Assembly (NCBI GenBank): GCA_043805315.1
Contig: JAZDID010000009.1
Span: 1-33,928 of the forward strand
Direction of reading: 5' to 3'
DNA length: 33,928 nt
Source of the DNA: Nanobdellota archaeon
GTDB taxonomy: Archaea; Nanobdellota; Nanobdellia; Woesearchaeales; JAHJEM01
Positions within the stretch are counted from its first letter, which is position 1, and each line of letters begins with the position of its first letter. Shown here in pieces: positions 1 to 33,928 of this stretch. The position numbers and the translations under genes are program-made. A model generated the notes under the pieces. That model was not told where the DNA came from. It saw nothing but the letters and a program-made list of their open reading frames with translations, and searched no databases.

Positions 1-850
1 TCTTGGTTTTTTGGATGAACTCCTGCACTTCCTTCTCGTATTTTGTTCCTTTGATGAGGCCGGGAAGCTTGGGATGGTTCAATGCCATCACCATGAACGT
101 CACTCCGCATATGGTGTCAGGCCTTGTCGTGAACACCGGCCACTTCTCTCCGTCGATACTGAAATCGATCTCAGTGCCGTGGCTCTTGCCGATCCAATTC
201 TCCTGTATCTTCTTCAAGCGTTCAGGCCAGTTGAGGTCTTTCAAGCTTTCCAAGAGCTCGTCTGCATAGGCAGTCGTCTTCAGGAACCACTGCTCAAGCG
301 TCTTTTCAATGACAGGGTTCTCGCACCGCCAGCACTTTCCTGATTCGACCTCTTCATTGGCAAGGGTGGTGTTGCAGCTCTCGCAGTAATTCACCACTGC
401 TTTCTTGCGGTATGCCAGGCCTTTCTCAAACATCTTGATGAAGAAGCACTGGTTCCATTTGTAATATTCAGGACGGTGGGTTGCGATGACCCGAGACCAA
501 TCATAACTGAGACCAAGCTCCTTCTGGTATTCGATGATCTTGGCGATCGCGTTCTCAGTATATTCCTTCGGGTGCATGTGCGCCTTTTTCGCCGCATTCT
601 CAGCAGGCAGGCCGAAGGAATCATAACCCATAGGATAAAGGACATTGAAGCCCTGCATGCGCTTGAAACGGGCGACAGCATCGCCCAGGGAATAGTTGCG
701 TGCATGGCCCATATGCAAAAATGCTCCCGAGGGATATGGTAGCATTTCGAGGCAGAAAAATTTTTTCTTTTTGGGATTTTCTTTTACTTCGAAGATCTTC
801 GCTTCAGACCAGCGCTTCTGCCACTTCTTTGCAACTGCCGGAAAATCCAT
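1..850 (-). CDS. leuS: Leucine--tRNA ligase, bacterial type (N-terminal part; runs off the window edge)
   Basis: Absent from the ORF track; translated by hand from ATG at 850: [14 protein letters not shown]...[21 protein letters not shown]...[14 protein letters not shown]...CESC...CWRC...QENWIGKS...VFTTRPDT. Contains the HMGH (HIGH) motif, Zn knuckle and start of the CP1 editing domain. Confidence 0.95.
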
Positions 851-920
851 ACATGAACAGAAACAGAACCGATTTTTAAATATGACGGAAAAAAACAATA
901 AAAAAGAAAAAAGACGATGC

Positions 921-1118
921 TCAGAACTTCTTGAACTGGCCTGCGATGTCTATCAGGTCGACCTGACCCAAGAAGACAGCCCTGCAGCAGTAGCGCTGAA
1001 GGCCGAGGTCGTCCATGACCTTCTTCCTGGACTCGCCTTTCTTGACTTTATCCAGGTAATCAGCATAGAGATGGCCGATCGGCTTTCCACAGCTCATGCA
1101 ACGGACGGGGATGATCAT
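921..1118 (-). CDS. rpoN: DNA-directed RNA polymerase subunit N (Rpo10)
   Basis: [12 protein letters not shown]...RYCCR signature; usual position after rps9. Confidence 0.97.
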
Positions 1119-1143
1119 GTTCTTCCTCTTCTTCGAATTTTTT

Positions 1144-1184
1144 TAACAGCGTGTAACAAACATCGGACTATAACAGCGTTTAAC
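1144..1184. repeat. Direct repeat TAACAGCGT(G/T)TAAC x2; second copy matches the terminal 12-mer of the 12.9-13.6 kb repeat units
   Basis: taacagcgtgtaac at 1144 and taacagcgtttaac at 1171; ACAGCGTTTAAC also at 12870, 13174 and 13437. Confidence 0.6.
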
Positions 1185-1578
1185 GATACGACTTCTGCAG
1201 CTTCGAGCGTGCCTGTCCGTGCGAGTTTGGTTTTGCGCTTTCCTTGCGCCGCACGTCAGCAATGAGGAGTTGGCGGTCATAGCCTAAAAACTGCTCCTTC
1301 AATCGTGGAGAGTGCTGGACCAGGCACCTACTGATCGCCAGGCGTGCTGCCCCTGCCATCGAAGACAAGCCGCCGCCATGCACGTTCACGTCGATGTTGA
1401 CCTTCTCGCCGATCTCTCCAGAGAGGATGAGCGGCTCTTGGATCTTGAGGCGGTACATCTCAGGCTCCCAATAGTCAAGGAATTTCTTGTTGATCTTGAC
1501 AATGCCTGTCCCTTCCCGCAATGTCGCACGCGCGATCGCGCGCTTCCTCTTTCCTGATGCATGGATGATCGGCTTCAT
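1180..1578 (-). CDS. rps9: 30S ribosomal protein S9 (uS9)
   Basis: SGKRKRAIARA, VHGGG, C-terminal QKSYR. Confidence 0.97.
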   Translation of the reverse strand: MKPIIHASGKRKRAIARATLREGTGIVKINKKFLDYWEPEMYRLKIQEPLILSGEIGEKVNIDVNVHGGGLSSMAGAARLAISRCLVQHSPRLKEQFLGYDRQLLIADVRRKESAKPNSHGQARSKLQKSYR

Positions 1579-1991
1579 ACTTTCCCTCCGAGATGCCTGC
1601 AGATCTCGAGCACAGAGAGATACTTGTTGCTCGGAAGCTTCGAGACCTGGCAGTGCTTGAACGAGACCAGCTCTTTATCCTTGAATTCTTCTGGCAGGCC
1701 AATGTAACACATGATTCTTTTGAACGCCTCCCTGCCTTTCGGCTGCTTATAGGGCAGCATGCCGCGGATGGTCCTGCGCACGAAACGGTCAGGGCTCCGG
1801 TGGATGAATGGGCCTTTTGCCCAGGTGCCCTGGCGCTTCCTCCGCATGTATTCCGTAAGGACTTTCCTCCGATCTCCAGAGACGTAGGCCTTCTCTGCAT
1901 GCACGATAATGACCTCTTCTCCCAAGAGCGCGGTCTTGGCAGCATAGGTCGCCATCCTTCCCAATATGAGGTTTGTTGCGTCGATGATCAT
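1575..1991 (-). CDS. rpl13: 50S ribosomal protein L13 (uL13)
   Basis: IIDATNLILGRMA, RRTIRGMLPYK; ATGA overlap with rps9. Confidence 0.97.
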   Translation of the reverse strand: MIIDATNLILGRMATYAAKTALLGEEVIIVHAEKAYVSGDRRKVLTEYMRRKRQGTWAKGPFIHRSPDRFVRRTIRGMLPYKQPKGREAFKRIMCYIGLPEEFKDKELVSFKHCQVSKLPSNKYLSVLEICRHLGGKV

Positions 1992-1997
1992 TTTGGT

Positions 1998-2357
1998 TTA
2001 TCCGAGTATTTTCACATTCTTTGCTTTCGGGTTTTTCTGCATGAGCTCAGGAATGGTCAAGGCCTCGCCTTTCTGCTGGATCTTCCTGAATGCCTCTTCT
2101 GAAAAAGTATATGCTGCCACAGAAACCTTCTTGCTCAGCTCTCCCACTCCCAGGACTTTCCCAGGCACGATGACTGTCTCGTTCTCAGCAGCGTGCTGGT
2201 CGATCTTGTACACGTTGACAACACGCCTGTTCCGTGTCGACTTTTCCAGATCTGAGGCTATCCGCTTCCAGAGCATACAGTTGTTCTGGCTCGACAGCTT
2301 CTTCAGCTCTGCAATAAGCCCTGCAAGCTGAATGTTCTTCTCGATTGTTGATTTCAT
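1998..2357 (-). CDS. rpl18e: 50S ribosomal protein L18e (eL18)
   Basis: VIVPGKVLGVG, VAAYTFS; conserved operon position. Confidence 0.96.
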   Translation of the reverse strand: MKSTIEKNIQLAGLIAELKKLSSQNNCMLWKRIASDLEKSTRNRRVVNVYKIDQHAAENETVIVPGKVLGVGELSKKVSVAAYTFSEEAFRKIQQKGEALTIPELMQKNPKAKNVKILG

Positions 2358-2387
2358 GTTTCTCGATATTACTTTCGATATTACCTA

Positions 2388-2556
2388 CATGGAAATGGGA
2401 TAAAAAGGGAATTCATGTCATTTTTATCCCATTACTAATACTTTTTACCAGATTGCCATGAAACCACAGGTTTCTTGGCCGTGAGAAACCTCCGGTTTCC
2501 CACGTTTGGTAAAAATCTGTTACTAATACTTTTTATCAAATTTTTTGTAAAAATTT
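2388..2556 (-). repeat. Mosaic hairpin element, partial copy (shares modules with 31615-31698)
   Basis: Reverse complement of 2520-2556 matches 31615-31651 at 34/37 nt. Reverse complement of 2388-2432 aligns to 31651-31698. An 87-nt insert between them carries two GAAACC-N3-GGTTTC hairpins. Confidence 0.85.
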
Positions 2557-2681
2557 GCGGGGGACGTGATTTGAACACGCGCACCCACTAAGGGACTAGC
2601 CGTTTAAAGCGTCTCTTTAAACCCAAACCAGGTTCACGCTGCCTCAAGCTAGCGCATTTGACCAGGCTCTGCCACCCCCGC
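2556..2681 (-). tRNA. tRNA-Leu(GAG) with 40-nt BHB intron at position 37/38 (intron 2602-2641)
   Basis: GCGGGGG/CCCCCGC acceptor arm, anticodon stem CTAGC/GCTAG, loop TT-GAG-G, long variable arm, TTCAAAT T-loop. BHB: TTGA/TTAA central helix and AGCGT/ACGCT outer helix. Confidence 0.95.
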
Positions 2682-2736
2682 ATGAATTGGAACGGTGGAT
2701 GTGACTGTTCTTCTTGCGTATCCTGATAGAGGAATC

Positions 2737-3534
2737 TTATTCCCCGATCGTTTCCAAGAGCTTGGCAAACTCCTTCAAGTCATCATTGAAGAGCTCGATA
2801 GCCTTGATGAGGATCTCACCTGGCTCGAGCTGGCCCCAGCTCTCGACAGTGAATGCGAAATTGTTTGACTTCTTGATTTCAATGGCTCCCTGCGGCCGTG
2901 CCACGCTGATGCACTCTTCGCAAAACTCGCATTCCCGTTCAAACTCTGCATTCAGCGCGAGCTTTCCTGCCTTGATCTCAAAGATCTTTTTCGGGCAGCA
3001 CTCGACAATCTCCTTGGCATTTTCCGGCTCTTTCTTGATGAGGATATCAGGAATGTGATGATACGAGACAAGGCCCGGGCTCCATTTTGCATGCTCTTTT
3101 CCCTTGCCAAGCACTGCTGTCGCTTCAAAAGATATGTCCTGGCCCTCCAAAAGCTTCACAATAGGCATCTGCAGATAGACTGGTTTGATCTTGGGATCCT
3201 TTGATTTTAGCTCAGAGGCATACACAGTCTTCGGACCGGCAGCCTTCAGCGTAAGCGTCAACATGCATTGGGCGCAGCCAGCGCCTTTGCAGCTGCACTC
3301 GCTTCTCAGCGTGTACGAATCAAGGTCAGTCTTCAAAGGAACTAATCCTAGTCTATGCGCAACCATCTCATCATAGAGGATGGAATTGTTCACCCTGAAC
3401 TCGACCTCTTCGATAGCCATGGTCGGGACTTCAAACGCCATGTATCTCCGCAAGGAATTCACATACGATATGTCAACATCATTGATCCTGAGCATGACCC
3501 TGTCCTTTTCCTTTGCGAGCATTTTGAGTTCCAT
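2737..3534 (-). CDS. rpoD: DNA-directed RNA polymerase subunit D (Rpo3)
   Basis: NSLRR..EVPTMAI, AHRLGLVPL, KEHAKWSP, ferredoxin-like insert CCP...CEFCEEC. Start moved to the ATG at 3534 that overlaps the rps11 stop. Confidence 0.96.
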   Translation of the reverse strand: MELKMLAKEKDRVMLRINDVDISYVNSLRRYMAFEVPTMAIEEVEFRVNNSILYDEMVAHRLGLVPLKTDLDSYTLRSECSCKGAGCAQCMLTLTLKAAGPKTVYASELKSKDPKIKPVYLQMPIVKLLEGQDISFEATAVLGKGKEHAKWSPGLVSYHHIPDILIKKEPENAKEIVECCPKKIFEIKAGKLALNAEFERECEFCEECISVARPQGAIEIKKSNNFAFTVESWGQLEPGEILIKAIELFNDDLKEFAKLLETIGE

Positions 3535-3941
3535 TATACTCTCCTCCCCCTTTTTCCGCCTTTCTTCCTGCACCCACCATGCGGGACAGGAGTGACATCC
3601 TCGATAAAGCCTATCTTCAATCCTCTTCTTGATAATGCGCGGACAGCGGCCTGCGCTCCAGGCCCTGGATTCATGGGACCGTTATGACCCCCGGGCGCCT
3701 TGATCTTGATATGGACGCCATGGATGCCTTTTTCCATGGCAAGCTCAGCAGCCTTTTTTGCAGCGATCATCGCTGCGGTGGGAGAGCTCTCCAGCCTGTC
3801 TGACTTGACAACCTGGCCTCCAGAAGCGAGCGCGAGAGTCTCTGTGCCAGTGATGTCAGTGATATGGATGATCGTGTTATTGTACGAGGAATAGATATGG
3901 CATAATCCCCATCTCATGTGCTGTGATTCTTGATCTGTCAT
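3534..3941 (-). CDS. rps11: 30S ribosomal protein S11 (uS11)
   Basis: [33 protein letters not shown]. Confidence 0.97.
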
Positions 3942-3951
3942 TGTGTCGGTG

Positions 3952-4719
3952 TTATGATTTTTTCTCTTTCTTGGGCTTCTGCAGGGTTTCCATCTCAGTC
4001 TTGCCTTCAGTGATGATCTCTTTCACTTCCTGGCTTGGAGTCTCTGCCTCGAGCTTCTTCACTTCCCGCTCCTCTTCTGTACCCAATACAATCTCGATCT
4101 CCTTTGCCTCGATTTCTTCCTCTGTGAGGAGCTTCTTTTCCTCTTCGCTGAGCTCTGCTTTTCCTTTCAGCTTCTTCTTCTTGTCTTCGTGCCTTTCTTT
4201 CTCCTCATCCCTGATCCGCTCAGGATGCTCGATGTCATACAATGTTGATTTTGGCGAGAATGCGATGTATGCCTCTTCTCCGACGCTCACGAGATAGCTC
4301 GGGACTGTTATCTTCTGGTTTTGGACAGAGATGTGATGGTGCACGATGAATTGGCGCGCCTGGTCCATAGAGCGCGCAAGGCTCTTTTTGAAGACAAGGC
4401 TCTGCAGCCGTCTCTCCAGGATGTTCTTGATCTGCAGGCCTAACACGTCATCCAAGGGAGCTCCTGGCTGGAGCAAGCCGAGGCGGACAAGCCGGGAAAG
4501 GATTTGTGCCTTCTCCTTTTCTGCCTGCATTCCCTGGCGCGCGGTCAATAACTTTGCCTGGTCCTTGAAGTTCTTGAGCACAGACTCCATCTTCCAAATC
4601 TCCTTTTTTCTCCGCAGCCCATACTCTTTCAAGAGTGTATTCTCCAGCTCGATCCGTGATTTCTGCCAGGGATGCGCGGGCGTATAGTACTTTTTCCTGT
4701 TTTTCTTGATATCTCCCAT
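3952..4719 (-). CDS. rps4: 30S ribosomal protein S4 (uS4) with charged C-terminal extension
   Basis: [33 protein letters not shown]. Confidence 0.96.
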
Positions 4720-4728
4720 CTTCTCTCC

Positions 4729-5316
4729 TTATTTCTTCCTGTCGTCTCCCTGCGGCGCTGCAACCTTCTTCCTTATCACGCCCAGGCCCTTGCCTTTGTT
4801 CTTCCTGAAATTAGACTTGGTCCGCTGGCCGCGGACAGGAAGGCCCCACTGGTGCCGCAAGCCTTTGTATGATTTAACTTTCTTCATAAGCTTGATGTCG
4901 TTTTCTCTCGTAAAGGTGAGATCTGAAGTGATGAGATGCCTGTCTGCTCCGGTCTCAGGATCCTTGCGCCTGTTGAAGAGCCACACAGGAATATGAAACC
5001 TGACAGGATTCCTGATCACCTCATCCAAGGCATTGACTTCTGAATCCAACAGCTCTCCGGTGCGCTTCTGCTTGTCCACGCCTGCAATATGGCAGACTGT
5101 ATGCGCGAACATGACATTGATGCCCTTGATCTTCCGTAACGAGAACATGATCTGCTTCCTGCCGTCCAGGTCTGTGTTGGCAATACGGACGATATGCTTG
5201 TAGTTCGCAGAAGCGTCTGTAGGACGCATCATGACCGGCTTTTGCATGCTTACCTGAGGCTTTTGTTCCTGGCTACGCGGCTTTTTCTGGTCTTGCCCTT
5301 TCCTGTCATCAACCAT
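4729..5316 (-). CDS. rps13: 30S ribosomal protein S13 (uS13) with N-terminal extension
   Basis: IVRIANTDLDG, WLFNRRKD, YKGLRHQWGLPVRGQRTKSN. Confidence 0.97.
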   Translation of the reverse strand: MVDDRKGQDQKKPRSQEQKPQVSMQKPVMMRPTDASANYKHIVRIANTDLDGRKQIMFSLRKIKGINVMFAHTVCHIAGVDKQKRTGELLDSEVNALDEVIRNPVRFHIPVWLFNRRKDPETGADRHLITSDLTFTRENDIKLMKKVKSYKGLRHQWGLPVRGQRTKSNFRKNKGKGLGVIRKKVAAPQGDDRKK

Positions 5317-5344
5317 TGTTCACGTTCACGATGATTTATACACT

Positions 5345-5458
5345 ATTCCCGTGCGAATCGTGTTTAGAATAAGCGAACCCACAGTTTCAGTAAGTTCTCT
5401 TACCCTCAACGCTCTTCACTCGGGCAATAATCGAGTGGAACAGCAAGGGATTTATAAA
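5345..5458 (-). promoter_or_regulatory. TATA box (TTTATAAA, 5451-5458) and structured 5' leader of the rps13 operon
   Basis: On the minus strand ATTGCCCGAGTGAA pairs with TTCGCACGGGAAT and encloses GAGCG/CGCTT and a GGTAAG-AGAA-CTTACT hairpin. Confidence 0.5.
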
Positions 5459-5495
5459 GGTTACGGAAAGAATAAAGCACGTACTTCTGAAAGAC

Positions 5496-6446
5496 TCAGT
5501 GTGAGAAGTACTGCTGTTTGAAGATGATCGTTGGATTGAGGTAGTCATAGCTGATTATAAAACTGCCAAACTTTTTCTTTAACTGATCGATAAACTCAAG
5601 GAATTTCTCAAAAGATTCAAGCTCCAGGTCGAACTCGAAGTCAGTGCCACCTATGAACTTGTCATAATACACGACATTCTTGTGCATCTTGATAAAGGCA
5701 TACATCTGTTTTCGCACTGAAAGGTCATTCAGGCTGATCATCAGCTTGTAATATGTGTATCCCATTTTCGCGAAATTAAGGTTGAGGCTGTAGCCAAGGA
5801 TGATCTTCTCCTTTTCGAGCCGTCTGATTCTTGCTGCGACAGTCTTTGGCGTCAAGTGAAGGATCTGTGCAATCTGCAGTAATGGTGTCCTGGCTTTTTC
5901 TGAGAGCAGCCTGAGAATGTGCTCATCTGTTTCGTCGATCTCCTTATGCTCTCTTCTCGCGATGACTGCGACAGTTTCTGCATCTTTGTCCAGGAGGTAC
6001 TTCCGCAGGAACTGATGGTATTCTAGGAGGATAGCGATGCGGACCACTTCCAAATGCTGTTTGAACTCCTGATAGAACGCGCTCCAGATCCTGTCAAACT
6101 CCTCAGGAGTCTTCGTGGAGATGAGCAGCGAGAGGTTGATGCTGCCTTCGACTTTTGCGACGAGCCACATCTGCCTGTTGCGTATTGCCTTGTCAATGAT
6201 CTCCTGCTCCTTCTCTGCAGAGGTGTTCCTGAACTTGAGATAGATGTCATATGTGGTGTAGCCAAGGCTGTTGACGTTCACACGGGCATTGTAGCCGAGA
6301 ATGACCTCTTCTTTTTCCAAATCCTTGATCCGGTTGATGACTGAGTTCTTGCTGAGCCTGATGCGCTTGCCGATCTCTGAATACGAAATTCTCGCGTTCT
6401 TGTCGAGTTCGTGGAGTATCTTTCTGTCTTTGACATCGAGATGCAT
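5496..6446 (-). CDS. Tandem (double) Lrp/AsnC-family transcriptional regulator
   Basis: Two HTH+RAM modules: LDVKDRKILHELDKNARISYSEIG and IDETDEHILRLLSEKARTPLLQIA. Confidence 0.9.
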   Translation of the reverse strand: MHLDVKDRKILHELDKNARISYSEIGKRIRLSKNSVINRIKDLEKEEVILGYNARVNVNSLGYTTYDIYLKFRNTSAEKEQEIIDKAIRNRQMWLVAKVEGSINLSLLISTKTPEEFDRIWSAFYQEFKQHLEVVRIAILLEYHQFLRKYLLDKDAETVAVIARREHKEIDETDEHILRLLSEKARTPLLQIAQILHLTPKTVAARIRRLEKEKIILGYSLNLNFAKMGYTYYKLMISLNDLSVRKQMYAFIKMHKNVVYYDKFIGGTDFEFDLELESFEKFLEFIDQLKKKFGSFIISYDYLNPTIIFKQQYFSH

Positions 6447-6566
6447 GATACAAACCAACCTATTCTGTTTAAATACTTTCTCTTTTGTATCTTTTTTTAT
6501 CAGAAAATATTATATATTGTATAATACCACAGAACAGTAATAACAAATTATGTGGAGGAAATCAAC

Positions 6567-7091
6567 ATGACAGAAGTCAAGATAACTGAAGAGAACCAGG
6601 AGTTTGGGAAGAGAGCTATCGCACTGCAGAAGAAGATACTCGACCAGGGCATTGCGTATTCGCGGGTAAATAGGGAAGGATTGGTTGCGTTGGGCATTCC
6701 CTGGAAATTCATTGACGGAGGAAGGACAAGTCCGAAGAACAGCCTGTGGGTTTTTATGAATCCGTTTGAGATTGCGATAGGCTCTCCTGTTTGCGCAAGT
6801 GGAGCAGAACAGGAAGTTCACTTCATAGGAACATTCATGACCGAGAATTTGGGAAACTGGACTGAGCTTGAAACGCGGGTCAAACGAGATTTTCCTGTCT
6901 TTGGAAAAAAAATCTCAGAAAAGACGTATCTCAAAGGGGAAATCTACTTACCATACGGCGCTGAAGGTAGAAAAGCTTGGAACGAACCCCGGATGGCATA
7001 CATCAAAGATGACACAACCGTCTACCCGGTCTACCAGAGAAACCTGGACGAGATAGTACAGCTGTTCGAAGAATATCGTATAAGTGAATAG
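6567..7091 (+). CDS. Hypothetical protein, divergent from the Lrp regulator
   Basis: 174-aa ORF, GGAGG RBS before ATG 6567; no motif recognised. Confidence 0.7.
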   Translation: MTEVKITEENQEFGKRAIALQKKILDQGIAYSRVNREGLVALGIPWKFIDGGRTSPKNSLWVFMNPFEIAIGSPVCASGAEQEVHFIGTFMTENLGNWTELETRVKRDFPVFGKKISEKTYLKGEIYLPYGAEGRKAWNEPRMAYIKDDTTVYPVYQRNLDEIVQLFEEYRISE

Positions 7092-7092
7092 T

Positions 7093-7311
7093 CTAATACC
7101 GGTGCATCCCCTTCAAGTCAGCGACGATCAGCATGACGCTCACGATGAGCGTGAACGCAGCGAAGAGGATGGTGATGGTCTCTGCAGGCAGGGGATTCTG
7201 GAACGCGATGACCTCGTACTTGATGAGAAAGAAGAGCGCGCTGAGAATCACGCCGACAATGCCGAGGAAAATGCCTGAATGCGAGTTGTGGTAGCTGGAA
7301 TAGGAACGCAT
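7093..7311 (-). CDS. Small membrane protein (2 TM)
   Basis: 72 aa, two hydrophobic segments, TATA-like TTTATTAA upstream. Confidence 0.65.
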   Translation of the reverse strand: MRSYSSYHNSHSGIFLGIVGVILSALFFLIKYEVIAFQNPLPAETITILFAAFTLIVSVMLIVADLKGMHRY

Positions 7312-7379
7312 ATTGCTGTTAAAGAGCTGGAATTAATAAAGGTTTTGAAAAGGATGAAAGATAATCCTGATCTCAATCC

Positions 7380-7700
7380 TGCGCCTCTGGTGGCGGTGCG
7401 ACAGACAAAAACTGCATTCTGGAAGCAATCCAAATGATGCAGTTTTTGTCTTACGACCCACCCCGTAGGGGCCATCCCCCGGGTCGTCGCACGCCACCAT
7501 GGCGCAGACTGGGAGGGGGTTGATTTGCAAACCGCAGGTTTGTAAATTATCACCAATCGCAATTGGTAAGTACCCCCTACGGGGTGCAATTCAAACCACA
7601 GGTTTGAATGCACATTCGAATCTTCGATTCGAATTGTGCCCAGTAGCTCATTCGGAGCAGAGCGGAGAATGAGCGTCTGCCGCCTTGGTGGTGGCGTGCG
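7380..7700. repeat. Mosaic hairpin element copy A (143-bp core 7380-7522, hairpin array, inverted distal arm 7674-7700)
   Basis: Core is 135/143 identical to 31467-31609; distal arm is 24/27 identical to 31812-31838; six hairpins lie in between. Confidence 0.9.
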
Positions 7701-7735
7701 CTGAATTAATAGGAAATAGAATAAAAAAATAGACG

Positions 7736-7853
7736 GGCGGCTGGGGGGAATCGGACCCCCTCCTGAGGCTCTCTGCAGCTTGTCTGCAGAGCCAGAAAAG
7801 CCCTGCTTTTCGCTGCCACAGGCCTCCACGCTAACCGTTACGCCACAGCCGCC
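7736..7853 (-). tRNA. tRNA-His(GTG) with encoded G-1 and 45-nt BHB intron (7771-7815)
   Basis: G-GCGGCTG/CAGCCGC-C acceptor, GAGGC/GCCTC anticodon stem, CT-GTG-G loop. BHB: CTGT/GCAG plus AGC/GCT. T-arm GGGGG-TCCGATT-CCCCC. Confidence 0.93.
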
Positions 7854-7964
7854 ATGGATAGGTGATATGAAACAAGGGGTTTTTAAAAACTTTTGCACGA
7901 AACGCACAGAAAAAGCTGAAAGAAATATGCATATTTTAATACCTGAAACTATTTTCTGCTTTCT

Positions 7965-8726
7965 ATGGGTACTCCAGACCTCGGCGAGCACTTCCTGATC
8001 GACAAGAAAGTTATTGCATTCATCATCGACAATGCAGCATTACAGCCGTCTGACGTCGTGCTTGAGATCGGCCCGGGAAGGGGAGCATTGACCTTTGAAC
8101 TCGCAAAGCACTGCCAAGTTATTGCGGTCGAGATCTCTGACGAGCACTACGACCGCTTGAAGGAAGAGATCAAGAAAAGAGGCACACGGAATGTCACACT
8201 CGTCAACGCGAACATCCTCGACATCATCGACACGCTGCAGTTCACGAAGATCGTCGCAAATATCCCGTACAGCATCTCTGAACCCCTCTTTTACCAGCTC
8301 GCGAAAAAAGATTTCCAGTCAGGGATCATCACGTGCGGAGAGAACTTTTATCAAGTCCTGAAAGGGAAGACAAAGACAGGAATCCTCTTTGCAGCCAGTT
8401 ACGATGTGGAAAAGATAAAAGAGCTCAAGAAAACAGCGTTCTACCCTCCACCGAAAACCAATTCCTGCATCATCTGCGTGAGGAAAAAAAGCAAACCAAC
8501 ACCAAAAGAGCTGTTGCTCCAGCACTTGCTCAGGCTGGACCAGAAGAAAATACAGAACGCACTGGAAAAGATCTTTGAAAACGCGTTGACAAAAAAAGAG
8601 CTCGCACAAAAAATCCGCGAATATGCTGGCGGAGAGAAGAAGAAAGCAGGAATGTTCAGCAAAAAACTCCAGGCGCTCTCGAACAATGAGATGAACTTCC
8701 TGCTGGATTTCCTCGAGCAGAAATGA
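7965..8726 (+). CDS. ksgA: 16S rRNA adenine dimethyltransferase KsgA/Dim1
   Basis: LGEHFL, VLEIGPGRGALT, IVANIPYSIS, FYPPPK. Confidence 0.92.
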   Translation: MGTPDLGEHFLIDKKVIAFIIDNAALQPSDVVLEIGPGRGALTFELAKHCQVIAVEISDEHYDRLKEEIKKRGTRNVTLVNANILDIIDTLQFTKIVANIPYSISEPLFYQLAKKDFQSGIITCGENFYQVLKGKTKTGILFAASYDVEKIKELKKTAFYPPPKTNSCIICVRKKSKPTPKELLLQHLLRLDQKKIQNALEKIFENALTKKELAQKIREYAGGEKKKAGMFSKKLQALSNNEMNFLLDFLEQK

Positions 8727-9824
8727 TCATCTTGCCTGAAGCTTCTGCACCATGCGGAACTTCTTGTTCCGGTGCTTTTCATGGATCTCATACAATGCCA
8801 CAATGAACAGGCTCTCAGCCCACCCTAAGGGATTGTTCTCATTATGCTTCGGCGAATTCGAGAAATACAGTTCAGGCACTCCTTGTGGCGTTATGATCTC
8901 AAGGGCTTTTTTCTCATACAACTCCGATTTCTTCCTGTTGCCGAGCATCTTGTAAATGATGGCAAGCCAGGAAAAGCCGAACGTCCACTCAGCCTCCTCA
9001 CTCCGCTTGTCAGGATTCCTATTGTAATACCAGTCATTCCGATAGCGGATAAGCCCTCTGCTCTTGACCAAATGGTACTCGACATTCTCCAGTATGTCCT
9101 TTCTCTGCTGCGCACTAACCACATCGTACGGCCAGATCAATGACAGCAAAGCCAGATCAACAAAGCGCTCCTGAGATTCCCGAGGCAGAAGATAGTGTAA
9201 TGTCCGCACGCCATGGTCAATCAGCTCCTGCGGCACGTCAATGTCAGCATGACGTTTCAGCATACGCAATCCTGCAACGCACGCACCCACAGAAGACGCG
9301 TGAACCTCCTCATCATTCTCCCACATACCATTGTCTGCATCGCACCAGTAATGGATGCTTTCCAAATACCGAACAAGTTTCTGAACAATCCTCTGCTCAT
9401 CTTCACCCTCGATGATGCTGTGTTTTTTCACGCCTTCAAGCTCGCCGATCTTGAACAGGATTGCACCGATGGAGTCATTCTGCTTGTTCCCCCAGTCCTC
9501 CCAGTACTCGTCAAAGGTCTTGGGATGATAGCGGGGGTGGATGTACTCGAAGCTATGCACCGGCTTGTGGCTGATCGCGGCATCGATCTTGAATTCATGC
9601 CTGAGGAAAATTTTCAGGATGGTCTTATACGTATGCAGGACTGTCTCGAAATCTCCGATGACCTCAAAGGCGAGGCATTCATAGAAATTGTCACGCAGCC
9701 AGGCCTTGTCATAGCCGGTAGAGACACTCTTTTTTGAAGCGGCAAACAAGCCAGATTCATATTCAAGGCTTTTCAGGATACGCACGTGCTGCTGGATGAG
9801 CTTTTTATAGCTTAATCGTGGCAT
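8727..9824 (-). CDS. Glycoside hydrolase family 15-like (alpha/alpha)6 protein (glucoamylase / phosphorylase-kinase-regulatory-like)
   Basis: AWLRDN, QNDSIG, GMWE, SSVGA, GLIRY..D.Y, VPELY, PLGWAES motifs. Start at MPRLSY (9824) preferred. Confidence 0.8.
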   Translation of the reverse strand: MPRLSYKKLIQQHVRILKSLEYESGLFAASKKSVSTGYDKAWLRDNFYECLAFEVIGDFETVLHTYKTILKIFLRHEFKIDAAISHKPVHSFEYIHPRYHPKTFDEYWEDWGNKQNDSIGAILFKIGELEGVKKHSIIEGEDEQRIVQKLVRYLESIHYWCDADNGMWENDEEVHASSVGACVAGLRMLKRHADIDVPQELIDHGVRTLHYLLPRESQERFVDLALLSLIWPYDVVSAQQRKDILENVEYHLVKSRGLIRYRNDWYYNRNPDKRSEEAEWTFGFSWLAIIYKMLGNRKKSELYEKKALEIITPQGVPELYFSNSPKHNENNPLGWAESLFIVALYEIHEKHRNKKFRMVQKLQAR

Positions 9825-9947
9825 GATGAAGACCATTGAGTGAAAATTTAAATAGTTTACGGAAAACACGCCATGAAGAGATGCAATCCATCCAAAACTA
9901 TATAAATCCGGGCTAATTCGAGTGCTTTGTTCGGGAGGTCATTGCGC

Positions 9948-10046
9948 ATGAACAAGAAAGTGATCGTGATATCGTTTCTCATCCTGCTCGCTATCTTCCT
10001 CCTGTTCCAGCTCATACAGCTGTACGTGCTGAAAACGCGGCTTTGA
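9948..10046 (+). CDS. 32-aa single-TM small protein (not in ORF track)
   Basis: MNKKVIVISFLILLAIFLLFQLIQLYVLKTRL; GGAGGT RBS; TATATAAA box near 9899. Confidence 0.65.
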   Translation: MNKKVIVISFLILLAIFLLFQLIQLYVLKTRL

Positions 10047-10076
10047 GGATGAGAGGATCCTCTGTTAGGTGATAGC

Positions 10077-11573
10077 ATGGAAGAACGAAAAGAAGACATT
10101 GCAGAAACGCCTGAGAATCCTGATGAGCAAGAAGATTATCCTCTCATTGATGAGATAGGAAATATGGCTGAAGAAGGCGCAGACCAGGAAGGAGTCCTGC
10201 CAATAGCTGAAGAGGACACACGGGAAGAATTTGAAAACAGCTCCCAAAAAGAAAAAGAAATCAAGAGAAGCAGAAAACTACGGCTTCAAAAAGGAGAAAT
10301 TAAGGAAAAAATCAAGGCAACTCCTGTAAAACCCCCAGTTCGCAAAACCGCAAGAAAAAACATTGCCCAAAAAAAGGACAGGCCAGGAGAAGAAAGAGCG
10401 CAGAAAAAAAATGTTCCTTCCCCTGATGTACCAAGAAAGAATATAGAGTCTGGTTTTGGCCTTCTGGACAAGATCATCATCATCATCGCAATCCTTATCA
10501 TCATCTTTGGCATCACAGGTCTGGTTCTTATCAATTCCATAGAGAAGAAGCTTTCAGACAACGGCCTGAAACCTACCTCGCCAGCGACAGTTGAAAAGGG
10601 GCAGGTAAGCCTGTACTACATCAATTATTCAGGATGCCAGGAATGTGACAGAGACATCGCCGCATTCAAAAGCCAGCTTGAGGCCCAAAACCTCATTGTG
10701 AAGGATGAAAAGTATTATGATTATGAAAACGATAAAGGAGTTGAGCTTCTCCAATCCTCAAAAATAACGCATATTCCTGCATTCCTCATCAGAGGAGATA
10801 TCGACAACCTCTCACTCGACAACTTCGCACGCACAGATGACACGTTGGTCCAGCAAGACATCCCTGCGCCATACTATGACCTTGAGCAACGCAAGATCAT
10901 CGGAAGGGTAACAGCCATCAATCTTATCGACTCGAGCTGTAAGGAGTGCATGGATCTTAGCATCCTCTTAACGCAGCTCAGGGGCATCGGCATCGACCTG
11001 TACGAGAACATGACTATCGACATCACCACCACTGAAGGAAAACGCTTGCTAAGCAAGTACACTATCGAGAAAGTGCCTACAGTACTCCTAGATAAAGAAG
11101 CAGGAGTCTATCCTGCACTTACAGCCGGCTGGTCCCAGATCGGCAGCATTGAAGAGGATGGCATGTATGTATTACGGAATGTCACCCCTCCGTACAAGAA
11201 TATGAAAACAGGCAGCATTGAAGGCCTTGTCCGAGTGACCTATCTCATTGACAAGAGCTGTGTAACTTGCTATAATGTCACGCTCCATAAAGCAGTTCTC
11301 GTCGGAAGACTCGGCCTCAAGATCGACAAGGAACAAACTGTTGACATCGCTGAAACAGACGGGCAAAACCTCATCAAGAGCTATGCCATCACTGCAGTCC
11401 CCACAATCATCGTCTCTTCAGACGCTTCTGTCTATGCTGTGTTTTCCCAAATCTGGAACATCATCGGCACACAAGAGAAGGACGGCAGCTTTGTCTTTCG
11501 AAACATGGCAGCCCTAAACAACCAGGTCTATAAGAACCTGACCAATAATGAAACAGTGAACTCCCTTTCCTAA
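10077..11573 (+). CDS. Membrane-anchored protein with three thioredoxin-like CxxC repeats
   Basis: Charged N-terminus, one TM, then repeats with CQEC/CKEC/CVTC, each followed by G..L...I..(I/V)P(A/T). Confidence 0.8.
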   Translation: MEERKEDIAETPENPDEQEDYPLIDEIGNMAEEGADQEGVLPIAEEDTREEFENSSQKEKEIKRSRKLRLQKGEIKEKIKATPVKPPVRKTARKNIAQKKDRPGEERAQKKNVPSPDVPRKNIESGFGLLDKIIIIIAILIIIFGITGLVLINSIEKKLSDNGLKPTSPATVEKGQVSLYYINYSGCQECDRDIAAFKSQLEAQNLIVKDEKYYDYENDKGVELLQSSKITHIPAFLIRGDIDNLSLDNFARTDDTLVQQDIPAPYYDLEQRKIIGRVTAINLIDSSCKECMDLSILLTQLRGIGIDLYENMTIDITTTEGKRLLSKYTIEKVPTVLLDKEAGVYPALTAGWSQIGSIEEDGMYVLRNVTPPYKNMKTGSIEGLVRVTYLIDKSCVTCYNVTLHKAVLVGRLGLKIDKEQTVDIAETDGQNLIKSYAITAVPTIIVSSDASVYAVFSQIWNIIGTQEKDGSFVFRNMAALNNQVYKNLTNNETVNSLS

Positions 11574-11681
11574 TAACGACATTCTTTTAAAAAAAAATCG
11601 TGTTTTACTCAATCGTGATGACAAAAGATTTAAATATGTAGTTTACACTTTCAGTATAAAATTTCATATTGGGGTGATACA

Positions 11682-12026
11682 ATGGCATCAAATAGCTCTA
11701 GTTGGTTTTTTGTGATCGGCGTTGTACTCGCAGTGATCGCAGGGATCATCAAGTGGGCAGTGCCCTGGACAACATTTCCAGCATGGCTCAGCTTCATCTT
11801 GATCATCTTAGGTCTTCTTGTCGGTTTTTTTAATATTACCGGAAAAGAAGCGCATGGATTCCTGATTGCAGGAACTATCATGGTCTTGATACCATACTTG
11901 GCAGGCAATGTCTTCACGGGCCTGTATTTTGTCCCTGACATCCTCGCTGCGCTCTTAATGCTGTTCACGCCGGCAGTGATTATCACAGCCATCAAGGAAG
12001 TTTGGGGAATGGCAAAGGGCAAGTGA
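11682..12026 (+). CDS. Hypothetical 4-TM membrane protein
   Basis: 114 aa, hydrophobic, LGLLVGFFNIT.KE..FL; GGGGTGA RBS. Confidence 0.8.
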   Translation: MASNSSSWFFVIGVVLAVIAGIIKWAVPWTTFPAWLSFILIILGLLVGFFNITGKEAHGFLIAGTIMVLIPYLAGNVFTGLYFVPDILAALLMLFTPAVIITAIKEVWGMAKGK

Positions 12027-12032
12027 ACAAGA

Positions 12033-12070
12033 CTTTTTTTATTTTTTTTATTTTTCTTTTTATGTTTTTC
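12033..12070 (+). terminator. T-rich archaeal-type terminator
   Basis: Long oligo-T tracts right after the stop at 12026. Confidence 0.5.
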
Positions 12071-12105
12071 ATAAGTTTTAAATACGATGTTCTCTCCTCA
12101 GCACT

Positions 12106-12522
12106 ATGGCGCAGAAGAAAACAGTCATGGTGTTCGGCTCATTCGACGTGCTTCATCCCGGGCATCTTAACCTTTTCCGCCAGGCGAAAAAGCTCGGAGG
12201 TGAGCTCATCGTGGTCATAGCCAGGGATACAACCATAGAACAGATAAAGAAGAAGAAACCTGTATTCCCTGAAAAGACCAGGAAACAAAACCTGCTCAGC
12301 AGCCTCTACAGCAGCAGGGTGGTTCTTGGGAATAAAAAGAACAAGCACCAGGTCATCCTCCAATACAAGCCAGATGTCATTGCCCTCGGCTATGATCAGA
12401 CGCACTTTGTCCAGGGGTTAAGAGAACTGATACAACAGAACAAGCTCCACACAACCATCATCCGGCTCAAACCCTATAGGAAAGACATATACAAAAGCAC
12501 AAAACTCGCAAAAGGGCAGTGA
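12106..12522 (+). CDS. ribL: FAD synthase / cytidylyltransferase family
   Basis: VMVFGSFDVLHPGH, VVIARD, KPDVIALGYDQ. Confidence 0.85.
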   Translation: MAQKKTVMVFGSFDVLHPGHLNLFRQAKKLGGELIVVIARDTTIEQIKKKKPVFPEKTRKQNLLSSLYSSRVVLGNKKNKHQVILQYKPDVIALGYDQTHFVQGLRELIQQNKLHTTIIRLKPYRKDIYKSTKLAKGQ

Positions 12523-12544
12523 TCATATTTTAATGGCACCCCCT

Positions 12545-12759
12545 TGCCTCTGAGATATAGTGTGACTGCATTCCTCTGCACTATACCCTGCTCTCAGGAT
12601 TCTTTCAGAGAAAAGAGCATTTCAGATAGATAAACCTGAAAAATTCAAAAGTTGAACATCCTCATGTCATCTCAAACTGGATGTTGACAGAGTTATTGAA
12701 AGGAGCCAACCCCTTAAAATCAGTTGGTTTGACCACTTTAAGGAGTGTCCTGTGAGGCA
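12545..12759 (+). ncRNA. Candidate multi-branch structured RNA
   Basis: TGCCTC/GAGGCA closing stem around 6-7 short hairpins; G-T wobbles favour the + strand; no ORF. Confidence 0.3.
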
Positions 12760-12869
12760 GACATCAGTATAGAAATCTTTCAGAATGAATATTATGACAT
12801 CAGGTTAGAAAAAAGGAAAGAGCGGATTTTTTTAAACTTGGGATAAATTTTATGTAAAAATACAAAGTG

Positions 12870-13036
12870 ACAGCGTTTAACACCTCGTGAATCTGATATC
12901 ATTACGCCGTTTATAATATCAGAAACGAAAGCAGCACTTTTCACATCGACGACAAAGAGATATCACCTACCAGAATTCATATCATAAAACGGTTAATGAT
13001 ATCGAATTCGAAGAATATATATACTCTAGTATACAT
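12870..13036. repeat. Dyad-symmetric repeat unit 1
   Basis: Starts ACAGCGTTTAACACC; arms GATATCATTA/TAATGATATC are symmetric about TCGaCGA (centre 12949). Confidence 0.92.
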
Positions 13037-13173
13037 GTGGTATGGAAATTTTTCGGAACTATCACATTCATCATATTTTTTCTCGATAATAGACTGTAAA
13101 CATATATATTGAAGGATATGAATATGAGTTTATTCCGGAAATTTCGAAAAAAATCCGATCATTAAGATTTATC

Positions 13174-13340
13174 ACAGCGTTTAACACCTCGTGAATCTGA
13201 TATCATTACGCCGTTTATAATATCAGAAACGAAAGCGACACTTTTCACATCGACGACAAAGAGATATCACCTACCAGAATTCATATCATAAAACGGCTAA
13301 TGGGCATGAATTCAAGTTATATATGTTGTCAAGTATACAT
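13174..13340. repeat. Dyad-symmetric repeat unit 2
   Basis: 120 of the first 122 nt identical to unit 1; gapless similarity continues to AGTATACAT. Confidence 0.92.
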
Positions 13341-13436
13341 ATTGATCATTTTCAACTTTGCAATATGTGATTTTGTCCCAATTGTGCGACAGAAAAATCA
13401 TGAAATAAGAAAAAAGTGAGGAATTCGCGCCATTGA

Positions 13437-13597
13437 ACAGCGTTTAACACCCCTCGAATCTGATATCATTACGGCGTTTATCATGTAAATTATGAAATCA
13501 TGAAAAATATCCTCGTCGATTATGATTTGTATGCCTTGCGAATTTATATTATAAACGGGTTAATGACTTTAAATTCGCTTAAAGTATATTGTGAAAT
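13437..13597. repeat. Dyad-symmetric repeat unit 3 (diverged)
   Basis: Aligns without gaps to units 1 and 2; arms and central TCGtCGA (centre 13516) conserved, intervening bases diverged. Confidence 0.85.
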
Positions 13598-13679
13598 GTG
13601 TGTTTTATAGTATCTAAATATGATAATGAAAAATGAAGATAATAAAGAAAATAAAAAAAATATGAGAAATAATGATTGT

Positions 13680-15637
<1,958 letters not shown>

Positions 15638-15726
15638 GTGATCACCTAGTTGTCTATGTTTTTCTTTGTTTTAAAGGGGAATTAAGAGGGATTTTTAAGC
15701 TTTTCTTTAAAAAGAGTGCCGATGCC

Positions 15727-16197
15727 TCATCGTATCTTCTTCCTGTCCTGTTTCTGAGAGATGAGCTTGTGCAATTCCTCCTCAAAGCTCTGCAGGTCTG
15801 AGAACTCACGATAGACGCTCGCGAACCTAATGTATGCCACTTTGTCCAGCTGCTTGAGCTTGTTCATCACCAGCTCGCCGATGGTCCTGCTGGCTATCTC
15901 AGTAGACTTCATACCTTTGATCTTCTGCTCAATGCTCTCGACGACCTGATCAATCTGCTCGTTCGTGACCTGCCGTTTCTCGCAGGCTTTCAGGATTCCC
16001 TGCTTAATCTTGACTTTGTCAAAATGCTGGCGTGAACCATCCTTCTTGATGACAACGATGCTGATGACCTCGACCTTCTCATAGGTGGTGAAGCGCTTCT
16101 TGCATTTGAGGCATTCCCTTCTCCTGCGCACTTCAGCGCCCTGATCCCTAGAATCGATGACCTGGGTCTCTGCAAAGGAACAGTAGGGGCAGTTCAT
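15727..16197 (-). CDS. nrdR: Transcriptional repressor NrdR
   Basis: CPYC..VIDSR..RRRRECLKCKKRFTTYE Zn ribbon, ATP cone, VAYIRFASVYREF. Confidence 0.96.
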   Translation of the reverse strand: MNCPYCSFAETQVIDSRDQGAEVRRRRECLKCKKRFTTYEKVEVISIVVIKKDGSRQHFDKVKIKQGILKACEKRQVTNEQIDQVVESIEQKIKGMKSTEIASRTIGELVMNKLKQLDKVAYIRFASVYREFSDLQSFEEELHKLISQKQDRKKIR

Positions 16198-16397
16198 TTT
16201 TTCTTCAGGGTTATGCCAGAAACAGGGCAGTTTTCTGCAACTTCCTTGGCAGGTGGATATTCTTTTTCTGAAATAGACTCTTTCTTTGCCTGGGCTTTGC
16301 CATCATCTCCGAGCATAAACAGGTCAGGAGAACTGTTCTCGCACATGCCGCAGCCAATGCATTCCTTCTTGTTGATGATAATTGTATATTCAGCCAT
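16194..16397 (-). CDS. Monocluster ferredoxin
   Basis: CIGCGMC...CPVSGI; ATGA overlap with nrdR. Confidence 0.92.
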   Translation of the reverse strand: MAEYTIIINKKECIGCGMCENSSPDLFMLGDDGKAQAKKESISEKEYPPAKEVAENCPVSGITLKKK

Positions 16398-16564
16398 ATA
16401 CAGCATCCCTTTATTATGCAGAGTCTTTGCTTAGTTAATAAATTTTACTATTACCGGAAAATTTTCAGAGAAAGCGCGGGTATAAAAAATTATTCCGTGT
16501 TTGACAGAAATTTTGCACAGAAAAACCAGCTAGGCATATAAACGTAGGCAGCATAGCTTCATTC

Positions 16565-17227
16565 ATGATTAAAGATTACCCTCGTGCAGAGCTTCCCAGA
16601 GAAAAACTCGTGCGCCTTGGTCCGGAGAGCCTGGCAAGCTCAGAGCTCATCGCCCTTATCCTGAAGACAGGCACACGAGGGAATGACATACTCAAATGCT
16701 CCCGACAGCTCATTTGCACGCGCACACTTCAAGAGGTAAGCCAGATGTCTCTCCCTGAGCTCAGCACACAGTTAGGCAAGGTAAAGGCAATGCAGCTTGT
16801 CGCGGCATTCGAGCTCGGAAAAAGGGTTCAGATGCAAGAACAGGCCAGCCAGGTGCATATTCAGACCAGCGAGGATGTCTTGCGGCTGCTCCAATCCCGG
16901 CTGCTGGACAAGAAGAAAGAGCACTTTTTCGGATTGTACCTGGATGCACGGCTGAACCTGATAAAGCTCGAGCTCCTGTTCATCGGAACACTCAACAGCT
17001 CGCTCGTTCACCCCCGTGAGATTTTCTACCAGGCAATCAAAGAATGCGCGTCGAGCATCATCCTCTGCCATAACCATCCTTCAGGAAACCCTGAGCCGAG
17101 CGATGAAGACACGCGCATGACACGGCAGCTCATGGACGCAAGCAGGATCATGGGCATCGACATCCTCGATCATGTGATCATCGCAGGCAAGAATTACTTG
17201 AGCATGAAAGAAGCTGGTTTATTATGA
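16565..17227 (+). CDS. radC: RadC / JAB-domain protein (UPF0758)
   Basis: PREKL, ELIALIL.TG, VHPREIF, HNHPSGNPEPS.ED, LDHVII. Confidence 0.95.
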   Translation: MIKDYPRAELPREKLVRLGPESLASSELIALILKTGTRGNDILKCSRQLICTRTLQEVSQMSLPELSTQLGKVKAMQLVAAFELGKRVQMQEQASQVHIQTSEDVLRLLQSRLLDKKKEHFFGLYLDARLNLIKLELLFIGTLNSSLVHPREIFYQAIKECASSIILCHNHPSGNPEPSDEDTRMTRQLMDASRIMGIDILDHVIIAGKNYLSMKEAGLL

Positions 17228-17229
17228 AC

Positions 17230-17823
17230 TCACTTCCAAAGGTCATGGTCAAGGCTATACCTGTCGCCGCCGAGAAGCAGGATGCACAGCGTGATGCCGA
17301 TCAAGAGGATGATAGCAAAGATATCTGCTGCAGGGAAGAGGAGCAGGCTGATGAGATAGAAAAGGACAAGATAGGCGATGATGCGCGTGAACAAGCCGAA
17401 GACAAGCAGGAGCGCGAGAAGGATCTTGAGGATTGCCCAGCCATAGCCGAGGACTGAAGGTGCAAAATCCAGTGCAGAGACAAGAAGGAAAATGGCTATC
17501 AAAAGCCGGAGGATGACGCTCACATAGCTCTCATGCGCTTTGAATTTCGCCAGCAATTCCTTGTAAAAAGACCTGTTCTGCCATTTCGAGAACAAGAATC
17601 CTGAGACAAGAATGAAGACAAGCACTAAAATGACCAATGCATTCGGCCCGACCTGGTCTTGCATGGCATTGCCGGCCAGTTGGGACACTTCTCCAGATTC
17701 CTCAGTAGTGCTCTGCACAAAAAAACCAGTGTAAGAGATATCTGCGGTGAGAAGATAGCTGCTCGCGCCTATGCCAACAAGAAGCAATGCGAATAAGAGA
17801 TATTTGACTGCACTGCACACCAT
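17230..17823 (-). CDS. Membrane protein with DoxX-like C-terminal part
   Basis: ILRLLIAIF, LLVFGLFTR, GGDRYSLD. Start moved to ATG 17823 with GGAGGT RBS; the longer ORF overlaps the NAD kinase gene. Confidence 0.7.
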   Translation of the reverse strand: MVCSAVKYLLFALLLVGIGASSYLLTADISYTGFFVQSTTEESGEVSQLAGNAMQDQVGPNALVILVLVFILVSGFLFSKWQNRSFYKELLAKFKAHESYVSVILRLLIAIFLLVSALDFAPSVLGYGWAILKILLALLLVFGLFTRIIAYLVLFYLISLLLFPAADIFAIILLIGITLCILLLGGDRYSLDHDLWK

Positions 17824-17928
17824 GATAACCTCCTGACAAAATACTATCTTTTCTGGAATGTGCCGGTTTAAATAGTTATTGAAAAAAATATAAGAAGATT
17901 TAAATAACACGATCAGCAACACTCCGGC

Positions 17929-18819
17929 ATGGATATCGTCGTCATCTACAAGAAGAGCATGTACGAGCTCTACTACCTGGACAAGACACACAGCAGCGGC
18001 TTGCGGAAAAACATCAGCCAACACAAGGCATTCTGCGCCTGTTTAAGAAAAAGCCACGAGCAACACCAGAAAACGCTTGCGCGCGTCGAGCAAGCACTCA
18101 AGAAAAAAGGGTTGGCCTACAAAAAAATTTGGCGGGGAGCAATCATCAAAGACATCCATGCAGACCTGGTCATCTGCGTGGGCGGCGACGGCACGCTGCT
18201 GAACGCAAGCCACTTCCTGAAAAAAGGCGAGCTCTTCCTCGTGAATTCTGACCCCGGACAGAGCGAGTCATTCTACAGCTCATGCACAAAGGATGACTTT
18301 GAGAAAAAGCTCGGGCTGTACCTGACAGGAAGGTTGCACAAGACAAAGATACACCGACTTGAAATCATCCTGGACAACAAGGAACTCAAAGAGTTCGCGC
18401 TGAATGACCTGCTCATCGCGCACTGCAATCCGGCAGTCATCTCCCGCTACAGCATCAAAGTAGGAACAGTGAAGGAAGAGCAGAAAAGCTCTGGCATATG
18501 GATAGCAGCGCCAGGAGGGACAACAGCAGCCATCCAATCAGCAGGAGGCAGGCCTCTGCCAATCACAGCCAGGAAATTCGAGTATCTTGTCCGCGAGCTC
18601 TACCATGGAAAGAACAGGCTGAGATTGGTGAATGGAATCCTGAATGAAGGTGAAGAGCTTTCATTGACGTCAAAGATGCGCAAGGGAAAGATCTTCATTG
18701 ATGGCAGATACGTCTGGTATGACTTCCCCTTGTTCTCAACAGTACAGGTGAGGCTGGCCAAAGAGCCCATCACTGTGCTCGGGTTTGAGGAGAAGAAGCG
18801 GAAGAGATACGTGCTCTAG
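17929..18819 (+). CDS. NAD(H) kinase
   Basis: VGGDGTLL, ALND, SSGIWIA..GG.TAA..SAGG. Confidence 0.92.
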   Translation: MDIVVIYKKSMYELYYLDKTHSSGLRKNISQHKAFCACLRKSHEQHQKTLARVEQALKKKGLAYKKIWRGAIIKDIHADLVICVGGDGTLLNASHFLKKGELFLVNSDPGQSESFYSSCTKDDFEKKLGLYLTGRLHKTKIHRLEIILDNKELKEFALNDLLIAHCNPAVISRYSIKVGTVKEEQKSSGIWIAAPGGTTAAIQSAGGRPLPITARKFEYLVRELYHGKNRLRLVNGILNEGEELSLTSKMRKGKIFIDGRYVWYDFPLFSTVQVRLAKEPITVLGFEEKKRKRYVL

Positions 18820-18912
18820 ACTGCATGATCGATCAGAGATAGCTCTTCAGGAAAAGATACTACGGTGCCCTGAAAAGCGAGAACGAGCCGCTGTTGATGG
18901 ATAACCATATAA

Positions 18913-19113
18913 ATGCCTGTTGTTTTTCAGAAGCATATGAAAAAAGATGGCGTGTTCAAGCTGGTCGGGCTTTTCCTGATCATTCTTTTGATCCTGAACT
19001 TCATCTTCTTTATCTTTGGAAAGGTCAGGCCTCTGCTGTTCTGGATGATCATCATCCTTACCGCTATCCTTTCCTTTGTATTGAAGTGGGCGAACAGGAA
19101 GGCAAAAAAATAA
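18913..19113 (+). CDS. Small 2-TM membrane protein
   Basis: Two hydrophobic helices with basic termini; alternative start at 18937. Confidence 0.65.
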   Translation: MPVVFQKHMKKDGVFKLVGLFLIILLILNFIFFIFGKVRPLLFWMIIILTAILSFVLKWANRKAKK

Positions 19114-19159
19114 ATAACTATAAAAACCTGCAGCAATAGAGTGATGAAAAGGTGAGCGT

Positions 19160-19660
19160 ATGGAAAAAAGAAAAACAATTCTTGTCATCATCCTCATCAT
19201 CTCCATCCTGCTGAACATCTACCTCTTTACCAAGGCAAACATGCTCTCTTACGAAAAAGGGAAATCGCAGCAGATCAACGAGCAAGTGCTTGCCCTCTTC
19301 AAAAGCATCAGCCAGCCCTGTTCTTCCCAGGCATTTGAACAGGACAAGATCCTCAATTGCCTGACGAACCTGAACAAGAAATTCGAGACGCCGCCAGTCG
19401 AGGAGAAGGACTTCAAGAACATGGACAGGAGGACAAACGAGTCCGGCTACCTCATCATCCTGAACAAGGGCATGAAAAGCCTGGAATCAGCAGGATTCAC
19501 CCTGTGGAAGAACCACGTGCAGGTCGATGCAGGCTGCGTAATCCCCGGCAACATCACCAGGCAGGAGACCTGCAAGCTCTTCTTTGACACCTACTGCGAA
19601 AAAGGGGATGTCCTGGACGTGCAGTACGCCGGCGAGACATTGTGGAAGAGAATATGCTGA
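19160..19660 (+). CDS. Hypothetical membrane-anchored/secreted protein
   Basis: N-terminal TM, Cys-containing soluble part; GGTGA RBS. Confidence 0.75.
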   Translation: MEKRKTILVIILIISILLNIYLFTKANMLSYEKGKSQQINEQVLALFKSISQPCSSQAFEQDKILNCLTNLNKKFETPPVEEKDFKNMDRRTNESGYLIILNKGMKSLESAGFTLWKNHVQVDAGCVIPGNITRQETCKLFFDTYCEKGDVLDVQYAGETLWKRIC

Positions 19661-19720
19661 GGGAAAGATTCAGGAAAAATCATATAGTCTCATACATGCA
19701 AATAAAAGTATATAAATGGA

Positions 19721-20866
19721 TTGCCATTCTCAAACCCTGTGAGCATAACAAGGAAACTCAGGACGTCAGGAAAAATCATAGCTGCCCTGACTGAAATCGG
19801 AATCGTTGCAGAATCTGAGAAATGGAATATCCGTTTTGATTTCTACAGGACATTCACGCCAGGTATTCCTCTGTTGCAATGGTTTTTCACCAAAGCATGC
19901 AACTATTCCTGCCAGTACTGCAATGTGGGCTCTGTAAAGACTAAAGACCTTGGCCAAGATGAACGGATTGAAGGATTGGATTTCCTCATAAAGAAATTCC
20001 ACCCGAAGATTCTCAGCATTTCCGGCGGTGAGCCGACGCTTTACCTTGATGATCTTGCAGCGTTCATAAATCACGGAAAAAGGCAGCACGTTTTTGTCGG
20101 CCTAAACACCAACGGCTCCAGACTCACTGAAACAAGCATTGACGCGCTCGCTGATGCAGGACTGGACTATATCAGCTTCTCGTATGATGCATTGCCTCCA
20201 AAGGATGACGAGCAGGTATTCGAGCTCGCACAGTACGCTGTCGGGTCTGGGATGATTTCTGCCATCCAGCCCGTTTTTTCGAAGAAAAACTGGGAAAGGA
20301 GAGGTACAATCATGGAAAAAGCAAGAATGCATGGCGCTCTGTTCAACCCGTCGATAGTCATGTCTTCAGGGTTGGCGTACTCGACTACGAATGAAGAGCA
20401 GCCACCGAAGGAGGAGGTACAGGCGTTCTTTGCAGAACTCCCACGAGGATATTTTTCAGGCGTGAAAAACTCAGAGAGGTATATACAGTACATGAAAAAC
20501 AACTTCGGAACACCCTGGACGTGTAGAAATTTTTCCTGGATAAGCGTGAGCCATGACGGGACACTCCGGCACTGCAATGAATATGTGAGCCAATTTACCA
20601 TCCACGACCTCGCTGACAAAAAAAAATGGAAACAATTCGAAAGATATCGACAGGAAACAAGTCAGCAGTGTTCTGGATGCTACTATCAGTGCTTTTTTGA
20701 TGCCGAAAAAGGAGGACTCTGGAGCATGCATTTCAAAGATTTCCTGAATATTGAAAGACTTGCAAGAATGAAACATTTTAGCAGGTCTCTTAAAAGAACA
20801 GAGCAGATCATATCAAAATATTTTCCTGAAAGCGAATCAATGGCAAAAGAAAAAAGTGTAGAGTAG
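19721..20866 (+). CDS. Radical SAM protein with SPASM/twitch-like C-terminus
   Basis: CNYSCQYC, SGGEP, NTNG, C...DG.LRHC, CSGCYYQC. Start uncertain (GTG 19739 possible). Confidence 0.9.
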   Translation: MPFSNPVSITRKLRTSGKIIAALTEIGIVAESEKWNIRFDFYRTFTPGIPLLQWFFTKACNYSCQYCNVGSVKTKDLGQDERIEGLDFLIKKFHPKILSISGGEPTLYLDDLAAFINHGKRQHVFVGLNTNGSRLTETSIDALADAGLDYISFSYDALPPKDDEQVFELAQYAVGSGMISAIQPVFSKKNWERRGTIMEKARMHGALFNPSIVMSSGLAYSTTNEEQPPKEEVQAFFAELPRGYFSGVKNSERYIQYMKNNFGTPWTCRNFSWISVSHDGTLRHCNEYVSQFTIHDLADKKKWKQFERYRQETSQQCSGCYYQCFFDAEKGGLWSMHFKDFLNIERLARMKHFSRSLKRTEQIISKYFPESESMAKEKSVE

Positions 20867-21351
20867 CTATAAGCCGCCTTCTGTCACTGTCCATTTCCTT
20901 CTGGCATGGGTACAGTGTCTTGACATTGGACTACGCGTCCTGAATGGACTTGCACAAGCCAGGGCTCGCCGTCTCACCCGTTCCGTTGCACAACTCGGCA
21001 GGTTATCTTACCGCTGTCACCAGCAGCTTCGCATGCCTCATTGTCTGTGCACATGCCGAGCAAGCCTTGTGCAGGCTGGGCTCAGGCTGATGTTCACTGT
21101 GCAATGGCGGTCTCGTTTCTTTTGCGGTTGCCATCCCTTTCGAAATCTCCCTTCCAGGAGTGGCTCTTTCCAACTGCCAACAGCGAACTGAGCCCAGCTG
21201 GCCGCGTTCACCATAGTGACCGTGACTATACTAGACTCTTGCCCGCTGCAAGCGGCTTTCGTGTGGGCGGACTTTCCTCAGCAGAACCAGAACAATCCCC
21301 GTCTCAGGGGAGTTGATCATATCCTACCGGCAGTCAAGCGCTACCCTACAC
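20856..21351 (-). ncRNA. rnpB: RNase P RNA
   Basis: GAGGAAAGTCCGCCC near the 5' end and ACAGAAGGCGGCTTAT near the 3' end; P1 GTGTAGGGTAGC/GCTACTCTACAC; TTTAAAAA box ~21373-21380; T-tract after the 3' end. Confidence 0.95.
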
Positions 21352-21586
21352 CTGAGGAGAAATGACGCCTGCTTTTTAAAGTTAGTGGAAAAGAAGTGGT
21401 CCCAAGAAAGGCCGAGTCAAGTTCATCGTGTTTTTCTGATCGTTATGTTCTTCCGATGCATATTGCCAGATGCTTTACCCTGGGTGGCGGTTGGGGGTGG
21501 GGGGTGGGCATGTTCACCAGCACATGCGAGTTGACTCAGCCTCCCAAAAACAAAGTTTATAAACTCTCCTTGTTTACTCTTTTCCC

Positions 21587-21754
21587 ATGGCAAGAAATGA
21601 CCGTATCACCATGCCGACATCAAGCGCAGGCATCACCCGGTATTTTGACGACTACAAGTCAAAGATCGAGTTCAAGCCTACGCACGTGATCGTCCTGGTC
21701 GTGGTGGTGATCATCATTGAGATCCTTCTGCATGCATTGAAGCTGTTCGGATAG
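21587..21754 (+). CDS. secG: Preprotein translocase subunit Sec61beta/SecG (not in ORF track)
   Basis: MARNDRITMPTSSAGITRYFDDYKSKIEFKPTHVIVLVVVVIIIEILLHALKLFG; AGxxRYF...I..P + TM signature; TTTATAAA 24 nt upstream. Confidence 0.88.
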   Translation: MARNDRITMPTSSAGITRYFDDYKSKIEFKPTHVIVLVVVVIIIEILLHALKLFG

Positions 21755-21767
21755 GTGGGTAGAGAAC

Positions 21768-22109
21768 ATGATGCCTGGAATGAATCCGCGGATGATGAAG
21801 CAGGCCATGAAACGGCTGGGAATCCAGCAGCAAGAGATTGACGCTTCTGTGGTAGTCATCACCTGCGCAGACAAGGAGATTATCATAAAGAACCCGCAGG
21901 TCTCAAAAGTGAACATGATGGGCCAGAACACCTACCAGATCGTCGGCGAGGAAGAAGTCAGAAATCTCGAGACTGCTCCTGAAATCTCTGACGAGGATAT
22001 CGAGACTGTCATGGAGCAGGCAGGATGCACGCGGGAAGAGGCAGAACACGCGGTCAAAGAGCACCAGGGAGACCTTGCAAAAGCGATCATGAGCCTGAAA
22101 GAAAAATAA
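21768..22109 (+). CDS. nac: Nascent polypeptide-associated complex protein
   Basis: MNPRMMKQAMKRLGI, NPQV, EDIETVMEQAG, GDLAKAIMSL. Confidence 0.96.
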   Translation: MMPGMNPRMMKQAMKRLGIQQQEIDASVVVITCADKEIIIKNPQVSKVNMMGQNTYQIVGEEEVRNLETAPEISDEDIETVMEQAGCTREEAEHAVKEHQGDLAKAIMSLKEK

Positions 22110-22120
22110 TCCAGGTGAAC

Positions 22121-22609
22121 ATGGAAACGTACCAGGAATACCGAGAAAAGGCCCTCAAGCACATCATGATTGCGGACCACATGCTTGTCATCACCTATCC
22201 TCTAGTGAATGACCCCAAGCTCCTGCTCACCATTCTCGAGAACATCTCTGAAAGCCTGCGCTGCAGCGTCAGGGCATTGCTGCACTACGAGCTCCTCTAC
22301 AAGAAGATCGACATCTTTCAGGAAACCCCTGAGGAAGAAATGAGGATATTCAAGGAAGAGAGCAGGGCATACGGGATCAGCAAGCACTACCTGGATGTCA
22401 TCGAACAGGTCAGGGGAATCCTCAAAGAGCATAAGGAAAGCCCGATGGAATTCGCGAGAAAGGAGACATTCGTGATCTGCGGCGAGAATTACACGCTGAA
22501 AACACTCTCAGAACAGCTCATCAAGACGTATATCACAAAAACAAAGGAGTTCAACCAGGTCATCTCCACAGCCATCAAGGAGATTGACCAGAGGATGAAG
22601 GCAGCATGA
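22121..22609 (+). CDS. Hypothetical helical protein (HEPN-like fold suspected)
   Basis: Start ATG 22121 with GGTGA RBS; resembles the next ORF. Confidence 0.75.
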   Translation: METYQEYREKALKHIMIADHMLVITYPLVNDPKLLLTILENISESLRCSVRALLHYELLYKKIDIFQETPEEEMRIFKEESRAYGISKHYLDVIEQVRGILKEHKESPMEFARKETFVICGENYTLKTLSEQLIKTYITKTKEFNQVISTAIKEIDQRMKAA

Positions 22610-23058
22610 GAGAATCACTGGATGATGCAAAGCTCGAAATGAAACGTGTTGAGCACCAGATCTATGTCAGCCTCAAATACACCAGGACAGTTGATGTCTT
22701 CCTGAACATCATCAGCAGGATGATCACTGCCTATGATTACATCCTCGACGCACTGCTCAAACAGGCTGTAGAGAAAAAGGCCATTACCGAAGCACCCACT
22801 GCGCCGAAAGAGAAGGGAGAGCTCATCAAGCAGCTCTTTGACGACGTGAAGATCCACGAGAATGTCGAGCTCTACTTCCTGCTCAGGAGCATCCTGAAAT
22901 CCAGCTATGCAAAGCAGAACGAATTTCGCAGGCATGTAACCATGATCGCCTACGTGAACGGCAAACAAGAGCTCATCAACATCGACATCATCACCCAATA
23001 CTACCATTTCCAGCGCGAGTTTCTCACCTATGTCGAGAACCTGCTCTTCAACCAGTAA
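22606..23058 (+). CDS. Hypothetical helical protein, apparent paralogue of the upstream gene
   Basis: ATGA overlap with the upstream gene; shared A..+...H...+/...ALL/EF.R pattern. Confidence 0.75.
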   Translation: MRESLDDAKLEMKRVEHQIYVSLKYTRTVDVFLNIISRMITAYDYILDALLKQAVEKKAITEAPTAPKEKGELIKQLFDDVKIHENVELYFLLRSILKSSYAKQNEFRRHVTMIAYVNGKQELINIDIITQYYHFQREFLTYVENLLFNQ

Positions 23059-23080
23059 GAAAATCATCTCCACCAGCACG

Positions 23081-24292
23081 ATGGCCAGCAAAGGAAAATC
23101 TCCTTCTCAGCACAAGGACGGCATGCATGGCATTATCCTAACAGAAAAAGGCCTGGAACACACCGCAGCAGCAGAACTCAAAGAATTGATCGGCGCAGAG
23201 GCAGAGGAAAGAGAGCAGGCAGTCCTCTTTCCTGTCCAAGATATCCGAGAATTCTGCACCCTCTGCTATCGTTCCCAATCTGCCAACAGGATCCTCTCTC
23301 ACCTTGCCACATTCAGTGCAGCAAAGGATCTTGCAGAGACCATGAAAAACCTCGGTGCAGCAGTGAAAAGAGTCGAGTACCTGCCCTGGCTGGAAAAGGG
23401 GATCACCTGGAGAGTCAGCTGCGAGCGGCATGGCGTGCATAACTACTCAAGCATCGATGTCGAAGCAAGCGCAGGAGAGATCATCAGCGCAGACATCAAG
23501 AAGAAAACAGGAAAAAAGCCGGCGATCGCCATGGAAGAGGCAAACCTCATATTCACCATCTCCATCATCAATGAGCAGGGGTTTCTCGGCATTGACCTCT
23601 GCGGAAAAGAGCTGGGCAAGAGAGAGTACAAGATATTCCTGCACCCCCAGGCAATCAAAGGCACACTCGCATACGCACTGCTCAGGACTGCAGGCTACAA
23701 GAAGAATGACCTGCTCTTGGACCCGTTCTGCGGCTCAGGCACAATCCCTATTGAAGCAGCACTCTGGAAGGCCGGAATTTCACCGCGCTATTATGCAAAA
23801 GAATTCCAGTTCATGAAGCTCAAGCCATTCAAGAATATCGATTTCAAAGCATGTTTTGAAAAGATGGACAAGAACATCATCCCAGAAGAGAAAAAGACCA
23901 TCTTCGGCTATGACAAAGAACTGCGGAACCTAAAGGCATCTGCAAAGAACGCGAAGATCGCAGGAGTCGAGAAATACATCGACTTCTCAAAGCTCGACAT
24001 CGAATGGCTGGACACGAAGTTCAAGAAAGAATCCATTCATAAAATCATCACACACCCCCCTCAGGAGACAAGAAACACGAACAGGAAGGAGCTTGAGAAG
24101 ACCTACCACGAACTCTTCCACCAGGCAGCATTCGTGCTCAAAAAAAACGGAACCATCACTGTCCTGATGCTGACGCCTGACCTCCTGATCAAGCACGCAA
24201 AAGCATATACATTCAGCGTGCGCAACCGGATGCAGGTGTTTTCAGGAAAGCAAGCACACCAGATCATTACTTTCCAAAAAGAGAACAGGTGA
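23081..24292 (+). CDS. THUMP-domain RNA m2G methyltransferase (Trm14/RlmL-like)
   Basis: GLE..AA.EL, L.KREY, LLDPFCGSGTIPIEAA, IITHPP. Confidence 0.88.
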   Translation: MASKGKSPSQHKDGMHGIILTEKGLEHTAAAELKELIGAEAEEREQAVLFPVQDIREFCTLCYRSQSANRILSHLATFSAAKDLAETMKNLGAAVKRVEYLPWLEKGITWRVSCERHGVHNYSSIDVEASAGEIISADIKKKTGKKPAIAMEEANLIFTISIINEQGFLGIDLCGKELGKREYKIFLHPQAIKGTLAYALLRTAGYKKNDLLLDPFCGSGTIPIEAALWKAGISPRYYAKEFQFMKLKPFKNIDFKACFEKMDKNIIPEEKKTIFGYDKELRNLKASAKNAKIAGVEKYIDFSKLDIEWLDTKFKKESIHKIITHPPQETRNTNRKELEKTYHELFHQAAFVLKKNGTITVLMLTPDLLIKHAKAYTFSVRNRMQVFSGKQAHQIITFQKENR

Positions 24293-24297
24293 TAACC

Positions 24298-24780
24298 ATG
24301 GCATGCGAGATGTGCGGCTCCCGTGAAATAGAGTACACATGCGAGATAGAAGGAGTCATCATGAAAGTCTGCAGCGAGTGCAGCAGGTTCGGCAAACAAT
24401 TGGCAAGAGTACAGACTGCCCGGGAAACAAAAACAGAGAAGAAAAAACAGGCAGCGAGCGAGAAACACGCGCGGGATGAGACTGAACAGAAAGGCGAGAT
24501 AGTCCAGATCATCGTGCCTGACTTTGCAAGCCGTATCAAGAAAGCGCGGGAAAAGACAGGAATGACGCAGGAGGAATTCGCCAAGAAGGTTGCAGAGAAG
24601 GAGTCTGTCATCCACAACCTCGAGTCAGGGCGCATGCGCCCAAGCATAGACCTTTGCCGGAAGCTCGAGAGAATCCTGCACATCACGCTGATCGCGCAGA
24701 TCGAGGAGAAAAAAGAAGGATTTGCCAGGGTACGAGGTGCAGAGCTCACGATAGGAGACGTGCTGGAGAAAAAGAAATAA
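24298..24780 (+). CDS. mbf1: Archaeal multiprotein bridging factor 1 (Zn ribbon + HTH)
   Basis: CEMCG...VCSEC.RFG, IKKAREK.GMTQEEFA, LTIGD. Confidence 0.93.
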   Translation: MACEMCGSREIEYTCEIEGVIMKVCSECSRFGKQLARVQTARETKTEKKKQAASEKHARDETEQKGEIVQIIVPDFASRIKKAREKTGMTQEEFAKKVAEKESVIHNLESGRMRPSIDLCRKLERILHITLIAQIEEKKEGFARVRGAELTIGDVLEKKK

Positions 24781-24803
24781 GAGCGTGTTGGATGTTGGTG
24801 TGT

Positions 24804-25523
24804 TCAAGGATTCTGGCAATCCAATATCGTATTGTTCGTGTATTGCTTGCAGAGCTCTTTCTGGAGCTTGTTCTTGTTGAACAGGCCTTCATAACGGACA
24901 CCTTCCACAACAATGGTCGGATAGCTTGTCACATTGTACCGCTCCTTGAGCAAGAGGATCATGGGCTCATCTTCCATCCTGCCGTCAAAGGAGAATATGA
25001 GGATGTTGTCCTTCAAGAGCTTCTTGAAATAGGTGAGGACGAACGCCTGCTCTTCACAGTCAGGGCACTCTTCCTTGCTTGAGAAGAAATACAGGACGCT
25101 GACAATATCCTTTTTGCAGAGCTCCTTGGTCTGCTTTGCCAGAAGAAAATACCTGATCTGGGCAAGGACATAATTCCTCCGCAGCACTTCAAAGTCCTGC
25201 TTGTACAAAAGAGAGTCCTGCTCATAGGTCTCCAGCTTGAGCCGGGCATCCTCAAGGCTGCGGACATTGCTCTCGAACGCCTTGCTCATGGCATCACAGT
25301 CCCTTTCCTGGATAAGCTGGTTCATATAAAGATACTGCACTTGCAGGGATTCATAATCCAAGCGCTGGAGCTGGCTTTTCTGCTCAATCACGTTCACGCG
25401 TTTGGACTCAATGACGATGCCCACAAGATTTCCAAGAATGAAAATAAGAAGGGTAATGAAGAATGCCGCGACATACCGCCTCTTCTTGTAGGGCCTGTTC
25501 TGTTTTTCAGCCATATGCATCAC
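24804..25523 (-). CDS. Membrane-anchored protein with C-terminal thioredoxin-like domain
   Basis: N-terminal TM, YFFS..ECPDC..Q..VL, YNVTSYPTIVV. Confidence 0.8.
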   Translation of the reverse strand: MMHMAEKQNRPYKKRRYVAAFFITLLIFILGNLVGIVIESKRVNVIEQKSQLQRLDYESLQVQYLYMNQLIQERDCDAMSKAFESNVRSLEDARLKLETYEQDSLLYKQDFEVLRRNYVLAQIRYFLLAKQTKELCKKDIVSVLYFFSSKEECPDCEEQAFVLTYFKKLLKDNILIFSFDGRMEDEPMILLLKERYNVTSYPTIVVEGVRYEGLFNKNKLQKELCKQYTNNTILDCQNP

Positions 25524-26767
25524 CAGCGCTGTTTCTTCCCAAATGCCAGATCTTTAATAACCAAAATCCAGGTGAATCCCAAGAGGAAGAAATAAAAGAA
25601 AATGAAGAAGATAAAAGATATCTTTCCGTATTTTGCAAGCTTTTCCTGCGCGTACTTATGAGAATAATATAAGGAAATGGAAGTCAAGAAGAACATGATA
25701 ATGAGCATGACAATATTCGCATAGCTGAAATCCAGAATGTCAATAGTCCAGCGCAAGTCTTTTAAAAAAGTGACAACATCGAAATTCACCTGGATAAGGT
25801 TCAGCACATTCTTCACATACGGCTTCAGGAGCTGGTAGGCAGTCGTGACAATGAGCATGGTCGCGATAATGCCTGAGATGATAAGGATCGGCAGTTGGAT
25901 AAGGCCGAAATCCCCATACTTCGTGTTGAAGAGCATCTCCCGATAACGGATGGCATTAAATAATCCTCCTTTGAACCAGCGTTTTCTTTGCTGGATGTAG
26001 CCATTCATGGTTTTCGGCGCAATAGTATAGACGATGCCATGCATGTTCTGGATTAGCTTGTACTGGTGCTTCTGGAGCCTGACAGCCAATTCCATGTCTT
26101 CAGTGAGATTATGCTCGTCAAACCCCCCAATTTCTCTGACCACTGCTGTCCGATAGATAGAGAAAGGTCCTGGAGCGACATGGATGCAGTCTAAGAACTG
26201 CATAAGCCTTTTGTAAAAAATATTGATTGTATACTCATAGAATTGGTATTTCTGCAGCCTGGATTCTGGATTCTTGACTTTCATCAACGCCATGACTGAT
26301 GCGACCTTCTTGTCCTTAAAGTCAGGAAGCATGAGCCTCAAGCTGTCCGGGTTCACTTCTGAATCAGCATCCAGGCACACAAAATACTCTCCTGTGGCAA
26401 GCTGCAAGGTCTTGTTCAGCGCAGCTCCTTTCCCGCCTTTCTTAAGCCTTAGATATTTTATCCTGTTCGTATGCAGATAACCTTTGACGACCTGCTCTGT
26501 CCGATCTGTCGAGCCGTCATTCACGACAATGATCTCAAGCTTCTCCTGCGGATAATCGAGAGCAAGCGCTGATTCTATGGTCTTTCCGATGGCCTTTTCC
26601 TCATTATGGGCAGGGATGACCAGGGTGACTGTGGGGAAATTCTTGGAGAGCTTCCTCGACTTGTTGACAATGTCGAATTCCAAGAGCACAAGAAGCCAGA
26701 AGACCACAAAGTACAAGGAAGTAAAGTAGATGATCCACTGCAATATGTCAAATGTGCTGATAATCAT
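25520..26767 (-). CDS. Processive family-2 glycosyltransferase (PgaC/IcaA/cellulose-synthase-like)
   Basis: IPAHNEE, VNDGSTD, GKGAALN, DAD, TED, QRKRW (QxxRW) motifs plus TM helices. Confidence 0.93.
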   Translation of the reverse strand: MIISTFDILQWIIYFTSLYFVVFWLLVLLEFDIVNKSRKLSKNFPTVTLVIPAHNEEKAIGKTIESALALDYPQEKLEIIVVNDGSTDRTEQVVKGYLHTNRIKYLRLKKGGKGAALNKTLQLATGEYFVCLDADSEVNPDSLRLMLPDFKDKKVASVMALMKVKNPESRLQKYQFYEYTINIFYKRLMQFLDCIHVAPGPFSIYRTAVVREIGGFDEHNLTEDMELAVRLQKHQYKLIQNMHGIVYTIAPKTMNGYIQQRKRWFKGGLFNAIRYREMLFNTKYGDFGLIQLPILIISGIIATMLIVTTAYQLLKPYVKNVLNLIQVNFDVVTFLKDLRWTIDILDFSYANIVMLIIMFFLTSISLYYSHKYAQEKLAKYGKISFIFFIFFYFFLLGFTWILVIKDLAFGKKQRW

Positions 26768-26940
26768 TTTTCGAATTGAACATTCTTGTCTCTATATTTA
26801 AATCTTACGGGAGAGTATGAGGAGAAAAATAAGTATTTGCCTGTTTTTTGTGAAAAATTATTCCGCAATGTCTTACATGCTGCAGTCTCAGAGATTTTTT
26901 GACCGAAACGATTATAAAAAACCAGTATGTACAGCCCTCA

Positions 26941-27633
26941 ATGAAGCGAGTGCAACTTGTTATAGTCATCATCGTCGGGATTTTCACGGTCATTCTTCTC
27001 ACAACAATTTCCTCTATTCTCACTCATGTGACCTTATGGGGAAGCGAGAAAGCCAAACAAGAAAAAAAGATCAGCCTCACCTTCGACGACGGCCCTTCCC
27101 CGGAATACACGCCGAGAATCCTGGACATATTGAAAGAAGAGAACGTCACTGCCACTTTTTTTCTCATTGGAAAGAATGCTGAGCAGCATCCAGAACTGGT
27201 CAGACGGATAGTTGCAGAAGGCCACAGCATAGGCGTGCATTCATACTCGCATCCATTGCTCGTATTCAGAACTCAGGCAAGGATGGAATTGGAGATCCGC
27301 CAGGCAAAACACGTCATTGAAAACCAGACAAACCAGAGCATACAGTACTTCAGGCCTCCCTACGGGATCATCGGCCCGCGAGCGCTCGCGTTCACCAAGA
27401 AAGAACACCTCGACATCATCGACTGGTCTCTTGATGCACAAGATTATAGGATTCCTGACAGTCAAAAAATCGCTGATCGGGTGGTTTCGAAAGCCAGGCC
27501 AGGAGACATCATCGTGCTGCATGATGCTGGCGGGAAGACGAGGAATGCCAGTGTTGAAGCACTTCCCCGGATCATCAAAGAATTGAGAGAAAAAGGATAC
27601 GCGTTCTCTTCCCTTGACATGCTTCTCACATAA
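26941..27633 (+). CDS. Polysaccharide deacetylase (CE4/NodB)
   Basis: LTFDDGP, HSYSH, FRPPYG, IIVLHD; N-terminal TM. Confidence 0.95.
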   Translation: MKRVQLVIVIIVGIFTVILLTTISSILTHVTLWGSEKAKQEKKISLTFDDGPSPEYTPRILDILKEENVTATFFLIGKNAEQHPELVRRIVAEGHSIGVHSYSHPLLVFRTQARMELEIRQAKHVIENQTNQSIQYFRPPYGIIGPRALAFTKKEHLDIIDWSLDAQDYRIPDSQKIADRVVSKARPGDIIVLHDAGGKTRNASVEALPRIIKELREKGYAFSSLDMLLT

Positions 27634-27666
27634 GAAACCGTGAAACCGTACTTATTCCTTCCTGTA

Positions 27667-29079
27667 TTATTCCTTCCTGTACTCCCACACAGTATACTTC
27701 TCAGTACTGTCCTCAAAATTGTAGAGGAGCTTGAACCGAGGGGTGTTCGGCAGCAAGAACTCAAGACCCTGGTTCTCCTTTTCCCAGACAAGGCCTTCCT
27801 CCATTTCCTTGGTGATGAAGATGAGCCCTATATCATGCTTCTGCAGCAATGACTCAGTCTCTTTCAGGTCGCGCGATAAATAGATGGCGTGCATGTCCCG
27901 TCTGAAATCTAGGGGAGCATTGCTCAAACTCCTGTTCCAGGCCATCCCTTTCTGGCTAAAATAGTACACGTACGGCGCATAGGACTCATGCGTGAGCACG
28001 AAACCAGGGTTTGCCGTCTTCACCTGCATGAGCGCGGCAGAAAAATGAGGAGAAGGCTGGCTCGAGGAAAGCCTGTTGATGTACGAGAGGGAGGAAAAGA
28101 GGAGGGTACAGACAATGAGCAGGATTGTCAAGAATTTTATGTTCTGAAGCTCCCAACGCCTGTTGATGAGCAGCGAAAGTGCCAAGGCACCGAAAGCGAC
28201 GACAAAGAGATTCAGAAAGACCGTGAATCCGCTCTCGAAAAAAGACAAGCTGACGAGGAGAACAATGCAGGCGGTGATGAGGAGGCCTGCCTTTTTCCAG
28301 TTTGCCGCAAAACTTATCAAGAAAAGGATAAAAAGGGGAATTCCCAAGCCCAAAATGCCCCCAAAGTTCACGAAGATAGTGCTGAACGACGGGGAGGCGA
28401 GATGCAATTCAATGCGCGGGATAAAACTGAAGAAGATGACGGCGATGGCAAGGAACAAGGCTGCGATCGACACAGTCTTTATGAAAGCAGGATACTCCTT
28501 GCTGCGCGCTGCATGGATGAATATCAAAGCCAAGGCGATAAGAAAAGAAAGAATGTCAATGAAAAGAATCGCGCTTATGCAGAATCCGCAGAGATAGTGC
28601 TTGTCAGCCAGCAGGAAAGATGCCCCTGCCAGGAAGAGGATTATGATGAGTGAGTACTGGTTCAATGTGGAATACACATACAGGTATCCTGGACTGATGA
28701 GAAAGAGGATGATGGCGATGATGGCCTGCTCCTGGCTGAACTTGAGCTGGCTAAGAACCTTGGAGAGCAATACTGCGGCGCACATGCCGAATATGACCGG
28801 AATGATCTTCGCGAGAACAAGAGCCGGAATAATGCTTTCGAAAAGCGCGATGAGATGATGAAAGAGGTTGAACTCGATTCTTTCTCCGCTCAGCAGATCA
28901 ACGGTTGCATTATCCTTGACCAACCCTGCAATGCGGATTGCCTCATAGCTTTCAGCTCCGATCAGGTTCTCATTCCCCCGGATCATGCGCAGTATTTGGG
29001 GAAGGAGAAGAATGATGAGGCTGACACAGAGTATGGCTAAGAGCATAATCCTTTTTTTTATGGGAGGGATGGGTTTCAT
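27667..29079 (-). CDS. Multi-pass membrane protein, GT-C/AglB(STT3)-like, degenerate
   Basis: About 12 TM plus a soluble C-terminal domain; paralogous to the upstream gene; ATGA overlap at 29076-29079. Confidence 0.7.
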   Translation of the reverse strand: MKPIPPIKKRIMLLAILCVSLIILLLPQILRMIRGNENLIGAESYEAIRIAGLVKDNATVDLLSGERIEFNLFHHLIALFESIIPALVLAKIIPVIFGMCAAVLLSKVLSQLKFSQEQAIIAIILFLISPGYLYVYSTLNQYSLIIILFLAGASFLLADKHYLCGFCISAILFIDILSFLIALALIFIHAARSKEYPAFIKTVSIAALFLAIAVIFFSFIPRIELHLASPSFSTIFVNFGGILGLGIPLFILFLISFAANWKKAGLLITACIVLLVSLSFFESGFTVFLNLFVVAFGALALSLLINRRWELQNIKFLTILLIVCTLLFSSLSYINRLSSSQPSPHFSAALMQVKTANPGFVLTHESYAPYVYYFSQKGMAWNRSLSNAPLDFRRDMHAIYLSRDLKETESLLQKHDIGLIFITKEMEEGLVWEKENQGLEFLLPNTPRFKLLYNFEDSTEKYTVWEYRKE

Positions 29080-30563
29080 GTGAGCCTGCAATGGACATTA
29101 AAGATTTTCACAGTCTGATTATATATGAGGGTAAAGCAGCTAAAATCAGACAGATAGCCGGGGAGGCTTTTCCGAGAGCTGATGGATTCCTCTGAAAAAT
29201 AGATGTAGTCCACCTCGTACTTGTTGAGGATGCGCACTGCCTCTGTCTCGAGCTTGAGGTCAAATACCTTGGTGACCTCGTCATACCTGGTGTTGATGTT
29301 CTTGACCAGCAAGAAGTTGTTGTCCGCGACGTTTTTCCTTTGGGCATAATAGGTTATGAGATAGCCTTCATCGATTGAGCCGAGGACTGTCTGGCCTACA
29401 TGCGAGTTTTCTTTCAGCCAGACCAAGGCCTTGACGTCTTCAGCTGACGGGCTTTTCTTCACCTGCTCAGAGGCGAGGACGATGGCCTGGAAAAAAGAGG
29501 TGAAGAGGAACACGATGATGATGACCACAAATGCAGGAATAATGAAGGTGGAGAACTTGGTCTTCTGCACATACAGGATGAGCTCGTCGAGAGCGTGCGC
29601 AGAGAGGATGATGAGCAGAATGCTCAAGAAGGCGAGGCCGATGTCAAGCTGAACCATCTTGAGCAGCAAGAGGATGAAAAAGGTTATGCTGATAGAGATG
29701 ATGAAGAGAAAGTTCGTCCTCTTGTACTGGAAGAGGATATGATGTACGGAGATCAAGCCGAAGACCAAGGGAATGAATCCGACAAGGTAGATGATCTGTA
29801 GATAGTTGATGTCGATGAAATAGTTCTGCAAGAGCATGCCAGGAATGTTCTGCCAGATGATGCTGATGCCATGGAACAGGAATGCCTTGTTATAGATGAA
29901 AAAGCTGATCCAGATAGAGAAGAATGTCAGGAAGAGCAGGAGCTCAAGATACTGCTTCCTGATCTCGAAACCCTCAACCTTAAGCAGTAAGAGGTGGATG
30001 ATAAGGGCAAGAATGAGGACGAATATGATAGGGTGGGAGAAGACAAGCACCAAGAGGGCGATGAAGAGAACATAGAGGATGTGCTGCTTCCTGAAGTTGA
30101 GCATAAGATAGACGATGAAAAAGAACAAAGGCACGACAAAAGAATAGACTGATACTGCGGCGATGGTCGAGGAGAAAAAGGCAGGGACAAACCCGCTGAA
30201 GAACGCAGAAAGCAAGGAGACGCTTTTCTTGCCTGTCAAGGAATTGCAGACGAGATAGACAAAGATGACAATGGTCGAGGCAAACAGGTTCGGGATCACC
30301 TTCACGGCAAACTCAGGAGAGGAAAACTGGCTGAACAAGGCAAGCACATACTGGAAAACCGGAGGGAAGATGTTCACCCTGCCGCCATAGCTCAAGTCAT
30401 CCTTATACAAGGGAATCCCTGTCTTCTGGATATGCTCGACCTGGCGGAGGTTGAAGTAGCCGTCATACTCCAGGTACGGCGTCTGGAACGCGAGGATTAT
30501 GCGCAGGAGAAATGTGGCCAGGAAAATCATGCCTAATATGATCAGGTGCTTCTGAAGCCTCAT
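29076..30563 (-). CDS. Multi-pass membrane protein, GT-C/AglB(STT3)-like
   Basis: DGYFNLRQVEHI...D.LSYGG...FPPVF; ALVWLKENS...VLGSIDEGYLITYYAQRKNVAD. Confidence 0.75.
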   Translation of the reverse strand: MRLQKHLIILGMIFLATFLLRIILAFQTPYLEYDGYFNLRQVEHIQKTGIPLYKDDLSYGGRVNIFPPVFQYVLALFSQFSSPEFAVKVIPNLFASTIVIFVYLVCNSLTGKKSVSLLSAFFSGFVPAFFSSTIAAVSVYSFVVPLFFFIVYLMLNFRKQHILYVLFIALLVLVFSHPIIFVLILALIIHLLLLKVEGFEIRKQYLELLLFLTFFSIWISFFIYNKAFLFHGISIIWQNIPGMLLQNYFIDINYLQIIYLVGFIPLVFGLISVHHILFQYKRTNFLFIISISITFFILLLLKMVQLDIGLAFLSILLIILSAHALDELILYVQKTKFSTFIIPAFVVIIIVFLFTSFFQAIVLASEQVKKSPSAEDVKALVWLKENSHVGQTVLGSIDEGYLITYYAQRKNVADNNFLLVKNINTRYDEVTKVFDLKLETEAVRILNKYEVDYIYFSEESISSRKSLPGYLSDFSCFTLIYNQTVKIFNVHCRLT

Positions 30564-30629
30564 ACCTGCTAAGAAGGAGGATGGTGTTTTAATAGGTTTC
30601 TACAAAAATGCTGAAAAAAGAAGATATAA

Positions 30630-30899
30630 TCACTCCTCTTCTTCACCGCTGTAATTCGGGACAGCAGACTTGTTGATGATCATGATGTCGCCGATGCTCT
30701 TGACGAGCTGGTGCGGGACAATGACTCCTTTGGCGCTTCCTAACACCTTGCTCAGAAACGAGTTCTTGGTCGCCTTGACACGCCAGCCGAACACCTTGCT
30801 CTGGGTCAATATGGCCTCTTCAACGTCACCAAAATAGTCGCCAGTATCAGTAAAAACACGCATGTCGAATGTCTCAGAAATCTTCTTCATCTTCAGCAT
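30630..30899 (-). CDS. PRC-barrel domain protein
   Basis: MRVFTDTGDYFGDVEE...VIVPHQLVKSIGDIMII. Confidence 0.88.
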   Translation of the reverse strand: MLKMKKISETFDMRVFTDTGDYFGDVEEAILTQSKVFGWRVKATKNSFLSKVLGSAKGVIVPHQLVKSIGDIMIINKSAVPNYSGEEEE

Positions 30900-31116
30900 C
30901 GGTACCACCCTTTGTATTTGGTATTATGATAATTTTCCTCACGAACTGCTATTGACTTAAATGCCTGCTACTATTTAAATTTATCTATTCTCGAGTGGAG
31001 CTATTCTGGGCTCGATAGATTAGCAGGAGCGGACAGATGCAAACCACAAACTATATAAATAAAGAGGTGCACAACTGACGTAATATTCACTTGAATATTG
31101 AAAAGAGGTGGCAAGT

Positions 31117-31380
31117 ATGGCATTCGAAGTCTTATCCGAAGGCGGACTCAAGGTTATTCTGGCAGTCATTATCGGCACATTGGCAGCTATCGTGTACAGC
31201 TTGCGGATTCTGGTGCTGCTGGAACGCAGGATGGCAAGAATAGATGAGAATATCCAGCGCATCACGCTCAGGGTGGCTACAGAAGAGCTCAAGATCGAAC
31301 GGAAGGAAGCAAAGATCGAGCGGGAAGAAGCAAAGATCGAACGTAGCCTGAGAAAAGTTGCAAAGAGGAAGAAGAAATAA
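31117..31380 (+). CDS. Small single-TM coiled-coil protein
   Basis: GAGGTG RBS; TM followed by KIERKEAKIEREEAKIER heptad repeat (21-bp DNA repeat). Confidence 0.75.
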   Translation: MAFEVLSEGGLKVILAVIIGTLAAIVYSLRILVLLERRMARIDENIQRITLRVATEELKIERKEAKIEREEAKIERSLRKVAKRKKK

Positions 31381-31466
31381 GATCTTTTTATTTTCTTTTT
31401 GTCATTTCTTGTAGTTTGATTTTGTAGATTGTAGTTTCTTGAATTTTTTCATTGAATGAAAATCAG

Positions 31467-31839
31467 TGCGCCTCTGGTGGCGGTGCGACAGACAAAAACT
31501 GCATTCAGGAAGTAATCCGAATGATGCAGTTTTTGTCTTACGACCCACCCCGGAGGGGCCAACCCCCAGGTCGTCGCACGCCACCACGGCGCAGACTGGG
31601 TGGGGGTTGCCCCCAAATCTTTACAAAAGATTTGATAGAAAGTATTAGTAATGAGACATAAAAAGGACATGATTTCCCTTTTTAGTCTCATTTCCATGCG
31701 TGGGACCGAGTGAGCGCAGCTCACGTAGGTCGCACACCTTTTTTCTCAGTTTTTCGTGAAAAACTGTCGGGGTGCCGAATAGGGCACACGCAGCTTTAGC
31801 TGCAGGGTGCCCGTCTGTCGCCGTAGTGGTGGCGTGCGA
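31467..31839. repeat. Mosaic hairpin element copy B (core 31467-31609, hairpin array, inverted distal arm 31812-31839)
   Basis: Shares core and distal arm with 7380-7700; shares internal modules with 2388-2556. Confidence 0.9.
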
Positions 31840-31918
31840 TTGCTTTAGAAAATATCTGTTGATATCCAAGACACAAAGCAATCACAAAGAATATAAATCA
31901 CTGAGTAAACAACCCAGG

Positions 31919-32554
31919 ATGATCGTCCACAGATCATTTCAGCACGGGTGGTTCTACCATTTCCGCTACCACACGCACAAGACAGACCTTTTATGCACGC
32001 AAAGCTTATTACCATTGAAGTGCTATTTTGAATCAGTCAAGCAGTACTTACCTGAAGAGCCGTTCCTCTCCGGGCCACGGTCAAGCCAGCTCAAGCTCGA
32101 CCTCAAGATCAAGCCTGAAGAGATAACGCACCATGAAGTGTGCGCGCTTGCAAAGCTCGGCCTGGAACTTGCTGACTACAAGACCAGCCACTCGAACGTG
32201 GAATGCTTCATGCTGCACAACGACGACAAGACAGTCGGGGTTGAAGTGCCAATCTGGGTGGAGGCGCATGAGATCAGCGCGAACCTGCCATCCTACGACG
32301 GCGTGTTTTCCTCTACAGATCCTCTCTCCGGGCACATCGATATCGTAAGGATGGAGAACAAGAAGCTCTGGGTCTGGGATTACAAGCCAAAAGCGCACCT
32401 CGAGAAATTTGCGAGCACGCAGACATTCTTCTACGCACTCATGCTCAGCAAAAGGACAGGCATACCGCTGGATGAGTTCATGTGCGGCTACTTCGACGAG
32501 AATAAGAGTTTCGTGTTCAGGCCGAAAATCGAGATGCTCAGGAATTTGAAGTGA
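31919..32554 (+). CDS. PD-(D/E)XK nuclease, RecB/Cas4-like
   Basis: VEVPIW, GHIDIV, WDYKP, QTFFYA (QxxxY). ATG 31919 lies ~22 nt after a TATAAA box. Confidence 0.8.
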   Translation: MIVHRSFQHGWFYHFRYHTHKTDLLCTQSLLPLKCYFESVKQYLPEEPFLSGPRSSQLKLDLKIKPEEITHHEVCALAKLGLELADYKTSHSNVECFMLHNDDKTVGVEVPIWVEAHEISANLPSYDGVFSSTDPLSGHIDIVRMENKKLWVWDYKPKAHLEKFASTQTFFYALMLSKRTGIPLDEFMCGYFDENKSFVFRPKIEMLRNLK

Positions 32555-32602
32555 TTTCAATCTGAAAGAACCAAATTCAATCAGGGCTGCCAGGTGGCAC
32601 CT

Positions 32603-32992
32603 TCACCCTTTCACTAATTCTTCAAACCTGAACCCTTTCCTTTTTGCTTTCTCCAGGCTGATGCCGAACTTGGCCTCGGTCTTATCTAGATCCTCAGGAT
32701 GGATGAAATAAAAGCCTTCCCTGAAGAACTTTACCGCAAGCCAGGCCTCTGAGCCAAACCGTCTGGAAAACTCAAGCAGGTCATCGATCTCCTCGACATC
32801 GAAATATTGCCGTGTCGAGCCAGTCACCTTTGCCTCAATCGCGATCTTCCGGATATTATTCCCTGCAATAAGGTCAGGCACAGGATACTTGATAGCTCCA
32901 GAAGCAGCGCAGCGGAATGCTGCCCAGCCTGCATTCCAGAACAGATGGATCAATTCGCGCTCTGCATTGATGCCCTTGGCTTTCCTGTTCAT
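32603..32992 (-). CDS. hjc: Holliday junction resolvase Hjc
   Basis: KGINAEREL..., R.AASG, PDLIAG, IAIEAK, LAVKF. Confidence 0.95.
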   Translation of the reverse strand: MNRKAKGINAERELIHLFWNAGWAAFRCAASGAIKYPVPDLIAGNNIRKIAIEAKVTGSTRQYFDVEEIDDLLEFSRRFGSEAWLAVKFFREGFYFIHPEDLDKTEAKFGISLEKAKRKGFRFEELVKG

Positions 32993-33144
32993 TGCAATGA
33001 TAGGATTAGGCAGGTATATAGTTTTTGCGCTGAAAAGCCAAATAAGGGCTTAAAACGTCTGTTTTAAAGAAATACTTAAGAAAAAAGCCCTGTTTTTAAA
33101 AAAATTTATAAATACGCCTAGTTTCTGCCTGAATAGGTGAGAAT

Positions 33145-33366
33145 ATGACAACACGAAGCCATAATCTTCCGTTAGCAGCAATGGAGCGCATCATGAAGCA
33201 AGTCGGCGCAGACCGGGTGTCTGAAGACGGCAAAGCAGCATTGCGGGACGTTCTTGAGGATACCGCGATCAATATCAGCGAGCGCGCGATGAAATTCGCC
33301 ATGCATGCCGGCCGAAAGACCATCAAGGCAGAAGACATCAAGCTCGCGAGCAAGGAAAGCGGATAA
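33145..33366 (+). CDS. Archaeal histone
   Basis: LPLAAMERIMK..GADRVS, AMHAGRKTIKAEDIKLA. Confidence 0.96.
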   Translation: MTTRSHNLPLAAMERIMKQVGADRVSEDGKAALRDVLEDTAINISERAMKFAMHAGRKTIKAEDIKLASKESG

Positions 33367-33451
33367 GGACTTTTTTCTTTTTATCCTATATGTTTTCTCA
33401 TAATCTTTAAACCATCGAAATGGTTTTATACTCGGCACTCATCGTACGAGC

Positions 33452-33928
33452 ATGTGCGGGATTTTAGGGATGATCGGGAATTCTTCGGTGACACAAGAGG
33501 CCAGCGATGCCTTGTTTGTCCTCGAGAACAGGGGAAGAAACTCGTCAGGCATCTGCGGCTACAGCACACGAATGGAGATGTTCTCGCTGCCAATAAAAAG
33601 CAAGGGATCAAGCAGTGAGATGTTCAAGGGATTTGACTTCAACGCATATGACTGGCAGGCGGTCGTCGGGCACAACAGGTATGCCACATCTGGCTCTGAC
33701 ATCAAACGGGATGGCCAGCCTCTTCTTATCACTAACCCGCCCATTGCCATAGCCCATAATGGCCAGGTCGCAAACCTACAGAGCTTAAAAAAGCGTTTCG
33801 AGCAGCGCTGGGCATATGTGACTGAGTGCGATGTCGAGCATATCCAGTTCTGCCTTGCAGAGCATCTTATGGAAAAAAAATTCTACAAGGCAGAAAGCAT
33901 TGACAAGTTTGTGGAAGAGAAACTTTTT
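33452..33928 (+). CDS. Class II glutamine amidotransferase, amidophosphoribosyltransferase (PurF)-like; runs off the window edge
   Basis: Absent from the ORF track; hand translation MCGILG...LENRGRNSSGI...VGHNRYATSG...QPL...AIAHNGQVAN...TECDVE. Confidence 0.85.
   Translation, partial: MCGILGMIGNSSVTQEASDALFVLENRGRNSSGICGYSTRMEMFSLPIKSKGSSSEMFKGFDFNAYDWQAVVGHNRYATSGSDIKRDGQPLLITNPPIAIAHNGQVANLQSLKKRFEQRWAYVTECDVEHIQFCLAEHLMEKKFYKAESIDKFVEEKLF

Follow-up and report, generated by a model that had tools for sequence, protein, structure and literature searches.

Convergent dimers of a dispersed hairpin repeat in a Woesearchaeales genome: a candidate archaeal analogue of REP/REPIN/BIME elements

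Two hairpin-rich loci of a 33,928-nt stretch of DNA from a member of the Woesearchaeales (hereafter the window, corresponding to contig C9 in an assembly of 1.52 Mb, 147 contigs and 89% completeness) are convergent dimers, i.e., a unit followed by an inverted unit, of a repeat dispersed over the genome. The family is characterized by a high and variable copy number, a patchy distribution and an intergenic position in regions of all kinds, and is probably a dispersed non-coding DNA repeat of a selfish, non-autonomous, mobile-like kind, an archaeal analogue of the REP/REPIN/BIME elements.

The first locus (copy A) and the second (copy B) share a direct repeat of 143 nt at 7380–7522 and 31467–31609 (94% identity with the repeat finder, 94.4% with blastn), and both end with a third arm, at 7674–7700 and 31812–31838, respectively (89% identity, repeat finder), which is complementary to the middle arm over 23 nt (83%). 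The repeat pair, the third arm, the perfect 15-bp stem 7403–7417/7437–7451 and the run of adjacent hairpins in copy A had all been pointed out in a first-pass annotation of the window and were found again in the sequence. The single-strand fold of copy A (7380–7701) reached −166.1 kcal/mol compared to −107.7 ± 5.2 kcal/mol in 100 dinucleotide shuffles, none of which equaled it (z = −11.3), and the minus strand of the same copy gave a z of −9.4. In the minimum free energy structure arm 2 was paired with arm 3, while in the centroid structure it was paired with arm 1. Since the two structures choose different partner arms, the alternative pairing of the middle arm to the left or to the right, as anticipated in the annotation, is real.

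The tRNA-His gene reported next to copy A corresponded to an Rfam tRNA match at 7736–7852 on the minus strand (46.8 bits; anticodon GTG by reading) containing a 48-nt insertion, taken as an intron; it lies outside the element with its 3' end 35 nt from arm 3, and ARAGORN reported no tRNA at this locus. An open reading frame at 7248–7991 on the minus strand, which would have made copy A a fragment of a coding sequence, crossed both the tRNA and the hairpins and was judged spurious, and the stretch is situated between genes and the tRNA, in agreement with its being non-coding. A diversity-generating retroelement was considered for the eight differences between copies A and B and rejected, the changes being, by reading, not A-specific. 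The left flank of copy A produced no matches when scanned in metagenomes.

The canonical short form of the element, as read in 17 copies, is about 250 nt long and runs in the order arm 1, hp1, TAC, hp2, arm 2, hp3, TAG, hp4 and arm 3. The second half of the element is an inverted copy of the first, since hp3 is of the hp2 type in reverse complement and hp4 corresponds to hp1; copies A and B represent this short form with additional material within the second half. In copy A the first (alpha) unit was matched by the covariance model R1 (see below) at 7385–7503 on the plus strand with 70.2 bits (E = 7e-15). Its parts on this strand are arm 1 (7380–7402), which is the 5' closing strand and is conserved in 15 aligned copies, hairpin A or hp1 (7403–7451), with a 19-nt loop on the perfect 15-bp stem whose pairs covary across copies, the TAC junction (7452–7454) directly after it and the core hairpin or hp2 (7455–7485), a nearly invariant candidate mini-triplex consisting, in this order, of a 5-bp outer stem, A, CCCC, GTA, GGGG, CCAT and CCCCC. 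Arm 2 (7486–7509) is the 3' closing strand common to the alpha unit on the plus strand and the inverted partner, the beta unit, on the minus strand. The beta unit was matched by R1 at 7493–7692 on the minus strand (37.4 bits, E = 4e-6), the match being stretched by nested insertions. These are a double-hairpin mini-module (7523–7572), located in the beta-unit core with GGGGGTTG on one side and CCCCC on the other, and two further hairpins (7587–7638) inside the beta-unit core hairpin. The mini-module had related copies on five other contigs (C18, C57, C84, C102 and C145, blastn) and occupied the same position in the core at the three loci read closely (copy A, C18 and, inverted, C102); for the hairpins at 7587–7638 no second copy was detected in the assembly by blastn. 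They are followed by the TAG junction (7644–7646), which precedes hp4, the hairpin A of the beta unit (7647–7673, read in the sequence and the fold), and by arm 3 (7674–7700 on the plus strand), which, read on the minus strand, closes the beta unit on its 5' side.

Copy B had the same organization. Its alpha unit was matched at 31472–31590 on the plus strand (R1, 62.3 bits), while the remaining parts were read in the sequence: arm 1 (31467–31489), arm 2 (31573–31596), the beta-unit core hairpin, split into a left half (31597–31614) and a right half, the latter together with TAG, hp4 and arm 3 (31769–31838; hp4 at 31783–31812 and arm 3 at 31812–31838). The loop of hp3, the beta-unit core, carried an inserted cargo of 154 nt (31615–31768), whose first ~90 nt proved to be a module, designated Y, of a separate repeat family present on approximately 18 contigs, including the window itself at 2388–2561. 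The original description of a conserved frame with interchangeable cargo was, therefore, correct as far as nested interchangeable modules are concerned, but the cargo is not free-standing: the interval from arm 2 to arm 3 is occupied by another unit, inverted and carrying insertions.

Dozens of contigs were matched by either locus in blastn searches. The unit is a three-way junction of ~95–120 nt, in which the closing stem has a single, conserved, bulged G and encloses a variable hairpin, the TAC junction and the core hairpin. The covariance model R1 was built from 35 aligned units with a hand-written structure (95 positions, 32 pairs); RNAalifold applied to a plain MAFFT alignment recovered the core hairpin only, with the other stems misaligned. 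At E ≤ 0.01, R1 found 51 units in this genome instead of just the two copies, which combined into 38 elements making up 0.36% of the assembly, and for 21 of these units a contig end was present within 300 nt. All 38 elements were outside of the long ORFs accepted as genes, and the ORF-caller frames spanning elements were judged spurious because the hairpins lack stop codons. The copies within the genome were 78–94% identical (blastn), which indicates that they have been amplified recently. Against mobility, no transposition event was observed and no target-site duplication was seen by eye at the ends of the 17 copies, and a search for solo arms flanking a gene gave only scattered 13-mer matches, at about the number estimated by hand from motif length and mismatches.

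Each of the 13 dimers in this genome and of the 11 adjacent pairs found elsewhere (24/24) consisted of a unit on the plus strand and then a unit on the minus strand, with the partners overlapping in their 3' closing strands, i.e., in the middle arm, demonstrating that the convergent geometry is obligatory. The alternative arm pairing follows from this arrangement, because the middle arm, being shared, can on one strand close the canonical unit or, alternatively, the complement of its partner. The 'switch' involving the third arm would then be a by-product of inverted units sharing the middle arm, while the dimer might serve to present one canonical unit on whichever strand turns single-stranded.

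Conservation of the structure was analyzed in two alignments, A3 with 111 R1 matches in loci of public genomes (109 distinct) and A4 with 82 R1 matches (60 loci from 12 genomes, plus close relatives), both of which were fitted to R1 and are biased toward the model, the margins being large all the same. In A3 standard pairs occupied 81.5% of the cells compared to 59.3% in shuffles and 35–48% in slid controls, changes on both sides were present in 30 out of 32 pairs, and the covariation score was 0.419 against 0.128 in shuffles, with none of 500 as high. In A4 the paired fraction was 86.1% compared to 65.1% in shuffles and 28–45% in slid controls, with a covariation score of 0.479 against 0.136 in shuffles. 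The internal hairpins covaried as strongly as the termini. The secondary structure is thus kept by compensatory changes on both strands, and the covariation check suggested by the annotation gave a strong signal in both alignments.

Among 151 genomes sampled evenly from the same order, units were present in 42 (R1, E ≤ 0.001), a tally which takes in the unpublished genome G137 and amounts to 41 of 150 without it, and the copy number in positive genomes ranged from 1 to at least 27. No unit was found by R1 in the other 109, including 87 which are at least 90% complete; in total, 115 genomes of the sample were at this level of completeness and 28 of them had a match. A phylum-level sample yielded 20 positives out of 151 (R1, E ≤ 1e-5), all labeled as the same order, the share of other orders in this sample being not given. 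In related genomes the hp2 core was present at many places, often in a single domain composed of closing stem, variable hairpin, TAC and core hairpin. An exact scan for the core motif CAYCCCGNAGGGRNCAWCCCCYG in one public genome per species returned at least 114 stretches, and among 80 listed titles of the matches 63 named Woesearchaeota, Nanoarchaeota or Nanoarchaeia, 1 named Pacearchaeota, 12 read "uncultured Methanosarcinales archaeon" (third-party assemblies) and 4 were bacteria. The same motif had no matches in 2.9 million viral contigs. The element was absent from the tRNA-His loci of two genomes of the same genus (G001 and G003), which had other neighbors, while the same-genus homologues of the proteins flanking copy B were 47–50% identical or not found. 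The 94% identity of copies A and B at unrelated loci, together with the two same-genus tRNA-His flanks without the element, argues for recent spread.

This distribution bears on a different, rather improbable, explanation, according to which the units are host-domesticated structural DNA sites, bound or processed by a conserved chromosomal protein in topology, replication, recombination or termination and kept by the host. The BIMEs of bacteria bind IHF and gyrase. The 23-nt core was nearly invariant across the order, with single core columns showing one letter in 77–82 of the 82 model-found rows of A4, which could instead stem from a host function, and the maintenance of structure on both strands and the lack of a transposase linked to units would also agree with a host site. 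On the other hand, such a site would hardly be missing from so many nearly complete genomes of the order, vary in copy number to the extent described above, be recently amplified within a genome, or be broken by an insertion sequence as well as by nested insertions.

Even less probable is a structured non-coding RNA with transcribed units in which arm 2 toggles between arms 1 and 3. The strong covariation, the conserved three-way junction and the very high stability of the fold would be expected from such an RNA, and the flanks upstream of the units were AT-richer than those downstream (62–69% vs 50–56%), an asymmetry which would fit a promoter. TATA-like words in the AT-rich 5' flanks favored the sense side (105 vs 59), but without a sharp positional peak, and there was no oligo-T bias after the units (26 sense vs 34 antisense of 152). 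The paired columns contained 172 G-T cells (112 + 60) compared to 239 A-C cells (152 + 87). An RNA, or a fold formed by one strand only, should tolerate G-U but not A-C, and the absence of a G-T excess therefore speaks for DNA; the Watson-Crick symmetry would fit a DNA palindrome obliged to fold on either strand. The orientation of neighboring genes, determined with a crude ORF caller, was divergent in 19, convergent in 9, tandem sense in 13 and tandem antisense in 16 of 60 fetched loci, and without the 9 loci which are dimers the numbers were 16, 7, 12 and 13, respectively. Consequently, there was no strand bias of units relative to genes (12 sense vs 13 antisense in tandem regions), and no avoidance of promoter regions was evident in the fetched loci. 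None of the neighboring ORFs was seen at more than two of these 60 loci, so that here the unit neither serves as the leader of a particular gene family nor terminates an element with a gene. The obligatory dimer geometry, which places units on both strands, and the patchy distribution also disagree with an RNA gene. In Rfam searches the window produced only the tRNA at the gathering threshold, while nothing relevant was found for the two loci at E ≤ 10 or for 20 unit loci from several genomes at E ≤ 1, consistent with the absence of a described Rfam family. The switchable RNA envisaged as one option in the first-pass annotation is, therefore, disfavored, and the lack of wobble excess, strand bias and a recurring gene points to a selfish or mobile repeat acting at the DNA level. 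Such a unit would act while folded as single-stranded or cruciform DNA, and its invariant core, possibly a mini-triplex of four triples, might be the handle read by a trans-acting protein.

The core follows the pattern A, Y1 (CCCC), GNA, R (GGGG), NCAW, Y2 (CCCCC) within a 5-bp stem. Its third segment, Y2, varied along with the Y1-R helix, giving the combinations TCCC/GGGA/CCCCT, CTCC/GGAG/CCCTC and GCCC/GGGC/CCCCA. When R and Y2 were compared as parallel partners in A4, one position had 73 G-C, 8 A-T and no other cells, and the next had 55 G-C, 11 A-T, 6 G-T and 9 others; altogether, 19 cells were changed on both sides compared to 3.5 ± 1.6 in shuffles (0/500) and 0–6 in slid registers. In A3 the last R/Y2 position had 80 G:C, 7 G:T, 2 A:C and 14 A:T (Fisher p = 1.7e-10, kinship ignored), and the motif used for collecting A3 permitted every one of these combinations. 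The CTCC type was represented by 7 units with four different outer stems. Both variable core positions were explained by the parallel register and by no single antiparallel one. The covariation between R and Y2 thus appears to obey the C.G-C and T.A-T pairing expected of a pyrimidine-motif triplex, and on the opposite strand the same covariation would fit an antiparallel purine-motif triplex, which is protonation-free. Exceptions to the triplex rule were a single TTCC/GGAA/CCCTC unit, the G-T cells and A or T opposite to an inverted C-G pair, and hitch-hiking of subfamilies is an alternative cause of the covariation. Known intramolecular triplexes comprise H-DNA and, in RNA, triple helices like those of pseudoknots or ENEs. 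The C-rich third segment of the core resembles them in following C.G-C/T.A-T parallel to the purine strand, but, in contrast to these triplexes, the core offers only 4 triples, its C runs would need protonation and the likeness is deduced from covariation. It is possible, although only tentatively proposed here, that the core is a natural intramolecular triplex serving as a handle for a single-stranded DNA machinery which spreads a new order-wide DPANN repeat, with an insertion sequence homing into the core.

In bacteria, REP/REPIN elements are associated with RAYT transposases, and a mobilization by HUH (RAYT) enzymes had been proposed for the loci in the window. This genome had one IS200-type Y1_Tnp gene (contig C19, 91.9 bits), whose flanks held other, barely repeated hairpins, and none of the seven Y1 loci inspected (the one of this genome and the six best of the order) had an R1 unit within 1.5 kb. 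Y1_Tnp was found in 57 of the 151 genomes of the order, 20 of which were also unit-bearing, and the presence of the two was not significantly associated (2 × 2 table 20/22/37/72, odds ratio 1.77, p = 0.14, kinship ignored). Furthermore, genomes with at least 10 units but without a Y1 match included G010, G014, G035, G057, G082, G101, G153 and the unpublished G137, of which the high-copy G101 and G153 are 100% complete. On the basis of Y1 flanks, distance and co-occurrence, HUH/RAYT was rejected as the current driver. An IS200/IS605 PATE or omega-RNA was also rejected, as there was neither a TnpB zinc-ribbon match in this genome nor a gene recurring beside the units. Clustering of multi-copy ORFs in search for a transposase produced mostly spurious frames derived from repeats.

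The units are, in turn, a target for an insertion sequence with a DUF2080 gene. A sequence with this gene (Pfam E = 1.7e-10) terminated six contigs and a second sequence, matching its imperfect 17-bp inverted terminus, terminated three, and each of the nine junctions lay directly next to GGGG-NNN-CCCC in a core, the orientation being variable. Complementary half-stems were present in three contig pairs (C141 + C79, C29 + C41 and C11 + C90), each pair rebuilding one insertion with an 11-bp duplication, which demonstrates that this insertion sequence targets the unit core. In a genome of the same genus a DUF2080 gene was located before a DDE_Tnp_1 transposase; no R1 units were detected beside nine DUF2080 loci, and the literature found on DUF2080 dealt with other subjects only. 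Separately, a classical MITE of ~125 nt with the terminal repeat GTATTTGTTTAGC was present in seven copies in this genome and also carried the core; 8–9 bp duplications were observed in five of the seven copies, those with both flanks read.

That the units themselves are an ordinary MITE, i.e., an internally deleted DDE insertion sequence with closing stems as terminal inverted repeats, is very unlikely: the stems do resemble such repeats, the GTATTTGTTTAGC MITE has the same core and a survey, as far as its consulted part goes, gives a Woesearchaea genome one of the highest densities of automatically called MITEs in archaea (PMC11602168), but the three-arm elements lack target duplications, no gene-bearing element with the same ends was found in this 89%-complete assembly or beside the 60 units, and the internal hairpins covary no less than the termini.

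In the BIMEs of enterobacteria, REPs of alternating orientation are combined with linker motifs into a mosaic. The elements described here are similar in that their arms alternate in orientation and enclose interchangeable modules, and in their mosaic copies, while differing in that the 'linkers' are structured hairpins with a conserved core and in that the likeness comes from sequence, not from protein binding. The first-pass comparison with BIME/REPIN-like mosaics was, therefore, appropriate in terms of high-copy intergenic hairpin repeats, inverted partners and nested interchangeable modules. Integron attC sites are imperfect palindromes of ~60–140 nt which are active as folded single-stranded DNA; in these sites an extrahelical base is conserved, whereas the tip varies and is branched in some cases. 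The unit shares with them the imperfect palindrome, the conserved extrahelical base and the variable tip, but the units occur singly or as dimers among housekeeping genes and not in cassette arrays, and they showed no R-box consensus.

REPs are targeted by insertion sequences such as IS1397, ISKpn1 and IS621. The element with the DUF2080 gene resembles this group as a dedicated insertion sequence at a fixed repeat position (9/9 junctions), but has imperfect terminal repeats of ~17 bp, an 11-bp duplication and the DUF2080 gene at one end, with the transposase not assembled. Another member of the group, according to the part of the source consulted, is ISPpu9 (PMC8450116).

As far as the consulted parts of the sources go, REP/REPIN systems with RAYT transposases are bacterial (PMC3116915), and all phyla given for REPs are bacterial as well (PMC3733652). 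Compared to REPs and REPINs as described there, the units are likewise short, dispersed, intergenic, palindromic and high-copy (51 in 1.52 Mb), they form inverted doublets, which are always convergent, and their structure shows compensatory change. The GTAG and CGTC tags used in REP classification (PMC3733652) may have a counterpart, since hairpin A on the minus strand reads GTAGG...CCGTC, with GTAG as the 5' foot and CGTC as the 3' foot, although in this case the hairpin is one arm of a larger junction. In contrast to the REP in these sources, which is a hairpin of 20–40 nt, the unit is a ~95-nt three-way junction in an archaeal host, with no RAYT-like gene flanked by units at the seven Y1 loci and no co-occurrence with Y1_Tnp. 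The RAYT association defining the bacterial systems was, therefore, not found in this family, which differs from REP/REPIN in the unit architecture and the host domain. No description of the family was found in the literature, in agreement with the earlier statement that an archaeal equivalent has not been described, but the MITE table of PMC11602168, a source consulted in part, may already list copies.

REP/REPIN biology is known from bacteria, and with an order-wide structured counterpart in DPANN archaea of small genome size the phenomenon would reach a second domain, while standing without the enzyme that explains the bacterial elements. For the annotation of metagenome-assembled genomes the family is of direct use, because its units, many of which are at contig ends, break assemblies and, furthermore, mark safe sites for an insertion sequence. 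The R1 model can be used for a census of the family and, through phylogenetic profiling, for a search for the partner protein, and the covariation in the parallel register predicts, in a form open to direct testing, that a mobile element contains a natural mini-triplex.

The nearly invariant core hairpin of the unit, the dispersed three-way-junction repeat of ~95–120 nt, was found to host an insertion sequence, one end of which carries a DUF2080 gene; pieces of it were recovered at contig ends of the genome assembly. This element has imperfect terminal repeats of ~17 bp and sits in the GGGG-NNN-CCCC part of the unit core at all of the nine junctions, located at the starts of contigs C141 and C11 and at the ends of C29, C45, C14, C13, C79, C41 and C90. 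From three contig pairs, insertions bearing an 11-bp duplication could be reconstructed. The same conserved core hairpin also lies in the centre of a classical MITE of ~125 nt with the terminal repeat GTATTTGTTTAGC, copies of which were present on C36, C39, C79 (at ~5700), C103, C105, C106 and C141 (at ~2770). Target duplications of 8–9 bp were evident in all five MITE copies for which both flanks were read.

Two further multi-copy sequences were observed in the genome. The first, a repeat family of 6–7 copies, was detected as spurious multi-copy frames containing FPLDDFIERITTIQRMVENEYF (C130:~4500–4860, C6:~6900–7200, the end of C14, and others); on C14 it adjoins a unit. The second is a 584-residue ORF (C132:10389–12140) with two paralogues, three copies in total, which by eye resembled the reverse transcriptases of group II introns or retrons. 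Within the window, a 167-nt AT-rich repeat is present in three copies (100, 90 and 65%) at 12870–13603, inside a gene-free stretch of ~1.1 kb that has a cytidylyltransferase-like gene on one side and a thermosome (Cpn60_TCP1) gene on the other.

The exons of tRNA-His (7736–7852) were 82–86% identical to those of its counterparts (loci L026 and L027) in two genomes of the same genus, and its intron differed from theirs in both length and sequence. Another intron-bearing tRNA, read from its sequence as a probable tRNA-Leu, was recognized on the minus strand at 2556–2681 by a local Rfam scan (41.4 bits); neither the whole-window Rfam scan nor ARAGORN found it. Immediately 3' of it, two copies of a hairpin repeat of ~90 nt, the Y module, are present at 2388–2561, and tRNA-like 3' ends also precede this module on C28 and C40. 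In several units the Y module replaced the variable hairpin hp1, and it likewise constitutes the start of the cargo (31615–31768) of copy B, the convergent unit dimer beginning at 31467.

Follow-up and report, generated by a model that had tools for sequence, protein, structure and literature searches.

What does the genome of a very small archaeon of symbiotic type, Woesearchaeota-like and 1.52 Mb in assembly (G000), keep in the longest stretch of its DNA that is free of open reading frames? The question arises from a window of 33,928 nucleotides of a Nanobdellota archaeon, in which an array of three palindromic units occupies the intergenic region between two converging genes (12523..13679). 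A cytidylyltransferase-like gene lies on the left (12106..12522, + strand; PF01467, E 3e-18), and a bacterial-type groEL gene lies on the right (13680..15341, - strand), followed by groES (15371-15637) and nrdR (15727-16197); with their ends at 12522 and 13680, both flanking genes point transcription at the array region. At a threshold of 70 aa or more, the stretch from 12523 to 13671 is without an ORF, and its 1149 bp with a GC of 0.327 make it both the longest and the lowest in G+C among the 22 ORF-free stretches of the assembly, the runner-up measuring 631 bp. Eight consecutive T on the strand of groEL (13653..13660, - strand), placed 20 nt past its stop codon, are a likely terminator, so that read-through of groEL into the array would not be expected.

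The region carries no coding signal in the comparisons that were made. Six-frame peptides of the region and of the corresponding region in a second species of the genus (G001) match only where they mirror the nucleotide modules described below, several of these matches contain stop codons, and no conserved small ORF is present; no tRNA was found in the region. GC skew across the 34-kb window tracks gene strand and is uninformative. The sites GAATTC and GATATC, the first of which recurs in the array, show no depletion across the genome, with observed/expected ratios of 1.06 and 1.11, which rejects restriction-site avoidance. NrdR boxes were also considered, nrdR being 2 kb off; set informally beside their consensus, the region shows no resemblance to them.

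Geometry of the repeated units

A repeat search finds one family in the region, consisting of three gapless copies of 167 nt at 12870..13036 (unit 1, the reference copy), 13174..13340 (unit 2) and 13437..13603 (unit 3), with unit 2 at 90% and unit 3 at 65%, and with unit spacings of 304 and 263 bp. On recount, units 1 and 2 are alike at 120/122 positions over the first 122 nt and at 151/167 over the full length, and unit 3 aligns with unit 1 at 109/167 positions, made up of 42/47 at the start and 67/120 in the remainder. The inverted arms of 31 nt (12889-12919 with 12979-13009 in unit 1) are complementary at 24/31 positions in unit 1, 19/31 in unit 2 and 22/31 in unit 3, and none of 20,000 random pairs of 31-mers at the composition of the region attains 22/31. 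Homology between the copies runs past the arms, by 19 nt on the left and 27 nt on the right. Exactly on the arm axis, and hence on the unit dyad, lies a central palindrome, TCGACGA at 12946..12952 in unit 1, with equivalents at 13250-13256 and 13513-13519 (TCGACGA/TCGTCGA). The initial annotation had described three dyad-symmetric units starting at 12870, 13174 and 13437, the identity of 120/122, a third copy that has diverged without gaps, the inverted arms, a TCG-N-CGA on the symmetry axis and about 1.15 kb without an ORF, and the repeat search and recount recover each of these, the central palindrome being exactly placed in all three units. Its placing of the host among the DPANN archaea was also correct.

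Each arm belongs to a near-palindrome of 37 bp, or module, with the borders GAATTY...RAATTC. The left module of unit 1 (12889..12926) has the core GCCGTTTAT and equivalents that start at 13193 and 13456; the right module (12973..13009; 37 bp, GAATTC...GAATTC) has the core ATAAAACGG and equivalents at 13277-13313 in unit 2 and 13540-13576 in unit 3. A unit is laid out as two such near-palindromes 84 bp apart with TCGNCGA central between them, giving three dyad centres per unit at distances of 42 bp (4.0 turns), and the module spacing is 84 bp in each of the three units of the window. In the right module of unit 2, a clustered change has produced a perfect local palindrome of 8 bp. Within the module, conservation is highest at the asymmetric centre, whose orientation switches between modules, the cores being convergent in the units of the window and in unit a of the G001 array and direct in G001 units b and c. 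Units, modules, central palindromes and linkers were assigned no strand. The flank motif ACAGCGTTTAACAC, read on the + strand at 12870..12883 and again at 13174-13187 and 13437-13450, exemplifies a motif over-represented genome-wide.

The motif AACAGCRYNTAACA, like the 20-mer CCGTTTTATSATATGAATTC, may be the target of a DNA-binding factor. The word TCGACGACAAA was rejected as a genome-wide motif: most of its other copies are intragenic and probably reflect a codon effect, two copies beside a xerA-like gene excepted.

Helical periodicity of the linkers

The linkers between units are 96-137 bp long, and it is they that supply most of the periodic signal. In linker 1 (13010..13173) the A/T tracts are phased and G/C dinucleotides stand in antiphase to them; its AA/TT power reaches 8-9 at 10.2-10.5 bp, and its 150-bp segments lie in the 99th to 99.9th genome percentile. 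Linker 2 (13314..13436) carries phased A/T tracts in register with those of linker 1 at 10.5 bp, the two phases being 178 and 193 degrees. The same holds in the second species, since the two linkers of each genome lie within 15 degrees of each other in phase at 10.5 bp, and the offset between AA/TT and G/C is 157-174 degrees in the four linkers and about 160 degrees across the whole arrays. Pooled, the four linkers give z = 17 against shuffles. Periodicity inside the units is weak, with a power of 1.7-6.8 per unit and a five-unit sum that reaches z = 5.0 for G/C only; the G/C maxima fall on the unit dyads.

Measured against the rest of the genome, the segment 12801-13500 ranks first among 28,511 segments of 700 bp for AA/TT plus G/C-dinucleotide periodicity at 10-11 bp. 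Its score is 37.9 at 10.50 bp, a value that the near-identity of units 1 and 2 inflates, and the next locus scores 25.2 and the 99.9th percentile is 21.7; with unit 2 masked, the score is still 31.4 and still first. The G001 array scores 27.8-30.5 at 10.45 bp, above every other segment of G000. Tandem Repeats Finder reports no repeats of 10, 11 or 21 bp, and the periodicity is thus not that of decayed short tandem repeats. A/T-rich and G/C-rich steps in antiphase at the helical period, a feature of histone-positioning or anisotropically bendable DNA, are found in both G000 and G001.

An orthologous array in a second species

G001, a member of the same genus, has an orthologous array of three units at the same site, with the same neighbours: a membrane protein of 114 aa (55% identical) and the cytidylyltransferase to its left, and groEL (77% identical) to its right. 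The 20-mer CCGTTTTATSATATGAATTC, the centre and the overall architecture are kept between the two species. At this divergence unconstrained intergenic DNA would be expected to be randomised, and the persistence of all three is therefore counted for constraint. The linker sequences have diverged, and their phasing has been kept. The centre segment of the unit matches in the +/+ sense (9/9 and 11/11), and the flank motif matches in the reverse sense. The third unit of G001 is not dyad-symmetric.

The comparison also refines two earlier claims. Helical phasing had been read from the unit spacings, and 304 and 263 bp are indeed near-integral at 10.5 bp, but the centre-to-centre spacings of 271 and 251 bp in G001 correspond to 25.8 and 23.9 turns, which makes spacing by itself fragile evidence; the strong evidence for phasing is the dinucleotide periodicity. 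A lack of indels holds among the units of the window, whereas between G000 and G001 there are indels of 1-3 nt near the unit centre, and module spacings of 84 and 85 bp in G001 are followed by one of 73 bp in the third unit (the sixth overall), a shortening by one turn (11 bp).

The distribution of the array is narrow. In a third member of the genus (G002) it is absent from the corresponding site, where the two neighbour genes abut, and the array is thus dispensable or recent. A gene for a membrane protein of 85-87 aa stands at the array site in G001 and G002; the idea that the array is a remnant of this gene was dropped, as the gene is undetectable anywhere in G000. BLAST of the unit against G000, an assembly that is 89% complete and so fragmented that repeats at contig ends could escape copy searches, gives no copies beyond the array locus. 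A covariance model run on 151 genomes of the order and 5 of the family finds only G000 and G001, always within the arrays, the other matches being partial (best E 0.036 and 0.51). Among 401 genomes of the order, two have the module pattern, apart from one lone match, and a loose form of the pattern forms no clusters in G001, G002, G003, G004 and G006 except the G001 array; a palindromic match in G002 proved to be an unrelated promoter-region repeat. Across 185,579 species, the 20-mer is found only on the G001 contig, two lone matches being at chance level, and nothing in plasmids, phages and viral contigs matches.

Metagenomic data were also searched. A module-pattern scan yielded at least 120 stretches with one match each, a result at chance level that was set aside, and BLAST of both arrays against the matched metagenome loci gave at best 34 nt at E 0.002. 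One DNA sequencing run contained 0.19 of the sampled words, and the contigs from runs X1-X3 leave the array uncovered, giving at this locus only diverged pieces of groEL and, next to the array, short fragments of low depth.

A proposed wrapped nucleoprotein platform

What appears to be maintained in this region is the physical form of the DNA, rather than a gene or an origin of replication. In the reading that we prefer, and whose chances we put about evenly for and against, it would be a sequence-programmed platform for a wrapped nucleoprotein complex, that is, an architectural element acting at the level of the DNA as a chromosomal landmark or barrier. Some 740 bp with bendability phased to the helical repeat throughout would bear three dyad-symmetric putative binding units, and the three dyad centres of each unit, being four turns apart, would come to lie on one face of the helix. 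With A/T tracts and G/C steps in antiphase, the DNA would be pre-shaped for wrapping around, or by, a protein core. The single histone of the genome, another chromatin protein or both might then build a precisely positioned complex together with a sequence-specific factor that binds the dyads; such a factor has to be postulated, since histone positioning alone leaves the conserved 20-mer unexplained. Candidate partners are the one histone gene, which lies in the window itself (33163-33348), an SMC gene on contig C40 and 15 TrmB-family ORFs. Situated past the terminators of two converging transcription units, the complex could form a fixed chromosomal landmark, for example a transcription barrier or insulator, or an SMC roadblock or domain boundary. 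Observed are the geometry of the sequence, its extreme genomic rank, its retention as a physical property in G001 and the lack of RNA and coding signals; that proteins wrap the DNA, which ones these would be and what role the complex would have, we infer.

Some observations sit less easily with a platform. The flips of core orientation between modules would fit uneasily with a rigid complex, only two species are known to have the element, and the unit spacings of G001 are not both integral turns.

Alternative explanations

A small probability attaches to the view that the array is selfish or relic DNA, either a palindromic mobile repeat of the MITE, REPIN or ERIC type or the remains of an integrated replicon, gene-converted and without a role for the host, which lodged between converging genes where insertion harms least. 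The restriction to two species, the empty site of G002 with its abutting neighbours and the position between converging genes would all suit a relic, and the near-identity of units 1 and 2 is what a recent duplication or conversion would leave. The units also resemble REPIN, ERIC and Correia-type MITEs in that each is an imperfect palindrome, some 120 bp long, composed of a pair of shorter inverted ones and located outside genes, and their nested palindrome structure is like that described for REPINs (PMC3116915); the clustered change in unit 2 resembles hairpin-templated repair. Unlike such elements, however, the array has phased linkers and is confined to one locus per genome, as both the BLAST search of G000 and the covariance-model search of the 151 and 5 genomes indicate, and plasmids, phages and viral contigs offer no source. 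No target-site duplication is visible flanking the arms, and copy homology extends past them. A neutral relic should by 77% GroEL identity have lost the 84-bp geometry, the 20-mer and, most of all, the top-ranked phase, and both species keep them.

It is quite improbable that the modules form an array of core sites for a tyrosine recombinase, bound by one of the two full-length Xer-like recombinases that the genome encodes at C120:4704-5516 and C42:4257-5120. The recombinase would either invert or shuffle segments or, in the manner of a pseudo-dif, be held on the DNA as a landmark or SMC stop; bacterial arrays of XerD-binding sites are cited as SMC barriers (PMC11840125). In the proposed core, an asymmetric centre of 6-7 bp is flanked by inverted arms some 11-15 bp long (ATATCATAA / AACGGT / TAATGATAT). 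In the right module of unit 1, the arms of TCATATCATAA / AACGGT / TAATGATATCG are symmetric at 8/11 positions around a 6-bp spacer, the layout that was used in the search for archaeal dif sites, and imperfect inverted arms with an asymmetric 6-bp centre are what a module shares with Xer/dif (PMC2958812). That the asymmetric centre is both the best conserved part and the part that changes orientation also suits this reading, and a centre matching G001 in the +/+ sense beside a flank motif in the opposite sense is the pattern expected from inversion between inverted modules. Finally, the flank motif and TCGACGACAAA, two motifs of the array, recur beside the xerA-like gene on contig C120.

Against recombination stands the observation that the modules are unlike the dif-like candidate at C120:5687-5712, which has a relative in G006, except at a few inner arm positions. 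No recombinase gene adjoins the array, and the 47-bp segment between the two modules of a unit is too short to be inverted on its own; template switching, too, can invert loops in near-palindromes, with no recombinase involved. The phased linkers are left unexplained. A chromosome has one dif, whereas each of these two genomes has six modules, and of the 401 genomes of the order they alone share the pattern, with one lone match besides. For a recombination site, one of the candidates of the initial annotation, there is now a core layout of the tyrosine-recombinase kind, but no module is a copy of the dif-like site of the family. A likeness to a different recombination system lies in the words GTTAAAC or GTTAGAT, which stand 7 nt past the hairpin in four of the six units of the window and G001 and fit the consensus GTTRRRY; unlike attC, whose palindromes bear complementary R'' and R' boxes at their two ends, the units have no complementary box at the other end. 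CALINs, which are attC arrays without an integrase, have been reported in DPANN archaea (PMC9668308), and differ from the array, whose linkers of 96-137 bp hold no ORF cassettes between the units.

Very doubtful is the possibility that the units are three genes for small non-coding RNAs, each giving an extended, imperfect hairpin some 120-170 nt in length. Of 12 unit-strand folds, 9 have the arm-to-arm hairpin as their structure of minimum free energy (z -1.0 to -3.9); these are the two strands of units 1 and 3, those of G001 units a and b, and one strand of unit 2. Double changes that preserve the pair are seen at 8 of 35 consensus pairs, and AT-rich TATA-like boxes and T-runs occur near the units. 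The candidate promoter boxes, however, stand at no fixed distance, the strand favoured in folding varies by unit, the third G001 unit has no dyad symmetry, many pairs are broken, and the covariation term of RNAalifold is unfavourable at +2.96 in an alignment of five sequences, about four of them distinct. Searches of Rfam 15 at E up to 10 leave the units without a match, two weak matches outside the units being far under their gathering scores. Core flips would, moreover, place complementary sequence in the RNA loop, and phased A/T tracts in linkers have no RNA rationale. The preference of the initial annotation for a DNA platform of fixed geometry over an RNA hairpin is therefore upheld by the 10.5-bp phasing in two species and by the lack of a consistent strand preference, of net favourable covariation and of Rfam matches.

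At archaeal origins of replication, ORB or mini-ORB elements flank an AT-rich unwinding element beside orc1/cdc6. An origin at the array is unlikely, and the most doubtful of these readings is that it is a second, non-canonical origin, or the true one with cdc6-linked elements merely regulating cdc6: the array region is like an oriC in being long, AT-rich (the longest and most AT-rich intergenic region, as an unwinding element would be) and intergenic, with repeated inverted elements and phased, bent DNA, features common at origins, but 12523-13679 holds no ORB-like element (by a genome regex scan with a consensus motif, and by reading), no initiator gene adjoins it, both flanking genes are transcribed into it, G002 has the same site without an array, and it is on contig C24 (C24:14039-14300), just upstream of the only cdc6, the sole Cdc6_C match, that ORB-like elements (TTCCAGAGGAAAC; dyad plus G-string) are found together with AT-rich DNA, as they likewise lie by cdc6 in G001 (L177, about 205-230). 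The origin proposed among the first candidates is accordingly disfavoured.

Comparison with chromatin and boundary elements

A histone-wrapping or SMC-related site, also among the first candidates, is now better motivated than before, and two known systems bear on it and on the wrapped platform that we prefer. In Thermococcus kodakarensis an SMC domain boundary requires an AT-rich, A-tract-rich intergenic region of about 1.9 kb that lies between converging genes, and the region suffices to form it; this boundary 1, which surrounds dif, stalls Smc-ScpAB through TrmBL2 (PMC11840125). The array region is likewise unusually large for its genome, unusually AT-rich, A-tract-rich and placed between converging genes; at boundary 1 it is DNA structure, and not a gene, that carries the function, and G000 has SMC and TrmB-family genes. 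Unlike boundary 1, the array region is without a dif site, the dif-like candidate being on contig C120, and there is no sequence similarity between the two. No dyad-symmetric units or strict 10.5-bp phase have been described at boundary 1, whereas the array has both.

Archaeal histones favour alternating A/T and G/C motifs, and the array resembles the high-affinity SELEX fragment 'Clone20' for HMfA and HMfB in its antiphase alternation of AA/TT and G/C at the helical period, although it is a natural locus of 740 bp and not a selected fragment of 60-90 bp (PMC10151503). The array is also AT-rich, in contrast to the GC-richer DNA that histones of archaea reportedly prefer, and it carries conserved specific motifs that positioning alone would not need.

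An extension of the platform reading, which we consider possible rather than probable, is that the array, some 0.7 kb of DNA with a shape adjusted to the helical repeat and with three dyad anchor units, is a natural super-positioning element that evolution has maintained in archaeal chromatin as an insulator or SMC roadblock separating two transcription units. The anchors might be pseudo-dif sites that hold a Xer-like protein, and one fixed wrapped particle or filament might be nucleated there. If so, the array would be a sequence-encoded counterpart, in a DPANN archaeon, of the boundary elements of eukaryotes. If the platform reading itself holds, selection in an organism with a minimal genome and one histone would have preserved a mechanical code of DNA (phase, bend direction and dyad geometry) across hundreds of base pairs as the letters themselves changed. 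The array would then offer a substrate of 0.8 kb on which to ask how DNA shape is read by the histones or other chromatin proteins of archaea, whether high-affinity sites are roadblocks and whether archaeal SMC boundaries rest on DNA structure, a dependence first demonstrated in Thermococcus. The motifs common to the array and the xerA/dif neighbourhood hint that one factor might mark several chromosomal landmarks.

Genomic setting and anatomy of the units

The array is a real, lineage-restricted, DNA-level architectural element. Its three units, at 12870, 13174 and 13437, occupy an ORF-free region (12523-13679) on which two genes converge, a cytidylyltransferase-like gene ending at 12522 on the plus strand and groEL ending at 13680 on the minus strand. 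No ORF-free stretch in the assembly is longer than this region (1149 bp versus 631 for the next), which also has the highest A+T among the long ones. An eight-T run on the groEL (minus) strand at 13653-13660, 20 nt past the groEL stop codon, would place the array beyond a likely terminator. The genome itself (G000; 1.52 Mb in 147 contigs, 89% complete, with the window as contig C9) is archaeal, as indicated by a single Cdc6/Orc1 gene on contig C24 with no DnaA found in the genome, and by genes in the window for Hjc, an RpoD-type subunit and ribosomal proteins S4 and S13. Left of unit 1, the roughly 350 bp at 12523-12869 are non-coding and have a higher G+C; the same site in two genomes of the same genus, G001 and G002, holds an 85-87-aa membrane-protein gene, no trace of which was found anywhere in G000.

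A repeat search recovered three gap-free copies of 167 nt each at spacings of 304 and 263, and what the initial annotation had described of their structure held. Units 1 and 2 agree at 120/122 positions; unit 3 has diverged without gaps (109/167 overall, with 42/47 in the first 47 nt and 67/120 in the remainder); the 31-nt inverted arms are complementary at 24/31, 19/31 and 22/31 positions in units 1, 2 and 3; and TCGNCGA coincides exactly with the axis of the arms. Among 20,000 random pairs matched in composition, none reached 22/31 complementarity. Each arm is contained within a module, a 37-bp near-palindrome with GAATTY at one end and RAATTC at the other. The start positions are 12889, 13193 and 13456 for left modules and 12973, 13277 and 13540 for right modules, so that the two starts within a unit are 84 bp apart; the centre is 57 bp from where the left module starts. 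The dyad centres of module, centre and module fall at offsets 18, 60 and 102, a spacing of 42 bp that corresponds, by arithmetic on the coordinates, to 4.0 turns.

Conservation is highest in an asymmetric 20-mer, CCGTTT(T)ATNATATGAATTC, which forms one half of each module. In the right module of unit 2, a clustered multi-base change at 13298-13306 (GATATCG to GGGCATG) creates a perfect 8-bp palindrome at the module ends (GAATTCAT/ATGAATTC), as would be expected from hairpin-templated repair or template switching within a hairpin. The orientation of the elements is mosaic. In the window's units the flank motif ACAGCRTYTAACAC is on the left, and unit b of G001 carries its reverse complement on the right; the match between the window and G001 is in the same sense for the linker islands and the centre (TTCACATCG, TCGACGACAAA); and both modules have the asymmetric core pointing inward in G001 unit a and in all three units of the window, but units b and c of G001 have it in direct orientation. 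This arrangement looks like a history of small inversions that may have occurred between or within near-palindromes.

Helical phasing

The decisive line of evidence comes from physical properties. Phased A/T tracts make up the linkers that separate the units; in the sum across all four (two each in G000 and G001), AA/TT periodicity peaks at 10.2-10.4 bp (z = 17 versus shuffles) and G/C-dinucleotide periodicity at 10.4 bp (z = 8.5). At 10.5 bp the two linkers of each genome agree in phase within 15 degrees, and AA/TT and G/C run in antiphase, with 157-174 degrees between them in the linkers and about 160 across the arrays as a whole. Among 60,185 genome windows of 150 bp, those at 13001-13100 and 13301-13375 reach the 99th to 99.9th percentile, and 12801-13500 ranks first of 28,511 700-bp windows, scoring 37.9 at 10.50 bp versus 25.2 for the next locus and 21.7 for the 99.9th percentile. 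With unit 2 masked the score is still 31.4, and the G001 array (27.8-30.5 at 10.45 bp) lies above every other G000 window. Tandem Repeats Finder reported no 10-, 11- or 21-bp repeats in the array; thus the phasing is not a decayed microsatellite. The signal within units is weak. G/C maxima fall within 1.2 bp of the dyad centre in all six units (central 10 bp omitted), which is modest support because dyad-symmetric sequence allows two phases only. The next most phased 700-bp windows (10-11 bp) are those at C90:401, C110:2201, C34:17001 and C10:1401, with sums of 24-25.

The best-supported mechanism would be a sequence-programmed, wrapped nucleoprotein platform serving as a fixed landmark or barrier, to which we give roughly an even chance. 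Archaeal histones favour DNA in which A/T and G/C motifs alternate, and high-affinity sites have been proposed to act as tetramer roadblocks (PMC10151503). The nearest functional precedent for the array is boundary 1 of Thermococcus kodakarensis, which PMC11840125 describes as an AT-rich, A-tract-rich intergenic region of about 1.9 kb between converging genes, necessary and sufficient, through TrmBL2, for an SMC domain boundary; it contains dif, which is itself dispensable for the boundary. G000 also has an SMC gene. At 33163-33348 the window carries a histone-fold gene, the only one found in the assembly, 20 kb from the array. TrmB-family ORFs above the Pfam cut-off number 15 (162-285 aa; for example at C98:37068, C35:372 and C65:1703), a large family for a 1.5-Mb genome.

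Distribution among relatives

G001 carries three units (a, b and c) at the corresponding place, with a 114-aa membrane protein (55% identical), a cytidylyltransferase gene and an 87-aa membrane-protein gene on the left and groEL (77% identical) on the right. Its module spacing is 84 bp in unit a, 85 bp in unit b and 73 bp in unit c, the last being 11 bp, or one turn, shorter. G002 has no array at this place; there the small membrane-protein gene sits immediately next to groEL. Elsewhere in G002, a divergent promoter region (positions 1500-1550 of locus L159, on contig C75) holds overlapping TTCTAGA palindromes in a cluster that is unrelated to the array.

BLAST of the unit within G000, as the initial annotation had proposed, matched this locus only, in an assembly 89% complete. 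The module pattern has matches in 2/401 genomes of the order, plus one lone match, and a covariance model from five units matches G000 and G001 only among 151 order genomes and none of five further family members. Across a 185,579-species collection, the 20-mer was found in G001's contig only, plus two lone matches at chance level. Plasmids, phages and viral contigs gave no match to the array, and a metagenome scan with the module pattern gave single chance matches only, among the matches listed. Membership in REPIN or MITE families fails on copy number. A relic of selfish DNA is a doubtful reading of the array.

The xerA neighbourhood and an over-represented word

An array of recombinase sites is an unlikely reading. 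The modules share the arm-spacer-arm layout of tyrosine-recombinase sites, as set out in the search criteria of PMC2958812, but none is a copy of the dif-like candidate on contig C120 (GTTCGTATAA-N6-TTAGGCGAAC, 5687-5712), which has a relative in comparison genome G006 (C62:4974-4999). That candidate lies near a xerA-like gene (C120:4704-5516), which TTTCTCGACGACAAA flanks on both sides (4375 and 5667); beside this gene the flank motif of the units is repeated four times in tandem (4448-4540). Membership in the attC/CALIN class, with archaeal integrons described in PMC9668308, fails on paired end boxes and on cassettes.

AACAGCRYNTAACA, a short word to which the flank motif belongs, is very strongly over-represented in G000, with 32 occurrences versus 0 for the reversed control; a looser word with a strict 3-nt gap, ACAGCNNNTAAC, occurs 74 times versus 12 (20 intergenic, 32 ORF sense, 22 ORF antisense). 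In the window the over-represented word stands at 1145-1158, 1173-1184, 12870, 13174 and 13437; elsewhere it occurs four times in G001 and not in G002, G006 or G022. Its flanks show no conservation. The occurrences of the word may suggest a factor marking several landmarks. Three tandem variants of the over-represented word at 15-nt spacing lie inside an ORF-covered stretch (C15:6076-6120), and two copies of a conserved stretch of about 90 nt containing ACGACAAACTATCGACGACAAACGACA lie 2.3 kb apart (C39:10744 and 13056).

RNA and coding potential

Most units are predicted to fold, on both strands, into an arm-to-arm hairpin of modest z (-1.0 to -3.9), and the consensus that RNAalifold derives from five units has 35 pairs, 8 with double changes. 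Many pairs are broken, however, the covariation term is positive (+2.96), unit c of G001 does not form the hairpin, and the more stable strand is the window's minus strand for units 1 and 2 and of opposite sense for unit 3 and for units a and b of G001. The units match nothing in Rfam even at E up to 10, and no tRNA was found. Three small RNA genes are thus improbable, and the initial annotation's preference for a DNA-level element over an RNA hairpin is upheld by the missing Rfam match, inconsistent strand preference, covariation term and helical phasing. A six-frame comparison of the window and G001 arrays yielded no conserved peptide.

Replication origin

An origin at the array, one of the initial proposals, was not borne out, and a second origin there is very improbable: the genome's only cdc6 gene (C24:12831-14033, minus strand) has ORB-like elements upstream, and none lies in 12523-13679. 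A search guided by ORB consensus sequences, which serve as a lead, gave TTCCAGAGGAAACAGAGG and then CCCCACCCCTTTGTTTCAGATGGAAA, a dyad with a G-string on the other strand, plus an AT-rich stretch, directly upstream of cdc6 (C24:14039-14300). The G001 cdc6 gene also has CCCCACCCCTTCGTTTCCTGTGGAAG upstream, within a region of ORB-like elements (dyad plus G-string) and AT-rich sequence at about 120-240 of locus L177 on contig C75, and this placement, conserved in G000 and G001, is a result apart from the consensus. The ORB-like region beside cdc6 is the probable chromosomal origin.
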